Shown here in pieces: positions 1 to 64,000 of a stretch of DNA of 64,000 nucleotides. The stretch lies in assembly GCA_010015585.1 (NCBI GenBank), contig ML975155.1. One strand, 5' to 3'. Numbering within the stretch: position 1 is the first letter of the stretch; each line of letters starts with the position of its first letter. Position numbers and translations under genes: made by a program. Below the pieces are notes generated by a model. It worked only from the letters and a program-made list of their open reading frames with translations. It did not search any database and was not told the DNA's origin. The stretch comes from Eremomyces bilateralis CBS 781.70. Taxonomy: Eukaryota.

Positions 1-527
1 AGACTCCTTGATTTTGCGTGCGAGAGTAATGAGCAGTTCAGGCGATGCCATGCAGATGGCGGGACCGTACCTCCGCCAGGGTCGTAGCTTGAGCGATAAA
101 ACCTCCAACTCTCTGGACATACTTTCGATATGTCTCGACTTGAATTATTGAATGCGCGTCTGTATGTTGACATGTTGTTCATTGTTGAGGAGGACGGTAA
201 GCCCTGCTGAGCAGATCACCAATATAAGCCTCGGCTGATTGGACACCCGGTTGCGGTCAACATGCGGGCATGGCAGTGTAACCTGTGTAAGGTACTCCGT
301 ACATGTCGATGGGTTGGGAATAGCTTTTGGCCGTTGTGATGGCTTCATTTTGCAATATTCCCTTAATTTAAAGAAACCTAGATACTTCAGCGTCCAGAAT
401 AATTGCTCGTGCAATCAGCGCATTATTTCCCCGGCCTCCTAGTACCGGTAACCTAATACCCGGTCCTACCCTGACCCCACAACTCAGCATTCGCCTGTCA
501 CCCCAATATCTGAATCCACCGATCCAA

Positions 528-1139
528 ATGGAAGACGAAGCCAAGTTCGCCTCCATACCATGGGTATCCAAACTGATTCAAGACCCTCAATGGGTCTCCG
601 TAACCACCCCATCCCGCATCCCCAAACCCACCGGCGAAGATTCATTTTTCGCGAAGCTTTTAAACTCACCCACCACAATCCCCGGGTACCTGTCACAATA
701 CCGACGGCCTGATACGGCCATCGCGCACGGGGCGCCGATTTCGAACGACGGGAGCAAACATGAACCCGCGCAGATCAGCGAAGTGCGCACGTTCGTCACC
801 CTGATGAAGGACCTGGCGGGTCACCCTAATCTCACGCATGGCGGCATCATTGCATCGGTGTTCGACGAAGTCATGGGCGTGATGATCATGATCCGGCTTC
901 AAGGCGGAAAACCTGAGCACATGGATGTGGGTGGAGGGGGGCTTTTCACGGCGTATATGAACGTGCAATATCTGCGACCGGTCCCGCTCGGGGGCGCGGT
1001 GATGGTGGTGGCGTGGGTGAAGAAGGTGACGGAAGGGAGGAAGTTTTGGATCGAGTCGGAGATGCGGGATGAGGCGGGGACGGTGTTGGCGACGGGCGAG
1101 ACGCTTTACGTGAAGGCGAAGGCGAAGGCGAAGATGTGA
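528..1139 (+). CDS. PaaI/hotdog-fold acyl-CoA thioesterase (single exon)
   Basis: 203-aa ORF with GHPNLTHGGIIASVFDEVMG (HGG...DE hotdog motif) and TAYMNVQYLRPVP; ends in AKM, a PTS1-like tripeptide. Confidence 0.9.
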   Translation: MEDEAKFASIPWVSKLIQDPQWVSVTTPSRIPKPTGEDSFFAKLLNSPTTIPGYLSQYRRPDTAIAHGAPISNDGSKHEPAQISEVRTFVTLMKDLAGHPNLTHGGIIASVFDEVMGVMIMIRLQGGKPEHMDVGGGGLFTAYMNVQYLRPVPLGGAVMVVAWVKKVTEGRKFWIESEMRDEAGTVLATGETLYVKAKAKAKM

Positions 1140-1263
1140 AAGATCGCGGTCGGTCGAAATATACTTGCACCACGACACGGGCGGCATCATGAAGCATTAA
1201 AACCTGTGAATCGGGATCCTTTTTGGATGGATAGACAATATACAGGGGATATCGACAAATCAA

Positions 1264-2005
1264 TCATCTCCAGAGAGCTGGATATGCTCGTTCTAGATAA
1301 TCTCGTTGCGCCTCCCATGCTAGCCAGTCCGAGCGTGTCGTCCTATCCAATGTTAGTGAATCGTCCCGACTATCATATTGATACACATACGGCAATAAAC
1401 CCATCGCGTTGACTTTGTAGATTCCCAGACCCATCAGCAGGATATTCATCAGCACATAGACGATCTTAACCAGCAGCAACCGCGACTTGGTGCCTTCGGT
1501 TTCGAATCGTTGGAAGGCGCCTTGGACATTCATTATGGACTGGATCGGCGTTTTGAACAGCATAAACACCATCATGATGGAGAAGATCTGGAGTGAGTTG
1601 CCGCTCATGTACATGCCTGCGCAAGTTAGAAGGATCCTTCTCTGTATAAGAATAGAGGTATACGATAGGAGTTTATACGTACCGATTGCATTCATGGGTA
1701 TCTGCTTCGCCGGTCCCAGAGCAATCTCCCATGCCTTCTTCACTTTCAATGTGTCCATCTCCTCCGTTGTAGGTGCTTTTCGGGGAGTGGCTTGCTTGGA
1801 CGAGGCGGTTTTCTAGGTCAATATCAGCTACGGCGTTCAAGGGTTCATGCGCTGTGAAGGGCATTACCTTGCTCCCGCCCGAAGCAGAGAACCCCGGGGG
1901 ATCCGGTATATTGGCAGTTTTCGGTTTTGATCCTGGCGTAGAGTTCATGTCAAGAACCCATTGGGGGGGCGGAGGGGGAAGAGGGTTTGGGCCCTGTGAT
2001 GCCAT
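1264..2005 (-). CDS. EMC4: ER membrane protein complex subunit 4 (multi-exon)
   Basis: LKVKKAWEIALGPAKQIPMNAI / MYMSGNSLQIFSIMMVFMLFKTPI / KVNAMGLLP-TTRSDWLAWE are EMC4 (DUF1077) motifs; short GT-AG introns join ORFs 1673..2005 and 1264..1758. Confidence 0.93.
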
Positions 2006-2553
2006 CTTGATAGACTAGGGGTAGTCTGGTTGAAGTCGTCCTATCTGGATGGGATGGATGACGGATGAATTCGAAGAGCTGGAGCAAAGAAGCGTAGCAG
2101 CTAACCACCGAACTGGAAGTATTTGTGACGTGAGACTTGCGAATGAGTGGATGAAGTATGATTTATGAAGCTACTGGAACATGATGGTGGTGTCTATGGA
2201 GCTAACTTAACAATTCCGTCGTCCGCAGTGGAACCCAACGGAGGGACGAATAATAAGACGATCCCTGTTCGGTCTGGACAAACGTTCAACTTCCGCCATT
2301 CCGTGATCTGTCGACTGTATTTAGTACTGTGAACTGTCGAGGTGTTCGATATTCTCATGACAAGATTAATGTTTGATGAGTGCCACCCCGCATCGCCACT
2401 CCAGACCTCCCTGATGATTCCCGTTGATCTGTGAAACCTCACCACACCAAGCGACCGCGGCTAGTTAGGGCTGGAGTAGCGAATACGTGACAAAGGAGGA
2501 GGGGAAGCTGGCCGCCCTGGAGGGCACATGCACCATCGCTTCAGGCAAGCAAG

Positions 2554-5097
2554 ATGAGTACCGGTGGGCAAGATGCGAAGTTGTTCTCGAAGGTACGTTC
2601 TGCGATTCACCTCGTCTCATTTCACCTTCACTCTCTGCCATCGTCGCCCGTCCATCGAGTGCCATTCCGGCGCATTGCGGCTCGTCGCAATCCACCATGC
2701 CACCATGACTGCCTTCATGTACATGTCCATGTGGGATGTTCCACGCTTACAATCTCCTCAAACTCCACAGGGCAAGGTTGCGGAACTTCGACTCGAACTC
2801 AATGGCGGCGGGAAGAAGGACAAGAACTTCTCCCAGAAGAAGATCGCTCTGAAGAAGATCGTCGCGAACCTGGCCTGGGCGAACAATGAGATGCTGGGCC
2901 TGTTTCCGGACATCGTCGAGTGCATGTCAATACCGAGTTTGGAGGTCAAGAAGATGTCAGTGTTGCGCTGGTCCGAGAAGTGGTCGGAAGTTGACCGAAC
3001 GCAGGTGTTTCGTCTATCTCGTCACGTATGCGAAACTTAAACCGGACATCGCTCTGAAAGCGCTGCCGATTCTCCTGAATGTGAGACCTCGAACACAGCT
3101 TTTGAGAGACGGTTACTGAGACGGCCTAAATAGGACCTACAAGATAGCAACCCCCTTATGCGAGCATTGGCCCTCCGAACGATATCATACGTCCATGTCC
3201 GAGAATTCGTGGAGAAAACGGTGCCTCCTCTCAAAGGGCTCCTCAAAGATGCGGATCCATATGTCCGCAAAACAGCCGCGATATGTGTCGCCAAGCTGTA
3301 CGACCACAATCGACATCTGGTGGAGACAACGGATCTGATCGATCGTCTGAACGCCATGCTGCGCGACGAGAACCCAACGGTTGTCTCGAATGCGCTCGCA
3401 GCGTTGATGGATATCTGGGGGCGGAGCGAGTCCATAAAGCTCACGATTGACTATGCCAGCGCTTCGAAGATCATTCAAATCCTACCGGACTGCTCAGAGT
3501 AAGCATTTCTCTATTGAGTATTATACGCTTCTAACTCTGTATAGATGGGGGCAAACATACATCCTGGAAGCCATGATGAATTATGTCCCCCAGGATTCGT
3601 CTGAGGCGAGCCTACTGGCGGAACGGATAGCACAGCGGCTGGCCCATTCGAACTCCGCCGTCGTGCTAACCTGCATACGAGTCATACTCTACCTCATGAA
3701 CTACATTGCTGATCAAAAAGTGGTGGCATCACTATGCGTGAAGCTCTCGCCGCCGCTCGTCACTCTCCTTTCCAAAGGACCCGAAATCCAATACCTAGCG
3801 TTACGAAACGCCTTATTAATACTCCAGAGACGGCCGGAGATCCTGCGAAACGATATCCGGGTCTTCTTCTGTAAATATAACGATCCAATTTACGTTAAAG
3901 TGACGAAGTTGGAATTGATTTTCATGCTGGCCACGAAGGACAACATCAAGGAAGTGTTGACGGAGTTGCGAGAGTAAGTTTTCCGGAGCACATGAAGTTC
4001 GGATTTAACCATGGTCTAGATATGCCACAGAAATTGATGTCGACTTCGTTCGAAAATCCGTCCGAGCCATTGGGAAGTTGGCGATCAAGATCGAGTCGGC
4101 TGCCAAAGAATGCATCAACACGCTATTGGACTTGGTTGCGACGAAGGTTTCCTACATCGTGCAGGAAGCGACGGTGGTGATCAGAAACATCTTCCGCAAA
4201 TATCCCGATCAGTACGAATCCATCATCGGCACGCTCTGCGAGAACCTCGACAGTCTCGATGAGCCCGAAGCCAAAGCGGCCATGATCTGGATCATCGGGC
4301 AATACGCCGACCGCATCGACAACTCCGACACCCTCCTCGAGGACTTCCTCTTCACGTTCGCCGACGAGCCCCACGAAGTGCAACTCGCCCTCCTCACCGC
4401 GACCGTCAAGCTCTTCATCCAACGCCCCACCAAAGGCCAAGACCTCGTCCCCAACGTCCTCCGCTGGGCCACTGAAGAAACCGACAATCCCGACCTCCGC
4501 GACCGCGGCTACATGTACTGGCGCCTCCTCAGCTCCGACCCCACCGCCGCCAAGCGCATCATCATGGGCGAGAAACCCCCCATCACTGCCGAGTCCGAGC
4601 GCCTCGACCCCGCCACCCTCGAGGAGATGTGCCTCAACGTCGGCACCCTCGCCACCATCTACCTCAAGCCCGTCCACACCGTCTTCCGTAGCGCGCGGCC
4701 CCGCCGCTTGCAGGATAGCCCCGCCCTCCAGAAAGACCGCCTCCCGACCCACCAGGCGATCGCGCGCCGGCAGCAGTTGGCGGTCGACACCGCGGGCGCG
4801 ATGGCGGCGAGTCCCGCGGCGACGTCCGCGTCCGCGTCACCGCAACCGCAATCCAACGGCTCGCCGGCCGCGGAAGGCAACATGTCGGCGGCGGTGGACG
4901 CGGCGGACCTGTATTTCTCGGGACTGGGCAGCCAGCAGCTGGCGAGCATGCGGGTCAGCGAGAATGAGTTCGGGGGCAGTCCGGTGGGTCCAAATGCGGG
5001 AGGGCAGAACATGTACGTGGTGAATCAGAATCAGCCGCAGGGGGTATATCAGCCGGTGAATGGTGGGGGGGAGAATGGGGACTTGTTGATGCTTTAG
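2554..5097 (+). CDS. APL1: AP-2 adaptor complex beta subunit (adaptin N domain, multi-exon)
   Basis: Exon 1 [13 protein letters not shown], intron 2593-2770, then [33 protein letters not shown]; later [16 protein letters not shown] and [17 protein letters not shown]-terminus matches fungal beta2; no C-terminal ear domain. Confidence 0.9.
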
Positions 5098-5127
5098 GGG
5101 GGTTGGTGGTTGGGGGTGGGGTTGGGG
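5097..5127 (+). other. G-quadruplex-capable G-tract directly after the AP-2 beta stop codon
   Basis: GGGGGGTTGGTGGTTGGGGGTGGGGTTGGGG: four runs of 4 or more G with short loops. Confidence 0.5.
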
Positions 5128-5761
5128 TAGACCTGTACATAGAATGAGCCGGTGGGTTGTGGAGGGAACCTATTTGGGGAAGATAATGTTCACGCGGACG
5201 AGGCTTGTGTGAAGATGTGGCTGGTTGAGAGACGGTGACTACAGGACGGGACAGCGACCTTTGGTCTGGTTTATTGTGGGCCGTAAATCCAGAATGAAGC
5301 GTTTCTCTTGGACCGAACACAGGTACCGGAACAGTTAACAGATCAATACAACCACTATCACGACGCAACGGATGCAGAACTCGAGAGATTGACGGGTTGA
5401 CATTTTCAGCGGTCTCTCATTGCAACACACCTCCACTGCTCGGATGCTCTCTATACTGGCCATACAACCCGGACGCCATTGACCGTCGCGAACGATGTGA
5501 AAAAAACACAGAAAGAAACACGCGACCGCTTCTGGCGAAAACACAAAAGAGAGGGAAGGGGAAGTAAATGCCATGGTTTCAAAGTGTTGCTGCGCCGTGT
5601 TGTGTCCCATCTTGTCCGGTCGTGAGGTTGAATGCAAAGAAGTATCGTCGTTCATTGGCCACATGTCTGTCTTCATCTTCATGTTTCGGTTCCGTCGCCA
5701 CCGATCCACCACGGGTGGGTTGCGGATCAGACTTATCCGACGTTCTCGAACGACGGATCCT

Positions 5762-7904
5762 TCACGCTGCCGCCCGCATCGCCCAGACCCGCCACCGGGC
5801 GGTTGTACGACCAGCCGGCGAACTGCTGCTGCATGGTCTGCGAGAGCATCGGGCCGTCCACGTACGAGTCGGTGGGCGCTTCGCTGGTGAATTCGCAGTC
5901 GAAGTTCGCGGTGTCCAGCTGGTCGACCTGGGGTTACAAATTAGCACGAGGGGCCTCGTATGGAATAGATTTGAGGCGGCGCAACACATACCACGTTCGG
6001 CTTGAAGCTCGGCTCGTATTTCCGATCCAACAGCTTCCGCCAGTCAATGCTGTGGAAGAAATAATGCGCCTTGATCTCCGCGGCACCCTTGGCGCCCAGC
6101 CGCTTGTCGGCATTGCGGTCGAGGAGGCGGGTCAGAAGGTCGCGGGCGGCGGGGGGGACGATCTCCGGGCCGGGGAAGTGGAGCGGCTCGGTGAGGATCT
6201 TGCGGTACATTTCGTTGGTGTTTTCGTCGTAGAAGGGAGGGAGGCCCGTGAGCATCTCGTAGAGGAGGACGCCGAGGGTCCACCAGTCGATGGCTTTGGT
6301 GTAGCCGCCGCCGGTGAGGAGTTCGGGGGCGAGGTATTCGGGGGTACCGGCGAACGCTACGTATTGTTAGTGCTGCGGGGGATTGATGGCGATGAGGTCC
6401 TTACTGTTCGTCCTGTCCTCATCTTTCATATCTAGTTTGCAGAGACCGAAATCGCAAAGCGCAATGTGGCCAGTATAATCAAGCAGAATATTTTCAGGCT
6501 TCAAGTCTCGGTAGATGACGTTGAAGCCATGCAAACACTCCAGCGCGCACAGGATCTCGGCGGTATAGAAACGGGCTCGGTTGATGTCGAATCGCTGCTC
6601 TTTCTGTAGATGATGGAACAGCTCGCCGCCGTTCACGAAGGCGAGAACCAGATATAACTTTTCGGGCGATTGGAAGGAGAATTTCAGAGGTACAATGAAG
6701 GGGTTATTGATCTGGGCCAGGACCGATCGCTCAGCGAGGGTGTGGGCCACTTCGGATCGGGAGATAATGTGCGCCTTCCGCAGGGTCTTCAACGCATAGA
6801 TCCGATGGGTATCTTTCTTCCTGCGAAGGATTAGCTCCAGGCATAAACATGGCAGGACCGAACGTACCTAACTTGCATGACCTTCCCAAAACTACCTTTA
6901 CCGACAACCTTGAGCAGTTCAAAGTCTTCGATTTTGAGTGACCGTTGCCGGTTCTCCACGAACTCGACCCCGACCTTAATCGCTCCGGTTCCATATTGGA
7001 CCTCAACCCAATCAGTCCCCGTCTGACCGAGTGCACGCTCGTCCGTCTTGTCCTTATCCTTTTTACTCTTCAGATCCTCATGTCCATAGACCTCCTCAAA
7101 CCGGGGATTCACCCTCGCGGTACCAATGAAGATGTCCTCGCTCCGTCCCGCGTTCGGCGACGCACTAGGGTTCCGGACGTATAACGACAACGACAGATCG
7201 CAAATGCGAGAAACGTCGAACTTGTACTGCGTGCTGCCCCCCGCCCAGAGCGGGTTCTGCGGCGTTCCGGAGACGGCGTTGACGAAGATCTGTTGCTTGT
7301 CGAAGTCCACAATGGCGTACGGCAGGTACTTGGAGGAGTAGCGGCCATGGACGGTGGGAGCGGAGTTGATCCCCGCGGCCGACTGCGGTCGCGCGGAGGG
7401 GACGTAGGAGCCAATGGCACCGGGTTGTTGTCGGGAGGACGAGTTCGGTCGCATCGAGCCAGCGACGGACAAGGCGCTGCCTTGGGAAAGCGAACTGGGA
7501 TGGTGGGAGGCATTGGTGAAGAGGTTCTCGGCTCCTGGGGGTAGGGAGAAGCTTTTGCCTTCATGAAGTGTGACGATAAGGATTCCGGGGAGTAGTGGAG
7601 GAGGGGGAAGGTGTGCGTTTGCTTCTGATGCGGCTATGACGAGTTAGGACTGACCAACAGGCTGTGACGGGAGGATAGGATACGTACCTATGCCATTGGG
7701 GTCCTTTGGCTCTATGGTCGGTGTTGTCGCGGGGCTTCCGGTCGGTTTTGGGGGGTCATTAACAATGGTTGAGGTTGAGGAGGACCGGCTAAAGGTGTTC
7801 GCGAGGGGTGCGAGATGGGTCTCTTTAAGCTCTGTCGATCCGTCAGCGCCTGCAAAACGGGTGTGCAGTCCATGAAGCATACTCTTCGTTAATTTCCACG
7901 ACAT
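5762..7904 (-). CDS. YPK1: AGC-family Ser/Thr kinase Ypk1/Gad8 (multi-exon)
   Basis: Starts MSWKLTK; C2-like region; [50 protein letters not shown]-tail KYEPSFKP. Confidence 0.93.
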
Positions 7905-8374
7905 GATGACCGAGTTACAGGCAGGTGATGTAAGGGGGAGAAGTGGGAGAAGATGCGAAGATGGTGGAGCCGAAGGACGGTGAGAGTGGTTCGGCTAACG
8001 AGTGGGAGTGATAGTGGGAGATGAGCGGAGAGGAGGGTTGATAAGAGCACGAAGAAGTGGCAACGTTGGGGACGACGAAGAGGCAGAAGAGCACCCGGAC
8101 AACATGAATGGAACACTGAATAGGGGAGAGGAGAAGGGGGTGGAAACTGGCGTCGCAGGATAATATTGAGGGGGCTATGCACAGCACAATGCCTGGGAGG
8201 AGGAGGAGAGGAGCAGTTTGAGTGGCAGTTCAGTGGCAGTTGCTCACGTAAAACTGGTTCCCGACATCACACAGTGGATGCACACAGCGGATAACAGCGG
8301 ACACCCACATGACACAATAGAGGGGGGTGGAGAGGAGATGCCGGGTGGAGCGGATGGCTGGTGGTGACGAGAGT

Positions 8375-8380
8375 CACGTG
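8375..8380. promoter_or_regulatory. E-box (GTCACGTG, Cbf1/bHLH-type) in the YPK1-ADA2 divergent promoter
   Basis: GAGTCACGTG at 8371-8380 between two head-to-head genes. Confidence 0.4.
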
Positions 8381-8453
8381 CGAGGGCATGTCACATGAAC
8401 GTGAATCTCGGTCTGGAGCTGCACCTGATGGATAGATAGATCTCTAAGTGTAT

Positions 8454-8490
8454 GCCTTGTAGCCTTGTAGCCTTGTAGCCTTGTAGCCTT
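8454..8490. repeat. Tandem repeat (GCCTTGTA) x ~4.6
   Basis: Read directly from the sequence. Confidence 0.95.
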
Positions 8491-8800
8491 ATCAGTATGA
8501 TTCGTGATTGATCCGGCAACGCAGTCGGCCAGCCTGCATATCAATCCTCAACTTCCATGAGGTTGCGCTTCGAGCCTTAACACCGGGCTCACTTCGATAC
8601 CCCATTCATGCGCAATCACTCGATGAAGCCTCTCCTGCTCATCCAAGCAGTTCCCAAACCCTTAACCCTCTTGCGACCATGAATTAGCTCTCCAACATCT
8701 CCGTACACCTGCGAAGCCCATCTCCCCGCTTCGCATCAAGTGAATCTCGACTCCGATCCGACTCTACTCCAACCTCCATATCCCCGTTGAAGCTACCAGG

Positions 8801-10415
8801 ATGGGTGTGATCAAGAAGAAGACTGCAGTTCGCGGGACTGAAGGCGGTGTGAAGTACGTCTGCGATGTTTGCTCCTCCGACATCACCTCAACAGTAAGCT
8901 ACCCCCCCAGCCTTCATCGCCATGCCAGCATTGAGACTGATATTCCCTACCCTTCAGGTCCGAATACAATGCGCTGTGTGTCACGATTACGATTTATGCG
9001 TTCCATGCTTCTCCCAGGGAAAATCCACCCGCGACCATGACCCTTCCACACACTCATATCGTGTCATCGAGCAGCACTCGATACCCATTTTCACCGATGA
9101 TTGGGGGGCAGATGAAGAGATGTTGCTCCTGGAAGGCGCGGAAACGTATGGCTTAGGGTCATGGGCCGATATCGCCGACCATATCGGTGGATATCGATTC
9201 AAAGATGAAGTTCGAGACCACTACATTAGCACCTACATCGATTCCCCGAATTTCCCACTCCCGTTGCATGCAAGTCCCGAGGATAACGAGCTCACGAATG
9301 GGATTCCACGGGAAGAGTTTCAGGCACGCAAGAAACGGCGCATCGAGGAACGGAAAGAAGCGGCCAAGAACGCCCCACCTGCAACGCCGAAACAGAAACC
9401 AACCGCCAGTGTCCCGGCCTGCCATGAAGTTCAAGGGTATATGCCCGGACGACTCGAGTTCGAAACCGAATATTTCAACGAAGCCGAAGAAGCCGTCCAA
9501 CATATGCAGTTCGACCCCGGTGACGGGATCAATCCTCGCACGGGGGAGCTGGAGCCGGAAATGGAACTCAAGATGACCATTATGGACATCTACAACTCCC
9601 GACTGACGGCGCGTATCGAGCGCAAAAAGATCATCTTCGAGCACCGCCTCCTCGAATACCGCAAAAACGCCGCCCTCGACAAGAAGCGCACCAAGGAAGA
9701 AAAAGACCTCCTCGCCAAAGCCAAGCCCTTCGCCCGCATCATGACCCACGACGACTTCGACGAGTTCAGCAAGGGCCTCGAATACGAACACAACCTCCGC
9801 ATCGCCATCCAGCAGCTCCAGGAATGGCGCCGCATGCAAATCGCCACCCTCAAGTCCGGCGAGAAATACGAGCTCGAAAAACAGCACCGCGCCTCTCGCG
9901 GCCCCGCCCCCTCCGCCTTCGATCGCATGGGCGTTTCCCGCATCAAGTCCGCCGTCCCCCCCGAAACCGCCTCCGGCGCCGTGGCCCTCATCGCCCCCGA
10001 GCTGCCCATCCGTCTACAGAAGAACCTCGCCTCCACCACCGACGCCTCTGCCCCGAAACCCGTCAACGGCACCCACGCCCTCCCCAATGGCACGACCCCC
10101 CCCTTCCCCCCGCCGGCATTCAAGCGCGATAAATTCTCCGTCCCCCCGCTCCCCAATCAATCCCCGCTGCGGTTCAACAACGAGGCCGTCCCCGACCTAC
10201 ATCTCCTGACGCCGGAGGAGCGTGAGGTGTGCAGCGTGCTGCGGATCCAGCCCAAACCGTACGTGGTGATCAAGGAGTCGGCGATGCGGGAGTCAGCGAA
10301 GAGCGGAGGAGGCTTAAAGCGGAAGGCGTTACGGGATATCTGCCGTCTGGACGTGAATAAGAGTAATCGGCTGTTTGACTTCTTCGTGCATAGTGGGTGG
10401 GTCGCGAAGGGGTGA
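8801..10415 (+). CDS. ADA2: SAGA complex transcriptional adaptor Ada2
   Basis: [10 protein letters not shown] finger (CDVC...[12 protein letters not shown]), SANT ([29 protein letters not shown]), C-terminal SWIRM; one intron at about 8893-8958. Confidence 0.96.
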
Positions 10416-10845
10416 CCGGGGGAGTTGGATTGGGGTGAGCATTCGGGAGTTCTGATTGGGATGGCGTTCTTGAGCGGGCGATGAGCTTGCTGGGTTGATG
10501 GATTGGCGGGTTCGTTGGACTTTGCGCTTTTGGTACCCCCTGGCGACATTGGGATGATCTGTAGAAATGGTTCAGACGAGAATACCTTAGGTAGGAAGCC
10601 GGTGGCAGTGCCATCCGGGTAGGGTACATCAAGAATTTATTAACAAGTCACATTCAGATCCCATCGTTTTTCGATGGCTTTGCAGATCGTACAGTGAATT
10701 TGCGCTATCATTCGTTCTCGGACGAGGATCTGCTCTGGACTACACATCGAAAACGCCTAAAACACCAGTGCTACGCTAATCAATACACATCGTGGCCATA
10801 TGGACCGTCGACTCTAAAACTCGGGACATCCGCGTAGCTTGGCTC

Positions 10846-12096
10846 TCAATCGTCAATGAGGCCCAGGATCTCCACATCCTCCACTTTCCCCTTCCCCTTC
10901 TTCTTCTTCCCTTCAGCCTTCCTCCCCCGTCTCGGCGGTTCCATACCCCCCTCATCCACCGGCCCCCCTTCTCCCTCCGCCCCGTCCACCCCTTTCCGCC
11001 TCACAATCCCCACCGTCCTCGACCGATCCTTATCCGCCAGCGCCAGCATCCTCGCCCGCTCCTCGTCAATCTCCCGCTGCACCTCCGCCGGATCCACGAA
11101 CTCGACCTCCTCCTGCCCCGTCTTCTCGCGATACTCGTCGAAGGAGAAGGGGATCGAGTGGGAGATGAGGCACGCGCGCACCCGGTCCGGCTCGATGCGC
11201 TCTTCGCGGACAAATTTGGATTTCACCTCGCGCCGCGTCCGCCCCGGGAGCATCTGGCTGAGCATGAGGAAATCCGTGCCGACCATCCGCAGCGCCTCGT
11301 AGAACTCGTCCGTTTGCTCCCCCGTCCACTTTCGGTTGCCCTTGTACGACACCCGGTCCGCCGGATCCCGTCGATTCTGATTAATCCACGACGACCGGTT
11401 CACGAAATTCGTCAGGTCATCTTCCTCCACCGCCTCCAGCGCCTGCTCCTCCATCTCCGCGTCCGCGTGCCGGTTGACCGCCTGCACCGTGTCATTGTTA
11501 ACGATGATCATCTCTCCGTTGACGATGCGCGTCTCCATCCCGCTCTCCCCCGCCGCCGGTCGCCGGATCGCCCGCTCGGCCGCCTCGTCGTGCGGTTGCC
11601 CCGCCGCGAGGTCCAGCTCGCGTCGCCGTCGCTTGACTTCCGCCCAGTCGATCTTGCGCATCGCCTTCTCGCGCTCGGAGACTTGGCCCTGCGGCAGGTC
11701 GCGGCAGAGGTCGGACATGGCGACCATGTTGGGAACGATGGTGACGAGCTCGGAGTCGACGTCGGGTTCTTTAGGGGCGGTGCGTTTACGGCCGCGGCGT
11801 TTCTTGGGTTGTGGCGCGGCATCTTCCGCTTCCCCTTCGTCTTCCACGCCCGGGGATCCGTCGTCTTCCCCCATCAACTCATCGTGACTGCGCTTGTTCG
11901 CGGATGAACTTGCTTCGGGGAGTGGTTGAGGTTGATTTCGTGCGTGGCGTGTCGCTCGAGTTTCCAGCGGCACGGCATCGACTCGTTCTTTCCCTTTCTG
12001 TGAGGGACCTCTTCGAGATGTGGGTATCTTGACGGATTCGTGGACGTACAGAACGCTGGTGGCTTGGGCGGCCATGGTGGGGTCCCCACGCGACAT
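10846..12096 (-). CDS. BDP1: TFIIIB B'' subunit Bdp1 (SANT/Myb domain)
   Basis: 416-aa ORF with WTGEQTDEFYEALRMVGTDFLMLSQMLPGRTRREVKSKFVREER and RIVNGEMII motifs. Confidence 0.88.
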   Translation of the reverse strand: MSRGDPTMAAQATSVLYVHESVKIPTSRRGPSQKGKERVDAVPLETRATRHARNQPQPLPEASSSANKRSHDELMGEDDGSPGVEDEGEAEDAAPQPKKRRGRKRTAPKEPDVDSELVTIVPNMVAMSDLCRDLPQGQVSEREKAMRKIDWAEVKRRRRELDLAAGQPHDEAAERAIRRPAAGESGMETRIVNGEMIIVNNDTVQAVNRHADAEMEEQALEAVEEDDLTNFVNRSSWINQNRRDPADRVSYKGNRKWTGEQTDEFYEALRMVGTDFLMLSQMLPGRTRREVKSKFVREERIEPDRVRACLISHSIPFSFDEYREKTGQEEVEFVDPAEVQREIDEERARMLALADKDRSRTVGIVRRKGVDGAEGEGGPVDEGGMEPPRRGRKAEGKKKKGKGKVEDVEILGLIDD

Positions 12097-12327
12097 TTGG
12101 ACGTGTATACTTCTCGCAGATAGCCGGTGCGTGTGTGTGGTTTATGTCATAACTTATGAGAGAATCTCGTTTCATATGCCGTGCTTCACAACCGCAGTTT
12201 GATTGTAGATAGACACATTTGTGTAGATTGTGGGGGTTGAATTGGTGACTGGAATTGTGGTGGAAATGAAGAAAGTTAGAGAGTGCCATAGTGGATCAAG
12301 TCGCCCGCTAGAGATCGACGCAGTTGC

Positions 12328-12333
12328 CACGTG
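12328..12333. promoter_or_regulatory. E-box CACGTG in the BDP1-BRE1 divergent promoter
   Basis: CCACGTGATC at 12327-12336. Confidence 0.4.
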
Positions 12334-12587
12334 ATCTGACCATCATGTGATTTAAGACCTAACAGTCATGTGACTCTCTGGTCCGTGCTCGTCCCGTGGT
12401 GCGTAAGGGGAACTTGGAACTTCAAGTCTTCAACTGAGAAACCCTTCACTTCCATTTTCTCACTGTGTCGTTCATTCCCTCTTCCCCTCATCCCCCATTT
12501 TCCCTTTCACCGTGTTCCGAGTCGGACTCTGCGCATGTGTTGCCGTCCCTTGCTCATCTGGCGGCCTCACCATCGTTGTCCGCGCTC

Positions 12588-15017
12588 ATGACCGACGTGC
12601 AAAGAGTTCAACCTCCAAATTTCGGCCTCGTCATGAAAATGGAGGACCGCAAGAGACCCTCCGCCTCCGATCCCGATGATGCCGCGCCTCCTGCGAAACG
12701 GCCGGCGTTGGCTCTCAATGGTTCCAAGGGAGAGGCCACGTATGACAATGCCTGGGACTTCATGCAACAGACACTTCCGGTACGTCCAAGATTGTGCTAA
12801 CGCCACTTCGCCATTCCATCGGTTCGGATGGTATGCACGTTACGACCTGAAACGCTGACTGACATAGGAATTCCAAAAAGATGCCATTCTACGGCAGATG
12901 CGGGAATACAAGCGCGAGAAGTCCTACTTAGAGAATCAATTGACGGATCTGGAGAAACGATGCACATATCACGATGATCACCTGCGCATCATTAACGCGT
13001 GGTTCTCTCAGGTGCGTATCAGCAAGTTCAAACTGTATTGGCAGAATTCTAACGTTCACTAGATGATTGATGAACTGCGGGTCGTCGTGCAAAATGCCCC
13101 CGCTCCCGAGTCTCCAGGTTCGTGCCTATCCAGATCTACAACTGCGTTTCACGGCTTACAAATTTGGCAGAATCTTCGGCTTTCCTCTCATCCCTCATGT
13201 TCGCCGACAATGAGAAGTTCGAAGACCATCTCTCTTCTCGGTCCGCCGAGATCAAAACATTGGTCTCCGCGTTAATTGGGAAAATGCCTCCAGCTGCACC
13301 CGAGGTTCGAAGTGTTCAAGAACAATTAACGAAGACTCTTGCGGCAGAGAAGGCGCATATTATGGAGCTGCAAGGTCTGGTTTCGGACAAGGAGCAACTT
13401 GCTCAGCGATTGGAGAGTGCATCGTATCGATACATGGTCGCCGAAAAGAAGTTGGACCGAGCAAAGAGCGCAGTGGTTGCCAAGATGGAATCCATGGGTA
13501 TGCAGCCTGCGAAACCTACTGCCGATGACCCCAAAGGGACACCCGTTGACGAGGGAACGAATGGGATCCTTGAATCGAATGAGAACCTTGACATCGTCGA
13601 AACTGCCAAGAAAGAGGCCGAAGCCATTGCTGCAAAGAGAAAGGAACAGCTCGAGGAATTGGAAGTTGAGAACCGGAAATTGACCATCGATCTCACCACC
13701 ATCAACCACCGACTTACCTGCCTCTCTGATGAGGATTATGCAAAGACCGAATTGTTTAAAACATTGAAATCTCAGCATGAAGATGTCATTAAGCGCATCA
13801 ACAACCTGGAAGCTGTCAATGTCCAGCTGCGCGAAGAGGCACAACAACTACAAGCCGAAAGAACAAAGTACCGAATGCAAATCGATGAAGAGAGCAAGGT
13901 TGCTGTGAATGAGGCGGAAAGCCAACTGGCAAGAGCTGAAGCCGACCTCTCACGAATTCGAAACACGCGGGACGAGTTGGTATCGGAATTAGCTATTCAA
14001 AAAGCCAGTCTCGGCCAGCATAACCTCTCTGTTTCGGAATCAAAGGAGCTTGCAATGGCAAGTGAAAGCAGGGTCAAAGCTTTGGAATCCGAGGTTGAGC
14101 GGCTCAGGCTGCGTGTTGGGGAAATCACGGCGCAATCCGATTCGGCCATGGACCTTTCCGTTGAGGAACTCAAAGCGAAAGTTGCAACTCTCGAACGCGA
14201 GAATTCTCTGCTTAGCACCGAGGTGCCGTCGATGGAAGCCGCATGGAAGAAGGCTCAATCGATAGCCGCGAAGAAAGTCTCAGATCTTGCGCAGACCGAG
14301 AACGATATCGCGAAGCTTGCCGCGGAGAAAGTCAAAGCCGATCAGAAGTACTTCACTGCGATGAAAGCGAAAGAGGCTCGGGAAGCCGAGATCCGCAGCC
14401 TTCGGCTTCAGAACGCCAAAAGCTCGGAGATCGTGGCTCAACTCAAGGAAGCAGAGAGCACCAGCCGTTCGCTCATTGCAAACCTCGAAGGGCAAGCCAG
14501 CGCGACTAGAGAAGTTCTCAACACCATCTCGACGCAGGAACGTGCGCTGCAGCAGCAGATCACGGAGCAGACGCTCCTCATTGAATCGCTTAACGGTCAG
14601 ATTTCGACCTTGAAGCGAACCATTGAAACCAAGGATGTCGCAGCGCTGGATGCTGCCAAAGTCAAGAGACATCTCGAAGTCGAGCTCGAGCAAGCGAGAG
14701 TCCGGTTGAGCGACACCACGCGGTCTCTCGAAGACTGGAAGAAGAAAGCTCGCGGTGCGGAGAGCGAAGAAGAAGTAATGCTGAGGGTAAGTGGACATCC
14801 ACATCGTTCTGTTTTTCACCACTGACAAATCCGTTAGCGCATTGCATATTGCGCGGTGTGTTCGAGAAACCTAAAGGATACCTTGATCAAGCCTTGCGGG
14901 CACGTTCTGTGCAAAGATTGCGTGGAGGAGCGCATTTCGTCTCGTTCCAGGAAATGCCCGAAATGCATGAAGCCGTTCGGTCTGAACGACCACCAAAAGA
15001 TCATCTTGGACCATTAG
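12588..15017 (+). CDS. BRE1: E3 ubiquitin ligase Bre1 (coiled coil plus C-terminal RING, multi-exon)
   Basis: MEDRKRP start region, FQKDAILRQMREYKREK, KADQKYFTAMK, terminal RING CAVC...CGHVLCKDCVEERISSRSRKCPKC. The start could be 12588, 12633 or 12639. Confidence 0.92.
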
Positions 15018-17804
15018 ATTGGTATACGATTAACAAAACGAGGAAGTCCCTCGTTTCTCCGGTGCTCCGCGGGTTTCCCGGTAACGTTTATTGGACATTC
15101 GATGCCGTACAAACCACAGGATGTCCGATTCTCTGGCGATCCTGGTCGGACTAAGATGTCAGTGTAAAGTCGAGTTCCCCGGCAGGATACCTTTACTAGG
15201 GGCCGGTTTGTTGGCTTGGGATTGTGCTGAGGGTCTCGGAATCGGTGTGCGTTTGTGGAAGCGATGGAACAGTCGGTTCTCTCACTTGTCTTAGCGGAAG
15301 CGTGATTTGGCTTTCGTTAGCTTGTTTCGCGTGCTCGGTGCTGTCGATATTAGACATCCCGAAGGGTGCGATTGCGATAGTGACTTGGAATTTTGTACAG
15401 TAGAGGTGGTCAGCGTCGACGTGTCTGAGAACAGTGGAATACTCTGGCCAATGTCCATACTTTTCATGCGTGAGTACTATAATTAGTGTAGTCCAGACAG
15501 CAACGCCGCTCCCTTGCAATGCAACGATAGGAGACAGATGTAACCGTGGAAACTGGAAGGTCACTGCCTTCGGTAATGTTGAAACTCGTAAGGATGATGC
15601 ACGCAATTCGTTTGGCGGAATTCTGATATGGAGGAGAATCAAGATCAAACCCCAATCCCGGGTTAATAGTAACCTCTTAGGAAGTCCGCCAGCGAGTAAG
15701 AACCCTGCATCCAACCCAGGAGCCGTAATCGATAGAGCCGCCACATGACATGCTTCGGGAACGGGAATATGTTTGCATGCATCTTGACTCATGTTGATGC
15801 GTTGTCCCAGGCCCACGGTCAGCAGAAGTGCAAGGGAGCCAGGAATATTAGGACTGACCTGATTCGTACCGGACTTGTCAATAGCCAACATCAACTAGTA
15901 GTACAACATTAGTACATATTTATTCCGTACGTTCACTCAACTGCAGTCTCGTGAGATACGCGCCAAGCTACAACGGGAAATGTTCCGTGTCCGTTCCGCC
16001 AACGGGAAAGAGATCGATCATCGCTCCTGGGAATCAGGAATCTAGTGCCCCTGTCTCGGTGTGATCCGGACGGCAACTACGTCTGTTAGACAGTTCTCCG
16101 CCCATTGCCATTATGACGCAAGAACAGGATCTTCCACGTGCTATATCGGACAATGAAGAGGCGTTGTAATCCAACCCAAGGCTGGCTGACCCCTCCCTGA
16201 CTCTCCAAAACTTGGAGGTCGGAGGGGAGGGATCACATGGATGATCTGCGACTCTTGCGCTACCGTATCCGCTCGTTGCGCGAAGTCCCTTTTGGTCCCC
16301 AGGTGCAGGATTTGGTAGGGAATTGCCTGCGAGCCATGCATCGAGCAATTAGCCACGAGCAAGATAGTCGGTCACATGGACTAGTTACTACCTCATACCT
16401 TGGAGATTGTCCCGTTTTCCGCTGGTCTCCATTACTCGATAGCGCGGAATCCCTCGAAATGGCGAGATGGCACTGCGTGGACCCCTTCCCAAGGCCATGA
16501 TCTCGGGATAGATGTGAGGAAGGTAAGTATTCTGTTACGGCGGCCCTTGATCATATCAGGCCACTGGATTCTAATAAGGAACGTATTAGTTTTCATTGTT
16601 TCCATAACTTATGTCCGGCGAACTCTAACCAAGACGCTATAATGTCGTCAAGGAAAGTCAAAGAAACATTCAGCAATCAGCATCTCTTGATCGGGAGCCC
16701 TGGGAATAGGTAGGTATCCACAAAAGGATATCAACCCCCCTCAGTCCGGCGGTCTGGAGAATTGAGACAATAATAGCTTTCGTCATGCTGCCGCCGCCCG
16801 CCAGCGATGCGGCATCTGAGATGGTGCCGTTGGAGGATTCCCACGCTAGAGTTGTTTCCCTCCAATTGCCGTCGAAACCTCCACGGGCTAATTCAAGGTG
16901 GCAATGGAAGGGGCCGAACCGCATTGGACTGTGAGACAATGAGCACACAAACCACCATAGCAAATTACTCTGCAGACCCCGATTGACACCTTCAAGGGAT
17001 GAAAGACAGAGGGATACCAAGAATGGCGCGACTGAAGTGTATGAAAACAATACTACCATTGAGCCACAACCCGAGCGCCTGCTTCCGGATTGTAGAAGTG
17101 ACGGCTTGTTTCTAACGGAGCATGCTGACCGACATTTTCACCCGAACAGGGAGCTGAAGCGGAGCAGATGATGCTTGTTTAACGGCGGACCAATTGCAAC
17201 ACAGGTCCATGGCACAAATTCTATCATGATGGCGGGTCCGACCGTGGTATTCGACGTCGATTCGGAGTCGCACAATATTTCCTTTGTGAAACGTGACAGT
17301 CCCAACAGCATGGCACCCTCCCCTTGATGCCGTAACCGTTGCGTCTTCCGCTGCGAAGTTCATGCGGATGGTCTTGATGAAGTCTTTCATAGGTGGAAAG
17401 CGACCCATTCGTCCAGCCAGTTGGAGAAGAAAGCAAATATGAGAGAACCAGCAAGCCTAATCAGCCTGTTGCTCAACCCGAGTAGCATAAGTAGCATTGT
17501 TAAGACCTAAGACGGATTATGTAGGGGTACAAACGCTGGATTACAGTTATGGCATATGTAGCCTCGTGTCGCTGTCCGGAGTATCTGGTACACATATGTG
17601 CCCCAGGGTTTCGAAGGACCTGTACCCTTTGCTAACAGGGGTCTGACACGCCGAAAAAGACCTGAAGGCGGCAAATGTTAAGTCGCCGACTGACTTGGCG
17701 GCGTGGCCGGGAAAGCAGAGTACAAGTCATGCTGTGACTTGTGAGCCTTACAATTGTCTTCCTGCAATCTTCGTTCGCCCCTAGAGATACCGTTGACGGA
17801 CACC

Positions 17805-19233
17805 ATGCCAGACGTTCCAGGCGATGCTTTGGAGTTGGTGGAAATTCATGACCGATCTTTTCAGAAATGGTCGGTTGACCGTCGAGTTTATTGCGTACCC
17901 GTGGATGAGGTCAGTGTCCCCAGCCCCTGCGTTCCCGTGGCCGCCTCCGGGTGACACCGAAAACTCAAACCATCCTGACGGGTCTCCCAACAATATCTGT
18001 TCTCAGGGGCCGATGGGCATTTGAAATGCCAAATATGATGTTATGACTTAGATCTGACTCTAGACAGGTAGAAGAAGAGCGGTTGGGGACTCAACATGAT
18101 CTGGTTACCGCGCAGTTCGGTTCCCTGTACATTGCACCAGTCCCAAATCCGTCTCGAGTCCTTGACTGCGGATACGGTCAAGGGAATTGGGCTGTGCGCA
18201 TGGCAGAGTACTTCGAGGACAGTGAAGTGAGTTGAATATCGATTTCGCCACATCTCTTATCGCCGAATTGGTGGTTCCGTTTCGTAAAGGGCAGAGGGTC
18301 GCGAGTACCCCGAGCTTCTCCACGATCCAGCGACCGATTCTTCCAAAGATTCTGCCCCTTATTAGCGCAGCCTTGACGAACACGGATATGGACAGTGACT
18401 GATTGCATTAGGTGCATGGCATCGATATATACCCCATCTCCCTTCCAGACGAGCCGGAAAACCTTGAATTGTTTTGCGACGATCTCAATAGCCGCTTGAC
18501 CGAGACATACCAACAGAATTACTATGACCTCATCCACTCGCGATTTGTGCAGTCCGGGATCAAGACACGACGTTGGCCAACGTACGCGAAAGACCTTGCC
18601 AGACTGACCAGACGTGGTGGCTACGTACAAATGGCCGAGTGGTACCTAAATTTTCAGTCAGATAGTGGGCGGTTGACCGAAAGTCATGCCCTCACACAAT
18701 GGTATACACTGTATCAGGGGGCTTGCCAACAGATGAATAGAAATCCTCGGGTCGGCCGTGAGCTACGACGGTATCTCCAAGATGCTGGACTTCAGGATAT
18801 TCATGACTTCTGTTACCGAGTTCCTATAGGAGCATGGTCAGCAGGTAAGAAGGCCAATATTTTCTTTGTCAATATAGAACCATGACGTGCTTGGTCTGTA
18901 GACTCATCGCAGTGGCCAGATAGATCGTGCTGCGGTGCACACAGAAAGGAGAGTTAACTAACGTCGCTTCATTCACAGAACCTGCTCTGCAAGAAATCGG
19001 CCGACAGGCCCTTGAGAACTTCATCCCTTTGCTGGAATCTCATGCAATATACCCGTTCACCACTTGCCACGGTTGGACTGCGGAACAAGTCCAATGGTTA
19101 CGGCAACGGGCTGAACATGAAATGAATGATTTAACCTTGAAGATATATGTGCCATTGTAAGTGCTCTTGTTGGATGTCTCGGAACATTGCCTGACAGAAT
19201 CGTAGATATGTTGCTTGGGGGAGGAGACCGTAG
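17805..19233 (+). CDS. LaeA-like class I SAM methyltransferase (VipC/Llm-type), 5 exons
   Basis: Exons give YCVPVDE / VEEERL..QH..VLDCGYGQGNWAVRMAE / VHGIDIYP..DLIHSRFV..LTRRGGYVQMAEW / ..LKIYVPL / YVAWGRRP*. Introns at 17910-18067, 18227-18411, 18845-18978 and 19157-19205. Confidence 0.85.
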
Positions 19234-22165
19234 CAACCGGCAGTGGCGAAGGGGATTCCAGGAACACATGCTTGGGAACTCTGGACTACACCAAGCCGAA
19301 TACGTACTCCAAGCGAGGAGATAACAAGGAAGGATTCAGAGTTTGTTGGTGGAGTGCGGTATAACCTGGTCGTTGCAGTGCGAAGGATATGCTCGATACA
19401 TGAAGTGGACCAGGAGCTAATCGGCTGTATATCCTAGATGATAGAGCAGCCGCTTCGGTATTGTACCACACATCAGTGAGAATGCTGGTGTGTTCGGATG
19501 ATGTTCCTCAGTAGTGTCTTGCATTCTGCGAAGTGTAAGTGGACGAAAGGTGGATAGTTTCAGCTTTTCCTTTACCATAGCAAGATACCACATTCATGTT
19601 TCTCTCTGTTTGAATGCCACCCAGTCCGCGTATAATATACGCCGTGGGAAGTGATGGCCGTCGTTGTTCTCAACGAACTCACTGCGTTCTTCATTTCTGT
19701 CCACATGTGCTTCTTTCTAGGCGTAATGCCGTGTTGAATGGGGTCGATGTTTGCGAGGGGAGAGAATGGCAACTTGCTCAGTCGCGGAGGTCGTCTTTGT
19801 CACTGAACTGCCGCTTTAGGCTGCAAAAGCACTAGACCTCCTATACGGGAAGTAGCTATGCCATGACTACTCGAGTTCTCAACGAACATGATAGCGCCTG
19901 CCCACTGAATAACACCAATGGTCTTGCGGCAGGGAAATGGATTTTCGGTCACCGCAAGGGATCTAGAACGAGGGAGAAGTTCCGCCTTCAGGCAGCGTAC
20001 TTGGGGGACGAATCATTTCGCGTCATGATATCAAGGAATGCAGCTCAAATTCCATCGGAGAACCGTCGAAATTAGAGATGACAGTAAAGAGAAGGATTTA
20101 TGAAGATGGATGTATTCCAAGAAGCTGAAAGGAAACCAAATGGTCTGTCCACCCTGATTGAGACTCGGATCCAAACTGTCGGAAACACACCAGTTTTGGG
20201 CTGTAGTGGACGGCAATCCAGATTCCAGACCATGTCATAATCCATCCTGCTTCCATGGTACACGGCGACCCAATATTACTATGAATCCGGTACGCGGCGC
20301 GAGCCGTCTTTCCAATTGACGAAGGTTTTGGGCAGTTTTCTGTTCGGTAATATAGAGAGGACGAATCGCTGCCCAGTATGAACCGCCTCCCGTACCGTGG
20401 GAGTGGTTGGACGAGGGCAAGTCTTGGATTACGAATTTCGAAATCGGACCGATCATACTGGTAAGTAATCTGAAGTTTCAGGGGTATATTTATGGCCTGT
20501 CATTCCGGAAAGCCGCCGTCAAACAAGCTACGCCTCCATTGTCATCAACTCCCCGACTTAGTCTTTGCTCTGTGGCTTTGGAGTGGCGATTTGCGAAAAT
20601 CAGGCACTGTGACTCCTGTTAAGTGTTATGTGAATTGGCATAACTCACCTTGTCGTCGATCTCATCACTCATGTAAGTGCTCCATATGTAACCAGCCAAT
20701 TTTGTGGTCCAGCGCTGATTCAGACAGGATTTATACCCATTTCCCCGACTCTTCACTGCAATTGCCTTATGGAGGTCCACGCTGAGCACGGGATGGTATC
20801 CCGCCTCCCGAGGTCCAGAAGAAGGAAGCGGATCTACAGTACTCCGTATTGACAGGAACTCAGGGAGCTCAAGAAAGCCAAAGGACAAGCCATAACCCAT
20901 GACTGGGCACAATAATGTCACCACTCACCAGACACCGGTTCATCTGCTAGTCAGGCAGTTGTCAGCCCCTTTCCTGGATACGAGAACGGAAACACGTTGC
21001 AGAAGACTCAACGATGGTCGGAATGGTTGAGAATCACACACGAAAATGGGAGGCTTGAATTTAGTGTACCACTGTACCCGTCTATCATCTGAACAGTTCC
21101 CCCGTCGATTGAGGACACATACAAATGTAAATGTAAGCTGCTGACATCGGACATAAATATCGACAGGGCCAGGCATATCAGCTGGACGGACCAGTCTGCT
21201 ACCAGCTATCTAGTACCTTCAGGCTTCAAGGCCCCTGGGCACAGGGGATAGATCCACGGATGTCGGATGCGCCATCCATCATGGCTTTTACTGTTCACTC
21301 GGTAAGTTGTTACTATGTGCTTCTGGCTCCTTGAATCCTGTTCCATGATTCCATCTGATCATCCAGGGACCGGGGGGGAGCCATGGTGTCCACAGCCCAC
21401 TACTCCACCGGGCCCACCCCCATTTCCCCGGTTCCTTATTGGCGTTGAACCTAACCCATCAGCCGGCGCCCCGGGGCAGATGTGCCGCAAGTTCTCGTGC
21501 ATGAGATGGAGGGCACGTGAGGGGCTTGCATGGGTTTAACCACAAGCTTGATGACTTTATCAAACAACACGCCAATCCCAACAGGCAACACCTGAACACC
21601 ATGAGGCATGAGCACCGAGCAGACAGAAAGCGGGTAACCCGCCCTTGAAACGATCAAATGAGACCACCCATGTCCACTCCTCTCCTATGCGGCTATGCAT
21701 ACCCCTGTTTGAGGCCTGACGGACGTTGCAGCAAATGGAACCATTGCTGAAGATGTCAGGAATCTTTGTGAAGATGTCTTAATATCCACGACGGGGGAAA
21801 CTGCGGATGCGGCAGATTCCCAACGACCATGTCACCGTTCGGTGGCGCTCGCTCGCCAATAGAGAACCTTGCATATCTATGCTCATATTCCAATTTCTAG
21901 TCCAATCATGTTGTTTATAGAGCGAAAATATCCGCTCGAACGACACTAGCGGCATATCCTGCCGCCTCTGGGCGGTCCGCGTTCGACGAGCCGTCCGGGA
22001 CATGCAAGTTGTCCGCAATTTGGATCGGCCCGTGTACTTTTTCCTGCATGAAGAGAGAATTAGATTATTGGCCGCCTCACTCGCCTATCTTTTGCAGATC
22101 GAGGGACAATCCTTGCCTCCCTCGAGTCCTTGATGATCCTTCCAAGCTGCAGCGGCCCCTGTGCA

Positions 22166-24376
22166 TCATATCTGCTTGCACCATTTCTCAAGCGTCTTGT
22201 CCAGGCCATGTGCACTTCCAGCGATTTCCTCCAAGCTGGCATCAACCCGGACCATACATGTCGTACCTAATTCTCCACCAATCGGGACAGCCGACGCAGG
22301 AATCAGTAATGCGCGGTCGATGAGTTTCTCCCACTCGCCTCGAGCCACATCACGGCTCCAGACCCGTGCCCCGGCACCGGTAGCTATCGCTCCACTGGAT
22401 GAACTCTGGATACGTGCCTTTGCCGCCAGGGACACATATTCGTCGTAGGCCATATTGAAGTTACACGTGTCAGTATCAAGGATAATATCCAACCTCGCTG
22501 CACAGATGAGGAGGGCTAGCTGGAGCTCTGATAGCTGCCGTAGCGCACCAAGTTTTGAATCTGGGAAACTGAGGACGTCCGCAGAATGCAGCAAGAGATG
22601 CTCTTGCACAGCGGTTGTGGAGGAAAGGTCCTGGAGTGTGGTAATGGGGAGCAATAGTCCCGACCAGACTTCTTGGACCTTTTTCGTACGATAGAAGGTC
22701 GGATACACGTACGATGAGAGGAATGATTCATCTTCGAACAGTTCCTAGAGGAAGGTAAGCTTTATCTCTAACGAGAGCAATGTTTATGCTTACTGTTACG
22801 ATAGCATTCCATTCTGACAACGAGACCGCCCCTTGTTCGGTCTCTGAAATACCTGCTTTCGCCTGGAAGAGCATCTCAGCCTGATGCAGAAGAAGTCCGC
22901 TCTTGCATCGGTCTTTGAATTGAGTGAAGCTTGTTGCAGGGAAAACATGAACATATCGGTGGCTGAACCGGCTTTTAACGCGTTTCTCCAGACTTTCAAC
23001 AACATTTATCCTCGTAGTCAAGCCGAGAACTGCTATCGGCGCTTTCCGTGCTTGGGCGATGTCGAAAAGATTGTATAGGAGGGTCTGCCGTCCGTGTGAT
23101 GCAAACAACTCGAATTCATCGATGACGAATATGACGGATTTCGACACCTCGCCGGCATCCTGAGACGCTCCTTGGCTTTCCAAAAGCGCAAGCAGCTTGG
23201 CCAAGATATCGGAATAGCTTTTTCCAACGTCGTCATCCTCAATGCTCATTTCTCTTCCCAACTGCTTCCATATTTCTCGCAAAGCAATTTTATCATCGGT
23301 GTGTATGAATCCGTCAAGATGGACAACGAAGAAGCTGTCTCCATGGTCCTTCTGCAGACTCTTGATTGATTCGTGGACGATTGCAGATTTGCCACTACCA
23401 CGAGGCCCGGTTATCATCAAAGTGTTGCTTTCGCCCGCAGAGACCGTCTGCTCTAACAATTGGTACACCTTTCCATATGAATCTTCCAAGCCTATCAGTT
23501 TGGAGGTGTTTCTTTGTGTGACCTTTCCGACAACGGCATGGATCAACGCTGGCACATTGAATGAGATGCCTTTAGTGGCCAGTAAGCCATCCTTCACACG
23601 TTGGAGTTTAGGTAGCAGTTTGGTTGTAACAGTTTCGGTCGAAAGCGTAGATTTAGGCACACGTCGTAGCCCAGGAGAATAAGGACTAACTGCAAGATAG
23701 TTTTCGCTACCGTTTATACCATTGACGAGCGACTCAGCCTTTTGCCAGGTCCTAGGGGTTTTGCGCAATGAGGAGGGTTGGGGTTTGGTAATTGAACTCT
23801 GCAGGTGCACTCCATTTGACGTAGCAAGGTCATCAACGCCCACATTGTCTCCTTTCACCGGTGTTGCGGACTTTGATTCGCGGGCAGTTGGCTTGTCCTT
23901 GACCCTGTCCAAGGATTTGGCTGTTAGGGGGAGACCTGCGGGACCGTAAGCTATGAACTTCATTTACCCTCAAACGAATGCTTACGCCGTTTTGGAGTGA
24001 CCTGAGTTGCTTCTGAGGCTCTCAGCTTCGCAGACGGAGTTCGTATCCTCTTCCCAGACGCCACGGCAGCCGCGTTGCGTGAATGCCTCCGGTCTTCCTG
24101 TTCCCGTAGCCCCAGCTCATCTGAAATATCTGAATTCGGCCCACAAGATAGCTCCTGTTTTGAAGTCCGTTGTGACATAGTTCTCCTCGCGGAACCATTG
24201 GTGGTGTTTTGTTTGGCAGAGGAAGGCCTTCGCGATCGAGGGGTTGCAATGGGTAGATCCCCAAGTTCATCGGCATCGACATCTTCGTCCGTGATAGTCC
24301 GACGAGACTTGGTGGGTGTTGTAGGCTCCTCCTCTTCAAACCGCCGCTTCTTCGACGAGTGCGTAGTTCCGTTCAT
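22166..24376 (-). CDS. ORC4: Origin recognition complex subunit 4 (AAA+, multi-exon)
   Basis: GESNTLMITGPRGSGKS (Walker A), FVIDEFELFASHGRQTLLYNLFDIAQ, LEKRVKSRFSHR, C-terminal NFNMAYDEY. An alternative upstream in-frame ATG is at 24472. Confidence 0.94.
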
Positions 24377-24590
24377 CTCATCCCGTTTGTTTGACGACTG
24401 AATGGGAGACGAATCGATTGGAATGAAAGGTTGAATGGCTTTCTGTAATATCCCGAGGCTATGGTTCAACATGCCGAGAAATTCGAAACATGGTGGCTCT
24501 CAAATCAAGGACTCAGCAAAGTATGAACTGGGTCTGGACTCTGGATTCGAAGGTGCAACTAAACTTGGGCAGGGAGATAGGCAATTGCAG

Positions 24591-24625
24591 ACGCGCGAGC
24601 ACGTGATGCCGCGAATTCGACGCGT
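24591..24625. promoter_or_regulatory. MCB/SCB-like and E-box cluster in the ORC4-HRQ1 divergent promoter
   Basis: ACGCG (24591), CACGTG (24600), CGCGAA (24610) and ACGCGT (24620) within 35 bp. Confidence 0.55.
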
Positions 24626-24910
24626 ATTGACCCACTTATTTCTAACCTGCCATCAGATCAGATTTGTGTGATGATGAGGGACTTATGCTGAACTTCATCC
24701 TCAGGTCATCGCTTTCAATAGAGTCCCATCATACGGCGCTTCTTTGAAAGATCCCATATTTCAAGAACTGAAATGATGATTGCGGCTCGAGACGCCGATT
24801 GCCTGGCCATGCTTTCCTAAACTATCGCCTCCTCGGCTCTTTTTCATACATCAACTACTTCGGCGACGAGAGGAGAATTTGTGGAAGTGGTCGTGTTTCA
24901 CCAGAGAGAT

Positions 24911-27900
24911 ATGGCGAAGATGCAGGCGGCCAGTCTCTCGACCCGCGTGGTGAAGAAGCGCAAGAAGAACTCGTCCTTCGCGGAAGATCTCGAAGCTAAT
25001 CCCAACGAACAAGCGGAGGCAGACTTGAAGACGGCAGAGTCAAACGACCGGCCCGGCCCATCACCCACTACCCAAAAGGCCAAGAGAAAGCGGAAGTCAA
25101 AAGACGCGGAAGACGCAGCCTCATCGGTTTCTTCATCGTCTGGTGTGTCCAATCTTCCTGCCCTTCCCTGGCCGGAGTACTTCTCCTTGTTGGAGAAGAC
25201 TCATCGCGCATTGAACATAGTGTATACATTTTGTAGCACACGCAAGCACTTTGCCACGACATTCGACACAATTAAAAGTGCGGTCGAGTCACATATCAAA
25301 AGAGATCTGACCGTAGACCAAGTGTCTCAAGTCAAGGGTCTAGTGCCAAATGTCATCAACTTTGCATATGTTGATGAAGCTATGCTTCAGATCAACCTTG
25401 TAGGCGCAGATGACCACACATACGCAAATCCGAAGCTCCGTGATGTCGACTCACCACACAATGAAGATAGTGATTCCGGACACCGCGAAGTGCTACTCTT
25501 TGAGTTCGTTGACGGCGACTTGAAGCGACAAGTACGAAATCCAAAGACTGGTGAAGCAGCTGGATCAAACCGCAGGCCACGAGATGAGGATCTGAAGATG
25601 CCGGTCTTTAGCCAGAAGCAGTTGGCCAAACGGATTGAGAAACGTAACGAGAAGTTCTCAGCTGCTGTCAACTGGTTCCTGCACCAATGCCAGATCGATC
25701 TACGAGATCCAATAGAAAGACTTAAAGAGCTTGGTTCTCAGTGCTATCCATCCCCAACCGATAAAGCACCCGATGCCTGCCTTGAATGTACCCCGGCCAA
25801 CCTCCCGCCATCGATCCCATCAGAAAGGAAATCCATCCCGGAAATCATCGATGAGATCCGGTCCCTTAAATGGTATTCAGAACAAATCGTTCCTGATGGA
25901 CATCGAGTCTTCGACCCCCAGTCTGCCGTCTATGGCGACTTGGACTTTCAACTATCACAGTCCCTTGTGAATGCCATTTATAATACCAGGAGCATCATAC
26001 AGTTCTATGTCCACCAAGCGGAAGCCATCAATCATCTGTATCACGGAAACAACGTCATTGTCTCTACGTCTACCTCGTCGGGGAAGTCGTTGATCTATCA
26101 AGTCCCAGTTCTACACGAATTGGAGAAAGATCGTGATGTCAGAGCGATGTACATTTTCCCAACGAAAGCCCTGGCGCAAGATCAGAAGAGGAATCTCAAA
26201 GAATTACTGGGGTTGATGCATGGTCTGGAAGATATTCTCGTTGAGACGTTCGACGGCGACACACCCATGTCTGATCGAAATAAGATACGAGACGAAGGAA
26301 GAGTCATTTTTACTAATCCTGATATGCTCCATATAACGATTCTACCTCAGGAGGACTCTTGGCGGACCTTTCTGAAACACCTCCGATTCGTGGTTGTCGA
26401 CGAGCTACACGTGTATAACGGGCTTTTCGGGGCTCATGTAGCCCTCATTATGCGCAGGCTTCGGAGAATATGCGCGGCAGTGGGAAATCGACATGTCAAG
26501 TTCATTTCGTGCTCTGCAACGGTCTCGAATCCAAAGGAGCATATGGAGACCATCTTTGGAGTCGATAATGTTAAATTGACAGACTTTGATGGATCCCCTT
26601 CAGGCTGCAAGGAATTCCTTTGTTGGAACACTCCGTTCAAGGATCCTCGAGATCCTACTTCCGGTCGAGGGGACAGCATCGCTGAAGCAGCAAGATTGTT
26701 TTGCCAGATGATCCTCAGGGGGGTCCGCGTCATATCGTTCTGCCGTATTCGGAAGCAATGCGAGCTGCTAATAAGTGCGGTAAAAACTGAGCTCAACAAC
26801 CTAGAAAGGCCGGAGGTGATGGCACGGGTAATGGGGTATCGAGGGGGTTATACTCCCCAAGACCGGAGACAGATTGAGCGGGAGATGTTCGATGGTAAGC
26901 TGGTTGGTATCGTGGCCACGAACGCCCTTGAGCTAGGAATTGACATCGGATCGCTTGACGCTGTCATCACGGTTGGCTTCCCGTACACAATCGCGAATCT
27001 ACGGCAGCAAAGTGGACGTGCTGGACGAAGAAATAAAGACTCTCTCTCGGTGCTTGTTGGCGATTGTTTTCCAGTCGATCAGTACTTCATGCAGCATCCT
27101 GATGAGATCTTCACAAGACCGAACTGCGAGCTGCAAGTGGACCTTACAAATATGCTTGTGCTCGAGGGGCATTTACAGTGTGCTGCGCATGAAATGCCTA
27201 TCCGCCCCGAAGACGACGAGAAGTACTTCGGACCTCTACTCCGACCCATTTGCAAAGAGAAGATGCGTCTTGATGATAGAGGGTTCTTCCATTGCAACGA
27301 AAGATATCTGCCACGTCCGGCTCGGTTCGTGGCCATTCGCGATACTGAAGAAGATCATTTCGCGATCATCGACATCTCACATGGCCGCAACGTGCTTCTC
27401 GAAGAGCTTGAGGCATCTCGGGCGTTCTTTACCATTTATGAAGGAGGTATTTTCCTCCATCAAGGAAACACGTACCTCGTGAAGGAGTTCTCGCAGGAAC
27501 GAATGCTGGCCAGAGTAGAATTCGTACGAGTTGACTGGGTGACGCAGCAACGAGATTTCACGGACATCGATCCTGTCGAAACTGAAGCAATCAGGCAGAT
27601 ACCAGAGTCGCTGTCTCGTGCCTTCTACGGACCTATCAAAATCAAGCGAGTCGTATTCGGCTTCTTCAAAAAGGATAAGAAGGGGCGCGTCCTCGACGCA
27701 GTACAAGTGGACAACCCCCCGATCATCCTTCATAGCAAAGGCATGTGGCTCGATGTCCCCAAGTCTGCTATTGACATCCTCGATTCCCGACGCTTCAACA
27801 TCGCCGGTGCCATTCATGCCGCTGAGCATGCCATTCTCAGTCTGATGCCGAACTTTGTGGTCAGCATGCCAGATGATGTGCGAACGGAGTGCAAAGTTGC

Positions 27901-28306
27901 GCAGAAAGAGTTTGCAAAGAAGGAGACCACTCGCAAGCGCCCTGCGAGACTCACATTCTACGATGCGAAGGGCGGTGCATCCGGGTCCGGGATCAGTACC
28001 AAGGCATTCGAATTCATTGATCTACTGCTGAAGCAAGCTTGTGAGCGAGTTTCAGCCTGTCATTGCCTGGAAGGGTGTCTGGAGTGCTGTTGCAGTGAGC
28101 GTTGTAGAGAGGCAAACGTCGTCATGTGCAAAGCTGGAGCGGAGGTCATATTGAAGAGCCTCTTGAATTGGGACATCGATGTTGATGCGCTACCTTGGGG
28201 TCTAGACGAATCAGTAGCGGCTGGCATTGAGACAGTTGTTTTGGCTCCTGAAGTACGGGCGGCTACAGGGAAGACTATTGTTCCTCTTGAACCAAGGCGC
28301 CTGTAG
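24911..28306 (+). CDS. HRQ1: RecQ4-like DEAD/DEAH helicase Hrq1 (DUF1998 C-terminus), single exon
   Basis: STSSGKSL, FPTKALAQDQ, VVDELHVY, SAT, ATNALELGIDIG, QQSGRAGRR, HAAEHA and terminal Cys cluster CHC..GCLECC. Confidence 0.94.
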   Translation: MAKMQAASLSTRVVKKRKKNSSFAEDLEANPNEQAEADLKTAESNDRPGPSPTTQKAKRKRKSKDAEDAASSVSSSSGVSNLPALPWPEYFSLLEKTHRALNIVYTFCSTRKHFATTFDTIKSAVESHIKRDLTVDQVSQVKGLVPNVINFAYVDEAMLQINLVGADDHTYANPKLRDVDSPHNEDSDSGHREVLLFEFVDGDLKRQVRNPKTGEAAGSNRRPRDEDLKMPVFSQKQLAKRIEKRNEKFSAAVNWFLHQCQIDLRDPIERLKELGSQCYPSPTDKAPDACLECTPANLPPSIPSERKSIPEIIDEIRSLKWYSEQIVPDGHRVFDPQSAVYGDLDFQLSQSLVNAIYNTRSIIQFYVHQAEAINHLYHGNNVIVSTSTSSGKSLIYQVPVLHELEKDRDVRAMYIFPTKALAQDQKRNLKELLGLMHGLEDILVETFDGDTPMSDRNKIRDEGRVIFTNPDMLHITILPQEDSWRTFLKHLRFVVVDELHVYNGLFGAHVALIMRRLRRICAAVGNRHVKFISCSATVSNPKEHMETIFGVDNVKLTDFDGSPSGCKEFLCWNTPFKDPRDPTSGRGDSIAEAARLFCQMILRGVRVISFCRIRKQCELLISAVKTELNNLERPEVMARVMGYRGGYTPQDRRQIEREMFDGKLVGIVATNALELGIDIGSLDAVITVGFPYTIANLRQQSGRAGRRNKDSLSVLVGDCFPVDQYFMQHPDEIFTRPNCELQVDLTNMLVLEGHLQCAAHEMPIRPEDDEKYFGPLLRPICKEKMRLDDRGFFHCNERYLPRPARFVAIRDTEEDHFAIIDISHGRNVLLEELEASRAFFTIYEGGIFLHQGNTYLVKEFSQERMLARVEFVRVDWVTQQRDFTDIDPVETEAIRQIPESLSRAFYGPIKIKRVVFGFFKKDKKGRVLDAVQVDNPPIILHSKGMWLDVPKSAIDILDSRRFNIAGAIHAAEHAILSLMPNFVVSMPDDVRTECKVAQKEFAKKETTRKRPARLTFYDAKGGASGSGISTKAFEFIDLLLKQACERVSACHCLEGCLECCCSERCREANVVMCKAGAEVILKSLLNWDIDVDALPWGLDESVAAGIETVVLAPEVRAATGKTIVPLEPRRL

Positions 28307-28560
28307 CCGATCAGTATCTTTTGAGGTGGCTCAACAGTTGAGACGGTCAGATACAGTAGTTACCATACGATAATATGAGATATGTACGCTATCATGTGAC
28401 CATCGCTATTCTTAGTGGAGAAGCATTATATCAACCTCGGAGTATCGTCAGTTCGTCACTCAAGTACAAGTCTAAACATCATACCACTTATAGCAGTATA
28501 TATTTAACGCCAAGGGATTATAGACTCCGACAATTAATAGGATACGAGCTCAACTTTATC

Positions 28561-29548
28561 ATGGCGACATTCGCGTTAGTCTCTGCATTCCCACCCATGA
28601 CATCACTGTCTTACACCGCATAGGAAGTCGTCATTCGCACATAGCCTCTATGCTGCAGCCAGACCGTCTTATCCGCCCGCTTTGTACGACACCATTCTGA
28701 AGTACCATTCTGCACCCCGGGGTTTGTGCATCGATCTCGGTTGTGGGCATGGGGTTATCACACGATGTGCGCGGTTCCCGAACGATCTTCACATCTGAAA
28801 CCCACGGATGCTGATGACTATAGATCTATCCAAACAATTCACAAGAGTTGTTGGAATTGATCCGTCTAAAGGCATGATCGCCCAAGCCGTAGCACTAACA
28901 CCTAGGGACCAGTACCCAAATGTTGAATACAAAGAAGGCCTTTCGGAGAACCTTCCATTCTTGAACGATGAAACAGTTGACATCGTGGTTGCCGGTCAAG
29001 CGGCGCACTGGTTCGATTACCGGACACTGTTCCCCGAGGTGCAACGTATCCTCCGAAAGGGTGGAACATTAGCCTTCTGGGGCTACAAGGACCATGTCTA
29101 TCCTGCGTTTCCAAACGCAACTCGGATTACGCATCACTATTCGAAGAGCTTGGATAAAGATTTGCTGGGCTCGTACTGGACCCAACCTGGCCGTGATATC
29201 GTCGAAGATAAGCTACGCCGGATCAAACCTCCGGAGGAAAATTTCCAGGATATCCAGCGCATTGAATATGAGCCCGGAACAAAAGGACCACAGTCTGGAG
29301 AGGGAACCATGTTCGTCAATAGGAGAATGAAGATCGGGGAGTGCAAAGAATATATCCGGACATGGAGTTCATATCATGGCTGGCAAGAAGCACACCCCGG
29401 CATCGAAAGGCGAAGTGGTGGTGGGACTGGTGATGTTGTGGATAGCCTGTTCGATGAATGCGCGGAATCGGACCATGAGTTCGCCGATGACGGGCAGGAA
29501 ATCGAGGTGGAATGGGGAAGTGGGCTGATCATGGGACGGAAGAGATAA
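28561..29548 (+). CDS. Small-molecule SAM methyltransferase, Tmt1/Crg1-like (trans-aconitate methyltransferase family), 3 exons
   Basis: MATFA-RKSSF..YAAARPSYP..IDLGCGHG, GIDPSKGMI, AGQAAHWFD, YIRTWSSYHGWQ. Confidence 0.88.
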
Positions 29549-30442
29549 TCGGTTCGTTTGGTATCTGCTGTTCCGGTAATCCAATCGACTCATAGTCTTT
29601 TTAGAGATGGATTCCCTGGTCGCTGCATCTTGCATATCAAGAGTGCGACTGTGTCTGCAAGATGTGGTAGAAATGCTGGTTTCTGCCATGCCTGAACACA
29701 GTCGCACATCATCCGTGTAGTACTACATCTCGATTGGTTTAGGACCATTGGAGGGCATTCCTTTCGAATGCACGAACACCTGTATGCCCAGAAAACCACC
29801 ATGCTGCGTATATTAGTAGCACTATGGTCTCTATAACTCTCTATGCACCATTATTTGGGCTCCGGGAGGATGGTCTTGTCCCGCTTCCTCGTACCAGTAA
29901 TGGAAGAGTGGAACAGAGACTTCGGACGAGTGGGCGATCACGATGCTAATGGCGGATCATTATTAGAGACTGGAGTCTGCGAGTTCACTAATTAAGTCCG
30001 AACTCCGAAGTTATGAGCCGTGAATTGTGACATCAACCTCGTCCCGCTCCCAATTTCCATTTGGTCGCCCGAAGTTCCAAAGAGGTTTCTCTCAGCGATT
30101 TTCCAGCGCGATTTGGTGGTTGTCGCCGTTTGTCTCCACAACTCGCGAAGAAAAAAAATGCGCATTTCGCGCTTCATCGGACGCCTTTCCGTGTTAAACA
30201 ATGTCCAGGACGAATGCGGTTGACATAAAAGGGGGTGATTCAATAGAAGGTGGAGGGATTGGTCAGTAGCGCACCAAAATCGGCACAGCACGAGCCTCTC
30301 CTAAGATGGCGTCCCACCCTCAGCCCAGTCAACCAGATGCTTGTATTATTGACAACCTCCTTCGGGCTGATTAAATCCCTCTCCTGATCTTCTCACCTCC
30401 AGCTAATTGGCATGACGGGATCGCAATCTCGTCCAGTGGTCG

Positions 30443-30484
30443 TCTGGACTCTGGACTCTGGACTCTGGACTCTGGACTCTGGAC
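30443..30484. repeat. Tandem repeat (TCTGGAC) x6
   Basis: Read directly from the sequence. Confidence 0.95.
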
Positions 30485-31248
30485 GTCTGGTCCACGTCGC
30501 TAAATCAACCGACGTCTGACGGTGCTAAGGGGGTTTCTCCAAGACTCCAATCGTCGTGATCGGAACTTGGACGCCTTTCGGGCTGTCTGACATTTTCCAG
30601 GGATCCCACCCCTCCTGTGCCTAGGACACGGGAACACGTCGCGCGGTCGGTGTGATTTCTCCAAGATCGCGCATCGTGGCGCCGATGACCATTCGCCGAC
30701 GGTTTGGTTTGGCCTCGAGAACTTCGCTGGGCTTCCCGAATAGTTTCCGTGAAGCGGAACGATTGGCCTACTCGGTCGAGTCTTCGTCTCTTGGATCAAG
30801 TAGTCATTATTCCTATGGCTGCCCTTCCGTACGACACCATGACGCGGCTGCTTCTGAGATTTGACATATTCTCTCCTAATTGCAGATGCTCTCCGTGTCC
30901 TCCATTTCACTCTTCGACTGTCTTATGTTCCACAAGATTACAATTCTAATTGCCAATGTCTTTCTCTTACAAGTCGCTCGTTCTTAGGATTCACAGTGGT
31001 ACCCCGCGTGCAACCTAATGGAAGCACTGGCTTATATTTCGCATGTATTCATGAAAATCCTGCGCATTTGGAGCATCCAGTGGAAGTAATATAATTTGTA
31101 TTGTCTAGGTACGATATTGCGCTCAGAGTCGACAATTATCCATTTCATATCATATTCCTAGAGTCTACATGTTCCATTCTAATATTAATCCTAAGTTCTC
31201 TGTTTTCGCAATCGGTCCGGTCGTCGAGACTATCCTGGAAGTCTCAAC

Positions 31249-34200
31249 ATGAAATTGATAGCTCATTCACTCTTCACGGGTTTATGTGCAATTATACTTC
31301 TCTCTGGAGGCGCGCTCTCCTCTACCAATCGATACCTATCCCGAAGACAAGATGAATCGATACCAACCACACGGAGCACTTCCGCGGCGCTATCCGCTTC
31401 TCCAAGCTCAACCGCCGTTTCAGAGTCGAGAGCAAGCCTGGAATCGACACCGAGCTTAGCATTATCAAAAGCCGAACCTTCAACTACTACGACAGAGGCA
31501 TCAGAGACAGTGGCAACGCTGGAGAACGCACCATCAGCATCTGGACAGCCATACAACAGCAGTACAGATCTAGAGGAGTCGGAGCAGCTACCCATCCAGC
31601 CTAAGATTACCCCTGCCGTGGGCATAGCTGGTGCGTTGTTGATGCTCACGGGCCTCGTATACACTCTGCTTGGAATACAGAAAAAATGGTGCGCACATCA
31701 CTGATTTCCGTCACTTGAGACTGATCGCATTGTAGGATATATGTCTCGTTTTCCGTTGGGTATCTGTTCAGCTTGGCGGTTACAGTATGTCGTCGCTAAG
31801 GAGAAAGCGGTTCTGAACTCAGTTGACAATACCAGGTCCTGATCGTATATGTCATGGATCCTCCAGTAAGGGATGCGATTCAAGGCGCTTACCTTGTTGC
31901 CGCCATAGTCACCGGAGTCTTCTTCGGGGGTATCGCTTGCATATTTAGCGATATCACACAAGGACTGGGATGCTTGCTTGGCGGTTACTCCCTAAGCATG
32001 TGGCTCCTTACACTCCGATCGGGGGGTCTCATCCAGTCCGTCGCTGGAAAGGCGATCTTAATTGGAGTGTTCAGTTTAGTCGCCTTTTCCTTTTCATTCT
32101 CCAGTTACACGAGAAGTTATGCTCTTGTCGTATCCATGTCCTTCTCAGGGGCCACTGTGATAATGCTTGGAATTGACTGCTTCACAAGGGCAGGTCTCAA
32201 AGAATTCTGGTTGTATCTGTGGGGTAAGTTTCTGTTCATATCCCTTCCAATATCTCCGCTCACCCAGTACAGATCTCAGTCCCAAAAGTTTCCCTATTAA
32301 CACGACCAACTACCCGCTCACCAGAGGCATCAAGGCGGAGGTCGCGCTCATTATTCTAATCTTCTTGATGGGCGCCATGTCTCAGTTTAAGCTTCTAAAT
32401 GTCATTAAACGACGACGCGCAAAGAAGGAGCTGGACCGTCAACGACACGCAGAAATGCGTGAACAAGAGGAGAACGAAATAGGTCGAAGAATGCAACAGG
32501 ACCTCGTTAAAGAAGTCGCGCAGTGGGAAAATCTTTACGGGAATAAATCGCGTGCCGAGGCGTGCGATTCGAGCATTACCGAATCCGACGGCTCCCAGAA
32601 ATATTCAAACAGCGCAGATCAATTGCACAAATCTCATGGACACGACATCGAACTTGCCGACATGCCACAGGCATGGAGCGGACCGTCGTCTGGCGCCACT
32701 TCTCGGAGGATAAGCGATACTTTAGGAGCTCAGAGCAACGGCCGAAGTACGAGGCCAGTTTCGGTTAATCGAACCCAGTCGGGCCAGAACAGTGGTCCAA
32801 GTACGAGGCCAGTCTCCGTTAATCGGAATCAGTCAGTCCCAAGCAGCGGCGCAAATACGAGGCCAGTTTCGGCTTATCAGAGTTTGCCAGTGCAGAGCAA
32901 CGATCCAACAATGAGGCCGGTTTCGATGAATCGCAGTCAGTCAACACCGCGCGTCAGTGAAAAAGGCACCTCGACACGGAATGGTCTACTGAGAGTATCG
33001 ACTGCTAGTGTAAGTAGGAACACTAGAGGAGATGATCGAAACTCAATAGCCGTTGGCCCTAAACAGTCATCTGCGAGAAGCTCGGTACGGCTGTCTAGCT
33101 CTTCTCCTGCTATCTTGCCGCTTCCCCTCGCTGCTATCCAAAGGCGAAGTCGTGTCGAGGAAGAGCAGGCATCTATTTCAACCGCACAAGAATCGACGCA
33201 AGAGGTTAGACACGGAATAAAGCGAATTTCTGGCGCATCGGCCTTTAAACGGCTGTCCACGGTATCCAGCAGGCCAGACCCAGCAGAGTCACAAGAGGAT
33301 CTTATCCCTTCCGCCGATGACAACGACAACGATGACGACAGAGCTTCCTCCATTGCTGCGACGTTAGATGAAGAGGAGATTCTCGACTCGGCCGCTTCAG
33401 CCCTCTCCTTACCATTATCGGTTGTGGAGGAGGGAAGCGGCTCTCAGAAAGATGCGGCGGATCGCGCAGGGCAAGGTAGTCAATCATCGGGCGGTACTGG
33501 CACCCACCCTTCAGGCCCTGGCGCCACAGATCATGCGACTGAGGAATCATCGGAGACTTTACTATCAGCCGGTCCTCAGATCGAGATCAGCAAAGATGGT
33601 AGTGAAGGGAAGTGGTTGGTGCATGGTGGGCTATCCAAAGCCGAGAACAAAATCGAAGACGGCGAAGAGCGCATTAAAGCAGGAAATCGATCGAAACGAC
33701 CCAAATCTGGCGTCTCAGTCGCGCAGTCAGATGCAGCCCGCCCAGTATCAGCGTCCGGAAGTTTGAAGGAGCATCTTCCCGACAAGCTCTCGAAGGCTGC
33801 CATGCTCTACCGAACCAACGAATGGACCAAGGGGTGGGAGGTCGCAGAGGCCCCTGAGGAGGATCGGCTTTCTCGCAGCTCTTCGCCTGGCATCCAAATC
33901 GATCCTGCATTCGTCTATGCCGCACAGGCGGAGGCGAACAAACCAATCGTGTCCCCTGTGGTTGACATGCGAGACCACGTGGAAGTGCCAGGCCTCGTAC
34001 GGCAGTCGTTGGTGCGACCCAGTTCCGCAGAGCCATTTCACCGTAATTCTAAGAACATGTCTGGATTGCGAACTTCATATAGCAACGCTCCTTTCCCGGA
34101 GCTACAGCGCCCATCATTAGCTCTGCACGCTCATGCGAACCAGCGGCTTGCGGGACTTTCGCAGCAGAACGTCCATGTTCGGGCGAATTTAGGCAAACGA

Positions 34201-34710
34201 ATGTCATCCGCGCCACTGATGTTGTCGGGGGCACTGCAACCGGCTATCGACGAGGCTAATGAGGCATCCTTCGCTCGCTCGTCTACTCCGACACTTCACT
34301 TGCCGGCTAGCCTCCGCCTATCCCAATCCGCCTCCCCTATGCTGCTCCCTCGCGCGAGCAATACCTCATTGAACCAGCAATCCCGCTTTTCCGGCGACCT
34401 GCAAAGCTTTGACTCCCACCAGCCGAAAGGGCACTCCGGTTTCGATGCCCAGAGACGCGATACAAATCTCGCGGTCTGGCGCTCATCGATGTCCCAGCTT
34501 AACCGGCTTCAAACGCCCATCGTTGATGACGGGAGACGGACCGCGATGATCCAGGAACAAAGAATGAGGCAAATGGAAGAGATGCAAAAGAAATCGGTGG
34601 CTGCGTACCGAAACAGCGTGTTTGATGTCCAAATGCGCAGTGGAAATATGATAGGAGCACATCGTGACGTTCTGCGAAGGATGCAAGAGAAGGCGAACAA
34701 GAATGCTTGA
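31249..34710 (+). CDS. DUF4203 (TM7S3/TM198-like) multi-pass membrane protein with signal peptide and long disordered C-tail
   Basis: Signal peptide, S/T-rich stalk, LPIQPKITPAVGIAG, GLGCLLGGYSLSMWLL, LGIDCFTRAGLKEFWLYLW, YPLTRGIKAE; terminal AHRDVLRRMQEKANKNA. Confidence 0.85.
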
Positions 34711-34926
34711 AATCCCTGAGATGTTCCCTGTGTCTGGTTCTTTTAGCGTGGCGTTTGTGTAGGATGTCGAATTTGGCTGACAAAGGCATCAAAGACCATG
34801 GCGCGGGTTACGTGGTCTCGAAAACGCCGGCTAACTGGTACAAATCCATGTGGGTAATTCTAGAACCTTGTCTCAATATTCCCTGGGGCTACAGAAATGA
34901 AATGTGCATCCGTATTCGCAACTAGA

Positions 34927-36798
34927 TTATGCTCGTTTTCCATCCGTGACTATGACAACCGACCCCTTGCCCAAGTCTTGCTGCCCTTCCACAAAATCAT
35001 CAATTGACTCGATCATGCGTGGGACAAGTGCCTCGCGAGCAGGCCAGATCAGACTGAGTCCTGAATACACCACGAAAGCTACTACGATGCCATAGTACCA
35101 ACTGAAATTGTTGAGATACTCAGCACCACCAATCTTGACGTCAGGATTGACGTTCTTGGCCAGTCCAGGTAACGCCGGTACAATGGAGCACATGAGCGCC
35201 ACAAGCGCACGCCAATTGATCCCATAGTCATAGCGATAGCGGCCCTGTGGTTGATACAATGCTGGGATGTCCAAATGTTGTCGCTTGACGACGTAGAAGT
35301 CGGCGATTTGGATACCCTACAGAATTGAGTAAGTCATCATCATGGAAGACCAAAGAAATCGAGAACCCCTTACCATTGTTGGAGCCAAGAAGATTCCGAG
35401 TGAGTTCATGAAGCTCAGTAACGATGATGCGGAATGGAGGATTTTCCAGGGCACCATTGCCCAGCCTCCGATGATCGTGATAATGATGGATCCGCGGCGA
35501 ATGTTGATCCACTTGGGGAACAAATTGGAGAGGTCATTTGCCCCGGAAATGACTGTCGCACTCATATTCACACAAATCTGCGCAATAAGCCAGGAGAGAC
35601 CAGCGAAAAAGGCACCAGCTCGCCCAGCAGGCCCCTCCCATAAATCAATGATGGCGATTGGGTCCCATATGTATTCGTTGTAAATCATGAACGAGGCTGA
35701 GGCTACCACGACACCGATGATGGCGACCCAGCTACATATGATCGGAAAGTAGGCTGCCTGGGAGAACGCAGACCTTGGGTTGTGCAGATATCGAGTAAAG
35801 TCTGGTCTAGAAAGCGGAATGCGTCAGTGGATCTATCAAGAAGAACAGTACTCCTAAGGGTGACTGGTATCCCCACGCAAACCGAGTTCAGGGGTTGGAA
35901 GTAATCCTCCTGGAGGAACACACTCACATATTAACGCCTACAGTCGACCAGCTTGCCGCACAGGACGTTAAAGACCACATTGTTAGCCAGGATTTCGTCG
36001 AACCAGAGACCGTCGCCTGCTGCTTCCATATATCACCACTACCGCCCGCCTGAGTACATATCCAGATGGTCATGCCAACAATGGTAGCTAGCGACATCGC
36101 GACTTTGACAGTGAAGAGCCATCTCATCTTATGAGGTGGAATTAACACGATGGGAAATTGTACAGCCCACACCAGGAAATATGCAACCATTTGCTGGCTC
36201 GTAATCCCCACTGATTCCGGGATGATATTAGGGAGAGTCCTGAAGGAAGGCCAAATCGATCTGATGACCTGAATCATGGGTCCCACTGCCAGCATATTGG
36301 TGATAGAGTGCCAGAAAAGCGCCGTGATTAGGCGAACGATGACTGGAAACTTGGCCAGGTGATAACCGAAGGATGATCGAGCTAGGATAGGGAAAGGAGC
36401 ATGAGTTCGAGCTCCTGCGTAACCGTTCAGTGACATAGGGACAGCCATGCAGAATGATCCAAAGATGACAGCAAAGACAGCTTCGCGCCTAACAATAATT
36501 AGCAGGAGATCTTTAGCAGAATATCGTTGAGATGGGATTCGTGCCATGTCAGTCCAAGAGGCAATATTGTGCTGCCGGTCTGCCAGCTTTGAATACTGAT
36601 AATATCCGAGAACCAATACCCGAACATCGTCCAGTTCGTCCAAGTCCTCCTTTCAACAGGTGTTATATCCATATCAAGATTGCTCCAGGTACCAGGAGGA
36701 GCCCAGCTAGACTCCTGCTTCGGTAGGATCCATCCTTCCGCTGTCCGCTTCCTCCGCACCTCCTCTTTGACTCGGTCGACACCAATCATTTTACCCAT
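34927..36798 (-). CDS. NCS1-family nucleobase permease (Fur4/Dal4-like; uracil/allantoin type), multi-exon
   Basis: WSNLDMDITPVERRTW, PFPILARSSFG, NMSATVISGANDL..FPKWINIRRG, WAMVPWKI, GINWRA. Confidence 0.9.
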
Positions 36799-37048
36799 AT
36801 TCGGGAAGAAACTATATGGATTGAGAGTATCCAAATACTGGCATCGCTTTCTCAAACATGGATTTCTGCGGACATGCAAGGTATCTATACGTTTTGCTGA
36901 TTGTAGCTCAAGATTATGCCGGTGCCCCGTATCTTGGCTAGCAGAATAGCTGCATCAGGGTGACCGGGGGGTGGCTAAGGCATCCCCGCCACGATTTTTT
37001 AGCCCGCACAGTTTGCGGGTTCGCCCAATAGACTCTTCAAAACTTCGA

Positions 37049-37070
37049 GAGGGGCTCGAGTTAGCCCCTC
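37049..37070. promoter_or_regulatory. 8-bp inverted repeat in the permease-dioxygenase divergent promoter
   Basis: GAGGGGCT-cgagtt-AGCCCCTC; several GATAA motifs nearby (about 37088, 37193, 37290). Confidence 0.4.
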
Positions 37071-37450
37071 CTAGTGATTAGTGTCCGAGATAAACCGACG
37101 ATATCTGGTAATTCCACGACTCAGCCATCAGTGTGATATCTAGCCGCACCATTAAGACATAAGAATTAAGACAGACACGGCCGAGGGTTGCCGATAAGGA
37201 ACCAGCGCCTTGCCGTGAGTGGAAATTGGAATGTTCCGACATACAAGACTTGGCGTCTGAAAGTCGTATCTGCATGCCAGAAATTGACCGATAAAATAGG
37301 ACCGCAGGTTGAAGCAAAGCGGGGCCTGGAAGGGCTGGAACACCACGTTTTTCTTGTCTTTCTTGGAGGACGAATCTTCTTCTGAAATCTAGACTGCATT
37401 CATGTCAAGCAGCTCGTGCATATCATCGTCGGATTAACAGTGTGCTCAAA

Positions 37451-38569
37451 ATGGTCGCTCCTTTGGATTCGGTATGCGCTACAATACCCCTCATTGATAT
37501 CTCTGGGTACCTCAATGGCGACAAAGAAAAGGCCGAGCGGGCAGTAGTCGAGTTGAGGACAGCTTGCCAGTCTCCAGGCTTTCTCCAAATAACTGGCCAC
37601 GGAGTAACTTCCGAGATTCGATCCCAACTGCTTCAAAAACTTGCCGAATTCTTTGCACTTCCCGCCGCGACGAAGCAGGCTCTTCATCGGAGCCAGTCGA
37701 AATGTCTGAGAGGCTACGAATCCGTTGGAGAGCAGAAGCTGGAAGCTGGCATTTCGGATCAGAAAGAGGGTTTTATGATCGGTCCCGATTTGCCGGCAGA
37801 GAATGGGTACCTTCAAGGACCAAATCAATGGCCCAGCGAGGAAGCAGCTCCTGGATTTCGGGAAGTCTATATGGCTTACTTCGACGTCATGCGTAATCTT
37901 AGTAAGACCGTGTTTAGATTAATGGCATTAAGCCTCGATCTAGACGAACGATACTTCGATGAATTCGTCGGAAGCAAGGATAGTGAGTCGCATACACCAG
38001 TCCCGGCTGAAAGACTCATTGCGCTCAACGTCAATAGCAATATCAATGTGTAGAGCACATCGATATCCACCAACAACCCCGGAAATGGCTAAAACCTCTC
38101 GAGGTATCGGTGCGCACACGGACTTTGGTGCACTGACGCTGCTGTTACAGGACGATGGTATGTCGGTGAGATCGTCAGATGGATCGCATTGCTGACTTGG
38201 CGACAGTGGGCGGACTCGAAGTGTTCCACAAGCCAACAGGTACCTGGCATAATGTACAGCCAGTTAAAGATGCCTTCGTGGTCAACATCGGCGATATGAT
38301 GGGTGAGAAGATCTGCACCATATTAGAAAGATGAAACTGACAATATACATCCAGAGAGATGGACGAACAATACCTACACCTCAACCTTACATCGTGTCAT
38401 TTCACCCGTTACGGCAAAAGACCGATATTCGGTAGCGTTTTTCAACGAAGGACTACCAGACCAGCTAGTCAGCTGCATTCCGACATGTCTGAAACCGAAC
38501 GAGAAACCGCTTTTTGAGCCGATTAGAGTCGAGGATCATTTGCGTGCTCGATATGGAAACAGCTATTAG
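37451..38569 (+). CDS. 2-oxoglutarate/Fe(II) dioxygenase (DIOX_N + 2OG-FeII_Oxy, IPNS-like), 4 exons
   Basis: IPLIDIS, GFLQITGHG, GPNQWP, GIGAHTDFGALTLLLQD (HxD), STLHRV, RYSVAFF (RxS). Confidence 0.92.
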
Positions 38570-39019
38570 TAGGGAGCGGTCGAATCGATACCAGTAGTTG
38601 ATATAAGCAAATTCAGTGAGATTCACTTGGACTGCCACTCTTGATGGCGGGAAATACATCCCGAGATCTTCGAATTCTCTAGACATTCTGGTCGCCTGTG
38701 CCACTATATCTGGGCCAAGACTCAAGGTATCGAATCGTGATCGTCATTGATAGGGCTAGGAAGACGTAATCTCCATGTCGCAACTCTGGAGGGCTCCGAT
38801 ATCGGGAAATTCACGAGTTGCCGAATGTGAACATCAGCGAGCCGTATCCAGCCATAGAATGTCGTTTCACCGAAAGTGCCCTTCCCGTAAATGATCTACA
38901 GTCGTCGTGAAAATTTATTTCCGGATCCAGATATGATGAAAGCACGGTAGCGAGAAACTCGTTGGGCCAGGGAAAGTCCATGTCAGGACTGAATTCTGAT
39001 AGTTGTTGAGCTGCTATGC

Positions 39020-39430
39020 GTCAAGCTAAACATCGAAATATGCCCGCCCCCTTCGCCCAGGTAGACTGTTATGGATATCGCTTGACTGTAGATTGGCCTC
39101 ACGAACCGCACTTGGTGATTTCGTTCACCCGGATGTTGTTGATTCATGGACACGGCATCGACCCATATCAAACACTCATTATGTTCTTGCCCAAGGCGGC
39201 AGAGGGCGGAGTAGTAGTTTTCAGTCACGTAGCGATGCACTCCCTGGAGAGAACTCTACAGACTTGACGTGATATGTTTCCCAGACGTATAAAATAGCAG
39301 TATACAGCACGGTATCCATATCATGTGGTGAACGCAACACATTGCCATTGATCTGACTGTGCAAGAGTCTCGTTTCAACTTCACATTTGATGCGTGCAAC
39401 CACCTCCGACAGGCATATGATCTAGAGCTC
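39020..39430 (-). pseudogene. Degenerate HET (heterokaryon incompatibility) domain gene fragment
   Basis: YTAILYVW (cf. YxALSYxWG), then after a frameshift VTENYYSALCRL..IWVDAVSMNQQHPGERNHQVRFVRPIYSQAISITVYLGE; no continuation to the later HET motifs. Confidence 0.8.
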
Positions 39431-39432
39431 CG

Positions 39433-39500
39433 AAATGAATAAATGAATAAATGAATACGAATATAGCCCTTATTCATATTCGTATTCATATTTATTCATA
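39433..39500. repeat. AT-rich inverted repeat built of ATGAATAA/ATGAATAC units
   Basis: ATGAATACGAATAT (39451-39464) and ATATTCGTATTCAT (39476-39489) are a perfect 14-bp inverted pair, extended imperfectly outward. Confidence 0.85.
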
Positions 39501-40991
39501 TATCTCTCCGGGAATTTGTTGTTCCGGGCCGACCCGTTTCCTCTTCCTATAGATAGTTATATGCTATCGTCTTGCTTGTCAATAGACAGATTTCAGTCCA
39601 GTTCCTATGCCAGAACATAGGCAGGTGTTTTTGCGCTGCTTTGAGCCGTGCTGCGAATAGCCATGAATTTGGATCCCATATATCCCGTATGTCTAGGTAC
39701 GGGGCCCTATTCAATTGCAGGTAATTAAATGATGTTGGGTTGGCTTAGGTGCCTACATTTCTAGAGGGTTTTGCCTCCAAAAAGGGAGGTCTCTAAGCCA
39801 GCAATTTCTTTGCATCAGAACATCTCAATTGATTAGGCGGTTGGAAGAAGGTCCGCTACACAACACCTTTTTTCTAGGGAAAGTACAGGAATGGCAGTGT
39901 TTCTATTTAACTACTCGGTAACGGTCTCAACCAGATGCTCCCTGGTACGTTAGTAGTAGTAGTCCCATGACTTCCTCAAGGGCGTCGTCTAAGCACCACT
40001 TATCTCAATTCTCGTGAAATTTGAGCTGTTCGACGACCAGGGCAAGATAGTAGGTAGATATAACGCGTTGCTACGGCTAGAACCTAAGGTAATACACATG
40101 CTGTGCAGGATTTGTTAACCAGTTAGCGGTGTATTCCAAGTTAAGCAGCAGGTCCCACGTAGATAGTTGCTACAAGATCTTAATAAGAATCTCGGGAAGT
40201 TTTTGGAGATCAGACGATGAATTTGGTGAGTGTGTAGGTCGAAAACAGTAAGCTGGCTGAGAAAAGAAGGGAAGATGGCACCTCCATCCAACCAGTTCAA
40301 AGTCCTTCGAACGCTTCTCATTCATATATCCAGCAGGAAAGTACGTAGTCTGTGATCCACAAGACCGTGCGTCACACAGGGAGTGCTTCAGCCCCACCAC
40401 CTAAAACCGCCAAGCTTCTACACGCTCCATTCTCCACCATTACCGTATGGTTTGAGATCTTGATATCTAGAGGAGAATTATAATAGCTCTCAATGCCTTC
40501 AAATCTAGTCAATTTTCGAGTGTCAATACCTCCGCAAAGGCTTACAAGTTACAACGGCTATCAGAACACGATTCATTGGACGCAGGTCAATGCAGCAACC
40601 CCCTGTATATGTACCTTGGTCGGTTGGTTAGTGGTCCCAGCAATCTGGTTGCAGGAACAGCCCCAAATCAACCAACCAATACTCAGGTATTGCCGCCCAC
40701 CCTGCTGCTATCTTTGAGTGCCAGCACCGAGTTTCAGTTGAATGGGATTGTGCTGTGCCGCACAACCTTCCAATAAATCTATCGACAAGTCCCTCACAGA
40801 ATCCAAGATGTTCTTGGTAATATGGCGAATCGTCGCCAATGCTCATGCTGTACGTTGAAGTCTGGTTGGCACGGAATCGCGATGACTTTACTAACCAACT
40901 TACTAGGAGACTTGCAAACGACGCCGCCCATGACGCCGCTTTCTCCGCTTCATTCACAAGAATAACATAACGGTGGATTCTTCTACTGCAA

Positions 40992-41944
40992 ATGGCCGTC
41001 GCAACGTTAGATCCGACCTTCAGTCCCGCTGCATCTTGCCTGGCGGCGAACAATCTGTGGAAAATATTCGCGGACTGTCCGATCAACAATGGCGTTTGTT
41101 GGTATTTCTTACAGGGTCAGCCCACTACCTCATCCTGCTATCCGCCCGGTTACAATCCTACCTCCACAGCATACTATTCACCTGCGTCCTGTCCCTCTGG
41201 GTATACCTCAGCTTGTGGTGCAACTCAAACAGCCGGGACTGTCACAGAGACTGCGTACACTTGCTGCCCAACGTACGTAACCTTCATTATAACTAGCGCT
41301 CCAATGCTATCGAGGTCTACAACTGATTCCAATTTGGTTAATGAACAGTATCGGAATCTACACTTGCCAGAAAGACCCAAAGGATTACCATCCATGGGGT
41401 TTCACGCTAGGCTGTTATTCTAACTTTGCCTCGCCAGTCACGCATTTCGTAACTGCGTCGTCATCCGACAGCAGCTCAATGGAAACTGTGATCATGAACG
41501 CGACAGATGCTATCAATGCATATGCAATTCAAGTGCGATTTCAATCTACCGACTTTCCAAAATCAACCGTGAGTCCGACTAGTTCCCACCCAAGGATAAT
41601 GCTAAGTTGGACAGGGATCAATTATCAACACTAGTTCTAGTTCAACTTCTAATTTGAGCCAACCTTCGCTGCGTGTTGAGACGAATTCAAACTCCGGCCT
41701 CAGACCTGGAGCCATAGCTGGAATTGCCATTGGAGCTGTCATAGGTGCTCTGCTCGTCATGCTGTTAGCGTTGCTGATTATTCGTCATCGTAATCGTCGG
41801 AGACACAGACCGACCGAAAGAGACGGCAGCGCAGGGCAAAATATCTCGAATATGCAGCCGCCTAATTTTATCCCCGGACTCAAGGCGGAACTTGACAACA
41901 CATATGTGCCCGCACAGACCCGGCCGGCGGAATTGGAGGGATGA
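40992..41944 (+). CDS. Cys-rich ectodomain single-pass membrane protein (3 exons)
   Basis: SCYPPGY..YYSPASCPSGYTSAC..TCCP, AYAIQVRFQSTDF, S/T stalk, TM GAIAGIAIGAVIGALLVMLLALLII followed by RHRNRRR, tail motifs KAELD and PAELE. Confidence 0.8.
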
Positions 41945-42105
41945 AAGGACTGGATATTGGTTGGCTACTGGCAATCTTCAGCACGTAGTCTCAGAGTCGA
42001 GATGAACGGGTTCCTCATTCCTCAGTCTGGCATTCAGAAGCTAAAGAAGATGAAGAAGTCGAAGTACACGGTGCGTTCGAAGTTAATATTATTATCATCA
42101 TCATT

Positions 42106-45100
42106 AAAATAGCCCTGTGGTGCATAAAGGCAACCTTTCTGCCCCAAATAATCACGAGCATAGCTAGCACGTGATCTCTGCCTTGCTACATGTAGAGGCA
42201 TAACTAGTTAGAGTATCTCAACCCCGTAGGATTATTAATAAAGTACTCTTAATCATGGGGAGGAAACAGGGAAATGGCTGAATTGCTCAAAACCAGCACC
42301 TTCGCGATCAGTGCAAACTTCCTAATTAGGAAATCAAACGATACCCTTTTCTCATCTGATCGTCTAATCGTACAGTGATATTTTGATCCTGATCTCGCGC
42401 CACATAACCACCTTGCTTACAGCACTCACTCCCCGCCTTCCGGAAACCCTCCGCATCCACGCCACCCAGATATGAACTCCGTCCCTACCGTGCCGCCTGT
42501 GAAGGAAGCAGATGCTATGATTTAACCGATCATCGTTCCGGATACCGCGGAAGTTGAAGAACCTAGGGTTGCCTTCGTCCTTCGTAACCACAGCCGCACC
42601 CCGGATCCGCCACGGGGCGTAGAAACGACACTCCTTCTGGTCAGTACGTTTATTCGTGCGGAGGCAGTACGCATCAGTGCAATGGTGCTTCTGCACACGG
42701 TTAATGATGGCGGAGTAATGGGCCAGCGTATTCTCCTGGGTGTCAGGACTTAGCGCGATGGCACTCCGCTCATCCTCAGGTCGCGCCCGACGAGAAGGTT
42801 CGGGGTTCAACGCCATGATGTGACCGCCCCAGAACCGCGCAAATTTCTCAAGGGCGGCAGGGAGATCCTCCGTAGGGATACGATCAAGCTCATTGTTAGG
42901 GCAGGCACGGTCTAGCCAGAGGAGGAAATGTGAGTGCGACGAGCCGCGACCCTGCCACTCATATCGGCCCCATTGATCGCGGATGTTGAACTTAGGAATT
43001 ACCAAAGTCTTGTATAGAGCCTCGCGGCGCCAATGAAAGAGATATGCGGCGATGTGGGGATAGTCTCGGAGGTTGCGGCGTGAGATTGAGATCCACTCCG
43101 CTGGAGATCCATTACGCCACTCCTCATATTGAGGTAAATGACGCTGCAGATCATCCCAGTGGTAATCGGCGGCCGACAGCGTTAAAAAGATGTCGGGAGA
43201 CCTGATCCATTGCACGGTAGCTTCAAGTTGCTTGCCACGCCCAATCCAATAGGGCCGCGTGCCGCGTGCCGCGTAGACTCCCCGAAAAACGGATAATAGA
43301 GTTCAGCAAGGCCTGGGCTTCAGGAGAGTCATCCGCAAAAGCAGCACAGAGCTCCTCAAGAGATAGATTACGTTGCTCAGGACGTTGATGAACGAAGTAA
43401 GATGCACGGGTATTGACCTGCTTCCGGAAAAGAGTGTTGAAAGGGACATACCGTAGGCGCGGATGCTTTGCAAAACGACCATCGTGGAACCTCATCAGAT
43501 GCTTGATATATTCACGATACTCTACCTTCCGGAGACGGGGATGAACAAAGTCCCCAACACCGCAGGGGAAGCAGCTTGGGAACGCCAGGCTTAGAAGAGC
43601 CTGAGAGTGGTTAAACTCAGATAGAGGAGTCAATCTAAACTCAGGCATCGTCAGATGCTCACTTCGACGTTCCTGAGCATCATCGACATGCTGCCGAAGT
43701 CGCTCCATCTCCGTATGGGGCTGAAGGAGATCCGGGACTACAGCGACGTATTCTGCCTCTTCTCCTGTATCGTCATCGCCGCCTCCTAGCTCTTCTTCCT
43801 CAATAGTCTGGACGCCGACCTCTTCCATAATACTATCATCAATAGGAAGATGCTGCAGGCGGCTATGGTCGACGACGACATCGCGATATCCAGGGTGGTG
43901 AACCTTGAGATGGGTTAGCCACTGCTCGATGACAGTACGGCGAACACGGTAGTCCCGTCGAAACTGGCGCTGCATACGGGGATCCTGATCCCAATTCGCA
44001 GGGCGAAGGACAACGATCTCAAGGTCTTTCGGAAGGAGAGGTAGTCGATTGTATACGCGCCCCACGTCTCGCATGAAGTTGATGATATGCCCTGTATAAC
44101 GGTACTGAAGACCGTTAACCTTTCGAACCTCCACAGCACAATGGACACGGGCGATGAGGAGCCCCTCTACTTGAGATAACTCAGGAAGACCGTAATGCGA
44201 CGGGCCTAGACCAGGATTTAAATGATTCTCTGCGGAATACAGCGGTGGTAAATCGCCACGTTTCCGATCGTCGATCCTGCATCGATGACATATACTACCA
44301 CCCATGAGACGCATATCAAACCATTTTTCGTCACACCGAGTGCAGTGTTCAAGGCATAGTTTGGCCATCTCCTTGTGGAAGTCCTTGACGTAGGTCCAAT
44401 CCTGCTCGGAAAGATTGGCGTCCTGGATGTTGAAGTCGCGGGACTGGGGATCGAGGCGAACATCTCCGCGCTGAAGTGCTTCTGTTCGATCATCATCTTG
44501 CTGTTGACGTGTATGATCGCGTTGCTCATCTCTCCGTTGACGTGTACGATCGCGTTGCTCCTCTATCCGTTGTCGTGTACGTGGTTGCTCATCGCCATGA
44601 ATTTGGGATAACCCGGCCAAGGAGATCGGACTTATATGCCTAAACCTGTTGTCGCCATCATCATGAGCACCTTGACTAGATTGCGGTTGATGTAAAAGTG
44701 GTAGCCTCTGTCCCCGGAGATAATCTTCGAATATTGGTAGCGGCTGGACATGACGGTGTACACGAGTAGCAGCACGATGAGCCCGTGACATAGCGTTATA
44801 CTCTCTGCGAGCAGCGGCTCTATCCTCATCGTCCTGGCTATGTATCCCGGCACGGTGGAATAGGGAAGTCTCCCGCCTCCAAGACCTATCGTCCTCAATG
44901 TCGGTTTGTTGCGAGGATGAGGCATCTCGTGTAGACATAATGGCGGGTTGAAGATGGGGGGACTAATGATGTCAGCTTCAACGTATTGGAATCATTCACT
45001 CTACCTACAGCGTCACCATGATCGTGACCATAACGACATCACCAGCAAGTCTTGACTAGTAGTCGGCGACATTTTGAAGTAAACTCCTTATCAACCCTCC

Positions 45101-45372
45101 AGGACCGGCAGTTCGCGCATACGCTACCACCAGGGTCTCCAGAAGATGACATGCCGGAGGTGTAATAATAGAGTGATTGATTCATTCACACACACATCAA
45201 CAATAGAGTGATCAATTGGAGGAATTCAATCACGTGATTTACATTCACGTGATTTAAGTTCGCTTAGCAAATCTAATCCCTGTCCAGCCAATCAGAAGGC
45301 GAATATCGAGAATGATTGGATGAGATTGATTCTACCACGACCACTTAAGTAACTCGCTACGCTCGTGATTAT
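42106..45372 (-). mobile_element. Non-autonomous, internally deleted non-canonical Helitron (Helitron2/HLE2-like), about 3.27 kb
   Basis: Rep coding region inside; 20-bp inverted repeats at 42148-42167 and 45353-45372 (18/20 identical); 3' hairpin at 42122-42142 and ATTTT terminus at 42110-42106 on the minus strand. Confidence 0.82.
42364..44938 (-). pseudogene. Helitron Rep protein, frameshifted and truncated (Zn finger, DUF6570-like, Helitron_like_N, HUH)
   Basis: CTRC..CHRC, LPELSQVEGLLIARVH, YRYTGHIINF, AFPSCFPCG, DGRFAKHPR, FLTLSAAD, RYEWQGRGSSHSHFLLW (HUH), CRFYAP, RNDDRLN; no YxxKY motif or Pif1 helicase follows. Confidence 0.9.
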
Positions 45373-46285
45373 ATCTATTTAACGTCTGTTTCGGTTCCTA
45401 TTGGTCCGTGCAGGCTGCATCTCTGCAATGCAGCAATGGAGGATAAAAGACCCAGTAGCGCCGGGCGCGTCCGATCCTCCAACCAGCCTTATCCACAAAG
45501 TGCAATCAGGTTTCAAGCCCTCAATTAGTTCGGGATCTGGATTTGGACCCCACCGAGGGTCCAAATCTGGCTCACTTCAACACTGCATTTGTGTCGTCTC
45601 CACATGCATAAGAGTTAGAGGTAGAATTTAGAAACGTGGCTATCACGCATACAGTCGCGAGCAGAATCGGTTTCCGGTTTGCACTCTTATTATTTGTTCT
45701 TTCCGCACGGTCCATATGACAAGGGTGATTCGTACTCTGTCCTAGCGGATTGCAAGGATAGCTGCGTATATATTAGTTCTTTGCATTACATAATAGTACG
45801 CCGTGATGGGAAGCTCTACACCTATAACTCAGGTAATTAGTAAATGCTGGGTTCTAACTCAAGAGGAAATAGTAGGTATCTATTTCTGTTTAACTGATAA
45901 ATATTAACCGTTCTCAAGGAAAATCACTACCCTCTACCAGTGAAAAGGTCGTCAGCAGATCAACTTCAACCTGATACCTCAAGTGCAATGGGATTATAAG
46001 AGCAGACAATGAACGAACCACAAAATAACGACGAATAGGGGCGTTGCTAAGAAGTTGTAGCTTTGATAGAGAAATGGTAATCCTATTCCAACGCGTCGCC
46101 GCTGTATCATGTTCCAAGGGAGGAGTGATTCAATATCCTGGAAGAGATCTGGAGTCGCGCAATGAAGCTAGAAACCATTATCGCGACAGAATCACGATTT
46201 TCTCACTAGCATAGATCGATGAAAGTGCTTGAATTGTGTATAGTGATAGAATTGAGTCGGTTTTACAACTATCTTGAATCTATGC

Positions 46286-48213
46286 TCAAAAGGAGTCATC
46301 TGAATCAAAGGAATCGTAATAGTCACCAGATTCCTCATCAGGGGTTGTATCCGCGTCAGGATCGTTAATCCCCTTGTCTTGCCATTGATTTAAGCCCGCT
46401 CTTTGCTTCGGTGAGAGCCTGAATCGCGCCTCGTATGCAGCTCGAACCATTTGTCTTGTGGTGTATTTGAAAGTCCGTAAGTGTGAGACGACGAATTGCA
46501 CCGCATTGAATAGCTGGTTCCTATTTTTCATTTCGTCCTCGAGTTGACCTACCAACAACAAATACAAGAGTTGGAAACCCGCATCGCGTGCCAATCGCAT
46601 GTTCCCTTTCACTGGCTCATCGTAACTGTAATCTGTTCTCCCAACTTTAAGATTGGAGATTATCTCGTTCAAAGATAAACCATCCAGAACATCAACATTG
46701 AGAAACTTGTACGTCTCGCAAAGAGTCCGGTATTGAGAAACCTCGGGAGGGAGAGATCGAAAGCAAGAGCGATAGCCTGATTCAGTTCCTTTGACGGCTA
46801 TATCGAAGAGAGGTATTCCGTGGTGAACAAGCTCGGTTGAGTTTGGATCAGATGCCTTTTGAAGTCGAACGAAGGATGCCAGATACTGAATTTTGGAAAC
46901 ATCAAGACTGTAAACTACTCCCCCAATCCTAATTTTAGTTTTGCTGGCTTCTTTATTACTTTCGGGTTCCAATGACTTTCCTGTTAGCTTTCTGGACGTC
47001 GGCACTTTTAAAGTAAACTTACCTGAGATAAACTTGTTTGAGCAGTCTTAGCTTCTGATGGACCGACATTACTAGCATCAAGATTGGGTTGGGGATCGTC
47101 CCATTTCAAATACAAGTCCTCAGGCAACATCTTTTTCTCATCCATCTTAGAGACCACCAACCTATCTCTCAAGGCATCATACCTCAGAACTCCCTGACCA
47201 CCAACTGCCTTCACCGCATCAATGATTCTCCGAATCAATACAGCCAGTTTCCTCAGGTGGCCTTGGTTTTGTTGCTCCCAACTCTTGATTTGAACTGTCA
47301 CGTCTTCAACGTCCGGTCTCTCAAAGATGCCGTTCCGATGATAGGCTCGTACAAGCTTCGGGGTTTGTGATACCCAAAGCTGAGGTGCAACTTCTTGAAT
47401 CGTAAGAGGTTTATGAGCCACGCGGGTTTTGATCTCAAGGGTTGATTCAAGAGGCACTGCTTGGCCCGTTTCTTTAACAATCAGATTGGTCTTAACAGGC
47501 CTGTTATTTGCTGTAGACAGGACCAAAGATCCCAAGGCACTGGAGAGACTATCAATTCCTTGCTCCTTCCTCGTTGCGGAGAATGTTGTTGTTCGAGTGC
47601 CCACATATCCATCCGTTTCGTGGCGGATGATGACGTTCAGATCGCTAAAACGGTATGAGATAATTCGGTGATGTCCAGTACTGCCGCTGACCTGGCTAGT
47701 AGTATACGCCTTCTCGAATTCATGACCATACCCTCTGAATTTATGCGGTCCGATAAACTCATAGGTTGCGGTCTCATCACGACAGAATATTGCGGTGTCC
47801 TTTACAATCTCGACTTTGATGGTGAAGGCTTCAATTCCACCTGGACCAGAAGAAACGAACGACAGAAGTTTACGAATGTTGTTGCGGTCAGATACAACAT
47901 CAATTGAGCAGATGTCAAATGAAGGGCTGGTCATGTACAGTGAGCGGAAAAGTGGCTCAAGCGGGCTATCTGGATGTCGAGCCGCATTTTGCGCAATATA
48001 GATGAGGCCGGAGTCCTTGTTCAACTGTCGTGTAGCTCTTGGAACTGACCAAAGTGCTGGGCTGCCTGGAACGGCGATGGTAGGTGTAGATTTGGGTGCC
48101 TCAATCCAGTTATAGGAAGAAATATGCTTGACATCAGTGATGGAAGCTGAAAGTGTGCTGGGTGCTTGGAGATCTAGGCGAGAGATCTCGGTTTCGATAG
48201 TATTGGATGCCAT
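46286..48213 (-). CDS. Two-domain protein of about 626 aa: N-terminal DXO/Rai1-like PD-(D/E)XK nuclease fold plus unknown C-terminal domain
   Basis: SDRNNIRKLL, GYGHEFE, RHETDGY, LEIKTR, QLW motifs; a 47-nt intron at 47022-46976 (GTAAGT...GCTAAC-AGGAAAG) joins ORFs 47008..48213 and 46286..47005 in frame. Confidence 0.72.
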
Positions 48214-48823
48214 TGAAGAAGCTGGACATCAATTTGAAAGGTGGAAAAGCGAAGAAAGGTTTAAACCTGGGGGAAACCTCACGGTGTGATATCCATGGTT
48301 TCGAGCAATAAATAATCCTTGCTGAGTAGCTAACAGCAGACAGATAGGCCCAGCATGCGCGATTTTTGATTGCCATTTGTTGCACTGTGACCCATTGTAA
48401 GAATCCAAATGCGTCCAGCCGCATCTATTCATCCTGAGAATGTTGCGCAGGCAGATATAGCAAGGCTGACAACTTGCGGCACAGCACATTCATTTAGCAA
48501 ATCAACGTTGGACATGACCCTTCTTGACATGTGTCATGTCTACCGACCAGTTCTCGCTGGAGGAATCTGCCAGCAGTCTCAGAGATGTGGTTTGCTCGAT
48601 GGTTACACAAACGCTACGTGTACAGCATTCTGTGGACTAGTATCGGAAAGGTTGGGCGTTGCTACCCTTTCTTTATATATTATCGAAGGGGATGAGGAAG
48701 GACGATTAGACAAAATGACAGTTCATTTACTCTCTCATTCCTTTGAACACGATTCATTGCTCTAGAATCATCACACCCAACTTTCAAAAGTGAACAGCGG
48801 ATGTCACTGTGTCTATATTCACG

Positions 48824-49621
48824 ATGGATATTGATAATATGGCGGAGCAACATACTCGGCTGATAAGCACTCAGAAACAAACTTTACAGAGAGCCAAAGC
48901 GCGTCAGGGCCAGCGACCTCGCGTTCGAAAGTCCAGACAGGATGCCTACGCAAAATTCATGCTTCCTCTCATGCTAGGAACACCCAAAGAAGACGGCCAG
49001 ATGATTCACTCGTCCTTTATTCCCCCAGCTTATCATCCGTGCAGTACGCCGGTAGCCCAGTTACAGCGCATCGTGATTAGAGAGCTCCAGCTAGAGACAC
49101 ACCATCGAGGCACGTATCTCTTGCTACGGTCCATCACACCGCCTCGTCGCATGACCGCGATTATGGCACTCGTGGAGGATGAAGAAGGCGATGCCATGAT
49201 GCTGCAGTTATACCAACTAGAAGACGAGAGCACCCGTAAGGCAGCCGATATGGTCAGCGTTGGTACCATCCTGTTGTTGAAGGAGCCATACTACAAGGTT
49301 ATGGCCGACGGCGAGTATGGTCTCCGTGTTGATCATCTCTCAGATGTGGCGTACCTTGATATGGATGACACCAGAATCCCGGAGGTGTGGCGGCCTCGAA
49401 TGATGGGACTACAGCAAACAGCCGAGTCGTTGAAGATCAGGGGTAATCTGGCTATGGGCGAAAAGAGATATTGGGATGCGAGTACAGAGTAAGCGTACCA
49501 CGTTAAGAGTAGAATCGACGGCCGCATATCTGAACATGTGGACAACTGTAGTGTGGTATACAACAATAGAGCGCAATTAGATCAATCATACCATATCGAC
49601 TTATGGAGGGCTCTCAAATGA
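48824..49621 (+). pseudogene. N-terminal fragment of a fungal TPR-SET domain protein; most TPRs and the SET domain are missing
   Basis: PPAYHPC, LETHHRG, MTAIMALVEDE, LLKEPYYKV..GLRVDHLSDV, first TPR helix AESLKIRGN; donor GTAAGC at 49489, then only a short possible exon before a stop. Confidence 0.65.
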
Positions 49622-50050
49622 ATTAGAATGAAAATGAGCCGCAGTTCTCAAAACAGAGTGTACCTCAACCAAGGTTTATTGGTGACTAGATAATATTACT
49701 GAATGGAAGTTGAAGCATAGCATGGGAAATCATGGACAAGCGGTGGCTGTGGCTGACTAGTCATCAATCTATCAGCCCGATGAGATGTCGTTGATGTGGC
49801 GGTGCTTGTCCTGAGTGGAGACCACTCCGCAACTAGAAGTCGGAGGTCCGCAATGTTTGGTGACGATTGACGAGGAACAAAGGAAACCACTTCTTCTCGT
49901 ACTGATTCTCTAATGAGTGTGAGGGCCTTGGAATCAAGAGTCCATAAATCGCATTGCCTTTGCGCTTGAAGCTACCTCATAACCTAGTTTGGGACGCCAT
50001 GCCGCAGCATCACCGATCTCTCCCGCTTGCATGCTCCACATCCACCGAAG

Positions 50051-52945
50051 ATGGTGAGCAGCATATCAGATGGCCAGCTTCCGACGCCCGGTCTCTCTCC
50101 AGAAACACGTTCTTCCAGCATAGATAGACAGCCGAAGGATGCTTTTCAAACCCTTGAATTCCAATCTCTAGGTGGCATCTCGGAAGACAGCGGCACCGCG
50201 ACACCGAATACGACATACGTTGCGGAAAGTATATTAAGCCCAACCGGGGATCCCAAAGATGCCAGATATGGTTCACATCGATCGTCAGTCTCGGATAACC
50301 GTCACCGAAGTAGCTCCGGCAAAGAGAGGGACAGAATCCTGAAACTGTCACCGGCACAATTAAAGCAACTGACGACGTCCCCAACGGCTGTTCCCCTTCG
50401 CGCGGCAACACCCATCTCGGGATCGGAAGATATCTTTGCGCTGGACGACTCTCCAACGAAAGCGGAGCCCGGAAGCTCTGGGAGAGATGATGAGCGACAT
50501 GCGCCGAATAACATGGACCCCGAAGCGATCCCTACGAACGGAATTTCTCTTGCCAACGGATCGGGGGGAGACAAGAAGGCCAACAATGGTTCTGCGGACA
50601 GGAGCAAGGATATGGTAGATCCCAGAGATGGGGAAATATCAGACGCAAAGAAGCAGACGAAACCTCCACGCTCGTCACGCACCTGCTCGACTCCACCCGC
50701 CTGCAGCAGGAAGCAGTCAGGATTTCGACCTCATGGACAGCACAGGGAGAGTCTCTCTAAGACGAGGTCGCAAAACCACGTCCCACCTTCGTTGAATTTG
50801 AAAGATAGCAGCAGGGTCCGGTCCGATCAAGCCTCCGGTGGATTGCGTACTCCTTCATCAAGCCTCGACCCGATTCCATCCCCTCTACATTCCGCTCTTC
50901 CACTGCCTCCGGTGTCCATGCCGACATACCTTCAACTCGAACTCTCTTCAGAGAAACCATCACCCCTATACATCCACAGGTCACCGGCTACTGACTTTCC
51001 ATACGAATCTTCTTCTGTCAAGTTCCAGCGACTTGTGAACTTCCTGCTCCTGCCTCCGAATTTCGAGCAGGTTATGTGGTTTGGGACCCTGGCGTGCCTC
51101 GACGCATGGCTGTACAATTTCACAATCCTTCCACTTCGTTTCATCCGGGCAGTATGGATTCTCACCGTTTCGTTGATTCACAATGCCTGGAGGCAAGTTA
51201 GGGATCTTGGAAGGTTCATCTACAACGGCCTGGGAAGAATGTGGAACCGCTACAGGCACGGATTACGACCAAGCTCAACCGTGAAACCCAACGGATCTGC
51301 CACGTCTGTGGCTACCAAGCAAGAAGCCAGCGCCTCAGACTCGGCTCCCCAGAGAACCGTGTCCAGGGGCCGCGAACGCTCGCAAATGCAATTGCAGGAA
51401 GACCAGAAACGAATTGACCGTCACTTGCGCCGGCGGCACCGGCGGGCTCGATCCATGCCTTCTAAGCTCCTTCCATCCCACAAAGCGGACATTCTGAAGG
51501 GTCTGCTGATTTTCGTTAGCTGTGTCGTTCTACTGAGATTCGATGCAAGCCGGATGTACCATGGCATCCGTGGGCAGGCGGCAATGAAGCTATATGTGAT
51601 CTTCAATGTGCTTGAAATTGCAGATCGACTACTTTCCGCCATCGGGCAAGATGTCATTGAATGTCTACTCTCGCAAGAAACCCTTGAGCGGGACAGTTAC
51701 GGCAGAAGCAAGCTCATTCGACCGTTCTTCATGTTCTTGTTGGCATTGTTGTACAACATCACGCACGCTACCGCGCTATTCTACCAGGTCATCACGCTCA
51801 ATGTTGCGGTCAACTCATATTCCAACGCACTTCTAACCCTATTAATGTCGAACCAGTTCGTCGAGATTAAAGGCACCGTTTTCAAGAAGCTGGAAAAGGA
51901 GAACTTATTCCAGATGACCTGCGCTGACGTCGTGGAGCGATTCCAGCTGTGGCTCATGATGATCATCATCGCGATGCGGAACATCGTTGAGCTTGGAGAT
52001 TTCACCATCGGCCTGCCCGCTATGATGAGCAGCACCACCAGCAGCCCCACCGTGAATACCACCACTACACCCTCTAGCAGCTCCACAATCCTCCCCATGA
52101 GCTTCACCATCCTTCCGAAATGGACGGGACAATTCCTCGGTCCGTTCGTACTCGTACTCGGCAGCGAAATGGTGGTCGACTGGATCAAGCATGCCTACAT
52201 CAACAAGTTCAACAACACCCGCCCCGAAGTCTACGGCCGATTCCTCGACGTCCTCGCCAAAGATTACTACTCCAACGCCTTCGCCTCGCAGAACCTCACG
52301 AAACGCCTCGGCCTCCCCGTCATCCCCCTCGCATGCCTCTTCATCCGCTCCTCCCTGCAAACATACCACATGTTCCTCGCCACCCACATGCCACTTCCCA
52401 TCCCTTCCCCCGTGTCCTCCATCGCACTCGGCGCCGAGACGACGTCCACCCCCGCTCCCATCCCCATCCTCATCCACCTCGACCGCATTTTCCGACGCGC
52501 ACTCGGCCGCTCGGCGTTCGGCGCCGGCGCCGGCAACGGTGGGATGACGGAGCCGCTCGAGGGCTGGAGTACGTGGGTGGTCGACGACGTGATCGCGCTC
52601 ACGACGCTCGCGATGGTGGTGCTGGTGTGCTGGCTCCTCCTCCTCGCCATGAAGCTGCTGCTGGGGATGGCGCTGCTGACATTTTCGCGGAACCGGTATC
52701 ACGGGATGAAAGAGCGAGAGCGGCAGTCGTACACGTATGTGGGAGGGAAGCGGGCAGGGGGGTGGGGGATGGTGGAGGTGGATGATGACAAGAGAAGGAG
52801 GATTTATGAGGGGGATGAGGCGGGGTTGAAGAAGAGTAGGGAGCGGGCGAAGGAGACGGAGCAGGGGGGGAGGGATCTGGATAAGGGGAGCAAAGGGCTG
52901 GATGGCGTGGACAGGTATGCGATGGTTGCGAAGAGGATTTGGTAG
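50051..52945 (+). CDS. EMP65: Emp65/Tapt1 (DUF747) ER membrane protein, single exon
   Basis: FGTLACLDAWLYNFTILPLR, DASRMYHGIRGQAAMKLYVIFNVLE, TLNVAVNSYSNALLTLLMSNQFVEIKGTVFKK, VDWIKHAYINKFN. Confidence 0.92.
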   Translation: MVSSISDGQLPTPGLSPETRSSSIDRQPKDAFQTLEFQSLGGISEDSGTATPNTTYVAESILSPTGDPKDARYGSHRSSVSDNRHRSSSGKERDRILKLSPAQLKQLTTSPTAVPLRAATPISGSEDIFALDDSPTKAEPGSSGRDDERHAPNNMDPEAIPTNGISLANGSGGDKKANNGSADRSKDMVDPRDGEISDAKKQTKPPRSSRTCSTPPACSRKQSGFRPHGQHRESLSKTRSQNHVPPSLNLKDSSRVRSDQASGGLRTPSSSLDPIPSPLHSALPLPPVSMPTYLQLELSSEKPSPLYIHRSPATDFPYESSSVKFQRLVNFLLLPPNFEQVMWFGTLACLDAWLYNFTILPLRFIRAVWILTVSLIHNAWRQVRDLGRFIYNGLGRMWNRYRHGLRPSSTVKPNGSATSVATKQEASASDSAPQRTVSRGRERSQMQLQEDQKRIDRHLRRRHRRARSMPSKLLPSHKADILKGLLIFVSCVVLLRFDASRMYHGIRGQAAMKLYVIFNVLEIADRLLSAIGQDVIECLLSQETLERDSYGRSKLIRPFFMFLLALLYNITHATALFYQVITLNVAVNSYSNALLTLLMSNQFVEIKGTVFKKLEKENLFQMTCADVVERFQLWLMMIIIAMRNIVELGDFTIGLPAMMSSTTSSPTVNTTTTPSSSSTILPMSFTILPKWTGQFLGPFVLVLGSEMVVDWIKHAYINKFNNTRPEVYGRFLDVLAKDYYSNAFASQNLTKRLGLPVIPLACLFIRSSLQTYHMFLATHMPLPIPSPVSSIALGAETTSTPAPIPILIHLDRIFRRALGRSAFGAGAGNGGMTEPLEGWSTWVVDDVIALTTLAMVVLVCWLLLLAMKLLLGMALLTFSRNRYHGMKERERQSYTYVGGKRAGGWGMVEVDDDKRRRIYEGDEAGLKKSRERAKETEQGGRDLDKGSKGLDGVDRYAMVAKRIW

Positions 52946-53106
52946 CCGTAGATTCCTGACACCACTCGTGTCGTCGTTGTCTGATACTGCATTGTGCCGG
53001 CGTTGGTGGGTGGGATGATTAGAGTCATATTCATCGGTGAAAGGGATTGTAGCACTTCTTTACAGAGTGGTTTGAGGCCACGATGTTAACTATCGCAGTT
53101 ATTCAA

Positions 53107-54201
53107 TTACTGTATTCTATAACCTTCCGACCTTGACACTGTGAACTTGTCTAAGCCGCTATATGACCCAGAATTCGTGGCAAACTCCGCGCCCCACGCT
53201 GTCGAATACAACGAACAATACAGGCCTTGCGGCACGTCGTTCATGGAGAGAATATATGAATTGAAGAAAGTCTAGGTGTTTGTCAGTCCGGGCTGAATAG
53301 CGCGAGCGTGTCAAAGCCACTTACACATCCACTCTTGCCTCCACAGGCGGCAGCGCATTGGCCTGGCGAGTCGGTGCCGCCTTGGCTGAACTTGTAGAAC
53401 GTGTATCCGAGATATGTAGAGGCGTCTGGCGCAACTATGGCAGCGGGAAGTTGCTCAGGGGCGCCGTCCCCTGCACTCGACTGCGGAGCCGCGACTTTGT
53501 TATATCCTGGCGATGTCTGTCAGCTTGTGCTGTCGGTCGCCCTGATTGATTGTCTATACCGTTTGAGCCTGTTACAACAACACTGAAGCCATAAGCCATT
53601 GTGACCGCATCCGTGGCTAGGTCGCTTGTGATGGAGCTACTAAAAATCGTACACTATTCCACGGTCAGTCCCGGGACCCGGCCAGTTTCCTAAAGATGTG
53701 GTCACGGTACCTTGAAGTTCGTGATGCTAGGAGGATTGCTGCAATCGCCGTCATCCGGGACTGCCGAGGGGTTACGTTCGATGAAGACGTTAAACCCTAA
53801 GCACCCCTCGCTCTGATTGCAGAGTTCCGCGCACACCACCGGATCATATTGCTGGAGGATATGGACAGCTTGGAAACTATCGGTCGAAACAAATGCTTGT
53901 AGTCCAGAGAATGCGGATCGATAGCCATCGGGAGTGAGAGCAGCAGCGGACAGAGCCTGAAGTCCAGCGTTAGTCGATCTTTCCGATTTGGAGGCAGTAC
54001 CATTCGCAGAGCCTGCACCTTTAGTCCCTGGCTGTTAAGAAACGCTTCCGGTGTATCAGGGGATATCGTTGGACCGGATCCAGAGAACAATGGTGCGCAT
54101 TCATCGTGGCGGACCTGGTGAACCTGTTTAGTTCCATCCGCTTCGGCCAAACCGCCTACTGCCAACGACGCAACTGCAGACGCAAGAACCGAAAACCGCA
54201 T
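53107..54201 (-). CDS. Secreted Cys-patterned protein with two Apple/PAN-like modules (5 exons)
   Basis: Signal MRFSVLASAVASLAVGGLA; module 1 YDPVVCAELCNQSEGCLGFNVFIERNP..CSNPPSITNFK-CTIF; module 2 CAAACGGKSGC-TFFNSYILS..GLYCSLYSTAWG; four GT-AG introns read by eye. Confidence 0.78.
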
Positions 54202-56635
54202 GTTTATGAGTAAGTATACTGGGGCGTGGGGCTGAATAATAAAGAGTGACTGCGCCCAATGGCTATAAACCCATGATTGACTTCAAGACATCGTCTTTAC
54301 AGGCAACATGTAGACGGAGAGAAGACTTGGAGGAATGGAAAACACACGATAGAGGACTTGGACCGGCAAAAGAAGGTTCCGCCACCGCGCAACACCATCA
54401 TAACTTCATAAGAGTTAGCACGCAGCGGACTGCCAAACACAGACGCACTACCAGATTTGGCATGCATAAACTGGTATACCGTCCAATCAGCAACTATCGT
54501 CCATCGTTATTTGCAATCTCGGCAGTGGAGGGGACTACATTTGGGGTAGCGTGACGCCAGAAGCGAAGCTGGGGAGAGACCACGGACTGGACTCCAGAAG
54601 TCTGGGCCTCCCTGTTGACCGTTGACATTATTGACCTCTGATCCTCTCCCGCTTCTGGTTGTCCTCACCTCCTGCAGCCTGGCCTTATCGGATTTGTGGG
54701 CAAATATGGATTAGTTCCTAAACCACAGGGAGAGGGGGAGAGCCATGTGGAAATTGTGGTTGTTCGATAGAAGACGCCGAGGCCCACGTTGCAGGCGAGA
54801 TGCTGGATGAGCAGGGGTATTGAAAATATGCGACTATGATTGGATAAGATGCCATGGTCCTTGCTCTCTTTTAAATTACTGGCCTACTGGGTCCCTGGAA
54901 TGCGTTGGCCTCATCTGATGCTGCACGCTGCAGCTGCAATTCGGAGGACAACGGCATGGAACGATCAATCATCAACTTTGAAATGTGAACGCCCATCAGG
55001 CATCATGGCATTGTCGCTATTCGCCAGCGGCTCAGACTGCAATGGCATTCACTCTTCAGATAAGACTCATGGCAAGTTTGCTGTTCGAAGTCGAGGAGAT
55101 TCATAAACCATGCCAGCTCCAGCCTTTAGGTGATAGGGGTATACCGTATACCGTAGTGATGAGTATTCTGTCCGATAAGATACGCTTCCAAACGGGCCTG
55201 GTAAATACCGATATCGCCTTCCCTTATTCATCTTTTATTGCGTATATAAATAACAGGTCATTATATTATATGGTCTAGTTGCAAGAGCATGGGAAAAATC
55301 CGATATGGAAGTCTGGAACGCCCTTTTCGAATCGCATTTCTACTTCCGCGCTGTCTCTCTCCCCCATTCTTTCTCAAACCCAGTATATAGGAGAAGAACT
55401 CCGTAATCAAGTTTCCGTCGATCTATATAGTTGGAGAAGGGAAAATCGTGTATGCTACGAACCCAAATGATGTCCTATGGATGCAGTTGGTATTGGTGAC
55501 TGTCTTTCTACCTCAGGATGAATAGGTCTCCAGACTAGCAACTAAAGCCGCTGCGCTTCCTTCGTGAGATAATATTGACTCTTGGCCGTCTCTTCTCATA
55601 CATCTAATTGCCGGTCCATGTGGTATAATATTCCCATTTTCCTTCGTTGGTTATCGCAGCAGCAATTACACCAGAGATATATAGATTTAGTATGAATAAG
55701 ACGACGGCAAGCTTGGTTCATTGGGAACATCGTAGATGATTGGTATTCAGTTTTGTCAGTCGTTTTACATTCTATTCAATCTTCCGATCGATTCTTTCCA
55801 TTGGGAGTCCGTCTTGCACTTATTTATGACATGATAGTTTCTCGGGGCCATGCTGGAATCTGCCCCTACCTACACACAGGAATTAGTACTGTACCTGTCG
55901 GCACTTGGTGTGGGAAAATAACCGTTCAGTAAAGAGGACCTTCGGGAGAGTGGATGTCAGAGGATTACGCATCCCACAACGAACTGCAGCGATTGAGCAG
56001 GTCGAGACTACAAACGGAACGAACGGGGAAACATTCTGATACGGAATTCGCCGCAAGAGATGGAAGACTGAGGGCGATGCTCATGAAACTGTGGATGCAT
56101 GTCATGACGCGAGGCAGAGGGTGCCAGGACAAGCTGAATTTCCTCGACTCCGAGTTGCTCTTATAGAATTCAACGTACGTATTTCGCAAGTAAGGGCTCT
56201 TTATCTAGGCGGCTGCGTGCAGGTAGGTTTGTCCCTTGAATTGATGCTCATTGAAGTGGACACGGGCGTCCAGCACGGGGCTCTTTGAGCGGTGAAGGTT
56301 CTGAATTCTGGAGATATCCGTAGAAGCCAAATTCCATGTGAATGTTTGGCCAGGTGGCCTCGATCTCTATTCAGCGAATGCAACAATTCATCATTGTGGG
56401 TCGTTTGTGAGAATACTGTAAATATGATGAATGCAATACTGTTCTCTCTCGGCTCCCTCTCTCTCCCTTTCTTCTTTCTTTATATACTGTATACAATCCC
56501 ACTCAATCCCATTCAATTTCATAGCAGTATATTGTCAAACTTCAATCTCCCGCATTCATACCACCTGTCCCAGTTCACTCCAGAGCCTCACTCCTTCCCA
56601 AGAAAAATCAACGATACCAGTCCCATCACACCAAG

Positions 56636-57902
56636 ATGACTGATTCCAGCAACTCAAGCGGCTATGAGAAGGCGTTTAAGGAACCCATTGTAGAATTGCG
56701 ATGGTGTGAGTGCTGCGTCCGCCACGTCGCCGTCACTGCCTGGGCCTTCCACCTAAACACTCGCCTGCACGTAGAGAACGCAGCTAGGCGACCTTCTGCT
56801 CTGTCACTGGCACAGAACATTTCAGGGCTGTCGATCCGGATGGACGGGCCATCCGCAGCAGTGCCTGCACCAGTGCCGCCAGTGCCTGCACCAGCGCCAG
56901 CACCGACGCCAGTCCCAGCGTCGGCGTCTGCAGCCGCTCCTAGGACGGCCCTACCAATCGTGGCAACGCCCAATCCAACCACTGGACAAGAAAAAGCTAC
57001 CAAAGCTGCTGGTTGGGGCGGGTACACCCACTCCGTCCTCCCGAAGACCAACGCCCATGTAGCACCTGCTAGACGAGCCGCCTATTTCGAGAACAAACCC
57101 ATCGACGCCACTAGGCAGGAACATGTCGGCTATGGTGCCGCACCGCCATGGTCTGTTCGCCGCTTCGAAGGCAGTCAGCGTCGTGGCCGTGGCCGTGGCC
57201 GTGGCCGTGGCCGTGGCGATACGCGCTACGTCGGATACGCTGGAGCCATTACAGAGCCACGTTCGTGCTTCCTCTGTGGTAGCATGCAGCATATGTGCCG
57301 GTACTGTCCCATAAGCATGTGTTATGGGTGCAATCAACGTGAGTAAATCTCTTTGTGATCTGGTTAGGCGGAACACTTGATTGAATGACAACTAACAACA
57401 ATTCAGGCGGCCATATGCGAGAAGACTGCCCGAACCTGCCAAGTCGGGCACGCCGAGGAGGGTCTTGCTGTAAGTATCAAATTCGCATATTATGAAAGTA
57501 TGAAATGTTTTACTGAAAGCAATCATAGATGGACAATCCTCGGCTATGGCTAGCACTCGTCAGTCAATGCCTCACGACAAAGACGCCCGACCAGGAGGCC
57601 TCGACTCCTTCCAGAACCTCCCTGAACCTGTGAGCCCATCATCGAGTACCTGGAGGCTGACTCCGGCCCCGGGACTCCTTCCCAAGCCACTCCGGGTCGA
57701 GCCGATCAGCTATCCAGGCTCACGGACCACTGCCGAGGCGATCACGACTGCCGTACCCAAGCCGCAGCAAGCTCACAGCCGATTTGAGGAGGACCTCATC
57801 GACTTCGGCGATGAGGACACTCCGGACACCGGTGTTGCTGCTTTGAGTGCCGGGGGTCAAGTCACTCCGGTGGTGGAAGGGGAGAACCTGCTCATGGGCT
57901 AG
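56636..57902 (+). CDS. Zinc-finger protein: matrin/U1-type C2H2, RG repeat and two CCHC knuckles (3 exons)
   Basis: CECC..W..HLNTRLH; RG repeat; CFLCGSMQHMCRYC; CYGCNQR-GHMREDC across intron 57339-57406; intron 57470-57528 keeps frame into ORF 57546..57902. Confidence 0.78.
57181..57217. repeat. Coding hexamer repeat (CGTGGC) x6 encoding RGRGRG
   Basis: Read directly from the sequence. Confidence 0.95.
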
Positions 57903-58488
57903 CACGGTGATGGGGGGTGGGTGGAGTAAGGGTATTCCTTGGGGTGGGGGCAGATATGTGTGCTTGGGGAAAAAGAAACATGGCGGGGGAGAGGGATTCA
58001 TGAGGGAAAATGGACGAATAACTGCGACTTGTCAAAGCATCAAAGTCGGCCACTGCAAGCATACACGATATTCACATAAATGCTCGCCAACGCGATATCA
58101 AGGCTCAAAATCAGGTCTTACATAGAGGGTTAGCTGACACTGTTTTCACATAAACACCTGCAATGCGGGCATCCTGATGTACAATATAACGACATAGGAG
58201 AGGTATATCTCCCTTTGGTGCAAAAGTACATGAAAAGCATGGGATAGGTTCTTTCTTTCATTTAGTGCGAGCGTACACGAAAAGCATGGCAAAAGCAACT
58301 ATTTCGGCAATTGCAGTGGTGGCACTTGCCTTCATTTCCTAAAATAAAATGAATGGACATGTCATCCGTGGATGGTTAAAGGAACCAAGGATTCCCTGCG
58401 CCTCGCTATGCGGTGATGTTGAATAAATTGGTGTGCTGCGTGGCTCCACGCTGCAACCCACTGGTGCGTGAAATCGCCTTTAGCTTGA

Positions 58489-61400
58489 CTAGAAGAGCCC
58501 ATCAATCTCACCAGTCTCGGGATCGACGTCGACGTTCAAATAGCCTGGGGCAGTTGGCAAGCCGGGGATGGTTTGAATGTCTGCAGCAAGAGCATACCTA
58601 CGCACAAGTTAGTCCAGACTGCTTCTCAACCTCGCGTTCGAGTCGACTCGGGGACTTACAGATATCCGGCACCCGCTGCCATCCGCACATCTCGAATCGG
58701 CACTGTAAACCCTTCCGGTGCACCTTTTAAAGCTGGGTCATGGCTGAGCGAATACTGCGTCTTCGCCACGCAAATGGGCAGGTTCCCGAAACCTTGCTTC
58801 TGATACATATCGACCTTCTTCTGTGCGAGTTCGGAAAACTCTACTGCCGAGGCGCCGTAGAATGACTTCGCAATCTTGTCGATGCGCTCTTGGACGGTGC
58901 CTTCCAAGTCGTATAGGAGTTTGAAGTCAGGCTTCGGCTTCTCGGCAGCTTTCAGGATACCATGAGCAAGGTCCACAGCGCCCGCTCCGCCGTCTGCGAA
59001 ATGCGTCGCGGGGATGGCATCGTCTGCACCAGCAGCGAGAGCTTCTTCGCGCACAACGGCAATTTCAGCGTCCGTGTCGGTGTGGAAGCGGTTGATGGCA
59101 ACAACAACTGGGACGCCGAAGGATTTAGCGTTGGCGATGTGTTTATTGAGGTTGACGCATCCTTTACGAAGCAGGTCGATGTTTTCGGTGCGGTACACCT
59201 CTTGTAGTTGAGCGCCCGGGGTGATATCCGGACCGCCACCATGAACTTTGAGGGCACGAACGGTGGCGACCACAACAACTGTGTCAGGGACAAGACCAGA
59301 GGAACGGCATTTGATGTTGAAGAAACGCTCGCCACCCATGGTGAAGTCGAATCCGGCCTCGGTGATGACCACGCCGGTCTTCTTGTTGTGATCTTCACCG
59401 GGTTCGGTACCGGCAAGTTTCAGGGCCAGTTTGTCGGCAAGGATGGACGAGGCACCGATCGAAATATTGGCGAAGGGACCGGCATGCACGAAGACGGGCG
59501 TGCCTTCGAGCGTCTGCATGAGATTTGGCTTGATGGCATCCTTCATGAGCGCGGTGAGCGCTCCCCCTGCGCCGAGATCATCGCAAGTGACGGGATCACC
59601 GCTTCTTGAGCTGGCAACAACCATTTTGCCTAGACGTTCCCGCATATCCGCGAGCGAGTTGCTAAGAGCCAGCACGGCCATGCACTCGCTGGCGACCGAG
59701 ATGTCAAATCCGGTCACGCGTGTTTGGCCCTTCTCAGTGCCTGCTTGACCGACCGTGATCCCTCGAAGGTGGCGGTCGTTGACGTCGAGCACTCGTCGCC
59801 AAGTGATGGTATCAGGGTCAATGTCAAGGCGAGCAAACTTCCTAATCTCTTCTTCTGTGAGCTCATCCGGGTTCGTCTTGTCAATCCCAAGCTTCTTGAG
59901 CCTCCGGAACATGATAGGCACAAATTGCCGTTTCCCACCCTTGGTAGGGACCAATCGACGGTATAGGGCAGCATCTTTCTGCGAGTTCTCATGGAACATC
60001 CTTGTTTCGATCGCTGCTGCAAGGAGGTTGTTGGCAGCCGTGATGGCATGGATATCTCCGGTTAGATGCAGATTGAACTCGTCCATCGGGATGACTTGAC
60101 TGTATCCTCCGCCAGCGGCACCACCTTTGATTCCGAAGGTTGGACCTTGACTCGGCTGTCGAACATTTGCAAAGCAAATTCGGTCGAGGTGGCCGGCGAT
60201 GGCTTGACTGAGACCCATAGTGGTCGTGGACTTTCCCTCGCCAAGCGGGGTTGGGGTGATTCCAGTTACGACGATATATCTACCGTTTCTTCTATGCTCC
60301 AGTCTTTTGAGAATATTGAGGTCAACTTTGGCCTTGAAAGCGCCATATGGCTCGAGTTCATGAGGTGCGATCCCTACTTCCTTTGCCACTAGACCGATGA
60401 GTTTAGGTATTTGGGACCGCGATATCGCAATATCCGATGGAATGGGGCGTTCCAACTTGAGTGGCAAGGGGGTAATGTGCCTCTGATGCTGTCTTTCGAA
60501 GTATGCATCGGCTGCATCGACAACGTTCTGAAGGAGCATGGCCACAGTCATTGGTCCCACACCACCAGGGACGGGCGTGATAGCCGAAACCACTTGTGAA
60601 GCGCTCTCAAAGTCAACGTCTCCGACAAGTCGCTGGCCGGACTTCTTGGTCGAGTCGGGAATGTAATTCGTGCCAACGTCAATGACTACGGCGCCCGGCT
60701 TCAGCCATTCACCCTGAACAAAACCCGGTTTCCCGATGGCGGCAACCAGGATATCGGCTCGCTTGATGATCTCCGGTAGGTTCTGGGTTTGAGAATGGCA
60801 TACAGTCACGGTCGCATCGGCGGATTTGAGGAGGTAGCTCACGGGGCTGCCGACGATATCGCTGCGCCCTAGGACGACCGCATCCTTGCCTGCCAGTTCC
60901 ACACCGGCTTCCTTTAGGAGCACCATGACACCTTTCGGCGTGCACGGCGTGAACAGAGGCGTTCCGCCCCGCTTCGCCAATTCTCCCACGTTCGCAACTC
61001 CAAAACCGTCGACATCTTTCTCGTCAGCGACGTAGGAGGTGACCGTATGCTCAGAGATGTGTTTCGGTAAGGGCAACTGGACGAGAATGCCGTGGACAGT
61101 GGTTTCGTTGTTGAACTTCGTGATTTGCTGAAGCAGCTCTGCCTCTGAGATGGTCTCGGGATACTTCTCCAAGCTACAAACAATATTCGCCTAAATACTG
61201 GTAAGTGATCGGAATAGATTCCCAAAATTCGGATCATATACCTCCTCTGCAGCTTTCAATTTCATGCGAACATAGGTGCTTGAGTCCGCACGGTCACCGA
61301 CCTGGACAATCACCAACGAAGGATTATATCTCGGGTTTTCATCCTGCTTCCTTCGGATTTCAGCACCCAAGCCTTCTCGGATTCCCTTCGCAATAGCGGT

Positions 61401-61646
61401 GCCGTCAATCTTAGTAGCTGCCATTTTCTCAGACGCCGACCACAATGATCTCACTGATGGTGAAGCAATTGAGGGGAGGTTGACGGGACGAGAGGGACAG
61501 CCGGTAAGCGGAGGGGTTCGAACAGATGGAACGATAGTAGCTTTTGCAAGCACATGCAACCCTGCACCACGCAAGAGAGCTTTCGGCGGTTTTCCCCGCA
61601 GTGAATAGGAACGAGATACCGCTTTCGCTCTGCAGATCGCTAGCAT
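58489..61646 (-). CDS. ADE3: Trifunctional C1-tetrahydrofolate synthase (Ade3/Mis1 type), 3 exons
   Basis: MAATKIDG (ATG 61424), [57 protein letters not shown], terminal GEIDGLF*. An upstream in-frame ATG is at 61646. Confidence 0.96.
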
Positions 61647-62235
61647 CGTGTCAACAGACCGGGAAATGGAAGTGCAGGCGATAGCGCCCCGATTGTGAGC
61701 AATTGAATTCCAAGAGCCATTGTTTCTCAGCCCTTTTGCATTTTGTACATTTCGCACATCGCAGTGAGTCAACAGTGGACACTGGATCGTGGTACAGTTA
61801 GCGGGCTGGTCTCGTCTGGTCCGTCTAGCTCTGGTAAATTTTCGTGCTGGAACCACAGAGCGGAGATGGTCTGCTTTCCGCTCCTCATGGGCGGATCCGC
61901 TTGTTTCGTGGAATGTGTCCGATGGCGGAGCGGAATTATTCACGGGACCTGTCCACCGCCAGTCCACATTCCACATTACCTCAGCAAGCTCAGGCTATTT
62001 GTGGTCGTGCCAAGGCACCGGAGCGGACTATACCTAATCGGTAAGTCACATGTGCTCCTCGAACAAATAGCCTGAGGATTCTGTCCACCTATTTCGGCGT
62101 GTGCCGTGAACTTTCATGCCAAATAGAAGACCATCTTTAACTCCATTTTTATCCACAACCACATGGTGCATCATCAATTGAATACATCCATTCGATTCCT
62201 CTGGGCTTTTTCCATAATTGATTGAATTTTGGGCC

Positions 62236-64000
62236 ATGTCGGCCCAAAACCAGCGTCGTCAGAGTGCGCGGTTGAACCCGCCCATCTTGCCTCCCGCTCC
62301 AAGTCCTCGGCATATTGCTGCTTCAAACACATCTAATGCACCTCGTCAGAAAGTAAGAAGGTCTCAAAGACGCAGTAAAGCGCAGAGAGTAAACGAGATA
62401 TGCCAATTCATGCGGAAAAAAAAAATTACATTACGAGAATTTATCCATGTCTACGCGACGACTCAAGGGTCTGGTGGTTATGGAGAGCGCCCTGCCACGC
62501 GTGCCAAACGGCTCGCCGAGGCCGTCTACGGTCAACCAGAGGTCTTAGACGCGCTGCAAGAACACCCCGCGTCTGGTGCGACAGGAATTGTCACTGTAAA
62601 GGGTCTGAGGAAGGAAATGAAGGCACTGGAAGAAGCCGGAGGTATGTTTAGTGCCTACCAAGTCGACCGTGTCCAAGAGAGAACTTCACCTGCCGGCATG
62701 GGAAGGGAGAAAGAGCCAGAGGGACAGAAAGTCGAGGACTACGAGCGTATACTGGGCGATATGCAGTTTGGGCAGATGTACGAGCAAGTTAACACTCATG
62801 CTCCTCTTCTATGTGGATTGCTTAATGGCATCATGGCGCCCAAGAGAGAGAGAAAAGATCGATCACTACGGGACCCTGTCAAATTCAACCACAGGATTGC
62901 GATAATCACGTCGATTCTCTGCTATTCTCGGGCGTCGGAAGGGAGCAACAAGTTTCCCCGCGTATTTGGTGCCTTTCTGCACTCAAATGGCGTGAAACGG
63001 CGTATCCTCGATCTTCTTCACCAGTTTGGGGTTTGTGAAGGCTACAAGGGAGTCCACAGACATCTCGAAACCGTGGCAGAACAAGCAAAGGCATCTTCAC
63101 CGCCTCTCAGCATAGACGTCGACTGATTGCAACTAGGGAACGGTCCGTCGATATGGTCAGCAACTAGATGCCTGTGTTGTGTATGACAATTTCGACTATC
63201 GAGAAGGTATTAAGCACCAGCTCATTTCAAATCATGCAGAAATGCGCTCTGTGACAACGGGAAAGGTTTTCAGAGGCGCCGATATCCCCTCTGGTGGTTT
63301 AAAGCAGTCAATGCTGCACCGCGAGGTTCCACTTACAATAGAGGATCTTCTATACTCTCCTGGTGCAGCAGTATATGACGAGACCGCCGCCAAGATTGAT
63401 ACCTACTTTATAGCGGAGGCAATTCGATCGGTATATCCACTCGCGATCAAATCTATCTTCTCTACGTCCGGTATACCTTACCCCGCTATGCCAACAGTCG
63501 AGTTACTCGAGCTTCGAAAGACAGACAGCAAGACGCTCGGTCCGATTCTCTTCAACGAAGGTACTCTAGATGGCTCCTACGAGGTTATAGAGAGCATCTA
63601 CAAGCACCAATTCCAACTAGATAATAAAGAATTCGACAACCGTCTGTTCTTGGCGTTTGGCGATCAAAAAACCTCTTCACTTATCCGATCTATGCAGGCT
63701 GAGCAAGTCGACGCGTCTATGGCGTATGATAGAAAAGACTGGCTGATAGGAGTCGCTGCTCTCTTTCACCTGCGTATGAATTTTCTATGGCTTATGCAAA
63801 AGACACATTACGGAAACATGGAGCAACAGGACGCTTCAACTCTCTATCACAACATCAACTTCTGGGGACGAAAGAATATTCCAGCGGACCGTGCAGCTTT
63901 TCAGGTTCTAGAAGAGCTAGTGCTTCACAGTTTCGACGCTCGAGTTGTTGGACTACTTTATACTCGCCTCGAGCAGTACGGCATCGATATCTCCGATCAA
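62236..64000 (+). mobile_element. DUF6589-type putative DNA transposase gene (KDZ/Dileera-like), runs off the window
   Basis: Exon 2 is open to the edge with VYDNFD, NEGTLDG, FGDQKT and LFHLRMN motifs; exon 1 has GAFLHSNGVKRRILDLLHQFGVCEGY. Probable intron at 63091-63136. Confidence 0.72.

What the first reader, a model, noticed from the sequence alone, without database searches (positions are those of the whole stretch)
46286..48213. Uncharacterised DXO/Rai1-like nuclease fused to an unknown domain
The order and spacing of R(NNIRKLL), GHEFE, ETD, EIK and Q match the catalytic motifs of DXO/Rai1/Dom3Z decapping exonucleases (R, GxxFE, ExD, ExK, Q). The protein does not look like housekeeping Rai1 and carries an extra domain of about 230 aa with an acidic tail. 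From memory, such fungal proteins are often labelled 'geranylgeranyl pyrophosphate synthetase', yet this one has no prenyltransferase DDxxD motifs. Inference: an RNA cap/5'-end nuclease effector, possibly antiviral or cell-death related given its accessory context.
Basis: partly seen in the sequence, partly recalled or inferred. Interest (0 to 1): 0.7.

Follow-up and report, generated by a model that had tools for sequence, protein, structure and literature searches.

The report
Rai1-like enzyme fused to BTB-like domain
This fungal gene encodes a divergent relative of the Rai1/DXO enzymes that trim faulty RNA 5' ends, joined to a probable BTB-type interaction domain, and belongs to a large, unstudied family that databases wrongly call a geranylgeranyl pyrophosphate synthetase.

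Summary
A two-exon gene on the minus strand (48213..46286) encodes about 626 aa. Residues 5-374 are predicted with high confidence (pLDDT 89.8) and match solved Rai1/DXO structures over about 300 residues (Z 25.9; next unrelated fold Z 5.1). Motifs I-IV of that family (R110, GHEFE167, E199-T-D201, E260-I-K262) and Q283 of motif V are present and mostly conserved. Motif VI is not evident, and no family member reaches Pfam's RAI1 cut-off. The "unknown" 229-aa C-terminal part looks like a BTB/POZ-like core plus a helical bundle and an acidic tail; that assignment rests on moderate fold and language-model evidence only. The family is large (2099 clusters at 50% identity) and every named member seen is from Pezizomycotina. 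Its "geranylgeranyl pyrophosphate synthetase" label probably comes from a chimeric gene model in Uncinocarpus reesii. My searches found no paper on it. Best reading: an active, metal-dependent RNA 5'-end hydrolase. An Asn after the motif I Arg, as in plant DXO1, hints at a preference for non-canonical caps. The BTB-like part would be an oligomerisation or adaptor module. Nothing supports an antiviral or cell-death role. This is a new variant of a known kind, of moderate interest.

The parts
48214..48350 (-). Probable 5' untranslated region
   Evidence: A 1,981-nt contig of run X1 lies on 46273..48350. The first in-frame ATG after a stop is at 48213.
47023..48213 (-). Exon 1, 397 codons (P0001)
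   Evidence: The relatives start with the same MAS..EISRLDL N-terminus.
47092..48201 (-). DXO/Rai1-fold domain, residues 5-374
   Evidence: AlphaFold2 model with pLDDT 89.8 and pTM 0.86. VIA Z 25.9, rmsd 3.4 A, 304 residues aligned to S. cerevisiae Rai1. Z 25.7 to Arabidopsis DXO1 and 23.7 to mouse DXO. Foldseek E about 1e-13.
47884..47886 (-). Motif I arginine R110; the next residue is N111, not Gly
   Evidence: It aligns with the R of VTFRNNLNKIL in Arabidopsis DXO1. R is present in 34 of 58 family representatives.
47713..47727 (-). Motif II, G163-H-E-F-E167 (G-phi-x-phi-E)
   Evidence: It aligns with GYCFE of Arabidopsis DXO1. E167 is present in 23 of 58, and 20 of 58 have E at position 168.
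47611..47619 (-). Motif III, E199-T-D201
   Evidence: It aligns with EMD of Arabidopsis DXO1. E is present in 48 of 58 and D in 49 of 58.
47482..47601 (-). Variable, probably disordered loop (residues 205-244) between motifs III and IV
   Evidence: pLDDT is below 50 for residues 209-226 and 228-234. There is no consensus here in alignment A1.
47428..47436 (-). Motif IV, E260-I-K262
   Evidence: E or D is present in 53 of 58 and K in 49 of 58. The motif lies in strand 258-265 of the model.
47365..47367 (-). Q283, the Gln of motif V
   Evidence: Q is present in 49 of 58. It lies at the end of helix 272-282. The Lys that motif V has seven residues upstream is Ala276 here.
46976..47022 (-). Intron, 47 nt, GT..AG with a CTAAC branch
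   Evidence: The X1 contig joins 46975 to 47023. This join keeps the reading frame. The public model P0003 uses a 35-nt intron instead and gains four residues, LTGK.
46286..46975 (-). Exon 2, 229 codons (P0002) plus the stop codon
46688..46951 (-). BTB/POZ-like core (exon-2 residues 9-96)
   Evidence: The model has pLDDT 85.6. VIA matches: Nac1 POZ Z 8.4, gigaxonin BTB Z 7.4 (rmsd 2.8, 78 residues aligned), Plasmodium Kelch BTB Z 7.4, and KCTD10, Kaiso, Miz1/BCL6 at Z 6.6. The best Foldseek rows are KBTBD2, KBTBD4, SPOP and Skp1, with E 0.06 or weaker. In the Atlas, 20 of 30 hits fall in clusters where some members carry PF00651.
46343..46687 (-). Helical bundle (exon-2 residues 97-211)
   Evidence: The model shows helices 102-110, 126-142, 148-164, 171-184 and 189-199. 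VIA matches to helical repeats reach Z up to 8.4, which is generic.
46289..46342 (-). Conserved acidic tail ending in ..DSDDSF
   Evidence: The family consensus is TTEEE..D.Y..SD.S.. The last 35 residues hold 12 D/E and 1 K/R. pLDDT is below 50.
47653..47702 (+). Intron-like skip of 50 nt in antisense orientation, inside exon 1
   Evidence: The X1 contig joins 47651 to 47702. On the plus strand the skipped stretch reads GTATGA..GCTGAC..TAG. In the sense message the skip would give a stop after residue 172.

Best explanation
The gene encodes a divergent paralogue of the DXO/Rai1 RNA 5'-end enzymes, restricted so far to Pezizomycotina. It is joined through a roughly 35-residue linker to a BTB/POZ-like domain, a helical bundle and an acidic tail.

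Shown here:
- The N-terminal domain has the whole DXO/Rai1 fold.
- It keeps the Arg of motif I, the acidic residues of motifs II-IV that bind two metal ions in DXO, the Lys of motif IV and the Gln of motif V.

Inferred:
- It is a Mg/Mn-dependent hydrolase acting on RNA 5' ends, with decapping of non-canonical caps and/or 5'-3' trimming as the likely activities.
- The residue after the motif I Arg is Asn (R110-N111-N112), as in Arabidopsis DXO1. There that Asn suppresses decapping and exonuclease activity and leaves removal of NAD caps intact. I therefore expect removal of NAD-type caps to dominate.
- The BTB-like part makes the enzyme oligomeric, or docks it to a partner such as a cullin-3-type scaffold.

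Close relatives without the C-terminal part exist, so that part is an accessory module and not part of the catalytic core.
For: Fold. The AlphaFold2 model has pLDDT 89.8 and pTM 0.86. Foldseek gave 53 matches with E <= 0.001. By their titles, every listed row is Rai1, DXO/Dom3Z, Dxo1, an eIF3d cap-binding domain, or a complex containing one of them. VIA gave Z 25.9 to S. cerevisiae Rai1 (304 residues aligned, rmsd 3.4), 25.7 to Arabidopsis DXO1, 23.7 to mouse DXO, 19.4 to K. lactis Dxo1 and about 16 to eIF3d. It then drops to 5.1 for lambda exonuclease.

Sequence. The best PDB hit of the family profile is Arabidopsis DXO1 (E 0.086), with motifs I, II and III in register. Ten of 58 family representatives give sub-threshold Pfam RAI1 hits, the best at E 5.8e-05. 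In the Atlas, the best cluster outside the family's own has 49% of members carrying RAI1 (score 0.89).

Conservation among 58 representatives: E199 48, D201 49, E/D260 53, K262 49, Q283 49. Of the 120 closest relatives, 113 keep all five motif patterns.

Motif definitions and metal ligands come from passages of PMC9283932 and PMC6511851. The effect of the Asn comes from passages of PMC6511851.

Fusion is real. One contig of run X1 joins the two exons in frame. Locus L005 encodes both parts in a single 611-aa frame with no intron. Twenty-eight of the 150 best representatives carry both parts.

BTB-like part.
Against: - No activity was measured.
- No family member reaches Pfam's RAI1 gathering score. 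The best is 23.0 bits against a cut-off of 26.8, so 0 of 58 pass. The query itself gives no Pfam hit even at E <= 1.
- A second profile built from nine members found nothing in the PDB sequences.
- Motif V lacks its Lys (Ala276). The likeliest counterpart of motif VI (G-h-R) reads G295-I-F297, and F is present in 56 of 58.
- E167 of motif II is present in only 23 of 58 representatives, and R110 in 34 of 58.
- The middle residue of motif III is Thr, not a hydrophobic residue.
- I did not measure the spatial clustering of the side chains, because no coordinates were available.
- The BTB assignment is weak. Foldseek found no match at E <= 0.001. VIA Z-scores of 6.5-8.4 lie in the range the tool calls common. 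None of the 38 members hits Pfam BTB at E <= 1, and the profile search of PDB sequences found no BTB protein.
- The preference for NAD caps rests on a single residue and an analogy with a plant enzyme.
Confidence: 0.6

Rival explanations
1. The N-domain keeps the DXO fold but works mainly as a binding module for RNA 5' ends or caps, as eIF3d does. The BTB-like part would then recruit a cullin-3 ligase, so the protein acts as a substrate adaptor and not as a nuclease.
For: eIF3d cap-binding domains share the fold at Z about 16. The order 'recognition domain, then BTB, then helices' resembles SPOP, which is among the weak Foldseek rows. Motifs V and VI are incomplete.
Against: The model is much closer to the enzymes (Z 23-26) than to eIF3d (Z about 16). 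The metal-binding acidic residues and the Lys are kept in about 83-91% of the 58 representatives and in 113 of the 120 closest relatives. That level of conservation would not be expected of a pure binding module. Close relatives lacking the BTB-like part exist.
Confidence: 0.12
2. This is the first reader's reading: an RNA 5'-end nuclease that serves as an antiviral or cell-death effector of an accessory, immune-like locus.
For: The family is large and diverse, with 2099 clusters at 50% identity. A broken Helitron-like element lies next to the gene. G+C dips to 0.45-0.48 around it.
Against: I saw no link to NLR, HET, HeLo or other immune-type domains. The four longer relatives carry a polyprenyl-synthetase fragment, a DnaJ domain, 2EXR plus DUF4360, or nothing. 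Neighbours differ in every related locus examined. The subfamily is 60-70% identical across fungal classes, which is slow evolution for an immune effector. Most other Pfam-annotated genes in the window are housekeeping types.
Confidence: 0.07
3. This is the database label: a geranylgeranyl pyrophosphate synthetase.
For: Only the UniRef and NCBI names given to relatives.
Against: Pfam finds no polyprenyl synthetase domain, and there is no DDxxD motif. The fold is DXO/Rai1. The one relative with a polyprenyl_synt hit is P0368, the 839-aa Uncinocarpus reesii model. Residues 7-606 of that model are a complete family member. A separate 53-residue fragment at 787-839 matches profile positions 2-57 of 251. 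This is best read as two neighbouring genes merged into one model.
Confidence: 0.01

Closest known systems
Rai1 / DXO (Dom3Z) / Dxo1 family of RNA 5'-end decapping, deNADding and 5'-3' exonuclease enzymes (Pfam PF08652)
   Same: The whole-domain fold matches, with Z 23-26 over about 300 residues. Motifs I-IV and the Gln of motif V occur in the same order. The order of the motif-bearing secondary-structure elements is as expected.
   Different: Sequence identity to solved members is only 10-14%. No family member reaches the Pfam cut-off. The Lys of motif V and the Arg of motif VI are not evident. A disordered insert of about 40 residues lies between motifs III and IV. The C-terminal BTB-like module is an addition. 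A passage of PMC11571810 says most eukaryotes have a single family gene. I expect this gene comes on top of the canonical Rai1. That is recalled general knowledge, supported only by the presence of Chaetomium Rai1 in the PDB. I could not check it in this genome.
Arabidopsis thaliana DXO1
   Same: It is the best sequence-level PDB match. It shares the local motif I context, R-N-N-(L/I)-x-K-(I/L)-L, with Asn directly after the Arg. In DXO1 that Asn lowers decapping and exonuclease activity but not deNADding (PMC6511851 passages).
   Different: DXO1 has an N-terminal disordered extension and no BTB-like domain. The two proteins are not orthologues. Across this fungal family, the position after the Arg is N in 22, S in 21 and G in 2 of 58.
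eIF3d cap-binding domain
   Same: It has the same fold class (Z about 16).
   Different: The similarity is lower than to the enzymes. The query keeps the catalytic-type residues.
BTB/POZ domain proteins, such as SPOP (MATH-BTB), the KBTBD BTB-BACK proteins, and small fungal BTB proteins
   Same: The core secondary structure runs beta-beta-alpha-beta-alpha-alpha-alpha. Fold matches are at Z 6.5-8.4. The nearest Atlas clusters are Ascomycota proteins of about 234 aa, and 39% of their members carry PF00651. The domain order, with a recognition or catalytic domain followed by BTB and then helices, resembles SPOP.
   Different: There is no sequence-level BTB match. The helical part matches only generic helical repeats. 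The conserved acidic C-terminal tail has no counterpart that I know of.

Membership tests
DXO/Rai1 (PF08652) | Overall DXO/Rai1 fold | tested here: met
   Z 25.9, rmsd 3.4 A, 304 residues aligned to Rai1. The next unrelated fold scores Z 5.1. Foldseek E 1.4e-13.
DXO/Rai1 (PF08652) | Motif I: conserved Arg that binds the 5' phosphate | tested here: met
   R110 aligns with the Arg of Arabidopsis DXO1. R is present in 34 of 58 representatives, and 117 of the 120 closest relatives match the pattern.
DXO/Rai1 (PF08652) | Motif II: G-phi-x-phi-E (metal ligand) | tested here: met
   G163-H-E-F-E167 aligns with GYCFE of DXO1. The Glu is at position 167 in 23 of 58 and at position 168 in 20 of 58.
DXO/Rai1 (PF08652) | Motif III: E-h-D (metal ligands) | tested here: met
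   E199-T-D201 aligns with EMD of DXO1. E is present in 48 of 58 and D in 49 of 58. The middle residue is Thr, not a hydrophobic residue.
DXO/Rai1 (PF08652) | Motif IV: E-h-K | tested here: met
   E260-I-K262. E or D is present in 53 of 58 and K in 49 of 58. The assignment rests on order and secondary structure, not on a residue-level alignment.
DXO/Rai1 (PF08652) | Motif V: K-x4-phi-h-Q | tested here: inconclusive
   Q283 is present (49 of 58), but the residue seven positions upstream is Ala276 (family: L 25, A 16).
DXO/Rai1 (PF08652) | Motif VI: G-h-R | tested here: inconclusive
   The likeliest counterpart reads G295-I-F297, with F in 56 of 58. I had no residue-level structural alignment to confirm the correspondence.
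DXO/Rai1 (PF08652) | Score above Pfam's gathering cut-off | tested here: not met
   The query gives no hit at E <= 1. The best relative scores 23.0 bits against a cut-off of 26.8, so 0 of 58 pass.
DXO/Rai1 (PF08652) | Metal-dependent hydrolysis of RNA 5' ends | not testable with these tools
   This needs enzyme assays.
BTB/POZ (PF00651) | Core BTB fold | tested here: inconclusive
   VIA Z 6.5-8.4 to Nac1, gigaxonin, Plasmodium Kelch, KCTD10, Kaiso and Miz1/BCL6 over model residues 1-134 or 9-98. Foldseek's best is E 0.063, probability 0.87. In the Atlas, 20 of 30 hits fall in BTB-bearing clusters.
BTB/POZ (PF00651) | Sequence match to the BTB profile | tested here: not met
   None of the 38 members hits PF00651 at E <= 1. 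The query gives no Pfam hit.
BTB/POZ (PF00651) | Self-association or cullin-3 binding | not tested
   I ran no job on copies of the C-terminal part or on a cullin.
Polyprenyl synthetase (PF00348), the database label | Polyprenyl synthetase domain with DDxxD motifs | tested here: not met
   No Pfam hit and no DDxxD or DDx2-4D motif. The fold is DXO/Rai1.

The most novel reading that the evidence does not exclude
The DXO-like domain senses or cleaves RNAs with non-canonical 5' ends, and the BTB-like module couples this to cullin-3-type ubiquitylation or to regulated oligomerisation. That would give filamentous ascomycetes a dedicated, lineage-specific RNA 5'-end surveillance pathway that has expanded to 2099 sequence clusters. 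It would be parallel to canonical Rai1-Rat1 and might act against foreign or aberrant RNA.
Probability: 0.1. Interest if true: 0.8.

Novelty: new variant of a known kind. Interest (0 to 1): 0.5.

Why it matters
The DXO/Rai1 field describes most eukaryotes as having a single family gene, with a few duplications in budding yeasts, flies and nematodes (PMC11571810 passage). This work points to a large family in filamentous ascomycetes that standard profiles miss and that databases label as a terpenoid enzyme. Its catalytic-type residues are largely intact, and a subset carries a BTB-like fusion. If these proteins are active, they add a new branch of RNA 5'-end metabolism in fungi. They would also give a natural series of variants at the position after the motif I Arg (N, S or G), which is known to tune substrate choice. 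A practical result is that the wrong annotation can be corrected and its likely source named.

Tried and rejected
- Single-sequence searches of PDB sequences with either part gave only chance-level rows with E >= 0.96.
- A nine-member profile (A3) found nothing in PDB sequences.
- The C-domain profile's only PDB row was a CRISPR Csf2 protein at E 0.21. I read that as chance.
- Complex prediction on the N part with the C part gave 'no answer' (score 0.00; mark 0.34). This is no evidence either way.
- The look-up of sequencing runs listed no holder on record as RNA. The one holder, X1, is only guessed to be RNA.
- The whole genome is not held, so I could not check the copy number of the family or the presence of a canonical Rai1 in this organism.
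I repeated it with the single protein.
- Neighbours in related loci differ from locus to locus: C2H2-jaz zinc finger, P450, DUF6594, dynamin, OrsD, CCDC47, cation ATPase. Gene context therefore gives no functional clue.
- Earlier findings of this scan gave nothing by place, by sequence or by words.
- Literature searches found no paper on this family or on a DXO-BTB fusion.
- I considered a sense-strand reading of the 50-nt skip and rejected it. On the sense strand its ends are CT..AC, and the skip would truncate the conserved protein after residue 172.
Full report
**The gene**

The finding's span is the coding span of a minus-strand gene. A 401-codon ATG frame runs from 48213, and a second frame ends at the stop at 46286-46288. 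The sequence between them has a GT at 47022-47021, a CTAAC box and two possible AG acceptors. Only the acceptor that gives a 47-nt intron (47022..46976) has outside support. One 1,981-nt contig of run X1 lies on 46273..48350 and joins 46975 to 47023. X1's kind is not on record and is only guessed to be RNA. The join keeps the reading frame and gives 397 + 229 = 626 residues. The public model of this protein is P0003 (630 aa), which the tool names as from Eremomyces bilateralis CBS 781.70. It uses a 35-nt intron and carries four more residues, LTGK.

**The observation**

- D109-R110-NNIRKLL
- G163-HEF-E167
- E199-T-D201
- E260-I-K262
- Q283

These come, and I checked the codon positions by hand. 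The C-terminal part is 229 aa. Its last 35 residues hold 12 acidic and 1 basic residue. There is no DDxxD motif and no Pfam hit of any kind for either part, even at E <= 1.

**The N-terminal domain**

A search of 5.8 billion proteins gave 983 relatives at E <= 0.001 among 6,309 candidates. The 120 best are 61-70% identical, apart from the query's own record at 100%. A search of 1.84 billion cluster representatives gave 2,099 clusters at E <= 0.001, 1,397 at E <= 1e-10 and 448 at E <= 1e-30.

I chose 57 representatives that cover the domain and aligned them with the query (A1). AlphaFold2 gave a confident model with pLDDT 89.8 and pTM 0.86. Only residues 209-234 have pLDDT below 50.

Foldseek against the PDB gave 53 matches at E <= 0.001. 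By their titles, the listed rows are all Rai1, DXO/Dom3Z, Dxo1, eIF3d cap-binding domains, or complexes that contain them. The best is E 1.4e-13. Re-alignment with VIA gave these scores:

| Structure | Z |
|---|---|
| S. cerevisiae Rai1 (rmsd 3.4 A, 304 residues, model range 5-374) | 25.9 |
| Arabidopsis DXO1 | 25.7 |
| Mouse DXO | 23.7 |
| K. lactis Dxo1 | 19.4 |
| eIF3d | about 16 |
| Lambda exonuclease | 5.1 |

Sequence-level links are weak but point the same way:
- The best PDB hit of the A1 profile is Arabidopsis DXO1 at E 0.086. R110, G163..F166-E167 and E199..D201 align with the DXO1 stretches VTFRNNLNKIL, GYCFE and EMD.
- Ten of 58 members give Pfam RAI1 hits at E <= 1. The best is 23.0 bits, and all fall below the 26.8-bit cut-off.
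- In the language-model atlas, the best cluster outside the family's own is one where 49% of members carry RAI1 (score 0.89).

**The motifs**

A passage of PMC6511851 lists the six family motifs:
- I: R
- II: G-phi-x-phi-E
- III: E-h-D
- IV: E-h-K
- V: K-x4-phi-h-Q
- VI: G-h-R

A passage of PMC9283932 says two metal ions are held by acidic residues of motifs II-IV, and that the motif I Arg binds the 5' phosphate.

In the query, motifs I-IV are present. Motif V keeps its Gln but has Ala276 where the Lys would be. The likeliest motif VI counterpart reads G-I-F.

Counts among the 58 aligned representatives:

| Position | Count of 58 |
|---|---|
| R110 | 34 |
| E167 | 23 (E at position 168 in 20) |
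| E199 | 48 |
| D201 | 49 |
| E/D260 | 53 |
| K262 | 49 |
| Q283 | 49 |

Further near-invariant residues are R183 (57), F297 (56), E86 (55), W280 (54), R197 (53) and R145 (52). Of the 120 closest relatives, 113 match all five motif patterns by regular expression.

I could not measure whether the side chains cluster in space, because model coordinates are not exposed to scripts. The fold match and motif order make clustering likely, but it remains an inference.

**A substrate hint**

The residue after the motif I Arg is Asn (R110-N111-N112), the same local pattern as Arabidopsis DXO1 (R297-N298-N299). Passages of PMC6511851 report three things. Most active homologues have Gly at this position. 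Asn298 strongly lowers decapping, pyrophosphohydrolase and exonuclease activity. It leaves removal of the NAD cap almost untouched. By analogy, I expect this protein to prefer NAD-type non-canonical caps. This rests on one residue and is an inference.

**The C-terminal part**

The C-terminal part is conserved in its own right. Ninety-seven separate ORFs of 133-381 aa match it at 44-64% identity. Many sit on contigs whose lengths equal those of N-domain hits, which is what gene callers that ignore introns would produce.

An alignment of 38 sequences (A2) gave a model with pLDDT 85.6 and pTM 0.80. The model has three regions:
- A beta-beta-alpha-beta-alpha-alpha-alpha core (residues 13-110).
- Five longer helices (residues 126-199) and a short helix (206-210).
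- A disordered acidic tail with the family consensus TTEEE..D.Y..SD.S.

Foldseek found nothing at E <= 0.001. Its top rows are nonetheless BTB proteins: KBTBD2, KBTBD4, SPOP, Skp1, Kv T1 and vaccinia A55.

An independent all-against-representatives VIA search gave BTB/POZ domains on residues about 1-134: Nac1 Z 8.4, gigaxonin 7.4, Plasmodium Kelch 7.4, KBTBD2 7.0, and KCTD10, Kaiso and Miz1/BCL6 at 6.6. It gave generic helical repeats at Z up to 8.4 on residues 97-211. The tool warns that Z-scores of 7-8 are common.

In the atlas, 10 of 30 hits have no common Pfam family (the top two are Ascomycota clusters, probably the protein's own). The other 20 of 30 fall in clusters that carry PF00651 BTB. 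The best of these scores 0.91, and 39% of its members carry the family.

There is no sequence-level BTB match. I therefore call it BTB-like with moderate confidence.

**How common the fusion is**

- Seven relatives I read in full include four with both parts as one protein: Xylographa, Coleophoma, Lojkania and Botrytis.
- Nine of the 120 closest hits carry both parts.
- Twenty-eight of the 150 best representatives carry both parts. Among the 88 with a near-complete N-domain, 14 do.
- These counts are lower bounds, because many gene calls stop at the intron.
- Of 21 metagenome loci, five have 49% identity or more to the query and about 2 kb or more downstream of the match. L005 encodes both parts in one uninterrupted 611-aa frame. 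L002 encodes both with a short gap. L008 has only a weak trace of the C part. L001 and L003 have none.

The C-terminal part is therefore a recurrent but dispensable addition.

**Distribution and the wrong label**

All named members I saw are Pezizomycotina. They come from Dothideomycetes, Leotiomycetes, Lecanoromycetes, Eurotiomycetes, Pezizomycetes (Terfezia) and Coniocybomycetes (Chaenotheca). The class assignments are from my own knowledge.

The search for longer relatives found four. One is the 839-aa Uncinocarpus reesii model named 'geranylgeranyl pyrophosphate synthetase'. Its residues 7-606 are a complete two-part family member, 54% identical to P0003. A separate stretch at 787-839 matches only positions 2-57 of the 251-position polyprenyl synthetase profile. 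The simplest reading is that a gene model merged two neighbouring genes, and its name then spread to the family. This is an inference.

**Context**

On one side of the gene lies a Helitron-like element, split over two overlapping frames at 42364-44962 on the minus strand. On the other side are an unassigned 232-aa frame at 48794-49492 on the plus strand, and then a DUF747 membrane protein.

The rest of the window carries mostly housekeeping-type genes: adaptin, ADA2, a Myb protein, BRE1, an HRQ1-type helicase, a methyltransferase, C1-tetrahydrofolate synthase, a permease and a dioxygenase. G+C falls to 0.45-0.48 between about 38 and 50 kb.

I see no immune-type signature. Neighbours are not conserved in related loci.

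**Literature**

Six searches found no paper on this family, on Rai1/DXO paralogues in Pezizomycotina, or on a DXO-BTB fusion. For those searches I saw listings and abstract starts. I read passages of PMC9283932, PMC11571810, PMC6511851 and bioRxiv 10.1101/2025.10.29.684918. I opened no supplements. The library does not hold most subscription journals.

**Verdict**

The fold and active-site reading is supported. The 'unknown domain' is probably BTB-like. The antiviral or cell-death idea has no support. The protein is best filed as working like a DXO/Rai1 enzyme and as a very distant homologue of that family. It is not a member of Pfam RAI1 as currently defined. It is a new variant of a known kind and of moderate interest.

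Noticed in passing
window 47653-47702 (+), inside exon 1: The X1 contig that skips the sense intron also skips 50 nt here. On the plus strand the skipped stretch has good fungal intron signals (GTATGA..GCTGAC..TAG). This suggests a spliced antisense transcript over the gene. In the sense message the skip would stop translation after residue 172. The contig probably merges sense and antisense reads of an unstranded library.
   Followed up: partly
window 46976-47022 (-): The public gene model (P0003, 630 aa) uses a 35-nt intron and adds LTGK. The contig evidence supports a 47-nt intron and a 626-aa protein.
   Followed up: yes
window 42364-44962 (-): A Helitron-like element lies directly beside the gene's 3' end. 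It carries DUF6570 and Helitron_like_N. The Helitron_like_N match is split over two overlapping frames, so the element is probably broken. No helicase part appeared in these two frames.
   Followed up: partly
window 48794-49492 (+): A 232-aa open frame with no Pfam match lies about 600 bases from the gene's start and is transcribed divergently. Its end looks like the beginning of a TPR-type repeat; that is my own impression and I did not test it.
   Followed up: no
P0368 (Uncinocarpus reesii model, 839 aa): This is a chimeric gene model. It consists of a complete family member (residues 7-606) plus the first 57 profile positions of a polyprenyl synthetase at residues 787-839. It is the likely origin of the family's wrong database name.
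   Followed up: yes
P0361, P0369, P0371: Other additions occur on relatives of the DXO-like domain. P0361 (Cladophialophora, 436 aa) has an N-terminal CCCH zinc finger, a typical RNA-binding module. P0369 (Zasmidium) has a DnaJ domain. P0371 (Cudoniella) has 2EXR plus DUF4360. Some of these may be merged gene models.
   Followed up: no
L001:3365-4261 (+): In one related locus, the gene about 1.7 kb upstream of the family member encodes a zf-C2H2_jaz protein, a double-stranded-RNA-binding zinc finger. I saw this in only one locus.
   Followed up: no
window 38001-50000: G+C is lower here (0.45-0.48) than in most of the window (0.49-0.61). The dip covers the Helitron-like element and the gene.
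   Followed up: no
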